A stretch of 62,628 nucleotides of DNA, counting the filler, from Sminthopsis crassicaudata (taxonomy: Eukaryota): assembly GCF_048593235.1 (NCBI RefSeq). It is 4 parts of 4 records of this genome, joined end to end, with 100 filler letters (N's around TTAATTAATTAA, not from the genome) between each part and the next. Parts side by side here need not be neighbours in the genome. Positions count along the whole stretch, not along the records: positions 1 to 23,805 come from NC_133622.1; 3 more parts are not named here. One strand, written 5' to 3'. This document shows positions 1 to 62,628 of the stretch, piece after piece. Each line of letters begins with the position of its first letter. Positions within the stretch are counted from its first letter, which is position 1. The translations under genes were made by a program, and so were the position numbers. Below the pieces are notes generated by a model, which saw nothing but the letters and a program-made list of their open reading frames with translations, did no database searches and had not been told where the DNA came from.

Positions 1-389
1 CTTCTGCCATTTGGGTTGGAATGAGCTCCTTGGAGGCAGAGGTGACTTTGTTGATCGTGTCTTCCCAGCGCTTAGCATACAGTAGGTGTCTAATAAATAC
101 TTCTCAAGTTAAATTGAGGGGGCTTCAGAGAAGGTGTCAGGAGTAAGAGCAGACAGAACTGGCTCCTGAGTCAGATAACCTCCCTTTTCCAGCCGGGCTC
201 TGCTCTTTACTAGCTGGGATAGCCGGACCCTCTGAGATCCATCCAGCTCCACAGCATCCTGTCCCTCAGCCCTCCGGCCCCCTTACCTGACCACTGCCTT
301 TCCTGCCACGCGTCGGCTCTGCTCTTACTCCCATCTCCCCCTGCTCCAACCCTGCTCCTGAATGAAGCCGGAGACAACCATGGACCGGC

Positions 390-1955
390 CCTGCCCGGTC
401 CACTCCTGTTTCCCGTTACATAATCTCAGCCAAGCCCTCGCCGGGACCGACCGATCCACTTACACCTGCCTGAGCAGCTCCCGCTCCCACCCTGCCAGCA
501 GCCCTTGCAAACCTTTCATCTTTCTTCAAACCTCCTTTGCCTCACACTTTGCTGGAAAAAATGGAGGTTGTTCACCAAGAGCTCCCTCTTCTTCCCTCAT
601 CATTCGGCTGGATCAGCTGCCTCTGCCACTCCCTCCTCCCCCCACCCCGTCTCCTATTCCTCCCTTTTGCCAAGGTTTGCCCCCTCCCCAGCATCCATCC
701 CCTCTCACTAGTCTGCAAACTCTTTGCCTACTGGCTTCCTTCCTGCTTTTCATCCTCCAAAAACCCTCGCCGATCCCTCCACTCCTTCCCTTTCCCGGTG
801 GGAGAACTTCCTGAGAAGGTCGCCCTGAGCGGGCGCTTCTGCTCTCCCTCTTCTCTGCCTCGTGGTCCTGCTCTTCCCAAAGCCACCGACTACATCCTAA
901 TCGCCAAAAGCAGCGGCCTTGGTCAGTCGCCACCGCTCCTCTTGAGCTCTCAGCAGCCAGGCCACTGTCCATTCCCCCTTTTCATTGCTATGTCCTATCC
1001 GGTTCTCCTCCCATCAGCCTTTGCAGAACCTCCATCTCCATCTTGCTCACACTGTAGACTCTTTCCTGATCCCCTTCTCCCGCTTTGCTGTTTCACTCAT
1101 CAATCTCGTCAGCGCCCATGGATCCAATGATCATCTCTAAGCTGATAACTCCCAGGTCTGCGCAGGAGCCCTGACCTCTTTCCTGACCTCCAGCCTGCAT
1201 CCCTAACTACTTCTGGAATGGCAAAAACTGTGGTCCCAGTCCCTATGTTCTCCCCTCCCCCTCTTCCTCGTACTGTGGAGGGCACTGCCACCTCCCCAGT
1301 CACCCAGGCTCCAAGGGGAGGAGTCACCTTGACCTTTGCTCTCTCCCGTCCTTCATGTGCAACGCCATGCCAGATCCTGTTAACTTTGCCTTTGCATCTC
1401 ACTTTCCCCCCTGCCCCATCTCTCCACTGCCCACTGCCTCCATCCTGATCAGGCCCTCACCAGCCCCTGCTCAGGTTATCGCAGGACTTCTCATCAGCTT
1501 CCCTGCCCCCACTCCAAGCCCTTCTCCTTGCATTGTCACACCTGTCTGACCATGGCAGCCCTTCCTGAAGCAACCCCAGTGGCTCCCCGTCCCCTCCAAG
1601 ATTAAATGGAAAAGCTCGGTTTGGCGTTTGAAGCCCTCCGTAAAGTAGCCTCCCCTTTTCCAGTCTTCGCCCACCTGACTCCATCTGAGAGCCAGGAACC
1701 CTGTTCTCTTTGCTGTGCCCAGCACAAACATTCCACCTCCTACCTGCATGCTGCCCCCAAGCCTGGAATAACCTTCCCCACACCCCAAGAAGCCCTCCGA
1801 GACTGTCTACATCCTGTCCCACACCTACTTCCCCATTTGTATGTTGCGTGTCTGTTATCTCCATTAGATCAGGGCTCCCAGGAGTAGGGACCGTCTTTTG
1901 CCTTCCTGTGTATCCCCAGTGCCTCGCCCAGTGCCCGGCTCATGGAGGCGTTCCC
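390..1955 (+). mobile_element. Old L2 LINE remnant (ORF2/RT region to 3' end) in the last NRXN2 intron
   Basis: Decayed L2 RT motifs (ctcttcccaaagccaccgactacatcctaatcgccaaaagc ~868-910; catggatccaatgatcatctctaagctgataactccc ~1117-1153) and an L2-type tail (ccattagatcagggctcccaggagtagggaccg...cccagtgcccggc ~1860-1940). Recognised from memory of the consensus. Confidence 0.75.
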
Positions 1956-2049
1956 TAGTTCCACTTGCCTTGCCTAGCCTTGCTCCCAGGTGGCTGGAGC
2001 TGAGACCTTTGGGGTCAAATCCTGCCCCAGTCACCAAGTGCCCTGAGGT

Positions 2050-2400
2050 TTGCATTGCACCATGGGAGGTAAGCACAATTTTTATTCTCATTTTACAGAT
2101 GAGAAAACTAAAGTCAAAAGGGGATAAAATTACTTGCCCAGGAGTATCTGAGGTGTGGTTTGAACTCTCCCTGAAGCCAGATCTTATGCATGAGCTGCTT
2201 TGTGGCTTGGATCTCCTTGGGCAAGCCAATTAACCTTTCTCAGCTTTAGTTTCTTCATCTGTAAAATGGGTAATAACCTATCTCCCATGATTGGTGTGAG
2301 GACAATGGTGAAAAATACTTTCAAAGTTTAAAGTGCTATAAGATGCAAATTATCCTCATCATTGTCACTTGAGACCCGACCAACATGAGGAGAGCTGACC
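2050..2400. mobile_element. MIR/CORE-SINE fragments in both orientations
   Basis: cattttacagatgagaaaact at ~2090 and agtttcttcatctgtaaaatggg at ~2248 are the CORE-SINE hallmark motif. Confidence 0.75.
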
Positions 2401-2456
2401 TAGCGGGGGGCTCCCTGCTTCCAGATCTGCCTTGCCATTGGTGGCATTAAATAAGC

Positions 2457-2883
2457 CCCTTCCTTTCTCTGTGACTCTATTTCCTTCTCTGTAAGACCAA
2501 AGGGGTGGCTCTAAGTCTCTCCTGACTCTATTATTTCAAGCCCTTCAACCTTGGTGTACAATTAGGATCAGAATCACTAAAAGTTCCCCAAGGTCCTGTC
2601 TCGAGTGGCTCTGCCATTAGTCTCCCCCACTGCACTTATGCCCATCTAGCACACCACCTTTCCTTCAGAAAAGCCTCTTCCTTTCTCTGTGACTCAATTT
2701 CCCTCTCTGTAAAACCAAAGAGTTGGCCCTAAGGTCTCTCTTGACTATTACTTGGAGCCCTTTAGCCTTGGTATAAAGCCATGATCGGAATCACTGAAAG
2801 TTCCCCAAGGTCCTGTCTCGAATGGTTCTGCCATTAGTCCGCCCCCAATGCAGTTATGCCCTTCTAGAGCACCACCTTTCCCT
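2457..2883. repeat. Diverged local tandem duplication, two copies of about 215-220 bp
   Basis: ttcctttctctgtgactc...aaagttccccaaggtcctgtctcga...tgccattagtc...caccacctttcc occurs at ~2460-2665 and again at ~2677-2883. Confidence 0.9.
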
Positions 2884-2893
2884 CTGCCTTTCC

Positions 2894-2895
<2 letters not shown>

Positions 2896-2930
<35 letters not shown>
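2896..2930. repeat. (GT)n microsatellite
   Basis: Perfect GT run read directly. Confidence 0.98.
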
Positions 2931-2931
<1 letters not shown>

Positions 2932-5900
2932 ACTTGTGCTTGTAGCCTCACATATATCTGGGGAAACGGGAGAGCAGCTAATGAAGCATCAGCTACACTT
3001 CCTAGTGAAAAATTCCCTGTGGCTCTGCAGATGACCAAGTGATTTTGGAGAGCTGGAAGGGGAATTACTGGCTTATTACAGATCCAATTAAGGAGCCCGT
3101 GGGTTCCCTCTGGACTCTGCAGCACCACTGCATAAGAAGAAACCTGTCTCAGTGGTCCTACGTGTCTGCCTGGGAGCTCCCATTAGCCCAGAGGTGACGG
3201 CCATTCCCAAGCCCATTCCAAGCAGGGACTGTTCCCCAGTTTAGAGGGGCCCAGCCCTGTGGGCTGTCTATAGCTCAGAGCCCTCAGCATTCACTAGCCC
3301 AGTCTTCTCAGAAAAGAGGCAGAGAGATCCATTCAGCCTTGACTTCAGCAGAACTAGCAATGAGGGCTGTCCGGAAGGGAATGGGGGGCCGGGAGACGTT
3401 GCAGGAGGGCTCCCTTCCCCTTCTGCCTTTTAGAAACAGACAGATCCCTTTTGGGGGAGTTATTCTCAGGATCCATCTCAGGGATGGCTGCTTGAGGTCC
3501 CTTCCAACTCTCAAATTCTGATTCTACTGAAACTAAGAACTAGAGACGTGAGCAGCTCCAAGTCTCACAGATGTCAGAGTCGGGATTAGAACGCAGGTCC
3601 TCTGACTTCAGGTCCACCAGTCCCCTCTCAGAGAGGCAGCAGGCTAAATGACTGAGAGGATGGTCAGGAGGGTGAGTGTCCCTTAGGGAAAGGTCTGATC
3701 CCGGTGTACCTCCATGCTCCTGAACATTCAGGGAATCGAGTCCCCATCCCTTCAGCCGAGGTGATACCTCCTCCAACAAGCCATCTTGGATTACTTTCCC
3801 GTCCAGGTGAAAGCGAGCTCTGCCTGCTCATTCCTTCTAGCCCCTGTGAGGATTTTCCCAGAGGCTCTGAAGGGCTTTCTGTTTAGGTACAGAATAGATG
3901 AAGGACTGGATGTACCCCAAGATGCCATCTGCTTTGGGATTCTGGGAGATGTTCAGCAACAGAGTCAGGTTCCTAACAGATCTGGAAGGAACCTTAACAT
4001 TCATTTTAACTCCTCATTCTATCATAAGTCAGAAAAAGCAAAGTAAATATTAAAATCTGACGTAAACGGAAGATGAGGAACGTGAATCCCAGACACGGGA
4101 ACTGATTTCTCTAAAGCCACACAAGTAATAGCAAAACTGGGATTCCAATTTGGGTTCTTTGCCTCCAAATCTGTACTCTTTCCCTTAGAAGAAAATAGAT
4201 ATAAAAAGGCCTTCAGGCAGTTCTATAATGAAAGATCTGAGCGATGGATATGGTCTTTGAAAATGCTCTGTGCCATTGCCACAGCTTCTCAGGAAGCAAA
4301 AAGCCAACTTGTCACTTACAGGGCAGCCTCTAGCCGGACCCTGGGAGTGAAGGAGATGAAGCCGTTTGAAATGTAGATGATGTTCTTTTTCTCCCCAATC
4401 TAATTCAGCAAGTATTTATGAAGTTCCTATTAAATGCAAAGCACTACTTTGCCGGAGCCAGAAGGGCTGACTAGGAGACCAGAGACCAAACCACCATCTA
4501 GCATCGAAGAGGAAACTAGGGAAGGATCGGGCTTGTGATTGCTTCTTCGTATTCCTCTATGGAAGGCAAACAAGAGGAATAAGGATGGAGGGATGGAGAC
4601 AGAACAGTCTCAAGACCTCTCAAGAAGGGTTTCCCCAGACCAAGATGGAGCCGTGGTTGGGTACTGCTCCTGTGGACACAAACCCTCCAGAGCAGATTCT
4701 CAGAATCACAGGATCGTGAAAATTGGAAGAGAACCAGCTGTGACCTGGTCAAATCCATCCATGAAAGGAACCCCTACCATAGCATACAGGTGTATGTTTT
4801 GACAAGAATCTGTGTCGATTTAAGGTCAGCTATCGAAAGGGTAAAGCTGCTCATTGGGAGTAAGAAACGGGAAGATTTCCATGGAGTCCCAAGAGGACAA
4901 CATATCCGCTTGGCTTTGTTTCTAGGTAAGGCTAAAATAAAGTGACTTTTGACAAGTGACTTAATGCCCCTGTGGTGATGCTGTCCAGAGACTGGGAAAT
5001 GAGATCCTGACCTGGGGGATGCTTCTCCTCCCATTCCATGGAGACTCAAAAAATCCTTGTAAAGCAGGAAGGCCATTCCTCCCCCAAGAAAGATATTGCT
5101 GAGACCGACTGAGAAAACAAAGGCTCGGAATGGGTATCATTTTTAGCAGGAGGCCTTTCCGAGTTCCCACAGTTCCTAGTTCCTTCTTATCTCCTCCACA
5201 AACAGAACTATTTGTGTACATGTTGTCTGCCCCATTAGAATGAAAGCTTCTCAAAGACAGGGGCTCTTTTCACTTTCTCTTTGTATCCCAGTGTATGCAC
5301 TAGCCCCGAGTCAATAAGTGCTTAACAAATGCTTGTTGACTAGTTGACTTGGGCCCTCTCACTGCTCTTTGACTCACTGCTCCCCATCCCCGTCCCTGTG
5401 CATGTGGTAGAAGCCCTGATGAGGGGAGGGGGGCTGCAGACCTCAATCTGCCCTTAACTCAGTGGGGGGGCTTGAGCATCGCCCGCCCCACTCCGGACTA
5501 AAGTCTTCTCAGATGCAATGGAGGCATTGGACTATGTGAGCGCTAAAGGCCCTTCAAGCTCGCATTCTGGGCCTCCTCACTGCCTTTATGCTACTGCCCA
5601 GACAACCAGAAAAAGCAACAGGAAGTGACTGCACACAGGTGGGACCTTTACCTCCCAAAGGAGGATCTGCCTGGCAACCACTGACATGGTCAACTTCAGC
5701 ACCGGAGAGGAGGAAAGCTCCCATAATGGGGACACACACAGTAATGAGTGCTCAGCTCACACAGGTCACATTTGTGCACAGACCTGGGGGGGCGGTTTCT
5801 GCTCTTGTGTGAGTCCCACTGGTCCCAGGAAGGGATGGAAGCGGTGCGGGAGCCCTGGGGTGCCTTGTGTGCCCACTATATACTCAGCTAATCAACAGAA

Positions 5901-8900
5901 AATTTCTCATGCCCTCGGACTAACAGGCTGGCACAGATGCCCCCTGGGAATGTGGCTCGGTAGCTGCCTGAGACAATGCTCAGCTCCATGTACACGCAGC
6001 CTGTGTATTTTTGCTCTGTGTGTGTGTGCACGTGTACACAAAGATCCAGAATCTAGACACATGGATCTGGATCTTGGCTATCTGACCTGGAATAAGTCAC
6101 CTCTCCACCCCCATTGGCCCTTCCCTATGCCCTTATCACATCACTGAGTGGATCCTGAACTACAACTACTCTGCTGAGAGGGGCCCTTGGCAGCTGTTTG
6201 GAGCTGGGAAGGCCTGGGCCGGCGCCCCCAGACTCAAAACTGGACTTGAGTCTCAGTCACTGAGGGTGTGCCAGACAGGAAGAGGAAGAGGCAGCCTTGG
6301 TGCACTGTAGAATCCCTCCGAGTCCCTCTAGGGTGAGCCTCCCTCCCTCCAGGGCTTTCTCCACAATGGGGGAGGGGTTAAGTCTGTCATAGAATAAGAG
6401 AGCATCTCATCTCATCCAACCCACTGCTGAATGGAGACCTTTTCTACTGTCCCACTGGCCGCCTCCTAATCCCCCCCTTCTAAAAGCCCTGTGGAGACTG
6501 AGCGTGAGGGGTTACTGAGCTTCAAGAGCTGGGAAGGTGTCACTGGCCCCTCACTGGAGGCCTCCTCCCTGGGAAGTCAATATCTATGTGCCCGACTGCT
6601 CCGGGAAGAGGCCGCTGTAGGCTGGGAAATCACAGCTCCTTTAGAGACCATGAAGGCTCCCTTTCCTTTGTTCAACTTTCCCTCCCATCTTCCCTCTTCA
6701 AGCCAAGGAACAGGCCTTGGCCAGATGCTTGGAGAAGATGCATTTTAAAGGCAAAGAGAAGAGAGAGATGCCCCATTCCCACCTGAACAAGAGATGGCTC
6801 TGAGAGAGGAGCCATAGAAACGCCCCTGAAAGCCGGACCACGTTCAGATAATCATCGGACCTCACTTAAACCCAGCTCACCGGCAAGTGAAGACCTCCCC
6901 CTCCAACGACCATTCCTTCATGACTTCCTTTACCATGAAGAACCAACAGGAAGAGCCTGGGCTCCGAGGTGACCCCTAACCCCACGGGTCTCTGCCCCTT
7001 CTCTGTTTCATTGGCTGCTCTCTCTAAATGCTCCAACTCGCCTAAAGTCTGTGCCGTTCATCCTCCAGCTCTGTTCTCTCTGAGGAGCTCACACACTCTC
7101 ATTCATGGCTTTGAACATCAATTATCATTGATATGGTGCTGAAATACAGAGAAGCCCTTAGGCTTATCAGGGCGAGTGTGAGTGTTTGTCTCAAAATGAA
7201 ATGGCCCCAGATTGCTGTTCTATCCTCCAGTTAATTCATTTCTTCTCCTTGTCTGCCTGCCAGTGCAACCTTCTCCCCGGCGTTAGCCCGCGTCAGGCTC
7301 TCCTCACTGGCGTCTGATTTACGGCTTCTCATTTAGTGTGGAAAGTGGATCTTCAGGCTTGTTAGAATTGGGTACAAAATCGGGATAAACACGTTCTCCT
7401 ATAATGGCCATCTGACAAAACAAAGCCTGTGGTTTTTCAGACCATTCCGGCAGTTTAAAAGGCCTTTTCTGCTGTGAAGGATTGAAATCGCTGGAAACCC
7501 AGCCCTAGCAAATGGGGCAGGAGGCGCGAGCTGGATTTCGAGCTAGAAAACCAAGATTTGCCACTTCTGAGATGTCCGAGTCTGGGCAGCGGCTCTTTGT
7601 GAATAAGAACTCAACCAATATTCGTTGGATTCTTCATTCTGAACTCCCTTTCAGCTTGTGAGCTCCGTGTGGAAAGAGACCTTCCTGCCTAAACTTTGTG
7701 TCCCCACCAACCCGGCTCTGCATACAGTTGGTATTTAATAAAGGCCTGCTGAGCTCGAATACTTGAAGTTGCTGAAACTCTCAGAGCCCGCTTTAACCCT
7801 TTCTTGCTCTTCTCCCTGGACTCTAACTGGTCACCGAACCCTGTCCTGCGTTACTCCAATTCGATTCACATTTATTGGGCACGGGCTCTGAGCCAGGGAC
7901 TGCGCCTGCGCTCCACATCGGACCCCCGTGTCGTTCCCGCGGCACAGGGAACCACTTGAAAGCTGCGCCAGCAGAACATCGGTTCTGGCAGGTCCCGCCC
8001 CAAACAGAGGAAGGCTCAGCACCGGACTACGAAACCTCGCCAGGCCCCTCTTGAGAAGGCGGACCCCCTGGTAAATATTCCGGGGATCCCGTGAGACCAG
8101 GGAGACGACGCCCTAGCCCTCAGAGAGCTTACACTCACGGGAGCAGAAGGCTCCGGCGGGCTTCCCGAGAAACGTCTCCGCGGCTCTGGCTCCCTTCCCG
8201 CGCCCGCTGCTACCTCCTGGCTCAGGGCGTCATTTCTCAGCCCCGGTGACAGCCACCGCTTCCTTACCGATGTTCTTGCCTGCAGTCTCGCTCCTTTACC
8301 CCAAATAATCCGTCCTGAACCCCCCAGTGCTACTTTTAGCTGAAGCTCCTCTGCTCCCCGCGACCTCCGGGATCAGAGGCTACGCCAGGCTGGCATCCCA
8401 GGCGCTTCAGCCCGGTCTCCGCACACCACGCGGGCACGATCTGCATCTCTGCCCAGGCCCTCTCCTTCTCTGGGGGATCTGTGCAAACACTAATCCTTCA
8501 AATGCCAGCCTGGCACCTGGCGCAGAGGAAGTGCTCAGGAAAAGCTTGTGAGCTGACTGCTTTGGGGGCGCAGCCCGCCTGCTCCGGGACAGCCTGCATG
8601 CTCGCTCCCCCCAGGAGACTGCATGAGACCCTGCTTATTAAGCACTTCCCGAGCTTCAAAGCACCCTCCATCTGGTGGTGATTTGTGCCATTTCTACCGC
8701 CCCCCCATCCTGTGAAGTTTATGCCCGTCCTGCGATCTAAGGCAGAATGTCTTCCCCAAAGGTCCCTCTCGCATCTGCACACAGTAGGTGCTTAATAAAC
8801 GGTCGCTGCCCTTGTATCAGTTCTGCACTGGCCCTCGGCGGGTTTACAAGCAGCGAACGGAAAGCCCCCAGGGCAGGGCCGCCATTTCTGCCAGCCCGCG

Positions 8901-9493
8901 GTACAGCGCACACCACAAAGCCTGGCTCTCGCGGGTTCCCCCTAACCCGGGCTGGTCCCTGACACTGGGACAAGGCGGGAGGACAGCGGAGGGGGAAGCC
9001 CTCGCCTGGCCACCCACCCCCTGCGGCCGCGGGCCGCCTTCTCCCGGCACTGACAGAACCCTCCCGCCGCCCCAAGGCCTCAGACAACGGCTGGCTCTGC
9101 CCCTGCGCCCCCAACCTGACTCTCCACCCCCCAGGCTCCTGGGAGGCGGGCGGAGCTTCGGTCCCAGCCCCACCCCCCCCTCACACGGGATCTCATGGGA
9201 GTTGTAGTTCTGCATCTCTGGAGATTTCTCCTATCCCCTCCCCCAACTACCTGAGCTTTGACCCCAGACACGGACAGGAAATCCTACAGCCTCCATCGGC
9301 CGCTAGCGCCCCCTTTCGGGGATGTTGGGGGGGCCGTCCGAGGAGGGGCTGGCTTCGGGCGGGGTCACGGAGGCTAAGGCCTAACAGTCGTCCCTGTGGG
9401 GGTCCCGGCCTGGGGGTGGTACAGGGATGGTCGCCCCTCCTCCCCACGAGTCAGACGGCAGGGGTCCCCGGGGGAGGGGGGAGAGACACTCAC

Positions 9494-9572
9494 CAGTACT
9501 AGGCTCGCACTCCTCCAGGTCCTCGTCATCGCTTGGACACTCGGCCGATGCGACCAGGAGGTCATCCGTGTT
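9494..9572 (-). CDS. NRXN2: NRXN2 cysteine-loop/stalk exon, 79 nt, [26 protein letters not shown](G)
   Basis: Peptide matches neurexin-2 as I recall it. Pyrimidine tract plus CAG acceptor at 9575-9573 (phase 0) and G|GTGAGT donor at 9493 (phase 1). Confidence 0.97.
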
Positions 9573-9945
9573 CTGAGGGAACAGAAGGGGGAGACGAGGG
9601 CCGGGCACGTTAGAGCTCCCGAGCACCGAGCGGGACTGGGGGGCGGCCCTGCGCGGCCGGCATGTCCACCTTCCCTGGGCCCCTCCCCACTTGGGCAGCC
9701 TCGGAGCGTGGGAGAGGCCCCGGAGAAGCCAGGGACAAGGAGCCAGGAGAGAGGGACCCCCAGGGCGACCTCGGACCGCGGTGGGCAGGGCAACACTGGC
9801 GAGGAAAGCGGGGAGGGGGTGGGCGGGCCGGCCCCTGAGGGCCCCCCTCGCCCATCCTGGGCTCCTTCCCCTCCCCCCCTTTCCCGGCTCCCCTCCCCCT
9901 TCCAAGCTGGAGAGAACCGGGCCGCACACGCTAATTAGGGCTGTG

Positions 9946-9959
9946 GTTGCCATGACAAC
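9946..9959. promoter_or_regulatory. RFX X-box-like near-palindrome GTTGCCATGACAAC
   Basis: 13/14 match to GTTRCCATGGYAAC, next to the CTAATTAG homeodomain-type palindrome at 9931-9938, in CpG-rich sequence. Confidence 0.5.
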
Positions 9960-10270
9960 CAGAGCCGACTCTGTCAGCATTTTCTCTCCTTCATGTCTGT
10001 TCCCAGAGTAATGGGAGCCCCGGAGCATGTGTGTGAGAGGGAGGGGGGCGGCAGCTTGAGGGAGCCCGGGACCCGAATACCAAGCACCCCCGACCCGGAG
10101 GAGGCGGGGAACACCTGGAGGGAGGAGGCCCGCAGGTGGGGAGGATTGTCAGGGAGAGCGGCCCGCCCTAAGCCGTGACCTCGAAGTGCCCTTGCCCTGC
10201 CGGCTCCCCAGGCCACGCCCACCGGGCCCTCCCCACCCAGCCCCCCTCCCCCTCCCTCCCACCCGCTCAC

Positions 10271-10324
10271 CTGGGCCTCCTTACCTTCGCAGAAAGCAGG
10301 GATCACCGGGAAGCCTTCCCCCAT
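10271..10324 (-). other. Candidate alternative internal first coding exon of NRXN2 (MGEGFPVIPAFCEGKEAQ)
   Basis: ATG at 10324, 18 codons, then consensus donor CAG|GTGAGC in phase 0, matching the phase-0 acceptor at 9572. No transcript evidence is available here. Confidence 0.3.
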
Positions 10325-12299
10325 TCACCTGCCCCTCCCCCCAGGGGGTCCGCCCATCCCCCTCTCCCTCACGGGTGGGCCCAATACGGCCCCTTTCCCT
10401 CTTCCCAGGACTACTTATTGGGGGGGGGGGGGGAGCGGCTTTTCCCTTCCTCTTTCAGGTGGCTTCGGACCTGCTGCCCCTCCCCCACTGCTCCAACCGA
10501 AGTGGGACCATCTGTCCACTGTAGCTACCTTTGCTTCCCGGAGGAGAATGGCCGCAGGCCAGGCCTCCAGTCAGCCACCACCGAGGCTGGCCCTGGACAC
10601 AGGCCGGCTCCATCTGTCCTTCCCCCCCATTCACACTCTCTGGGGGGCCGAAGGAGGGGAGCAACAAGAGGGGACCGCCAAGCCCGAGTGCAGAGGGAAG
10701 GCCTCTGCCCGGACCCCGAGGGTCCAGAGCCCCGGTCCTCCCGGCTTCAGCCCCTCAGCATGGTGCAGCTGGAGCAGACGTCCTCAGCTGCGGCCTTCCG
10801 GCCCGGGCTCCCCCCAGTCCCCCACTCTGAAGCTCAGGTCCTTTCCCGTTCTGCACCCTTTGCCCCAACGTTCCTTCCGGCAGGCTCCAACCAGAGAGCC
10901 GATTGTTAAATTTCTAGCATGAGCATTTACAGAAATCACAACCCTACCAGGCAGGGCTTACTTGTCCCGGCCGTTAAAGAGATACTAGCGCAGATCTAAC
11001 TTTTAAAAGCTGGTCCTGATCGTTAAGCCATTTACCCGCAGACCCTTCTCCCAGCCCCGGGGACACGGTTCATGTCTCAGGTCCCTTCCAGCTGAGAGGT
11101 CCCCCAGTCTTTGTTCTGCTGCCACAGTCTCTCCTCAAGGGCGAGAACTCCGCCCATCCCTGAAGACCTTCACCTGTCACATCCTCCACAAGTGGTCACC
11201 CAGCGAGCCTTAAGACCCGAGGTGCTGGACGGTCCTACTGTCTAAGGCAGCCCCGGTCTCCAGGGGCATCCGCCGCGGCTGTGGAGTCATCTCTCCCCCT
11301 GCCTTAAAGGTGCCTTTGTGACCGTCTCTTTCCCTGCTGCTCCCAGGGGCACACAGTCCAAGTCTAATCCCTTTTAAATACCAGAAGAGAAGCTTCCTAC
11401 TGCACCCCTATCCCCACCTCTTGCTCCTTCAACACATCCCTACTGGGCGGGAACTCAAGGCTTTTCCTTCCCCACCATGGTTGTCATTCTCTGGAAACCC
11501 CCAAATCCTTTCCCAGATGTTCCCAGACCCGATCATGATCCTGCCCTCCCAGGAGGCCTGAATGGACAGAGGACCAAAGGACCACCCATTACCCCCTTAG
11601 TCACGGACTCTCTCGATGCCTTCTTGGTGACCACATCCAACCCTTGACTGATCAAAACTACAATGGCAAGAATCTGAGTTGGACGGGATCTCATCCAGAC
11701 CAACCTGCAACGGGGGACAAGGCTCTTCACTAAAAACCCAAGATCTTTTATTGAAAAAGCCTCCAGTCCATGGAGCCTCTTCCATTTTGACCTCATGAGA
11801 CTGACTCTCTGAATCCAAGTGTAAGACCTGACATTTATAACTCTTCAAGTTTGTCAGGTTCTATTGGGTCTGAGTTCTGAGCTCTGAATCCTGCCTCCCG
11901 ACCGGTTACCCCTCCCAGATCTGCGCTGTCTCAAAACTCAACAAGCCAGCCTTCATCTGAATCATTGCTCAAAACTGTGAACAGAAGAACATGAGAAAGT
12001 GAAGTGCCCATCTCTGCGGCATTCCACCAGAAACCTCCTTCCAAGCCGACGTCCCGCCCCGCAGGTCCGGCCACTCGGGCAGCTCCACATCCCCTAGCTC
12101 TTCTACAACCGCAGCCTAAGGCACAGATGCAAATGCTTTGCGGAATTCCAGACAGACTCTACCTACAGCCCGGCCTGGACGTGCCCGGTTTACCCTATCT
12201 AAAACGCCGGCTCTTCATGACTACAGCTGCCCTTTCTGGGTGATCACTAATAGTCCCTTTAATAAGACAGCCTAGAATTTTGCCAGGAAACCAAGGCAA

Positions 12300-13290
12300 A
12301 CCCACTAGCCTATTGTTTCCTTTCACATTTTATTCTCTTCCCATCTATTTGTAAAATGGGAACATTTGCCCTTCTCTGGTCCTGCTGCGCCTCTTCTGTT
12401 CTTCCTGATCTTTCAGGGGTCAATGATGGCAATTAAGCGATTACATCTGCTCGTTTGTCGAGAACGGAGCAATGTCGTTCACTTGGGCTGAGGAACTGGA
12501 GCTCATGAGAGGGCACCTGTGGGTCCTGATACTATAGCCTTATTTAACTTGGGCATGAAGTCCCTCTCAACCCTACTTTGTCTGTCCTTTCCAGTACAAA
12601 TAAAAATGCCATTAGGCAGAAAAACATAAGCAAAATGAGAACTGAGCCGCTCTGCCTTCTCTCTTCCATCTGTCATTATTGTCCCATCTACTCTGAGCAG
12701 GAGTCCATTCTTTCTCTGACCAGCCTCTTTTTCTCCAATACAGCTTTTGAAAGAAATGCCCTTTTGATGTTCATATGTGCGTGTGTGTGTGTATACATAC
12801 ATATACAATTGGGGTGCTCTATGTGAACCTCTTTAGATAACCCCCCTTTTTTTCCTTCTTATAATTGTTACTCTTGGAGTCTTTGGAATTTTAAAACTTC
12901 CTGGGCTAATTATCATGGAGACCCAGATACTTTACCTATCCCTCCTTGGAACCCTTTGACATCTGCTCTCGCCAAATACAAAGGGATGTTGGACAAATCC
13001 TTTTTCTTTATTACAAGCTCTGGATACAGTGATTCTCTACCTTCAACTTTTGCACCTTCTCTACCCTAGCAACCAGTTCTCCTTTGTTGGTGAGAACCAG
13101 ATTTAGAATACAATGTCCCCTTGTAGTTTCCTCCATCTTTTGAAGGTGAAAATTGTCACTTAAGTCAAGACAAAGGAAAAAAAAAAAAAAGATTTGACTG
13201 CTTTTCACTGGGTTTAGAGAGGAAGTTCCAGTAGAAGTCCAGGTGATATGGGCAGTTCTCCCTTTAAGAAACTAGTCCTTTCAGATTGAT
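12300..13290 (-). mobile_element. CR1/L3 LINE remnant (endonuclease-linker region)
   Basis: Minus-strand peptides MEETTRGHCILNLVLTNKGELVARVEKV and DGTIMTDGREKAERLSSHFAYVF resemble CR1 ORF2 motifs (PTRG.A.LDLVLTN.EELV; D..EKAE.LN.FFASVF). Confidence 0.75.
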
Positions 13291-13309
13291 TTATTCCTTT
13301 CTGATTCCC

Positions 13310-14045
13310 AGCCCCTCCTAGATGATGCATTATCAATTCAAGAAGCTAGGATCTTTGATTCACAAATCCTGGTCAAAATCACCCCTTTGAATTCCAATAG
13401 GAGATCCAGGCTTGTCCCAGCCCCCATGGGATCTGAGCCAACTTGGGCTGTCCCAACCCCCATTCTAATGATCTGCTCAGGTGTCCCAACCAAGCAAATT
13501 CTAGCCCTCACTGAAATCCAGCAGGAGCCAACTTGGGACTCCACCCACAGGCCCCTTTAGCTAAATCTTTCCTTATAAAAGAGCGAAGCTGGAATCCTCT
13601 CTTTGCCAAGGTCCCAAACATGGCAGCCTTACGCCTGGCATGCCAAGGTTCTCTGCCCACTGGAACACTGTTTCCAGTGCCCCCTTATCTCTAGCTTCAC
13701 TTTTTACTAATTAGACTTTAACCTTACTTTCAAACCCCCAAATAAACCTCTTTTTTCAATCTAGGTTTTCGGGTCTGTAAATTCCTTTACAGAGGACTCT
13801 TACGCCGCTATTAGACCTCATTTAACTCCGTATCCTTGCCCTGAATCCAAAGAAGTTGCAGGGGAGCTCTATTTGACTCCCTATATCCCAAACCTGCCAC
13901 TAGATCTCCTTTAAAACCTAATTTCATTTAGGTACCCCAATTCTAGACCTCATCACAGGTAACTGAAGTGCATCCTTGCTCCTCTTTGCCGTGCTTCTGA
14001 TCTTTTCCTGAACTCAACCATTTCCTTTTTCCTATTTAGAACACA
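13310..14045 (+). mobile_element. Probable solo LTR inserted in or next to the CR1 remnant
   Basis: TATAAAA at ~13575, AATAAA at 13741-13746, ends in ...AGAACA. No target-site duplication could be identified. Confidence 0.4.
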
Positions 14046-16805
14046 CTCCAATGATAATGACAATTCTAGTTCTATCTTCACCCCAACTTTCTCCACTGAG
14101 CTTCTCCAGCCTCTTTTTCCTACCCACCCACTTCCTAGCTTTCTTAATACGAAAATATCTTCCTTCCTTAATAATCCGTGCTACCCTGTCCTCCCCTTCT
14201 CTTCTTTTTACCGATTCTGTTTTTTTTTTTTTTCAATCAGGTGTACACCCTGCTCTAGAGCTATATCTCAGATGTGGGTCTCAGTTACCACGTCCCAGTG
14301 ATGCTTATGAGGTAAATTTGTCTCCTTGCATTAGGAAGTCTAGGCTAATCTTGCTTGCTTTTCAAGTGAAATAAAAAGAGATATGTGTAAAAGATAGTAC
14401 AGTGCCCAGCATACAATAGGTGCTATATAAATGCTTATTTCTATTCCTTCCCCTCAATCCCTATCACTCCTTTTCAGACATACAAGATCCCTCCAGGCTC
14501 AACTTCTGTTCTTTAAGGTCCTTCTCAGCTCTCATTCTCTGTTCTGAGGTCTTTCCTGGTTCTGACATTCTAGGTCCTATGTCCCTGTCACCCACTCCCA
14601 GTTCTGCCATTCTATTTTCTACAGTTCCTCCTAGCTGAAGTGGTCTATGGGCCTCCATCTGGTGCAAGGGTCTAAGAGCTAGCTTTTTTGAAAAAAGAAT
14701 TTTTTTATCACTGTCATTCAACATATTCCTTTTCCTTTACAAACATAATTCTGAGAAAGGACTCTCAGACTTCAGTGGCCTACTGGCCAGGAAGGTCCGG
14801 GCATGAGTGGTTAAGAAGCCCTACTCCACTGGATCACGGCACAGGGCCCGAGGACAATGGACCAAACTCCCTAGAACCTACTCTGGACACTCTGGATCAG
14901 CCGAGTGGTGACCAGCCACATCCAGGAGGCCGCCCCTCATCCCATGTGGTATGGACTGAAGGTAAGAAAGCTTGTGGTTCTTGTCCTGACTGCTACTTCC
15001 CAGCTCTGTGACCTTGGGGTCTTCTTCACTTCATCTATGAATTTCCCATGACAGAAACAAGGCATCCCAAGAGGAGTCAGGCAGGACTGGCCGACGCTTC
15101 TCGTTGGGAAAGAACTGCCAAATTTGGGGGACAGCAAATAAGATTACTTTGGCTGGACTAAAAGTCCATGAAAAATGACTCGTGAGATAAAGCTGGGAAA
15201 GAAGGTGTAGCCTGGCTGGGAGGAGCTGAGTGACTTTTTGTCATAGGGACCATAGGGAGCCCTCGAAGATTTGAGTGAGAGAGTGACATGGTCATATCTG
15301 CGGTGAAACTTTTCTCAGCCCTGATTAAAAGGGATAAACAGTAGAAGAGAGGGAAGCAGTATGGAGGAGGTTAAAATAATCAAGGCAGGAGATGTTCTGA
15401 ATCTGGTCTCAGATGGTGGCCATATGAGAGAAGGGGACCGAAGGGAAAGATACAGGGGAAGGATGACTGGAGATGGGAGTGAAAGTGAGGGAGAGCTCAG
15501 GGTGAGTTGGAAATGACAAAACTCAGTTACAAAAAGGCCACAGGTCCTCAATGAAACACGAAGTGTGGGGGGACAGATTCGGGGGGGTGCTCAGCCTGAG
15601 GTACAGGCGCCAAGTTGGGGAGTCAAGTAGTGAGCGGAAGTCATGTGGCTGGAGCCAAGGAAAGAAAGTGGGACGGAGCTGGTCTTCCCAAGGAGGCCGT
15701 GGGACCAACCAACAAGCATCTGTAAAGCACTGACTGTGTGACACGCTCAGGTCCACAGCAAGAATATAAGGAAAAAACCACATGGTTCTTGCCTTCGGAG
15801 AGCTTCCGTTCTATTGGAGGGAGGGGCGTATAAATGGAAGCACCGGAGGTAACGAAGAGCCAAACCCTGAGATGGAGGGAGCCCGGGGGGAACCTCCATG
15901 ACTGGAGGCAGAGCAAGGGGACCAAGAAGGAAGGGTCAGGCAGAAGTGAGGGAGAGAGGATCATGGAGGCCCAGGGGAGGGAGAGCACCAGGGGGGAACG
16001 GCTGGGCCCACGCAGAGAGCGCAGCGGGGATGAGGACTGAGAAGGCCCCCCCATTGGGTAGGTAAAAGATGGCAGTGCGGGCCAGAGGTGCTCACTTTAG
16101 CATTGCAGCCCTGGTGGGCGTGGGGGGGCAGTGGGGGGGCAGCGGAGGAGAAGGCTCTCCAAGAGGCTAAAGGGAGGACACAGAGGCTTGAGGGAATGGC
16201 AGGGTTAAGTGAGGGCTGGGGTCTGAAGGATGGAAGAGCTGGGGGAGTTTGTAGACCCCAGGAAAAAAGCCGGGAGGAGAATGACCACAGAGGTTGCTCC
16301 TGGGAGCCAGGGAGGGATGGGGTCAGGGACTCAGCGGCAAGAATGTCACTGCCTAGACTGAATAACGTCGGGTGGGAATCACTTTTCATCTTGAAACCTC
16401 AGTTTTCTCATCTGCAAAATGGGGATGCTGGAACTCATCCAGTCCTCCTGAGATGGTGTGTGTAACTACACACTTGAGCCCAGCGGCTGAATGATTCAGT
16501 CCTGCGCTTCACTTGGGTATACAATTATGGCAGGCTCTGGAAAGCCAGTTATTATTGTTGGAGACAGAGCAGCCTGGAATGGGAAAGGACTCGTCCGGAG
16601 TCGCACGTCTGGAGGCGAGTCGCAGAATCTGCCCCCTCTCCCTCCCGACCCCGTTGCCCCCACTCACCTGAGAGCGCCAGTCCTTCCCCAAGCTGGGGGG
16701 AGGCTGGCCATGGCGATGACATCACTCTGAAGCCCCTCGGGGTGGGGGCCGCAGCTTCCCAGTCTCCCCCCCCAACTGTGCCCACCGCCCCCGGCCCGAA
16801 CTGAC

Positions 16806-17131
16806 CTGGGTGGTGCTGTCCCGAAGGGTGGGGGAGCGGCCCCTCCGCGTGGTGGTGGTGGCCATGGTGGTGGTGGTCTCCATGATGGTGGTNNNNNNNN
16901 NNNNNNNNNNNNNNNNNNNNNNNNNNNNNNNNNNNNNNNNNNNNNNNNNNNNNNNNNNNNNNNNNNNNNNNNNNNNNNNNNNNNNNNNNNNNNNNNNNNN
17001 NNNNNNNNNNNNNNNNNNNNNNNNNNNNNNNNNNNNNNNNNNNNNNNNNNNNNNNNCTTGGAAGGGGCGGCCCTGGTCCCGGCCCCCAATCTTGATGGCA
17101 GCCTGGCTGTTGAAGATGGTCAGCTGACGGC
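16806..17131 (-). CDS. NRXN2: NRXN2 exon encoding the end of LNS6 and the O-glycosylated Thr-rich stalk (326 nt, centre masked by N)
   Basis: 17131-17057 reads (G)[24 protein letters not shown] and 16892-16806 reads [32 protein letters not shown] acceptor, CAG|GTCAGT donor, and the 164 N between them keep the frame. Confidence 0.96.
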
Positions 17132-17929
17132 CTGGCGGGGGGGGGAGGGGGAATCACAGGAGGGGAGAGGAAGGAAGCAGGAGAGGGGGCAGAGGTGGGA
17201 GTGGAGGGATGCGAGGGAGGATGAAAGGGGGCGCAGGGGCAGCAAGAGGGCAAGGGGACGGGAGGAGAAAGGGACATGGGGCAGTAGAAAAGGGGATGGG
17301 CAGAGAGAGACAGAGACACAGAGACAAAGGGAGCCAAGATGGCAGAGGGGGTGGCAGGGGCAGAGGAGAGACAGGAGGCGGGGGCCATGGGCAGAGGGGA
17401 TGGAGGAGACAGGGAGAAGCAAGGGAAAGGGCAGGAGGAGGGGCGGGCAGGGCCAAGGACAAACAACCGAAGGGAAAATCCTCGTCAGCTCCAGCCCCTG
17501 CCCCTTCCTTAGCCGAGCCGGCGGGGTCCCCGGGGAGAGCCCAGCACTCACACAGCCCCGCTCTGAGGTGGGCTCTCACCCCGAGCTCCTCCCGCCCCTC
17601 CTGGTTCACTCTTCCTCTCCTGACCCCCCATTTCTTCTCTCCCCCGGCTGGCGCCCTTCTCCTTCCTCTCCGAGCGGTCAGGACCCCAGCTCAGCCTCAA
17701 AGGGCAGAGAGGAGGGGGGCCCCTCGGAGACCCTTAATCCCATCCCCTCCTTCTACAAAGGAGGGAAGCAAGAAGTGGAGGGATTCTGCCCCAGTCTCTG
17801 GCCACCCCCCACATCCGGCCAGCGCCTGGGCCCTGGGAACCCTCCCAAAGAGCAGAACCAGGAGAAGCAGAGGGAGCAAGAGGAGCTCAGAGAGAGAATG
17901 GGGAAAGAGAACAAGGGGAAAAGGAAGGA

Positions 17930-18530
17930 GGCAGGTCAGAGACACAGAGACAGAGGGAGACAGAGAGAGACACAGAGACACAGAGACAGAGACAAAGAGA
18001 GAGAGAGACAGANNNNNNNNNNNNNNNNNNNNNNNNNNNNNNNNNNNNNNNNNNNNNNNNNNNNNNNNNNNNNNNNNNNNNNNNNNNNNNNNNNNNNNNN
18101 NNNNNNNNNNNNNNNNNNNNNNNNNNNNNNNNNNNNNNNNNNNNNNNNNNNNNNNNNNNNNNNNNNNNNNNNNNNNNNNNNNNNNNNNNNNNNNNNNNNN
18201 NNNNNNNNNNNNNNNNNNNNNNNNNNNNNNNNNNNNNNNNNNNNNNNNNNNNNNNNNNNNNNNNNNNNNNNNNNNNNNNNNNNNNNNNNNNNNNNNNNNN
18301 NNNNNNNNNNNNNNNNNNNNNNNNNNNNNNNNNNNNNNNNNNNNNNNNNNNNNNNNNNGAACAGAGAGACACAGAGACAAAGAGAGACAGAGAGAGACAG
18401 AGAACAAAGAGACACAGAGACAAAGAGAGACAGAGACACAGAGAGAGAGAGGGAGAAGGAGAGACAGACGAAGTACAGTGAGACAGATAGAAACACAAAC
18501 AGAGACAGAAAGAGACACAGAGACACCCAG
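17930..18530. repeat. Complex (GAGACA/GA)n low-complexity tract with internal N gap 18013-18358
   Basis: gacacagagacagagggagacagagagagacacagagac... on both sides of the gap. Confidence 0.95.
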
Positions 18531-21283
18531 AAAGAGACTGGCAGGCAGATGGACAAGGGGAGGGAGAGCCCGCCCCTGCCCCCATCCCTCCTCCTCTGAG
18601 CCTTCTCTCGCCCTCGCTCCCTCCTCTCCCCCAGTGCAGGGAGGAGGCCATGGCCTGCCTCCCTCATCCCACGGGCCCGGGCCGGGGGGAGCAGGGCCTC
18701 TGCCCCCCAGATGGAAGCCAAGCACCGACACGGATAAACGTTAAAGGGACCTCACTTTGCTGACAGCCAAGGGCTCCACTTTGCTCCGGGGGCCCCGGCT
18801 GGCCGGGCACACCCCGGGATTCGCACCGGGGGCCGGCCGTTTTGGTTGGTTTTGCTTTTTAACTGATCTGGGGGTCGGTTTAACCCTCTGAGTTTGCTGC
18901 GTTTGTCATTTGGTTTTTAGAAAATCATTTTAATTGTGTTTAAGCTTCGGTTTAAGTCTGGTTTGGGGGTTGGTTTGAGGGGGCGGCGCTGGGGGTGGGG
19001 CGTGTGTTTGGGCCCCCTTCTCCCCCAGTCCTTCAGCTCCTGCGCAGGGGGCGGTTTAAGTCCTGGCTTTAGCCTCTGGTTTAGCTTCTCTTTATAGATC
19101 TGGTTTAGTGTTAGGGTGTCTGCTAGCCCAGCCCACCCCCTAGGGGTCCTGGGCTGAGGCTGGACCAACTTGTGACCCGCTGCTGGTGGTCCCTGCTCAA
19201 GCTCCTGGGGCCAGTCACCCCCCCGCGGTCTCTGTCTCCCACCTTCCTCAGGCACCAAAGCCCTTCTCCCCCCCGGATGGCCTCCCCCTGGCCCGGGTGT
19301 GCTCAGGAAAGCACAAGGGCCCTAAGGCAACAGTCACAGACTCTGCTTTCTCTCCCCTAGTTCTCTCACGTCACTTTTGGGGGGCTCTATTCACCCCACA
19401 TCTGGCCGGGGGTGCCGGACTGAGCTCTCCAGCTGATGCCTCTTATCATAGCCCTGGCTCCCAGGTCAGCAAGGCACTTATCAGCCCATTTCACAGATAA
19501 GAACACTGAGATTCAGAGTCCTTGCCAGGATTGGGTTGGAGCCAGGCCCGCTGACAGCGCTTCCGGCGTTCCCTCCACCATGTCAGAGCCATCTCGCCTA
19601 GGACCCCTGAGAGGGGCTGGGGGCCCAGATCACTCTCTCTCCCTCCACCGGCTGCCCGGCAAGGAGACCTCCGAGGCCCTCAGGTCATCATCTGACAGCT
19701 GGGGAGACCCAGCCAAGCTGAGATTTGCTCAGGTGGGCACGGCTGGCGAGGATGCAGACCCTTCTGACTCACATGCAGTGCTCTGTCCCTCGGACCCTGG
19801 CAGGGGAGATCCTCCCTCACGCTGCGGACCCTTCCATCCCTTTCCTTCTTGAGGGTCGGGCTGCCCCACTCCCTCAGGTCACAAGCCGGCCCGGCCTCAG
19901 CCCGGGCTCTCTCTCGGCCACTGATTCCAGGACGGGGGGTGGCTGACGGAGAGGGGACCCTGGGGACCCGGGCAAAGCTGCCCCGAGGCCCCAGCCGTGC
20001 CCCGTGGCACACTCCTCAAAGGGTTAAAGCTTGCCCAGCTGGAGAGAATCGGCCCAATGGGGGCTCTGCTCGGTGGCTTTTAGTGGTCTCGTTACAGTCC
20101 CTTTAACTTTTGGTCCTGCTGTGGGTTTATCACGTCTGGTTATCGGCTTGTTTAGTCCCCACCGGGGGGTCAGGAAGGGACGGGGGTTTAGTCTGGGGGG
20201 GTCCCCAGTGAACATTTAAAAGCAGAGTTATCAGCTGGTTAAGTGGACTTTTAGCAGCTCTACCTCCCCCTCGAGTTTAGCCTTAAAGGTACAGAGCTCG
20301 CCCTGCCCCTCGCGAGGGGCCTGAAGGTGGGAAGGGGATCACAGAATGGCCGGACTCCGCGCTGGGCCCCCAGTTCTGTCTGCGGCCGGAAGCCTCCTCC
20401 CGCCCAGCTCTGGGCAGTCCCTTCCCTCCTGCACAGCCCCTTCTGTCCTTTCCCTTCACCCCCTCTTGGGACCACCTTCCTACACTGAGGGGGCCAAGGG
20501 GTCCGGGGCTGTCCCTGGGTACGGGTGCAAAGGCAGCAGCCCCTGGGCTTCTCTGGGGAGCTGGGGAACTTCCCTTCAGGAGCCTGAGCCCCGTCACTTG
20601 GCAAGTACTTTCTCTGTGCCAGGCACAGGGGTGCCCCTCCCTCCTCTTCCTCCCCCTGTCCTGCCGTCTTTCTCTCCTTCCAACCCTCTCTGCACCTTCC
20701 CTCTGACCTCTCTCCATTCCCAGTCTCACTCCACTCCTCCCACCACAGTCTGGCTCCTGAGCGTCTCTCTGCCATCATTCTCCCACAAAAACCTGGTTCT
20801 GCTGCTTTCTGTCTCTCCTGGACGGGCCCTGCTGCACCTGGTCCCCTTCCCTGCTGCACCTGCTGCCACATGTCCTGCTTCCCATGGCCCACCTTCACCT
20901 TCCCTGCTCCCCACGGGCCCGGTCCCTGCTGCACCTGGGACACATGTCCTGCTCGCCACAGGCCCGGTCCCTGCCTTCCAGGATCTCCACGTTCAGGGAC
21001 GTGGAATTCTCTGTGCTTTGACCTCCCGTTCTGGGGCAGGAAGAACCTCGTACTGCTCTGTGGAATGGTGGCGGCCGCGGGGGGGAGATCAGTGGCGGCC
21101 CCCGTGCTCAGGCTAGCTGGCCCACTAGGTGGGGGAAGAGCTTCGGGGTCTCCAGGAAGCCTCCTGCGGGTGGGCCCTCCCGGCCCGACGACAGCCCCCG
21201 GACGGAAGCCCAGCGGGGTCATCGGCCACTCTGTCCTTCTCTGGGGAGGGGGTGGGGGAAGAGAGAGCTCTGCACCATTAAGA

Positions 21284-21439
21284 NNNNNNNNNNNNNNNNN
21301 NNNNNNNNNNNNNNNNNNNNNNNNNNNNNNNNNNNNNNNNNNNNNNNNNNNNNNNNNNNNNNNNNNNNNNNNNNNNNNNNNNNNNNNNNNNNNNNNNNNN
21401 NNNNNNNNNNNNNNNNNNNNNNNNNNNNNNNNNNNNNNN
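21284..21439 (-). other. NRXN2: N gap that probably hides the 90-nt NRXN2 AS4 (SS4) cassette exon
   Basis: Inference only. AS4 lies immediately upstream of the [10 protein letters not shown] exon in neurexins, I did not find it in readable sequence, the 156-nt gap is large enough, and its flanks are locally AT-rich islands in a GC-rich intron. Confidence 0.4.
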
Positions 21440-22699
21440 TTTTCTCAGACACGACGAAGTCCCAGTGAATTAAAAGAGTCAATTATTCAGAACTCAGGAG
21501 AATCGAGTAAGCGGCGGTGGCTGGCGGCATCCAACCGGAAGGGGTGGCGGGGAGAGACCCCACGAAAAAAACAAGAGGCTGGGGTTCTGTATCCCTCACC
21601 TCCCGGCCACCTCCCTGGATCTCCCCTCCGAGGCCCTCCCGGGACCCTGGGCGAATGACCCAAACCGAACTTTTGGAAGGAAAGAAAGCCAAGAAACCCC
21701 AAGGAGAAGGGGAGCCGGAAGGTCAAAAGTCAGAGGTTAAACAGATTTAGAAGATGCCCGGATCTTTGGATCTAGGCGCTGCCCCCCGCAGAGTGGGGGG
21801 CTGGGGCAGGGACAGGGGTGTTTAGCGGCTTTAGGTTGGGGGCAGGGGCAGCAGGCAGCCCTGGCCCAGCTGGTTACTGAGTTTAGAGTGGGGTTTAGTT
21901 GGGGGGAGGGTTAAGCGAGGTTTATGCGGCATTTAAGGGGGGCACCCGGCACACAAGTTTACGGTGGGGGGTTATTTCCTCCTCACACCCCAAGGCTCAC
22001 AGAGCAGCCCCAGGCCCAGCTTCCCCTGGGGTCCCTGAGCCTGCTCCCCTCCCATCCACAAAATCCATCGCGCTCGTGCCCCTTTCTCAGTCTCCCCTTC
22101 TCTCCCTCTTGTTTCCTTCCCAACCAAACAGGGACAAGGCCCTCTCCCCGAGCAAGACACGTGGTATAAGTCACTCCATTCCCCAGCCCGGTGCTGCCGC
22201 CCAGACCCCTCCACGTGCCCCATTCTTTCCCCGAATCTCTCCCCTCTTCCCAGCTCTCCTTTCCCCATCTTAATCTCCCGATTTCTCCGCTCTCCCCTTC
22301 CTTCCTCCCCAGCCTCCCAACACCTGCTGAGCTCCCAGCGGCCCCCCTCCTCACCCTCCTCCTCACGTGACAGTTCACTGCTTCAGCCCTCCCAGCCTCT
22401 CTCTGCCCCTCTCTCCAGCTGTCTCCTCCCCTAATTTCCCAAGCCTGCATCCCTCTCCCCTCGCTGTTCCTAAGGCAGCTCCCCATCTGCAGAGCACACC
22501 TGTTCTCCCTACCTCTCCCTGAGGAGGATGGGCGGGGGAGGAGCCCCTCGGGACGAGGGGCATACAGAGACCACGGGTGGGTGGACCTTGGGGGCTTTGG
22601 TCCATGGGTGTCAGTCAGTCAAAGTCTTTACAAGCACCTACTGTGTGACAGCTGGCATCCAAAGGAAGGGAGGCGCTCTGCCCTCCAGGAGTGAGTGTC

Positions 22700-23805
22700 T
22701 GTCAGTTATGTGACGAATGGGCGCGTGTGTCCGAGGACATTTGTCAGCGTGCGAGCCTGTGTCTGAAGGCGTTTGTCAGCGCGCGCGTGTGTCCGCGGGC
22801 ATGTGTCAGCCAGCGAGTGTGGCTCAGGGAGCTCCCGGGCCCGGGGTCCCTCCTGCTGCCAGCCTCGGGGCCCTGTCTGCCTCCCTGCCGGGTCTCCGTG
22901 TGCCCGAGGCCCGATGGGAGCACCCAGACCCTGCCCAGCCCGCTCCTCCGGAGCCAGCGCTGCCCCCGTTCTATTGTGTGCGTGTGCATGTGCCCCCTCC
23001 CTGCTCACTTGTGCGTAACCATCATGCATTGCCACATGGGTGTCCATGTGCCCGGGGGGGGGGGGGACTCCCCCCCGGAGATGCAGAAAAGGATGGGGAT
23101 GGCGCCTGCCTTTTGCAGGCTGCGAAGGGAGAGTCAGGAGGCGGTAACTGCCCCCCCCCAGTGTGTGGGAAGGGAAGTGGGCCCTCAGCAAGGAGTGCGG
23201 GGCTGGGGGAGGTGGGGGTCCCAGCCACTCCCCCCCCAGGAAGCCCCAACAAAGGGGGTCAACCCAAGGGCCCTTTACAAGAGCCCCATCTGACAGCCCC
23301 GGGAGGCAGGGTCGTGCCCTTTTGACAGGCGGGGAAACTGCGGCAGGGGCCGCTAAAAAGGAAGTGCTGGAAGCTGGGATCGGCCCTGGGTCTGAGGCTC
23401 TGTCCATGGTGCTACCGGGCGGCCTCGGACTGCGTGCGTGCCGGGATGGGGGGCGGGGGCGGGGCGGGCCAAGCTCCGGAAACTCGGGCTGCGTGGTTCC
23501 CTCCCCGACATCCCCCTGCCCCGCCGGGCCGGAGCCACGTCACAGACTGCGCGGGTCTCCTTTCCCCCGGAGGCTCCGGACTGGCCCAGGATCACACTAG
23601 TGAGCGTCTGGGGCAGGACTGGAACCCGGGCCGGCCGCCTAACCTTCTCTGGCCGGGAAGGCGGGGCGGGGTTTCTAGGGGAGCCCCGGCCCGAGCGGCC
23701 CACGTGGGCGCGAGTCCGGCTCCCTCCGCGCATCTGGGGTCCTGGGGCTCCGCGGCTGCGGCTTTCCCGGCCTGCCCTTGTCTGAGGCACCGAGTCCGGG
23801 CCGCA
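22700..23805. promoter_or_regulatory. CpG-rich intragenic island with GC boxes, CRE/UPRE-like and E-box motifs
   Basis: GGGGGGCGGGGGCGGGGCGGG at 23448-23468, CCACGTCA at 23535-23542, CACGTG at 23701-23706, high CpG density by eye. Confidence 0.55.
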
Positions 23806-23905
23806 NNNNNNNNNNNNNNNNNNNNNNNNNNNNNNNNNNNNNNNNNNNNTTAATTAATTAANNNNNNNNNNNNNNNNNNNNNNNNNNNNNNNNNNNNNNN
23901 NNNNN
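23806..23905. other. Artificial contig linker N44-TTAATTAATTAA-N44
   Basis: 12-mer at 23850-23861 has TAA in all six frames. The identical 100-bp structure occurs three times and base composition changes abruptly across it. Confidence 0.97.
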
Positions 23906-24789
23906 TGGGGTAAGAATTTAGAAGGTGCTAAAAACATTCTCTCCCCTAGACCTTCCCTTGTACATCCCACCCCAGCCACAGTGATAACCAGGCAGTGCAT
24001 CCCTGGTTCTTTCTTCCAACTCAGCTGGAAATACACAAAGAGTATTGAGTTCAGGCTCCCCTCTATCCATCCTGCCCTCCACAAGGATTCACTTCCTCTC
24101 CCTGCCCCATTTTTGAAAAATGTAAAGAGAACAAAAAGCTTGGACTCCAACTTTCTCCTTAACCTAAACTTGCTTCCCTCCTCTACTTTCTACTGTTCCT
24201 TTGATGAAACTACCCCAGTGAGGGTGTACTTTCTCTCTGAAAAATTTAAGACAGTAAACAGTGCTAATAATGAGCTCCATCCCCAACCCCTCCCTCTGCA
24301 GCCTCCTTCTCAATTCAGCCTCCTGCAGGGGTGGGTAGCCAGGTACATCTGGGAAATCACCCCTTCCCTCACCTCTCATGGATCCCATCTATGTCACTCT
24401 CCCAATAGCAGCCAGATCTTCATGGTGTCTCCTAATGTGCTTCCTTACCCCAATATGAGATACCCATCTTCCTCCTCTGCACTTGTCTAGGTATAAAAAT
24501 TGTTAGCCATGACTGACTAATGAATCCATATACTTCTGGTTGAACTAAATGATGAACATTTTAAAAATGAAGTTTACAATGGAAATATGTTTAAAAAGAA
24601 TTGAACCTATTTAATAGATTGCTTGCTGTTTTGGGGAGGGCGTAGGTAAGGGAAAGAAGAAGAAAATTTTGAAACACAAAGTCTTACAAAAATGAATGTT
24701 GAAAACTATCTTTACATGTATTTGGAAAAAATAAAATACTACTGAAATTTTAAAAATAAATAAAGTATACAAAAGGTGAAGGTAATTAA

Positions 24790-24940
24790 TCACAATATAT
24801 ACACACATGAAGATATAAATATATATATTTCTTCCTACATGTATAAATGTATATATCTATGTGTGTATAAATATATAGTTTCTCATGTATACATATACAT
24901 GTATGTATACATATGTGTGTATGTATATGTGTGTGTATAT
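24790..24940. repeat. (TA/TATG)n low-complexity tract
   Basis: Read directly. Confidence 0.9.
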
Positions 24941-25139
24941 TTCTCCTTGCACTATTCTCTTTTCACTCTAATTCAACCCTAGGATTTTTCTGAAACAGAT
25001 GTATTTATCGAGATAGTTTCATTGATTTGCTTACCATAACTATTCCTGCAAGTCTCTTTCCTGGGAGACAAGCATTAATTCAGAACCCATCAGTATATAC
25101 TGTTTAAATTATGTACGGCTTAAATGATTTCTTTCAATG

Positions 25140-25345
25140 TCTATTACCTTTTGCCCTTCTATGTTAAATTTGATCAGCCGCCGTGTTTGCTCAGTCACCC
25201 AGCTTTATTAGATCCATCCAAAGTCCCTCCCAATCCACCTTAGCGCAGAGGAAGCTAAATAGTTTTGTGTCATCAGCACATTTTTCCACACTGCTATTCA
25301 CTTTATCCTCCAGGTTATTAACAAGTATATTGAGCTAAATCACTG
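25140..25345 (-). mobile_element. Ancient CR1-type reverse transcriptase fragment
   Basis: Minus strand reads NILVNNLEDKVNSSVEKCADDTKLFSFLCAKVDWEGLWMDLIKLGD, matching the CR1 RT motif FNIFINDL...KFADDTKL...LQ.DL..L..W. Confidence 0.8.
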
Positions 25346-26396
25346 AAACTACAAAGTTGATCTCCGGGCATTAGCAGCATATGAAGCTGCCGCCATGCCA
25401 AAATCAGCACCACCTTTATTCAGATCCTTGCTTCTTCCTGGAGGCATCTAGGTCAGACTCTCTTCTCTTCTCTGTATAATTCCCTACAAAATTGGGAGCA
25501 GGGAAGGTGGGGGAAGGAAAGCTAAGGAATTAATTAAATTCAACAAACATCATATTTGTAATATAAATAGTATAGCTAGTGACAAGGCCAGTCACGCATA
25601 AGCCGAGATGATATTAGCCGTCATGTTGAGGTCTGAGGTTTGCTCAGAAGCTCTCACTTTCACTAATCCTATAGCTTCCACCAACCTATTAGCCTGGAAT
25701 TCCACAATTAGACATTCATTCTTTAATATTGACAAATATTTTTTTAAATTAATTTTAAAATTTTTTAATTCTGAACTTAAAAATACTACATACAATTAGC
25801 TTTTCCATGTATAATGAAGAACAGAAACCAAATTGTATCTGAAACCACTAATCTCTATTCGAGTTTGCTTTTTCTTTTAAGTATATAATATATGAAACAT
25901 AACTTTCAAAACTTTCTTGCTTGTCTATGTTTCTTTTTGTTTCCCTTATGTACATTTTTCCCCAAAAAAGGCATTGCTAAACCCTTTTATTTTCCTTTTA
26001 TGAGGGAGAGGGGCAACCTTATTTCTTGTTTATCTTGTTTTCAAATCCCTTTCTACAAATAAAAGATAAATGGCTTTTTAAAAAATCTTTATAATAAATA
26101 TACAAAATCAAGCAAAACTAATTCCCATGTTGATTATGTTGTAAAATATATGCTCCATTAAGTTGTACCACAAGTCCATCACCTCTCTGTCTATAGACGA
26201 GTAGCATGTTTTCTGATAAATCTTCTGGAATAATGTTATTATTGTTGTTAAATCTTTCAAAGATGTTTTTCTTTACAGTATTGTTATTGTATAAATTGTT
26301 CTGCTGGTTCTGCCCATTTTACTCTACATCAATTTTGTTGTTTTTAAGCTTTCTTTATGCCTTTTGTTTTTAAATCATAATAATTTCCAGACACAG

Positions 26397-26404
<8 letters not shown>

Positions 26405-26433
<29 letters not shown>
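26405..26433. repeat. (CA)n microsatellite
   Basis: Read directly. Confidence 0.97.
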
Positions 26434-26436
<3 letters not shown>

Positions 26437-26913
26437 GTTAAATGCTCCCTTGTAAAGAAAACCAACTGACACAATGACTCCATTTGGCAGATCCAAGTTT
26501 CATTATCTGTTCTCTGGGACCGAGATTGGGCATTACAGCTACTCAGAATTTGGCTTCCCTCCCCCTCATCCTTTACAATGAAAATATTGTAGTCATTGTG
26601 AATATGGTCCCCCTAGCTTGGCTTACTCCAATCTACATCAGTTCATAAGTCCTCCTATAGTTCTCAAAAATCTTCATTTCCTATTGCATTATAATATTCC
26701 ATCACATTCTTATGCTACAGTTTGTTCAGTCACTCCCCAGTTGCTGAGAATTCACTTTCCCCCAGTCTTTTGGACAAACATCTTTTAAAAAAAAGTTGGT
26801 ATCTCTGGAAGGATTAGTATATTTAACTTGTAGCCACTATAACTTGTTGTGAATTAGTTTAAACTTATTTTTCTCCTAACATATGGTTGAGAGCAATATG
26901 ATATGGTGTAAAT

Positions 26914-27127
26914 CAAAATTTCTTAAACAGTGGGTTGCAACCCCATGTAAAGTTACATAACTATATATGGGGGGTCATAAAAAATTGGCAACAGTAAAAG
27001 GTATTCAACATTCTTCCAAGATTTAATTCTTTATGTAAAAATAAACAAACTATCCATTTCATTAGTTTGCAAATTTGCTTTCTTCTTTAAGAAATAGTAT
27101 ATATCTGTATATATCTAATATGTATAT

Positions 27128-27158
<31 letters not shown>

Positions 27159-27313
27159 AACATACCAAAGAATTGTTTTAAAATAATTTTTATGATTTAT
27201 TATCAGTAAATATTTGATTTGTATATTTATTTCATATGCCTATGTACACAGAGTTCTGTAAAAATTTCTCAGGCAAAAAGGGGTCATGAGTGGAAAAAGT
27301 TTAAGAAGCTGTA
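26914..27313. mobile_element. Non-autonomous hAT/Charlie-type DNA transposon, 400 bp
   Basis: Perfect 8-bp target-site duplication GTGTAAAT at 26906-26913 and 27314-27321. Degenerate terminal inverted repeats share TTCTTAAAC/GTTTAAGAA. Internal (TA)n expansion. Confidence 0.85.
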
Positions 27314-29099
27314 GTGTAAATAATATGGCACCTTGAGCCAAAAGACCTAGATTAGAATTTCAGTTCTGCTAATTACTATCATCTGGTAATTTCTGAAGAA
27401 GTTTCCTGAATTGTAAAATGAGAAGATTGTTCCAAAACTATGAACCTATGACAACTAGGGTTTGGCAACTTTTCAGAAGGAAACTACCTGTGATCACCAC
27501 TATTCAAGCATTTAAGGGAAGGAAAGAGGATGCCCAGGACAGGAGAAAAATAAGCAAGCAATGCCAGAGAAACTTTCTTGCTTAATAATTTTGCTCCTAA
27601 ACATTCCATTAGATTAATTGTTCCTCTTTTGAAATGCAAGTATGCAAAAGATTAAGCTTATCATCAGTCAGACTTGATTGTAAAGCGCCTAAATCAGAGA
27701 ATAAGATCGACTTCTAAACTGGGACTGAAGGGCTAAGAATTTATAAAATAATTCAACTCAATTAATCACCATTTGATAAATAAAGCTTCTATTATGTTCA
27801 AGGAATTGTGCTAGGAAGTGAGAATGCAAAGTAATTCTAATTCTCAAGGATCTTCCTTCTATGGGCAATAATCAAAAAGATAATAATTGTAAGTATAGTC
27901 AAGATGGAGAGAGATCAGGAAGAAAAGGATCATGGCATGGCAGGCTTCTTGGAGGAGGTGACTTCTGAGTTCAGCTGCAAATGAAAATTTTAACCAGAAG
28001 AGATGTAGAGAAATTAAATTTCAGAAATGGGAATGGGTTATTCAAATGCATGGAGGTGGAAAAAGTCCACGTCCAGTTCAATGAACAGCTAGTGATCTAC
28101 TTCTCTTGGAAAAAAGAAAAAGTATGTGAAAAGAGAATACATAAATGAAGTAAATGGGAGTCAGATTACAGAGGGTCCTAAAGCTAGGCTAAAGAGTTTG
28201 TAAATTTGCAAATTGTCCTACAGACTATTAATAAGAAGTCATTGGAGATTGACAATCAAGGGATGAAATAATCACACCTTTGTACTAGAAACATTAGGTG
28301 CAAGCTATATAGAGGCAAGCATAGTTGCACAAACAGCATAAAAGAGGGAAAAGGTTAGGAGTCAGAATTGTCTAGGAGGCTAATATAATAGTCCACTGAG
28401 AAATAATGAGGACATGAAGGGAGGGGAGAATTTAGAGAAGCATAGATAGGGGAAAGCAGGGAGAGGTTATTTTAGGGCAAGCATCACTTCAGGAGAGGAC
28501 GAGCTTGCATTGAGTTCCATTTGTCTCAGTTTCCTCATCTGTAAAATGGAGATAATGATAGCATCTACCTCCCAAGGTTGTGAAGCTCAAATGAGATAAT
28601 AACTGTAAATTACATGGGGAACATAGTAAGAGCTATGTAAATGTTAGCTGTTATTATTACTTTTCAGTTCTTTCTTGATCAAAGTGCTGAAATCCTTCAG
28701 CTTTTTTCCTTTACACAGTTGAGGCCATCTTGTAAATTATTATCTCAGTTCACTTGTTAGATTAAGAGCTCCCTGTGAATAGGGATTGTTTCATTCTTTA
28801 TCTTTGTAGCTCCAATGTTTGGCACATACAAATCAAGAAAGTCTTGTTCATTATTTCAATGATGCTGCTTATTTCAATCTGCATCAGTTCATGCGAGTCT
28901 TCTCTGGTTTCTCTGAATACTTCACATTTATTATTTCTTATGCCATTTATTTGTAAAACTTTTTTAAAAATTATTTTTCCATTTAACAAGTTTTTATTTT
29001 CTCTCCCTCTCATTGCCCCTTTCCATGAACAACATGAAAAGGGAAAGAAAAAATCTTGTGGCAAATTGTCATAGTCAAGCAAAGTAAATTCCCTTATTG

Positions 29100-29320
29100 T
29101 TATCTAGTCATTTTCAGATGTGTTCCACTCTGTAGTGCCTTTTGGGGTTTTCTTGGCATAGATACCGGAGTGGTTTGCCATTTCCTTCTCCAACTCATTT
29201 TACAGATGAGGAAACTGAGGCAAATGGGGTTAAGTGACTTGGTATCACATAACAAGGAAGTGTTCAAAAACAAATTTGAACTCAGGAAAATGAATCATCC
29301 TCAGCCCACCTAGCTGCCCT
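29100..29320 (-). mobile_element. Mar1-like marsupial CORE-SINE
   Basis: ggggttttcttggc...gagtggtttgccatttccttctccaactcattttacagatgaggaaactgagg. Similar copies at ~32470-32720 (+), ~43735-43845 (-) and ~48110-48320 (-). Confidence 0.8.
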
Positions 29321-32129
29321 AAATTCTCTCAAAGTTCATGTTCAAAAGTTATGTTCCTATTTGCACCCTGATCGAATCCATTCTGTCTGTCAGCAGGTAG
29401 GTAGCATACTTTACCTTCAGTCAGTGGGGATCACTGCAGTAATCAGAGTTCTTATGTATTTTAAATTGTTTTTCTTTATAATGTTGCCATTGTATTGTTT
29501 TCCTGGTTCTGCTCAGTTTAATTTGCATTATTTCATAGATGTCTTCCCAGTTTCCTCTAAAACTTTCCATTCATCCTTTCTTAAAAAACAATATTTCATT
29601 AGATACACATAACTCAACTTGCCATTCTCCAATAAGTGAGAACCTTCTTAGTTTCCAGGGTTTTTTTTGCTATCATAAAAAGACTTGTTGAGGTCATGGT
29701 GTACATGTTAAATGCTTTTAAATAATTTGATAATTTTTAAATTATAAATATTTCTTTCCATATGAATCTTTTCCCTCTTACTTTGATCTCTTTGGAGCAT
29801 ATGCCTGATAGTGGTATAAGTAAATTTTAAGGCATAATTCCAAATTGCCTTCCAGAATTTATAGATTCATTAACCTTGTGTATCTGAGCAAAAATTGGAA
29901 AATGAGTAAATGCCCATCAATTGGGGAATGGCTGAGTAAGTTGTGGTATATGGAGATAATGGAATATTATTGTTCTTTTTTTCTTTTTTATTATAGCTTT
30001 TTATTGACAGAACATACACATGGATAATTTTTCAACATTGTCCCTTGCAATCACTTCTGTTCCAAATTTTCCCTTCCTGGAATATTATTGTTCTATAAAA
30101 TATGATGAACAAGCTGGTTATAAAAAGGCTTGGAAAGATTTATACGAATTGATGCTGAGTGAAACAAGCAGAAGCAGAAATACATTGTACACAATAGCAG
30201 CAAGAATACATGATGATCAGCTATGAAAGACGTGGTTAAGTTTAAAGATTAAATATATCTTTTCCTAAATTGGGATTAATTTCTGTTCTGAGCACATATA
30301 TGCTTAGAAAGTGCATTAGCAAAACCCTCCCTCAACTTGTTCACAAAACTAAAAGTGATAGACAGCAAAGGTGAATATTTTCTCCATAAAAATTCAAATT
30401 TGAACAAACCTTCTCCATATTTGTTGACATCAACCTCTTCTGGATCTGAGTCATGCTATGAGAAGTTAAAACAACTGCTAGGAAAAAAAAAGGGGGCTGG
30501 GAAGGAGCGGGTATAATTGAAAGAACTGATGGGACTAGGGTGACTAGCTCATCAAGTTACCTCTTAGTCGGCAGGGTGCAAGCAGGAAAAGGGGGACAGA
30601 TTCTGGATACTTTAAAGTTGAGGTCAAAATCTGGATCAAAAATTCTGATCAGCCCACACACCAGTTCATATTACTGGGCAATAAGAATATTTGATGTAGC
30701 TTGAGCCTTCCACTCTTAGGGCAATTGTTTTCAGTTGAAAAAATGCTTTGCTAGAAAATATTTTTAACTTCTTTCTAAATATAATTTATATTATTATCCC
30801 CCCCCACAAATTAAGATCTTATGTTTCCAGTATTGTGTTTTTACTTTCGTTTAGCTCCAGGCATTAGGATTAAACTTCTAATAGGCAGCAACTCTATAGA
30901 GACATTAACCTTACTGCAAGAACATATTTGCTAGAGGTATAACTCCCTATTAATCCAGTTATAGAAATAGTAACTTAAATAATAAATGAGATTTTACTAC
31001 TGGCTATAGTACACTGGGATTTAAGCAGGAGGAGAAAAGGTAATAGTATTCACTCACATAAATATATATGATTTATAACGAAGAGCCATATACCTTTTAG
31101 GGAGAAAATATCAAATATTTTCATCCATCAAATTTTCTTTTTCATCAATATTTAGAAATCACAATATGTTAGCAAGAACATTTGTAGCTTAAAGCCACAC
31201 AATGCTCTAGTTTATGACTAAGTCATGTAAAAATGATATTTCTTACTTAGGAAAGAGAAAGAGACCATGGGAATTTTTTTTAAAGAAAAAAATTCTTTTC
31301 TTTCTTAAATATGGGAGTGAATTGGAGGCTGGCGTATGATTTACTTATCTGTAATTTCATAATTCAGTTCATGCTGAGAAACTAGCATAAATAAATGTGA
31401 AATAAAGCATTTTAAAATGGCAGGTTTCGATTGGAAAGAGAAGGAATGACCCTCCATGTCATTGGTAAAAACCACATTAGTCTGAAACTTTGGATTCTTC
31501 AACCATTTTTATTGGCTCTCTCTTGCTAGCTTCCCTTCCCCAACCCTGCTTCACTCGGCCTCTTTGAAAGAGAGCCAAACTTTGCACAATAACACAAAAA
31601 TCATTTAAAACAAGACGAGTTGAATTTTTACACAAGCATCACTCACTGAAATGATGAAGCAAATTTGCCTAAGGGTAAAATATACTTGGCCCTTTCTCAT
31701 ATTTTAATGAAAAGTATATTCCAGTGAGCATGAAAGCAAAACAGCTTAGAGATTTAGTAATAGGTTATGTGGAATATTGGAAAGCTAAAGTTTTACTATT
31801 CCCACCAAAGCAAGGGAACATGTGAAAAACATCTCAAACATCTCCATGACGCCCACTAAAAATGGATCATTTATTTATTTTTCTGGATCAAAGGAGGGTA
31901 CCATTAAGAGTCTAATTTTTAATTGCATCATTAGGAACTAGAATATTATGATCCTACCTGGGTATTAAATCTTCTACTACATAGTCTGAGAACATATAAG
32001 GAAATAGTGAGAGTATATAATGAGCAGATAAATTGTGAGACAGATTCTGGATACTGGATTAATAACCCGTGTACAGTATTCTTAGGTATAAAATTGATTT
32101 GACTATGTTATTTCTTTATTCTATAAACT

Positions 32130-32470
32130 TCAGTGGCTCCCTATTACCTCTAGGATCAATTGTAAAACTTTCCATTTGGTTTTTAATGCTCTCCATAATT
32201 TGAACCCTTCTATCTTATCAGGTTTCTTACTCCCTTCTATAGTCTGCAATCCAATAACACTGTCTTCCTTGATTATCATCATAGATGAACCTCCCTCTCC
32301 CACCTCCAGGCAATTTCGCTGGCTGTCCCCCCTACTTAGAATTTCCTCTCTTCATCTTCATCTGGCTTCTCTGGCTAGTCCCAGCTAAAATCCTGGATTT
32401 TGAAAGAACCTTTCCTATTCTTACCTTAATTCTAGTGCCTTCCCTCTGCTGATTATCCTGTATACATCTT
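32130..32470 (+). mobile_element. L2 3' fragment
   Basis: cttcagtggctccctattacctctaggatca...ttggtttttaatgctctccataa is L2 3'-region sequence. Confidence 0.7.
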
Positions 32471-34479
32471 AATAGGGACAGCTCAGTGGGACAGTGGATA
32501 GGACACTGGAACTAGAGTCAAAAAGACTTTACTTCCTGAGTTCAAATCTAGCCTTAGATGCTTATTAGATGTGTGACCCTAGGCAAGTCATTTTACCCTG
32601 TTTATCTCAGTTTCCTCATCTGTAAAATGAGCTGGAGAAGGAAGGATACTCCAGTATCCTTGCCAAGAAAGCCCCAGATGAGATCAAGAAGAGTTGAACA
32701 TGGATGAAACTGGTTGAACAAAAACAACATACATCATGTTTGTACATTGTTGTTTGCATGTGTTCTCCCCCATTAGATTGTGAACTCCTTGACTTTTTGT
32801 TTGTTTGTTTTTTATTCCCAACCCTTAGCTTAGTGCCTGGCACAAAGTAGTTGTTTAATAATTGCTTGTTGACTTGACTTTTCATGCTGGAAAATATAAA
32901 CTTTCCCACTTTCACAAATCAGAGTAAGAATTGCAGCAGTACTAAATATCATACTGAACTAAGAAATAACAATCTAATAAAGAGTAATTCAGACTTTGGT
33001 ACTTTCCTCCACCCTGTGAAACAGCTCTGGAATTTCCTGCTTCTCTTTTATGTGAAATGCTCGTCTTTCTTTCTTTCTTTTTTTCATCATTTCTCTTCTG
33101 GACCTGACTGGTTTTTATCATTTTGAATGTGCTTTTTCCTTTAAATTTTCAAATTAAAAAATTCTCAGCCTCACATTGTCCCATAAAGATGACGCCATGA
33201 TTAAAACCAGACCCAGAATGTAGATCTACTCTCACTTACTTGAAACAAAAACAGGAACAATCTCAGTAAAAACATTCCATTTCCCACTAGAGACCCTTGC
33301 AATGGTAATCCAGGTATTACCCTATCTGTAAATATGCATCCAACAACCAGAGCATATATGGAAATACTTTCAGAGCTCAATGTAAGATTTTCATATTAAG
33401 AATGGAATGTGATACTATTTGATTCCTTAAAACCTGGATTTTGAAGAAAGGTATCTTTACAAAATATCCATATGAGAAGATTATGGCAGTAACATGGAAC
33501 TTTTTTTTCTTAAACAGGAATGCAATATTAAAAAAAAACTCAGAAACTCCCAATATTTTAACAAAACACTCATCATAGACTTAGAGCTGGAAGGGACCTT
33601 CGAGGCCATCTGGTTCCTAGTTTTATAGTTGAGGAAAATTAGGCACATAGAAGTGCCTTGCCCATCTGCAGTGTAATAAGGGCCATCCCACAGAGCATTC
33701 TCAGAGATGGCCTTCTGGGCTTGCGCCAACCACTTGTGTTGACTCAGTACTTGGGCCCATGGGAGATGATATGACCATTCATCTGACTCAGAACTGAAAG
33801 ACGTATGCATTTTGAAATGACATGTTGATCCCCTCATTGGCTACTTTGCCAGAATTGCTGATTCAGTAGACTTTTAAAAAGAAGAGATAGCTTCCAGTTT
33901 GGTTTCTTGCTATGTCATGTAACAAATAGTGCTATCACAAACTATATATGGGGGGGCAGGTTAGCAGTGTTTCTCTTCCTAACTAAATGACTAAAATTCA
34001 TTCTCAAGATGTATATGTGAAGCTTGGAGGAAAATATATTAGTTCAAGAAGTATTTAGGCCCTGTGTCCAATGTGTAAAACTGACTGGTGACAAGAGAAG
34101 CTTCTGCATTAGAGAAGACAACTATTGATAAAAGGAGGAGCTCAAGTTCCTGTCTTGACTTGGAGGGAGACCATAGTGAACTAAGGTGGAATGTAAAATG
34201 CTTAATCCGTAATCTTGCAAATAGCTTTATAATTAGATGAAATTTAAATATCAGTCTCCTAGTAGTTTATAATACTAGAAATAAGTTCCAATTTTAAGTT
34301 GTTTTGTCACTGCATGCCATAAATCTTTTAGCATTACTTTTTTATACATGCTTTGTTGTACAAAAAGAATCGGACTTTGGAATAGTGTACAATTAGCCTG
34401 TGAAGGAAATCCAAAATGTAGGTGGACAAAAAAAGGGATTGGGAAGTCTATGTAGTGGCTCATAGTCGTCTCCCAGAGT

Positions 34480-34820
34480 TCTTTCTCTGGGTGTAGCTGG
34501 ATCAGTTCATTACTGCTCCATTGGAACTGATTTGGTTCATCTCATTGTTGAAGAGGGCCTCATCCATCAAAATTTATCATTGTATAGTTGTTGAAATATA
34601 TAATGATCTCCTGGTCCTGCTCATTTCACTCAGCATCAGTTCATGTAAGTCTCTCCAAGCCTCTCTGTATTCATCCTGCTGGTCATTTCTTACAGAGCAA
34701 TAATATTCCATAACATTCATATACCACAATTTATTCAGCCATTCTCCAACTGATGGGCATCCACTCAGTCCCCAGTTTCTGGCCACTACAAAGAGGGTTG
34801 CCACAAACATTCTTAGCATT
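34480..34820 (-). mobile_element. L1 fragment (ORF2 C-terminus and 3' UTR)
   Basis: Minus peptide MFVATLFVVARNWGLSGCPSVGEWLNKLWYMNVMEYYCSVRND is the L1 ORF2 C-terminal region. Confidence 0.9.
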
Positions 34821-35094
34821 ACTTTTATATGGAGGGAATAAATACCTGTCCCATATTTAATTCTTATTGTATACCACATACCTTTCTACTTCCCCCTCTT
34901 GACAGCAATTAGATATGATACAAAACCCAGCTCAAACTGATTTTTGAGTCTCCAGAGGGAGTGTTCAACGACTGAGAAAAATAGGAGCATAAAGCCTGTC
35001 TCTTAGAGACCCAACGCCCCGAGGTTTAAACCCAATCATGGATTCAGGAGGGTCATGGGTAAGTCCAGAATCAAGAGGGATCCTTAATAGAAAA

Positions 35095-35404
35095 TGAATG
35101 TAATAAAGAAGATCCAACTCACTTCCAGTTGATCAATGATGGACAGAAATAACTACACCCAGAGAAGGAACACTGGGAATTGAATGTAAATTGTTAGCAC
35201 TACTGTCTATCTCCCCAGGTTACTTATACCTTTGGAATCTAATGCTTAATGTGCAACAAGAAAATGGTATTTACACACATATATTGTATCTAGGTTATAC
35301 TGTAACACATGTAAAATGTATGGGATTGCCTGTCATCGGGGGGAGGGAATGGAGGGAGGGGGGGTAATTTGGAAAAATGAATAAAAATTAAAAAAAAAAA
35401 GAAA
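35095..35404 (+). mobile_element. 5'-truncated L1 3' UTR with poly(A) tail
   Basis: aaagaagatccaactcacttccag...gggagggaatggagggagggggg...aatgaataaaaattaaaaaaaaaa. Nearly the same sequence occurs at 48985-49255. Confidence 0.9.
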
Positions 35405-36299
35405 ATGAATATAAAAGAGTCAGAGAGACAGAGGAGGGGAAAGAAGGAGGGAGGGACAAAGAGAGAGATGGAAATGTGGAGATGGCGGGATGCATGCCCT
35501 GTGAGAACAGTTTTATATCAGGAAAGTCAATCAGTCATTGACCATTTATTCAGCACCCACAATGTGCCAGTTACTGTATTAAGCTCTGAAGTTACAGAAA
35601 AAGGTAAAAGACAGCCCCTGTCCTCAAAAAGCTTATGAGGGAGACAACACGCCAACAAGTGGGAGATGAGCCAGTAGTCTATTGTTTCATTTTCCATTGA
35701 GTAAAACTTAGCTCATGGGGAAGGAGAAGAAGGAAGAGATAGCTGAGTTTGGGAAATAACCAACCTGACATGGAAGCAAAAATGGTGCTACCTCCAAAAT
35801 GGTCATTCCTCATCTCCTGGGATGACAAATAACCCATTTTTGCCACCTTAGTCCCATGATTCACAGTCAGTGACTAAAACAGCAACAAAAACCCACTCCT
35901 CTTCCTGTCCTTGTCCATGCTGTCGGTCAGCAAACATTTATTGACTATTTACTATGTGCCAGGCATGATGCTAATTGCTGGGGATACAAATTCAAGCAAA
36001 AAGAAAGACTCTGCTTTTAAAGGACTTGCATTTTAAAAAGGGAACATCTCATAAAAGGAAGCTGCAAAGGGAGAAGGAGGAAGAGGAAGGACTGAGGTGG
36101 AAGCATGGCAATGAAGGTCAGGGAATGAAGAATGGCCATCCTGGGCCCTTCCTCAAAATGGAGGTTTTGGGAAGATCTTATCAAGAGCCCCTCCTCCCAT
36201 CAGTCCTACCCCTCAAGAATCTGTAAGCTCCCTCCCTCCAATGGTCCATATCTGACCATAATCCCTTGTCCTTCCCGATCTCCTAGGATATCTACATCT

Positions 36300-37130
36300 G
36301 TTTTTCATCTTTGTTACTTCCATTCCCTCTAACTCCCTCTGTCCTCCTGGTCACTCCTGTTCTAGTTTCTCCTTCTTCAGAGTCTTGACCCTCACAGTCA
36401 CTGTGGAATCTCTTGCCCCCTCGTCCCACTACCAGTCCCACCTTGCCAATCCCTACCCATGTCCAGGCTCCCACCTGTCATCTTTGTTAATACTCACCTG
36501 CTTCTAAGCATCCTAGGAAAAGCATGCGACTAAGCTTGCAGTGTTCACCACAAAGTTATCTTACCTAATTGCCACTGGGCCTGCATTATTGCATGGCAAT
36601 CCCCTGTAGTCCCCTGCCCAGATTTGCTCTGTGATGTTCTCCATGGCAGCTGTTGCCAACCTTCTCTTCTTTCTGGGACTTTTGCTAACATCCCTTTTCA
36701 GCAGAGCACCTCCTTCTTACTGAAAAAATGGAAGCCATTCTTCTCAAGTTCCCTTTTTCCCTCACTCTGTAGCTCAAAATCCCTCTCCCTCAGTTCCCAA
36801 TTTTCTCCTCCTTGTCTGGGATGAAGCGGACATTCTCCCTGACAAAGCTAACGCTTCTCTATCCTACGCAAATTCATCTTGCATCGACTTTATGTGTGAT
36901 ACCCGTCATAATTCATAGGGATCATCCCCACCATCTCCCCTGCATGCCTTCTGTCTCAACCATTCATACGCTTTCCTTCCTTTAAGGGACTTGGATTCTG
37001 CCCACAATTCCCTGGCTCTGGCAGCTCTGGCTGGGGGTTCAGCATCTTTACAACATGCCGGTGTGCTTGTGCACCCTTCACTTGTTAGAACCACTTTATG
37101 TGCTGTCTTCCCCCATTAGGATGTAAGCTA
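36300..37130 (+). mobile_element. L2 remnant
   Basis: Pyrimidine-rich decayed L2 ORF2 sequence ending in an L2-type tail (cttcccccattaggatgtaagct). Confidence 0.55.
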
Positions 37131-37900
37131 CATCAAAAAGATATGAACAGGCAATTCTCAGAAGAGGAAATCACAGCTATCTTTTAATTATATGGAAAAA
37201 ATGCTCTAAATTACTACTGATTAGAGAAATGCAGATTAAAACAACTTTGAGGAAACTCCTTATACCTATCAGATTGATAATATGACAGAAAATGATAGAA
37301 AAAGACAAATGCTGGAGGGAATGTGCAGAAATACCCTCTGGCTCGACAGTACCACTGCTAGGTCTGTATATATCCCAAAGAAGTAAAAGAAAAAGGACCT
37401 ATATCTATGACAATATTTATAACTGCTCTTTTTGTGGTGGCAAAGAATTGGAAAATGAGAGAATGTATCACAACTGAAGAATGGCTGAATAAATCATGGT
37501 ATATGATTGTGGGGAATACTTGTTGTGCTATTAGACATGAGGGTAACGGGTTCAGAAAAACTTGTGAAGATCTGTATGAACTGATGCAGAGCGAAACTAG
37601 TAGAACCAGAAGATCATTATGCACAATGTTGTAATGATGTTCAACAATGAAAAAACTTGCTCTCTCTGATCAATACAATGATCCAAGAGAATCAAAAGGA
37701 TCTATGATGAACTCTGAGTGCAAATTGAAGTATACATTTTCACTTTATTTTTCTTGCCCTTTTTTCAGACAACATGGCTAATATGGAAATGTGTTTTGCA
37801 TAATTTTACATATATAATTAATATATTATTTAACTTATCAATGTTGGGGAAGGTCGATAATTTGGAACTCAACATTTTTAAAAATGTCAAAAATAAATAT
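37130..37900 (+). mobile_element. Older L1 3' fragment
   Basis: gatatgaacaggcaattctcagaagaggaaatc...ctactgattagagaaatgcagattaaaacaac and peptide IFITALFVVAKNWKMRECITTEEWLNKSWYM. Confidence 0.85.
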
Positions 37901-37994
37901 TTTAACAAGTTCCTTGAAGGCAAGAACTGCTTGTTTGTTTGTATTTATATTTCCACCATATAACAACTCCTACTACCACATATAAATATTTAAT

Positions 37995-38600
37995 AAATGT
38001 TTTTCTGTCTCCTTCTTTTCCTCCCTCATATTTTCTTCTTTCTCCCTTTCTTCTTGCTCTTCTTTCTCTCCCTTCTCTCTGTTGTCTCTTCCTGTCTTTC
38101 CTCCTTCTTGTCTGTCTTTCTCTCCCTGCCTCTTTTCCCTCTACATTCTTTTCTCTCTTTCTTCCTTTCTCTTCTTTCTCTCTCCCTCTTCCTCTCTCCT
38201 TTATTATAATAGAATAATAAATTATCTATATATAAACACACATATATGTGTATATAATATATGTTTTGTACACACACACACACACCAGGGAGTTGTTTTT
38301 TAAACCTTTACCAACATACCACTGAACAGCTGAACCATTAAACTATATCTATACACACATATACATATATGCTCATTATATAATTATATAATATATATGC
38401 ATACAAAAGTCCTGTGCCCATCCTTAAGGGTTTATTAAATTAATATTTAAAATTAAAGTAATATCAAAACATTATAATTTAACTAGAATATAAATACACA
38501 GTCATATATAGTATATATATATATATATATAAGCAACCCATATAAACATGTGTTTATTGTATGTAAATATACATATATCAGATTATATGTTTTATAATAA
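37995..38600. repeat. CT-rich followed by AT-rich low-complexity sequence
   Basis: Read directly. Confidence 0.9.
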
Positions 38601-41600
38601 CATAATATTAAATTCCTAGGGATGGGCAAAGGACTAATGTGAAGGACATTTTGTTAACAATGGAACATACATTATCAGAGAGTGAGGAGCTAATTAATTG
38701 TTCAATTCCGTGGCTTTTTAGATTTACCATTGGGAAAAGCATGGGTCTCATTTACCATGCCTGAAGTATTCTAATTTCTTAATTGCTACATTTTTGTTTT
38801 CACAACGGTTCACCAGAGTCGAGAAGAAGCTGCTGTTTTTCTTGGAGTTTTCTTTTTTTTTCTGAGTGTTAATCTGAGGATATTTTCTCCTATGATCCGA
38901 AGGCCAAAGAGGGTTCCAACTTGTTCCCATACCTGCTTTGGAATTTGGAATACAAGGCCGGGGGAGGGGGCATGAACAGGAAGGGTATAGATGTGGATTC
39001 TGTCTATGGCAAACCTCAGGAAACAGGAGTTAAGGAGGATATCTGGAAGTGTGAGTATCATAGGAAGGGGCTGTGGGGTTAAAATCCTGCCCCTCACTGG
39101 GCAGTCAGGAAGCCAGGGCACAAATGAACATCTGTGGGTTAGCCATCCTTCCAGGGCTGCTATCATGCAGTAGGTAAAGCCTGTTTCTGTCTCATTTTCC
39201 TCCACCTTCTTTATCAGCGTGCTTTCTTTCTTACCCTCCCTCTTAGACCTTGCACCTAGTTCAAGTCCTCACTGCCTCCTTCCCATCCAAACCTACTCTT
39301 ACTTGCCATTTTCACCTATGTGAGAATGTAAATTCCTGTTTGACCTGTCCCAGGGAGGTAACTGTACTTAAAGGTTAGAATACTTCACTGGAAGTGATGA
39401 AGCCCTTGGTACACATCTCGCCTCTGAGATTTACTGTCCATGTGACCAAGGATAACTGGTTTAATTTGTGGACCGTAGGTAACTCTCAAAGACTGAACTG
39501 CTAAAATGTCACACTGACATGACTTATTCCAAGATTAGCATTAGCTCTAATTCTAGAATAAGATGTCTCTTCTTATTTTATGGGTTTATATTTTATGGAG
39601 AGTGGAGAAGAGGTGAATTTCTTGACGTCCAGTAGGACAGTGGTGGATCTAGGCTTTGTCTTCTCTCCAGTTTTAGATCTCTCCAGTATATTTAGCTCTC
39701 CCTACTATTGTTACTGATTCCAGAGCTGATAGCAGAAGCAGTGTTGAGATTATACTGGGCATGGTCATTCATAAACGGTTCTCTGGACAGCAGGATGAGC
39801 ACTTTATCCAGTATACCACCTAACTCCTCAGTAGCCAGGGGAGGCATTATGGTCCCCATTTTCCAGATAAAAAACTGAGGTCCAGAGAGGATGACAATAA
39901 GAATATAAAGCACAGAGGGACGATATTAAAGGGATAAAGCTTGCAGGACTTTTGACTGATTCAGTGCAGGGCTTAGAGAGAAGGCTCTGGGTGGAGGAAG
40001 CAACATCACTTATTTAGGCAGCCACCAAAAAGCTGAGCCTCCATCTGTTCACAAGTCATCAATAATCGTGCCCTGCCTGGCTCTCACCCTATTACCGCTA
40101 TGCAAATCCCTGCCCAAACTGGGTGACAGCCGGCTCAGATTTAGGCAAAGCTAAGGACTGGGAAAGCTTTATAACCTCCACGTAATTGTAGGACATAGAT
40201 TTGGACCTGGAAGAGAATATAGAGTTCTGTCTATACTCTGTAATTTTACAAATGAGGAAAATGATCCAAAAGAAGATCACTATCTTGTCTGGAATCAGGA
40301 TCTGAACTCAGATACTTCTATTTCAGTATTTATTTTATTCCAGTTCCATTTCCAAGGTACCATGTCTTTACCTATTGGGGCTATGGTAAATATGTTTGCA
40401 TCTCTTGGGTGAAAGGTAAAGGAAGAAGAAGGTAAAGACAGAAAGGAGGGGCAAAAGGTAAAGAGTAAAGGCCACTGAGTCTGTGGGCAGAAGCACTAGA
40501 CAGGAGAGAGGGTTTGGGATGGAGAACAAGGTTGTTCCTGATACACTGACCGGAAGAGACTTCTCATCATTTAGTGGTGACTTCTCAGAGAATTACCCTA
40601 AACATTCTTCAAATAGACTGGGTCTTTCTTTGTACAAGTGGGAAAATATCCATTCCTTAAAATATAAGGGAATATACTCCTGTTTGGATGGGATAGAAAG
40701 TAAATGTGATGTAATTGTAGGTTTTAAATATGCTAATGTTTGTACTGAAAGAGAATTGTTTGACAGGTAGCAATTCTGTCAATAGAAACCTAGGTAGAAG
40801 AGGAGATGGAAGAGAAAAACAGAAACTTTCAGAGAAATAAGAAATGAAGATGAGAAAGAAATGGGAAAAGGGCATAAAATGTCATGAGTGGGTAAGGGTT
40901 TAAAGGTTGCAGAGAGCAGCTATAAGAATAGGCTTGTGAGGGAAGGGGTGGTTTATGGGAGCTGACTTGAGGTTAGTGCCCAAGGAAGAAAGAGATGAGT
41001 TTAAGGGAAATTTCTGTGGGTTTTGTGGCCGGGGGAACATCACACCTTGGAATGTTAGGGGGAATTGCCCAGAGATCAGTTCACTCGGCACTCTAGTTCT
41101 CCAGGTAAAGTCTAGCAAATTTAAACAAGAGGGCATTGGTTCCTCCTCCCCACCCCCATTCCCCAGTAACTAGGGGAACCGAAAGGGGTTCTGGGCTAAC
41201 CTGGAGGAAGCAGCCAGACAGAACCAGGAAGAGAAACAATGGCAACAAGTAAGCCTGGGGAGGAGACTTCAAACAAAAGGAGAGAGAATCCTTGATGTGG
41301 GGCTTGTAGGGTGACAGGAGGCCTCTTTGACCCGAAACCTAAAAAAAGGAAAGACCTTGTCATCCTAGTGATCAGAGCTAAGCCACAGAAGCAGCCATTC
41401 TGGGAGAGATATGCAGCGAAACTTTTTGAGGGCTATGTTTAAATTGTCAGATAAATTGAGCTGAATCAGGCTATGAAGCTGGTGAAGGGCTTCTAGAATA
41501 TAGTGCCATAGCAGTCAATCAGCAAGCACTTATTAAGTGCTTACTGCGGGCAGGCACTGTGCTAAACACTGGGAATAAACATAATTTCTGTCTTTGAGAA

Positions 41601-41689
41601 ACTCCCATTTTAATGTGGGAGACAGCATGCAAAAAAAATGTACATAATAAACACTGTATAAATGCTTATTCCCTTTTTCCATATTGAAA

Positions 41690-41918
41690 GGAAGACCGGT
41701 CTCCAGATATTCGAAGGAAGAGAAGCAAACATAAAAGAAAAGTTTCATAACAATGAAGTCATGATGTTTGACATATATATTGGATTATTTGCCATCTAGG
41801 GGAGGGGGTGGGGGGAAGGGAGGGAAACATATGGAAGACAAGGTTTTGCAAGGATTAATGTTGAAAAATTATCCATGCCTATGTTTTGTAAATAAAAAGC
41901 TTTAATAAAAAGAAAAAA
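41690..41918 (+). mobile_element. L1 3' end with A-tail
   Basis: gccatctaggggagggggtggggggaagggaggg...aataaaaagctttaataaaaagaaaaaaa. Confidence 0.8.
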
Positions 41919-44029
41919 ATTAAATTATTCCAGAATGCGACGGAATGGTTCAAAGGCCATAGGTACCCTTTTCTCTAGGTCTTAGGAAAAAAAGGCTGAA
42001 TGACAGTTACTTGTCCTTCTTGAAAGAGAGTTCCAGCTCCAGTTAAAGTTGGAGCTCCCATACTGATTCACAGTGAGGTGGGGAATAATCGCACTTTTGG
42101 GCATTGGAAAAGGAATCATCCCATGCAGGTAACAAAGTGACTAAGGCAGCTGGTGAGGATCAGCTCTTTCTAGCCCTCCTCAGCACCAGGAAGGGAGGGG
42201 GAGACAATTTTGGCAATCCCTATGGAAGCTGATGAACTTGAAATCCATCTTCTTGATTCTGAAGGGAGCCAGAGAGGGAGTATTTAAGGCATGCTATGTC
42301 CAAGGCAGAGTGAGATGCAGTTGTGAACTGGGGATATTGTGTGCATTTTTGGACTTAGAAGCTCACATGGACAGTGTGACCAAGGTTTTGCCCCAGGGAG
42401 TTGCTAATTGGAACAGGGGTTGGTTCCTCCCACTGTGCATCACTGTCCTCCCCTGCCCTGAGCGTCCCCACTCCAGGACCTCATTACTATGTCTCTTCCA
42501 CATCCACTTTTCTCTCTGATCCCCACTGGGCTTTAGAGAATATTTGGGAGAAGGGAGGAAAAAAGCTTCCTTCTCTACTGGAGTGAGTCCATTCACATTC
42601 AAAGATTGCATTCTCTATTTCTGACCAGCAGCCCTGCTTGAATGACTTATTCTTCTGTCCAAGCGTGTGTCGTTCCCTGGATGGTACATCCATAGGATCA
42701 GGAAAGCAGCGATTTCATCCTCACTTCGTCCCTGATGGGGCCTCTGTGTGCCTGGCTGGTCCGGGGAGCCCAGGGTTCCTCAGTCACTTCAGAGATCAGT
42801 GAGTGATGAGGCTGGCTCAGAGCAGCCCTGGAAGTGTCATTTGCTTAGTGGAGCACTCAGGAAGGAGGGAGACTGACTAACTCACAGTCACCTGCTTATG
42901 AAGAAGCAGCTGAGGGAAATTAATTCCCTTCCATCCCCATCTACTTCAGGAGAGTCCTGCAGATCCTTGACAACTCTGGCCTGAAGCTGGTTTTGTGGCA
43001 ATTCAATCCTTTGATTACATACTGGCAGCTCCCAGTGATTCCTGCGTCTCTGACTTGGATTCCAATGTAGCGACTCAGGGCTCCAGCATCACCATCCACC
43101 TGTTTTTCATTTGGTGCTCTGTATCCCTGACTCTTGCTCCAAAAGGCTGTCAGTGTGCCCAAAATTCAAAAAGCAAAAAAAAATCCACTCCCTTCAGCCT
43201 GCTTCTATTTTAGGGGAAATGAAAGAGGAGTGTCTCTTAGATGATGGGATCTGGGTACTCACATTTGCCCTCCAGAACTAAGCTCGTTGGATAGAATGCA
43301 CAACTGAATGCTCTCTTTCATATGGTCCTTTCATTCAGAAGTGGTTGAAAGCTTTTAAAGGTATGGATGCATCACAGGGGAAAAAAAGGCTTTGGATATT
43401 TTGGGCCTCTTGCATATACACCCTTCCAAGAACCAATTTATTCAAATAGAGAGAGAATTATGGCTTATTCTTTTGCTTGGAGTATTTTTTCTGAAACAGA
43501 GAATTCATAAAGCACTCAGTGAAACTTTGTCTGGATACACTGACCACCCTGAACTAGGCCCACTGACCACCTAAATAATATTTTGGATGGCACCACCAAG
43601 AAATGTCTATTAGACAAAATTTCAGTTGGAAAGCATCTCTAAGGCCAATCCATTATCTATCTACCAGTTGTAATTTCCTCTACATGTATTCAAATGTATT
43701 CTATTCAAATTTATAATTATATAAAATATCTTAATTGTTTCTTTTCTTGTTCAGTCATTTTCCAGTTATGTCTGACTCTTTGTGACCTTATTTGGGGTTT
43801 TCTTGGCAAAAATAATGGAGTGGTTTATCATTTCCTTCTCTAGCTCTATAACTGGCTCCAGCCCGATGGAAATATGCAGTGTGAATCTGAATAATTGACC
43901 ACTTCATGGGATTTCTTATTTGACTAATTAGGACCTAATTATACCTCATACCTGACATCCAACCATCTAGCCTTTGTTTGAAGACCTCCAGTGAGAGGGA
44001 GCTCACTAGATAAGTTCAGTTGTTTTTTT

Positions 44030-45140
44030 ATCTATTATCTATCTATTTTTATTACAGCTTTTCATTTACAAAACATATGCATAGGTAATTTCTCAACACT
44101 GACCCTTGCAAAACCTGCTGTTGCAAATTTTCCCCTCCTTCCCTCTATCCCCTTCCCTAGATGGCAGGTAGTTTAATACATGTTAAAATATATGTTAAAT
44201 CCAATCATATTTATATAGTTATCTTGCTGCACAAGAAAAATCAGATCTAGAAAGAAAAAAATACCTGAGAAGGAAAACAAAAATACAAGAAAACAATAAT
44301 AGAAAGTGAAAATGCTACGTTGTGATCCATACTCAGTTCCCAAAGTCCTCTCCCTGGGTGTTATGGCTCTTTTCATCATTGAACAATTGAAACTGGTCTG
44401 AATCATCTCATTGTTGGAGAGGGCCACGTCCATCAGAATTGATTGTCATACAGTATTGTTATTAAAGTATATAATGATCTCCTAGTTCTGCTCGTTCACT
44501 CAGCATCAGTTGATGTAGGTCTCTCCAGGCCTCTCTATATTCCTCCTGCTGGTCATTTCTTACAGAACAATAATATTCCATAACATTCATATGCCACAAT
44601 TTATTCAGCCATTTTCTAATTGATGGGCATCCACGCAGTTTCCAGTTTCTGCCACAAACATGTGGGTTCCTTTCCCTTTTTTAAGATCTCTCTGGCCCAG
44701 TAGAAACACAAAGGGTATGCACAGTTTTATAGCCCTTTGGACATAGTTCTAAACTGCTCTCCAGAATGGTTGGATCCGTTCACAGTTTCACCAACAATGC
44801 ATCAGTGTCCCAGTTTTCCCACATCCCCTCCAACATTTGTCCTTGTCTTTTCCTGTCATCTTAGCCAATCTGAGAAGTATGTAGTTGTATCTCAGAGTTG
44901 TCTTAGTTTGCATTTCTCTCATCAACAGTGATTTAGAGCATTTTTTATATGACTATAAATGGCTTTAATGTCTTTATCTGACAATTGTTCATTCCTTTGA
45001 CCATATATCACTTGGAAAATGGTTTGTATTCTTATAGATTTGAGCCAATTTTCTATATATTTTAGAACTGAGGCCTTTATCAGAACCATTAGATATAAAA
45101 TCTCTTTCCCAGTTTACTTCTTCCCAGTTACTCCAAATGC
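44030..45140 (-). mobile_element. L1 3' fragment with internal deletions
   Basis: Minus peptide DKGLSSKIYRKLAQIYKNTNHFPSDIWSKE plus L1 3' UTR ending near 44030. Confidence 0.9.
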
Positions 45141-47479
45141 TAAGAAGTCTTTCCTTACACAAAATGTTTATCTGCTCTTTTGTGACAGCTTCCACATTTG
45201 CTTCCAGCTTTTGCAGGGTAAACATTTTCACTTTTTTCAGCTGATCCTCTTCTAGCACAAGCTCAAGGCTCTCCACCATTCTGGCTGCTCACCCCTGGCT
45301 ATCCTCTGGCTCACCAAGGTCCTTCATAAAATATGGACCCATCAATACTTTCTGCTCCCTGCCTCCATCCTGGCAACAAATAGCTCTTGTGGTTACAGCA
45401 GGGATCCTTCCAGGCTGCTGGCTGGAATAATCTCATTTAGTCAATCTCATTTAATGAACTCTTACTCTATGTCTGACACTCTAGAAGTGAGAAAGGCTGG
45501 ACGTATGATTTCATGGGGAAACTCCAAAGAAGAAAACTCTTATCAATACAAACCAGTGCTTTCCCCTGAAATTTATAGTCCCAGAGATTTGCCCAGAGCC
45601 CCGAGAAGCTAAGTCATGCAGGTTACACAGCTGCTGTGTGTCAAAGACAGACCGTGACCCCAGATCCTTCTGGCTCTGTGGATGCTTGTTATCCACCCTG
45701 CCAGACAGCCTCTAGCAGCACCCTCAAGTTCCACTTATTCCATAGGAGCCAGGTGAAAAAAAAAAAAACAGAATCCCTGAGAGAAAAAACCATTAGGAGT
45801 CCTCCCACAGTCTCTATTGTCCTTGTTAACCTGAGTGGAAGAGAGCCTCCATGCTTCCATTCTGGAGATGGCTAGACTGAAGCCGTACTTATCACCACTT
45901 CTACCCCTCTTGACCACCTCAAGTGTACCCATCCTTTCTATTTTCACCTGCTCTATAAAGCTTTCCTTGATTATACTCCAGTTTCTTATTCAATTTATTA
46001 TCTTCATTACTTCTTTGGTACTTAACCGTTTTTGATTATCTTCAAATGGTTATTTTTTAAAATGTTTCAGTAATGCTTTTTGTTTTCTATATAATAACAA
46101 TTTCAAACTCCTCGGCACTGAACCCTTCCTTGGAAACAGTTAAGCAAGATGTCTTCTCTGATAACTGACCACAAACACGTCACTTTTCCTCAGTGGTCCG
46201 CTGCTTCTTTGCTAAGAGATAAAAGATAGGTTTTATTCAGGGTCATTACTGGTTTTTCAGTTACTCAGAGTTCAGCTTTTTTCTTCCATTTTTATTGTAG
46301 CCAGTGTGTATATTTTAGTCTGGTTTCTGCTTTCTTCACTCGGAATCACTTCACACACGTCTTTCCATGTTTCTCTGAAATTCTCATATTCATTATTTTT
46401 ATAGCATTCCATTCTCCTCATATTTCAGACTGGAGCTTTGATTTTTGTCTATATATGGAGCTCCTTCTACCAATGCAGACCAGTATCTATTCTAAAGTTA
46501 GGAGCCTTAGCAAGCCACAATGAAAGGAAAAGTGAGTTACCCTCACTCAGCCAAAAAGTGTCAAAGGCAGAACCTGGGTGCAATTTTTCCTCAATTGGAA
46601 GCCAGCTCCCCATCCACTATATCTTAATGCTTCCTTAGAGTCAACTATCTCAGCCTTTTCAGTCATTACCCAAATGACCTGAAGTGCTTATTTCACTATA
46701 AATTAATATTGAATTCTTCTCATATGCATCTAACCTTAGCCTCAACTTCCTCATCTACAAAATAATACACGTACTACCTACCCTTACAAAACTTGTAAAA
46801 GATATTGCAAAATGCTAGCTAATATCATTTATTCTGATTTCTTTCTCCCTAATGCAATTGTATTTTACTGGAGGGTATCTCTTACAAAACCTCCAATAAT
46901 ATGCATTGATTACCTGAATTGGAAGAAGGAAGGAAACAACACCTGTGTGATCAGATAATCAAGTTATATTAGATTTGGTATTTTATGGTAGTATATTTTT
47001 ATAGTTTCATATTTTGTAATTGTGTGTGTGAGATATATAGAGGAACAGAGAGACAGAGAAAGATAGAAAGAATTACAATATGGCTATTCCTAGAACAAAA
47101 TAAAATAATTAGATGTGAAAGTATTTTTAATTAGAAGCATTAGGTTGAAAGTATTATTATTTCACCTGTATCTATGTAATAATTAGATATTCTAAAATGG
47201 GTTTCTATTTTTGTATACTCCCAGGTAGAATGCTCTTTGTTTCTTCAATTCTCTTTCCCTATTACCTGCTACAAACGTTTCCTATAACCCTTTCCCCACA
47301 AACCAAGAATGTCTAGGTGTCATTTACTTTTCCACCCAAAGTTCTAACTTTGCTTAATAGGAAATTTTTTGGGGGGTTCATAAACTTATTGTATGGATGT
47401 TTATTTATGAATGGATGGTGTAGGGAATAGTCCCTTATTTTCCCATTCTTACTTTTTCTTGGCCTATCAAGCCCTATCC

Positions 47480-47670
47480 CAGGGGTTCTCAAACTACGGC
47501 CCTCGGGCCACATACGGCCTGCTGAGGACGTTTATGTGCCCCTCGGGGTTATGGCAAATGGGCTGAGGGGCGGAGACAGAGTGTGAGTTTTTGTTTTTAC
47601 TATAGTCTGGCCCTCCTGCAGTCTGAGGGACAGGGAACTGGCCCCTATTTTAAAAGTTTGAGGATCGCTG
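47480..47670. mobile_element. OC1/OposCharlie1-like hAT MITE, 191 bp
   Basis: 5' end CAGGGGTTCTCAAACTACGGCCCTCGGGCCACAT and 3' end ACTATAGTCTGGCCCTCC...TGAGGGACAGGGAACTGGCCCC...AAAAGTTTGAGGATCGCTG. 15-bp TIRs match 11/15. Decayed 8-bp TSD ccctatcc/ttctattc. Family assigned from memory. Confidence 0.8.
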
Positions 47671-48409
47671 TTCTATTCTTTTAGAAAGTGCTTAACTCAA
47701 AGAAAATTCTCCTACTCCCTTTCCAGGTCCAAAACCATTCTCAGATCACAAGGAACTGTTTGATATTTGGGGTCAATATTGCATGGTAGACATGTGTGGA
47801 AGCAGGGATGGGGGTCCCTAGAGCAGATGCCAAAACTTTAAGACTACATCTTCTTAATGGTCAAAAGACAAAATGATGATTTGATCTAACCTCCATCCTA
47901 ATTCTATATCAACTAGAACCTTATATCCTAAGTCTAATACAATTTTAAATCTATCAGGAAAAATTAAAACATGTTGATCTATCTATGAGCATTTATGAAG
48001 TGCTTCCAAGCACTATGGGTACAAAGATATAATTGAAACAGCCCCTGCTCTCAGGGAGCTTACATTCTGTCAGAAGAAATGTACATACATAAAAGACACT
48101 TTCAGACAATATTGTTATTCAGTCATGATTGACTCTTTGTGACTCTATGGACCACAGCACACGAATACTGTCTAAAAGATTTTCTTGGCAAGGATACTAG
48201 AGTAATTTGCCAGTTCCTTTTCCAGCTCATTTTAAAGATGAAGGAACAGAGGCAAACAAAGTTAAATGTCTTTCCCAGGGTCATACACTTAGTAAGTATG
48301 ACATTTCTAGAATTCAAACAATAAAAGATGTTGAGAGAGGGGGGATGTATTTTCTCATCTTTAATCTAAATATTATAATCAAACATTCTTTAAAAGTCTC
48401 TCTTTTAGT

Positions 48410-49255
48410 GTTCCAAATAACTACTGATCAGAGAAATGCAAATTAAGACAACGCTGAGATACCACTACACGTCTGTCAGATTGGCTAAGATGACAGGAAC
48501 AAATTATGATGAATGTTGGAGGGGATGTGGGAAAACTGGGACACTGATGCATTGTTGGTGGAGTTGTGAAAGAATCCAGCCATTCTGGAGAGCAATTTGG
48601 AACTATGCCCAAAAAGTTATCAAACTGTGCATACCCTTTGATCCAGCAGTGCTACTACTGGGCTTATATCCCAAAGAAATACTAAAGAGCAGAAAGGGAC
48701 CTGTATGTGCCAAAATGTTTGTGGCAGCTCTTTTCATAGTGGCCAGAAACTGGAAGATGAATGGATGTCCATCAATTGGAGAATAGTTGGGTAAATTATG
48801 GTATATGAATGTTATGGAATATTATTGCTCTGTAAGAAATGACCAGCAGGAGGAATACAGAGAGGCCTGGAGAGACTTACATCAACTGATGCTGAGTGAA
48901 ATGAGCAGAACCAGAAGATCTCTGTACACTTCAACAACAATACTGTATGAGGATGTATTCTGATGGAAGTGGAAATCTTCAACATAAAGAAGATCCAACT
49001 CACTTCCAGCTGATAAATGAAGAAACACTGGGAAGTGAATGTAAATTGTTAGCACTACTGTCTATCTACCCAGGTTACTTATACCTTCGGAAGCTAATAA
49101 TTAATGTGCAACAAGAAAATGGTATTTACACACATGTATTGTATCTAGGTTATATTGTAACACATGTAAAATGTATGGGATTACCTGCCATAGGGGGGAG
49201 GGAGTGGAGGGAGGGAGGGGATAATTTGGAAAAATGAATAAAAAAAATTTAAAAA
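48410..49255 (+). mobile_element. Relatively young 5'-truncated L1 (ORF2 C-terminus, 3' UTR, A-tail)
   Basis: ORF 48436-48786 [19 protein letters not shown]...[16 protein letters not shown]... contains the L1 ORF2 cysteine-rich domain. Confidence 0.95.
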
Positions 49256-51836
49256 AAGTCTCTCTTTTTGGCTAAATTGCAGCTTGGGAGAGGCAGAGAA
49301 TGCTATATTTCTCACTATGATAAGCATCTGCCCTTCCTTCTTTTTTCTTCTAGCCCCCCAATCATGGGCCATTCTGTATGAGGTCAATTAAGGTTCCATG
49401 TAAGAAAAACTTCCCAACAATTAGAATTATCCCAAAGTAGATTGAGAGTGTGTGGGAGGTAGTGCTTCCCCATCACTGGTGGTCTTTGAGAAAGGTTAGA
49501 TGACCCTTTGTTGGGAATGATATAGAGAGGATTCTAAAAAATATTCATGGGTGGGAAGACTAGATGGCCTCCAAAGTCCCTTTCAATTCTGAGATTTTCC
49601 GATTCTCTGGGATTGCCGAGCTCTCACGTGACCCAGACATCCATAAGCAGAACCAGAGCTCAACACAGATCTTCTGACCCAACTCATGTGTGAGCTCACA
49701 ATGTTCCTCTTCCCTAGATGCTCTTCAGGAAGACTCATTGTCCAGCTGCTTTTGAATCAGGAAAGCACATGCATACATATGTTTCTTATTATATCCTTTT
49801 AGAATATTAGGGAACTTGGGGCTGACAAGATGTGATTTTTCTGGACCACACAAAGCTCAAGTTTCGGATTGATCAATGATTATTTTTTAATTCCTGGAAT
49901 TATGCCATCGAAATAGTTCTTCTGCATCCTTAAGAAAAGTCTTCTCTGGGGGAAGCTCCAGACTTCAGTGATATCATTACTGCCTAGATCTCTTTTCCAA
50001 AAAGAACCAAACTCTTTGGAGTTTGATTGTTTTCTGATAATCTTCATCTGAAAACCATAGAAAGAAGGTAAAAGTTGATTATGTATATGCCATATTATTG
50101 ACATGTTTCTCTAGAAGAAACTGGTCAAGACTTAGTCTTCTATTTTTAATTAAGACTTTAATGGACACATTTTTATCTTTGTCTCTATATTTCTGGGTGA
50201 CCATCACAGTTTTAAAAATCACTCTCAAAACCAGACCTGATTTCAGATCCTGCCTCTGACATACACTCTGTTCTGTGATCTCAGACAAGCTACTCTCAGA
50301 TGCCTCTAGTATTGTCAACCTCAAATAGAAGTAGGTTCAAACAACTACCTATTGGCTTAGAAAACCATAAATTAGCATTAGGTTGTATGGTAATTTTTAT
50401 TTATTCTGTTAAACATTTTCTAATTTCATTTTACTCTGGAGTGGTCACATCTCAGATCTATATAATTCTCTTAGCATTTTAAGCCCCAGAGAAGGTGTTA
50501 TCCTGTATGAGTAGAGGGACTTTCCTTGTCTGGAAATTCCCTCAATCCCATGAAATCACAGGTTCAGTCTCTATCCCCTTGTTATTAGGAAATTGGGTAT
50601 CTGAACTCCAGAATTGCTCAACAGTCATTGGAGACAAAACTGAGTTCTGCCAATAACAAAAGAAAGTTCTTGGATTTATGCTTGGATGTGAAATGCATTG
50701 GAAAAAGGGGATTGAGCAATGAGTGGTTTTTCTTCTTCTTTCCTTAACTCCTTTGTTTATACTGGGGCCTACATCAGGAATATTACTTGAGCCTTTGGTT
50801 TCAAATACCACACATTTCCACCTTCTCCCAAGGAAGTATTACAGGCTCACAGTTACACAGGGGTGTGATCGGGAGGAAGAATTTTTCCTTTTTCCATCAT
50901 TTTGAGGTGAAGGACAAGTTTCCTCAGACACTAGAAAATTTGGGGTTTAGAGGGTAATTTTCTAGCAGGAATATATTTTATGGAATTTCAGACAGACAAA
51001 TACTGGTCACTGTTATTTAAAAAAAAACCTTCTCTCATAATAAGGCAAAAATCTCTCTTGTTTCTCTGATGGTTTGCAGCAATTCAATTCAATAGACATT
51101 AATTATCACAATGGACAAGACTTGGTGCTAGGCTCTGTGGAGACAAAAACAGAAAATGCAAAAGTTCTTGCCTGGAGCAGTGGATAGAATGTTGGGCACC
51201 TGGATTCAATTCAACTAGCAAGTTGTGTGATCATGGGCAAATCTCTCCACTCCTGTCAGCCTCAGTTTCTCCAACTGTAAAATGGGGATAATAATAGCAC
51301 CCATTCTCATATAAGTACGAGGAGGATCAAAAGAAATAATATTTGTAAAGTTACTAAATTCCTGGCACATAATAGGTATCGAGTTAATTGTTTATTTCCT
51401 TCCCGCTTACCTCTTCCATGCTGTTGAGAAACAATACACACAATATTTCTAAGAGAGCATTCCCAACTCAAAGATCAAGAAAGGTCTCACGTAGGAGGTG
51501 GTTTTTAAGCTGGGCTTTGAAGAAAGGCAAGGATTCTATGCAGCAGAGGTGGTGAGCATATTCTTGATGAATGGGACCACCTAGGTAAAGAACTTTGGGC
51601 AGGAGATGGCATGGGGATGAGAAACGGTCAGTGGATCAGGTTGTCCGGAAAGGAGAATGTATGGAAAGGATAGACACGACTGATATGAAATAAGGTAGGG
51701 AAGACAGGTAGAATCCAGGCACCAAAGAATCTGCAGTTGATCACAGCAGAAATAGAGAACCATAGAAGATTTTTGAGCAGGGGAGGATATTTTAGAAATA
51801 TCACATGAATCATCAGTGGATGAATTAGAAAGGGAA

Positions 51837-51936
51837 NNNNNNNNNNNNNNNNNNNNNNNNNNNNNNNNNNNNNNNNNNNNTTAATTAATTAANNNNNNNN
51901 NNNNNNNNNNNNNNNNNNNNNNNNNNNNNNNNNNNN
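51837..51936. other. Artificial contig linker N44-TTAATTAATTAA-N44
   Basis: 12-mer at 51881-51892. Confidence 0.97.

Positions 51937-62628: not shown

What the first reader, a model, noticed from the sequence alone, without database searches (positions are those of the whole stretch)
18840..21980. Three discrete, strand-biased UWAA motif fields around the presumed AS4 exon
Seen: in very GC-rich intron, TTTA/TTAA on the plus strand (UAAA/UUAA in the pre-mRNA) occurs in three tight clusters by hand count: about 11 sites in 18855-19110, about 11 in 20020-20290 and about 10 in 21735-21965. They are often embedded as GTTTAG or GTTTAAG (CUAAAC, CUUAAAC in RNA), spaced 10-40 nt apart by unrelated G/C-rich spacers, so these are not tandem repeats. 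Established: the STAR proteins SLM2/T-STAR, SLM1 and Sam68 bind U(U/A)AA as dimers, control neurexin AS4 skipping, and respond to site density. The element I know of is exon-proximal. Inference: these distal arrays (about 0.3-0.5 kb upstream, 1.0-1.3 kb and 2.2-2.4 kb downstream of the gap) could be a multi-station STAR platform that loops out AS4, or branch-point-like decoys.
Basis: partly seen in the sequence, partly recalled or inferred. Interest (0 to 1): 0.7.

Follow-up and report, generated by a model that had tools for sequence, protein, structure and literature searches.

The report
UAAA-site fields flanking neurexin-2 AS4
Three short islands packed with the RNA word that SLM2/Sam68 splicing proteins bind really do surround the hidden AS4 exon of a neurexin-2 gene; their sites sit on a hidden 12-base grid, and they may be extra docking fields for those proteins or just old repeat debris, which only cross-species and binding data can decide.

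Summary
Merged TTTA/TTAA sites number 11, 11 and 10 in the three stated stretches, against about 3 in dinucleotide shuffles of those stretches. They hold 32 of the 39 sense-strand UWAA sites in the readable AS4-flanking introns. The strand bias exceeds what base composition explains.

The gene is neurexin-2 on the minus strand. The readable edge of the N run 21284-21439 matches the mouse sequence that follows the published 51-nt SLM2 response element.

One reader claim needs correcting. The sites are not irregularly spaced; they sit on a lattice of about 12.5 nt. Field 1 is a visibly decayed 12-mer array. The core, GGTTTAR (YUAAACC in the RNA), is kept far better than the spacers, which uniform neutral decay of one array does not reproduce.

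The RNA sites are predicted to be unpaired. UAAACCC and UAAA-C20-30-UAAA are published T-STAR/Sam68 ligands.

My best reading, at confidence 0.4, is auxiliary STAR-binding fields born from a tandem array. A neutral relic is almost as likely (0.35). No binding, splicing or cross-species test was possible. Published maps report few such sites around Nrxn2 AS4 in human, mouse and two marsupials. Branch-point decoys and a transposon family are not supported.

The parts
18855..19110 (-). Field 1 (C1). It has 11 sense-strand UWAA sites, about 2.2-2.5 kb downstream of AS4 in the pre-mRNA. It consists of two visibly decayed 12-mer arrays, at 18877-18985 and 19053-19125.
   Evidence: Counts and shuffles. 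Lag-12 autocorrelation z = 4.6. Tandem Repeats Finder period 12 at 18959-18981 and 19063-19108. Unit display. Places 18864-18899 tripped a reads-tool filter and were sent to no search tool afterwards.
20020..20290 (-). Field 2 (C2). It has 11 sites, about 1.0-1.3 kb downstream of AS4. Six of its ten neighbour spacings are 23-28 nt, and no unit similarity is left between the sites.
   Evidence: Spacing test, 96 of 5000 random placements reach the observed value. Lag-12 z is only 2.2 and lags 22-26 show nothing. The uniform-decay model is rejected.
21735..21965 (-). Field 3 (C3). It has 10 sites, about 0.3-0.5 kb upstream of the N run that hides AS4. The spacers are G-rich on the + strand, so C-rich in the RNA.
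   Evidence: Tandem Repeats Finder period 11 at 21906-21928.
21284..21439 (-). The N run. By inference it hides the 90-nt AS4 exon and most of the 51-nt SLM2/T-STAR response element. Its letters were not looked up or filled.
   Evidence: Its low-coordinate edge continues into the sequence that follows the element in mouse. Neither AS4 nor the upstream LNS6 exon is found in readable sequence.
21261..21283 (-). Readable end of the response element and the conserved sequence after it. The RNA sense reads UCUUAAU followed by GGUGCAGAGCUCUCUC.
   Evidence: There is an exact, unique match of the 16-mer taken from the published mouse Nrxn2 mutagenesis primers (primers).
16806..17131 (-). The constitutive exon that follows AS4. 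It is interrupted by the N run 16893-17056. The acceptor AG is at 17133-17132.
   Evidence: The 24 residues translated from 17129-17058 are identical to neurexin-2-beta in PDB 3BOP, E = 1e-10. Sequence. Coordinates.
20280..20400 (.). Arm B of an inverted repeat. In the RNA it lies directly 5' of field 2.
   Evidence: Alignment to the reverse complement of 21167-21283. Self-BLAST E = 0.013. Duplex energy -134.7 kcal/mol against -90 +/- 7 for shuffles, and the best of 85 intron tiles. However, the global fold pairs arm A elsewhere.
21167..21283 (.). Arm A of the inverted repeat. In the RNA it starts right after the response element.

Best explanation
Shown. The three fields lie in the neurexin-2 introns on either side of alternative exon AS4. 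AS4 itself, together with its known 51-nt SLM2 response element, is hidden in the N run 21284-21439. Each field is a 230-270-nt island whose sites sit on a lattice of about 12 nt. The core is GGTTTAR on the + strand, which reads YUAAACC in the pre-mRNA.

Inferred origin. The fields began as tandem arrays of a roughly 12-nt unit made by replication slippage. Field 1 still shows unit similarity. Fields 2 and 3 keep only the cores and their spacing.

Inferred function. In the pre-mRNA the fields are A/C-rich islands, predicted to be unpaired, inside an otherwise GC-rich and strongly paired intron. They display UAAA or UUAA every 12-25 nt. That is the arrangement, (A/U)AA with a partner more than 15 nt away, that dimers of the STAR proteins SLM2/T-STAR, Sam68 and SLM1 bind in vitro with low-micromolar affinity. 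I take the fields to be auxiliary, lower-affinity STAR-binding fields. They would raise the local density of bound protein around AS4 and so favour skipping, either by adding to the exon-proximal element or by letting protein dimers bridge the upstream field to the downstream sites.

None of the following has been shown: binding, any effect on AS4, or conservation in other species.
For: Gene and exon anatomy:
- A 24-residue exon piece is identical to neurexin-2-beta.
- A unique exact 16-mer match to the mouse sequence just 3' of the 51-nt element sits at the edge of the N run.

The fields are real and strand-specific:
- Counts are 11/11/10 against about 3 expected.
- TTTA outnumbers TAAA 27 to 4.
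- The fields hold 32 of 39 sense sites of the flanking introns.

Lattice: R = 0.55 at 12.5 nt, reached by 0 of 2000 random placements.

Core kept better than spacers:
- Pooled over 32 sites, only positions -5 to +1 carry information.
- In simulations of uniform decay of a homogeneous 12-mer array, no substitution level gives both the number of intact sites and the low unit identity. The joint probability is roughly 0.003-0.02 per run.

Accessibility: the predicted unpaired probability is about 0.8 at site bases and about 0.35 in the flanks.

Published affinities (Feracci 2016):
- UAAACCC: 7 uM for T-STAR.
- UAAA-C20-30-UAAA: 1.4-2.1 uM for T-STAR and 4-8 uM for Sam68.
- The Nrxn2 element fragment: 1.1 and 3.7 uM.
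- Field 2's pitch of 23-28 nt equals a linker of 19-24 nt.

Published function:
- Adding a second UWAA cluster upstream or downstream changes the AS4 response (Danilenko 2017).
- STAR dimers have been proposed to loop out RNA.
Against: - No binding, splicing or cross-species evidence could be obtained.
- Whole-intron maps report a 'particularly low overall occurrence' of UWAA around Nrxn2 AS4 outside the 51-nt element in human and mouse. Tasmanian devil and wallaby have few other exon-proximal sites. Motif occurrence is also low within 1 kb in mouse. The fields may therefore be lineage-specific.
- Fields 1 and 2 lie at more than +1 kb. The element has been tested only to +241 nt, and SLM2 eCLIP signal is described within 500 nt.
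- Site density is about 1 per 24 nt, against about 1 per 7-8 nt in the 51-nt element.
- The in-vivo SLM2 7-mer UUWAAAA occurs once, and UWAAUWAA never.
- The share of sites with a partner 20-34 nt away (27 of 32) is only modestly above random placement, about 21.5.
- A 12-nt lattice is what slippage produces without any selection.
- The simulation rejects only a homogeneous array with uniform rates.
Confidence: 0.4

Rival explanations
1. Neutral relics. The fields are decayed remains of one or several minisatellite arrays of about 12 nt, made by slippage in a GC-rich, recombination-prone gene. The UWAA enrichment and strand bias are by-products of the unit GGTTTAR. Any STAR protein they bind has no effect on AS4.
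For: - The 12.5-nt lattice.
- Period-12 and period-11 arrays seen by Tandem Repeats Finder.
- Lag-12 autocorrelation in field 1.
- One-step variants of the core (GTTTG, GTTAT, GTTAC) at lattice positions without a site.
- All three fields share unit and orientation, as expected from a common origin.
- Published maps do not report such fields in human, mouse or marsupials.
- Absolute site density is only about twice my own rough estimate for an AT-rich intron (not a tool result).
Against: - Uniform decay of a homogeneous array cannot give this many intact cores together with near-random spacers.
- AT-rich cores survive in a 60-68% GC intron, where W-to-S bias would be expected to erode them. 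This is an inference.
- The fields lie within 2.5 kb of the one exon in the window known to respond to this motif, and none lies in the other 17 kb.
Confidence: 0.35
2. Fields for another factor. The conserved word is the longer YUAAACC set in A/C-rich or C-rich RNA. The fields could serve proteins that bind CA-rich or C-rich RNA (hnRNP L, PCBP or hnRNP K type), or a DNA-binding factor that reads GGTTTAR, rather than STAR proteins.
For: - The RNA of the fields is 60-69% A+C.
- Besides the UWAA core there is weak conservation of the two C after UAAA (19 and 15 of 32) and strong preference for a pyrimidine before it (28 of 32). STAR KH domains are not known to need either (for the 3-4-nt STAR motif).
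Against: - No specific factor with this word is known to me.
- The invariant part is exactly the STAR motif.
- FOX-, RUNX- and NKX-like matches are only sporadic. This was judged by eye and not tested.
Confidence: 0.12
3. Branch-point-like or QKI/SF1 decoys. The sites would mimic the branch-point word and sequester SF1, U2 or QKI.
For: The natural mouse element next to AS4 does contain CUAAC repeats. STAR relatives SF1 and QKI read ACUAAY (established knowledge).
Against: There is no ACUAAY, UACUAAC or CUAAC in any of the three fields. The recurring word CUAAAC has one A too many.
Confidence: 0.03
4. Copies of one interspersed repeat (transposon) family, or an assembly artefact next to gaps.
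For: The fields lie near N runs. MIR-like fragments lie between fields 1 and 2; I identified these by eye and from memory only.
Against: - Self-BLAST finds no alignment among the three fields.
- There are no tRNA-like or Rfam matches.
- Independent runs from two other studies hold 85-98% of the words of 18600-21283.
- The TTAA-flanked inverted repeat that looked like transposon ends has one arm that is conserved AS4-proximal sequence shared with mouse.
Confidence: 0.03

Closest known systems
The 51-nt UWAA-rich T-STAR/SLM2 response element immediately downstream of Nrxn2 AS4 (Ehrmann 2013, PMC3636136; Danilenko 2017, PMC5397175)
   Same: It lies in the same gene and flanks the same exon. The same U(U/A)AA word is on the transcribed strand. 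It is intronic and multi-site. The published element also looks like a small tandem array (AATT and CTAA repeats in the primers).
   Different: The known element starts 13 nt from the 5' splice site. It is AU-rich with overlapping UWAAUWAA doublets, about one site per 7-8 nt, and is reported conserved since bony vertebrates. The fields here lie 0.3-2.5 kb away, have one site per 12-25 nt in C-rich RNA, have no doublets, and are not reported in other species.
Extended UWAA distributions flanking Nrxn1 and Nrxn3 AS4 and the Stxbp5l exon, which go with joint Sam68/SLM2 control (Danilenko 2017)
   Same: Sites lie on both sides of the exon and over long distances. The density model predicts that more sites make an exon responsive to Sam68 as well as SLM2.
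   Different: Those introns are described as having frequent, spread-out sites. Here the intron is 62-64% GC and the sites are confined to three discrete islands with a lattice.
Synthetic UAAACCC and UAAA-C(n)-UAAA ligands of T-STAR and Sam68 (Feracci 2016, PMC4735526, Table 4)
   Same: The word is the same (UAAACC occurs 9 times in the fields), the linker is C-rich, and field 2's linkers of 19-24 nt fall where dimer additivity appears.
   Different: Those are two-site oligonucleotides measured in vitro. The fields are 10-11-site natural sequences and have not been measured.
Decayed minisatellite, or cryptic simple sequence
   Same: There is a constant period of about 12 nt, Tandem Repeats Finder hits inside fields 1 and 3, and indel-blurred spacings of 9-13 nt.
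   Different: Unit similarity is near background in fields 2 and 3 while the core word persists.

Membership tests
STAR (Sam68/SLM2/SLM1) intronic splicing response element | U(U/A)AA or (A/U)AA words on the transcribed strand, in excess | tested here: met
   There are 11/11/10 sense sites against about 3 expected. TTTA outnumbers TAAA 27 to 4. The gene strand was shown.
STAR (Sam68/SLM2/SLM1) intronic splicing response element | Bipartite arrangement: partner sites separated by more than 15 nt | tested here: inconclusive
   27 of 32 sites have a partner 20-34 nt away, but random placement gives about 21.5. Field 2's pitch of 23-28 nt fits. Requirement taken.
STAR (Sam68/SLM2/SLM1) intronic splicing response element | Position close to the regulated exon (within about 200-500 nt in published cases) | tested here: not met
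   Field 3 lies about 0.3-0.5 kb upstream, which is borderline. Fields 2 and 1 lie about 1.0-1.3 and 2.2-2.5 kb downstream (coordinates relative to the N run).
STAR (Sam68/SLM2/SLM1) intronic splicing response element | In-vivo SLM2 word UUWAAAA, or dense UWAAUWAA doublets | tested here: not met
   UUWAAAA occurs once in 758 nt and UWAAUWAA never. The motif is and the doublets.
STAR (Sam68/SLM2/SLM1) intronic splicing response element | Direct protein binding, and loss of the splicing response on mutation | not testable with these tools
   This needs CLIP, EMSA or FP and minigenes.
STAR (Sam68/SLM2/SLM1) intronic splicing response element | Conservation of site pattern across species | not testable with these tools
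The literature suggests absence in human and mouse.
Tandem repeat / minisatellite | Head-to-tail units with a constant period | tested here: met
   Lattice at 12.5 nt, 0 of 2000 random placements reach it. Tandem Repeats Finder periods 12 and 11.
Tandem repeat / minisatellite | Sequence similarity between units over their whole length | tested here: inconclusive
   Field 1: lag-12 z = 4.6, windowed identity 0.50-0.56. Fields 2 and 3: 0.42-0.44 against 0.36-0.38 for shuffles.
Interspersed repeat (transposon) family | Copies align with each other over most of their length | tested here: not met
   Self-BLAST finds no alignment among the fields at E < 0.05.
QKI/SF1 branch-point-type element | ACUAAY core (UACUAAC for SF1) | tested here: not met
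   There are 0 occurrences in all three fields.

The most novel reading that the evidence does not exclude
In this species neurexin-2 AS4 may be wrapped in a three-station STAR scaffold. Field 3 upstream, the canonical element, and fields 2 and 1 downstream would be bridged by SLM2/Sam68 dimers. A roughly 120-nt intronic stem (21283-21167 pairing with 20400-20280) would help by placing field 2 next to the canonical element. AS4 would then be looped out. The exon would also have shifted from SLM2-only control, as in mouse, to joint Sam68/SLM2 control, which is a natural version of the cluster-duplication experiment of Danilenko 2017.
Probability: 0.1. Interest if true: 0.7.

Novelty: new variant of a known kind. 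Interest (0 to 1): 0.4.

Why it matters
AS4 of the neurexins decides which postsynaptic partners a synapse can bind. Nrxn2 AS4 is the textbook case of an exon controlled by SLM2 but not by Sam68, and this has been explained by the scarcity of UWAA sites around it.

A species that carries three extra site fields around the same exon is a natural test of that density model. If the fields bind STAR proteins, AS4 there should respond to Sam68 as well. It would also show how new response elements are born, namely from slippage arrays whose cores are then retained.

If the fields are inert, they put a limit on how far, and at what density, UWAA sites matter. Either result is obtainable with a single minigene series.

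Tried and rejected
- Reads. There is therefore no expression, junction or cross-species evidence.
- Rfam and ARAGORN found nothing.
- AS4 and the upstream LNS6 exon were searched in readable sequence with remembered peptide probes and published mouse primers. There were no hits, which fits AS4 lying in the N run. The mouse minigene end primers also found nothing.
- Transposon idea. The inverted repeat 20280-20400 / 21167-21283 is flanked by TTAA on both sides and looked like piggyBac-type ends. I rejected this because the arm next to the N run is the conserved sequence that follows the SLM2 element in mouse.
- The second inverted repeat, 19148-19177 / 19877-19906, appears to be two MIR-like fragments in opposite orientation. 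This rests on my eye and memory only.
- RNA-bridge idea. The arms make the best duplex among 85 intron tiles. However, the minimum-free-energy fold of 20015-21283 pairs arm A with purine-rich sequence in the loop instead. An all-against-all tile scan is dominated by CU-rich against GA-rich low complexity. I kept this only as a side note.
- A copy of the response element? I checked by eye whether field 2 is an inverted copy of the response element or the exon. It shows no similarity to the published mouse element beyond the arm.
- Not done on purpose. I did not scan public contig collections with the conserved 16-mer, because hits could be human. The N runs were not filled or looked up.
Full report
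**What the window is.** The piece carries a neurexin-2 gene on the minus strand.
- A 24-residue translation of 17129-17058 is identical to neurexin-2-beta (PDB 3BOP, E = 1e-10). Neurexin-1 chains score lower.
- This exon follows splice site 4. Its acceptor AG is at 17133-17132. It runs to 16806 and is interrupted by the N run 16893-17056.
- The next coding stretch, [27 protein letters not shown], lies at 9572-9492.
- Neither the 90-nt AS4 exon nor the LNS6 exon upstream of it is found in readable sequence.

**The N run was tested first, as asked.**
- Published mouse Nrxn2 mutagenesis primers give the sequence that follows the 51-nt SLM2/T-STAR response element...GATCTTAAA then GGTGCAGAGCTCTCTC.
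- In the window, the minus strand directly after the N run reads TCTTAAT then GGTGCAGAGCTCTCTC.
- The 16-mer matches exactly and only once, at 21261-21276 on the minus strand. The N run therefore begins inside the response element, and AS4 and most of the element lie within 21284-21439.
- In mouse the distance from the AS4 5' splice site to that 16-mer is 63 nt. About 56 nt of intron plus the 90-nt exon (146 nt) must then be hidden, which is close to the stated 156.
- Continuity on the high-coordinate side could not be tested. The readable sequence there has no pyrimidine tract, so the true length may differ.
- I did not fill or look up the hidden letters. The mouse primers were used only to anchor the readable flank.

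- Merged TTTA/TTAA sites number 11, 11 and 10 in the three stated stretches.
- Dinucleotide shuffles of the stretches themselves give 3.5, 3.0 and 3.0, and none of 2000 reaches the observed value.
- No other fixed 250-nt window of the piece exceeds 6 sites.
- Block shuffles of the whole piece give even one window with 10 or more sites in 8 of 300 trials.
- The strand bias is real beyond composition: TTTA 27 against TAAA 4 inside the fields.
- In the readable introns flanking the N run, 32 of 39 sense sites lie in the fields. Two of the other seven sit at the two edges of the N run.
- Runs from two studies other than the possible source hold 85-98% of the words of 18600-21283, so the sequence is not an assembly artefact.

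- Neighbour spacings pile up at 9-13 nt (13 of 29) and 21-28 nt (8 of 29), with two at 36-37.
- Phasing peaks at 12.5 nt with R = 0.55, reached by none of 2000 random placements.
- Field 1 is a visibly decayed 12-mer array. Its lag-12 autocorrelation z is 4.6, Tandem Repeats Finder reports period 12, and units of the form GGTTTAAGTCTG follow one another.
- Lattice positions without a site carry one-step variants of the core, such as GTTTG, GTTAT and GTTAC.
- Field 2 keeps a pitch of 23-28 nt but no unit similarity. Field 3 has a period-11 patch.
- The shared core is GGTTTAR, often preceded by CT. GGTTTA occurs 9 times in the 758 nt of the fields and 3 times in the other 22.4 kb.
- The fields do not align with each other. 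They are not copies of an interspersed repeat.

**Core against spacer.**
- Pooled over the 32 sites, only positions -5 to +1 carry information. The remaining lattice positions are at background.
- I simulated a homogeneous 12-mer array decaying uniformly with indels. No substitution level gives both the observed number of intact sites and the observed low unit identity. The joint probability is roughly 0.003 to 0.02 for each of four runs.
- This is a within-genome version of 'motif kept, spacers not'. It argues for retention of the core.
- It rejects only that simple model. Arrays that were heterogeneous from the start, or unequal mutation rates, remain possible.

**What the RNA looks like.**
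- In the pre-mRNA the fields are 60-69% A+C and read YUAAACC or YUUAAAC.
- Site bases are predicted to be about 80% unpaired, against about 35% in the flanks. The A/C-rich strand has little to pair with. This is a prediction only.

**Comparison with what is known.**
- STAR proteins of the Sam68 group read (A/U)AA, and as dimers they need a second site more than 15 nt away.
- UAAACCC binds T-STAR at 7 uM. UAAA-C20-30-UAAA binds at 1.4-2.1 uM (T-STAR) and 4-8 uM (Sam68). A fragment of the natural Nrxn2 element binds at 1.1 and 3.7 uM.
- Field 2's pitch corresponds to linkers of 19-24 nt.
- A second copy of the 51-nt cluster, placed upstream or downstream, makes Nrxn2 AS4 respond to Sam68 as well as SLM2. 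The same authors and others have proposed looping by dimers.
- These points make binding physically plausible and give the fields a clear predicted effect.

**Points against the STAR reading.**
- The same literature maps whole flanking introns and reports a 'particularly low overall occurrence' of UWAA around Nrxn2 AS4 apart from the 51-nt cluster in human and mouse. Tasmanian devil and wallaby have few other exon-proximal sites.
- A later study finds low motif occurrence within 1 kb in mouse.
- Element function has been tested only up to 241 nt from the exon, and SLM2 eCLIP signal is described within 500 nt.
- The in-vivo 7-mer UUWAAAA occurs once in the fields, and UWAAUWAA doublets never.
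- The branch-point or QKI/SF1 decoy idea fails outright: there is no ACUAAY or CUAAC.

**Verdict.** The anatomy is secure. I put the function at 0.4 for auxiliary STAR-binding fields that arose from a tandem array. A neutral relic gets 0.35, another factor 0.12, and decoys and a transposon or artefact about 0.03 each. The fields would be a new variant of the known Nrxn2 response element: distal, multi-field, in a C-rich context and on a lattice.

**Limits.**
- No vertebrate genome collection was available, so conservation, which is the decisive test, remains open.
- I did not scan public contig collections with the conserved 16-mer, because hits could be human.

Noticed in passing
window 20280-20400 and 21167-21283: This is an inverted repeat of about 120 nt with 62-73% identity. 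In the RNA one arm starts right after the SLM2 response element, and its first 16 nt are identical to mouse. The other arm ends right before field 2, so pairing would place field 2 beside the canonical element and loop out about 770 nt. The duplex energy is -134.7 kcal/mol against -90 +/- 7 for shuffles, but the global fold pairs the first arm elsewhere.
   Followed up: partly
window 17937-18012 and 18359-18570: An (AGAGACAG)n-type repeat lies on both sides of the 346-nt N run. In the pre-mRNA this is a CU-rich tract of more than 600 nt, about 0.8-1.4 kb upstream of the exon that follows AS4. It would be a natural PTB-type binding tract.
   Followed up: no
window 20810-20975: A tandem repeat with periods of 22 and 75 nt. 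In RNA sense it reads CCAGGUGCAGCAGGGA and similar, and lies between AS4 and field 2.
   Followed up: no
window 16893-17056 and 21284-21439: Both N runs coincide with the most conserved sequence: the coding part of the exon after AS4, and AS4 plus its element. Their lengths fit what should be hidden: about 55 codons from my memory of the human protein, and 146 of 156 nt. They may be masks of true length rather than assembly gaps.
   Followed up: partly
window 21449-21505 (+ strand): An exon-like stretch on the strand opposite to neurexin-2: a pyrimidine tract and AG, then a 57-nt open frame, then GTAAGC. It lies in the AT-richer sequence just upstream of AS4 and is probably chance.
   Followed up: no
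window 19148-19200, 19440-19560, 19860-19910: MIR-like fragments lie between fields 1 and 2. I recognised them by eye and from memory of the MIR core. Two of them, in opposite orientation, explain the inverted repeat 19148-19177 / 19877-19906.
   Followed up: no
window 2453-2881 and 2896-2930: A 218-nt tandem duplication (2 copies, 84% matches), followed by a (GT)17 microsatellite.
   Followed up: no
window 18600-21283: Runs labelled as four other organisms hold 11-39% of the sampled 31-mers of this intron stretch.
   Followed up: no
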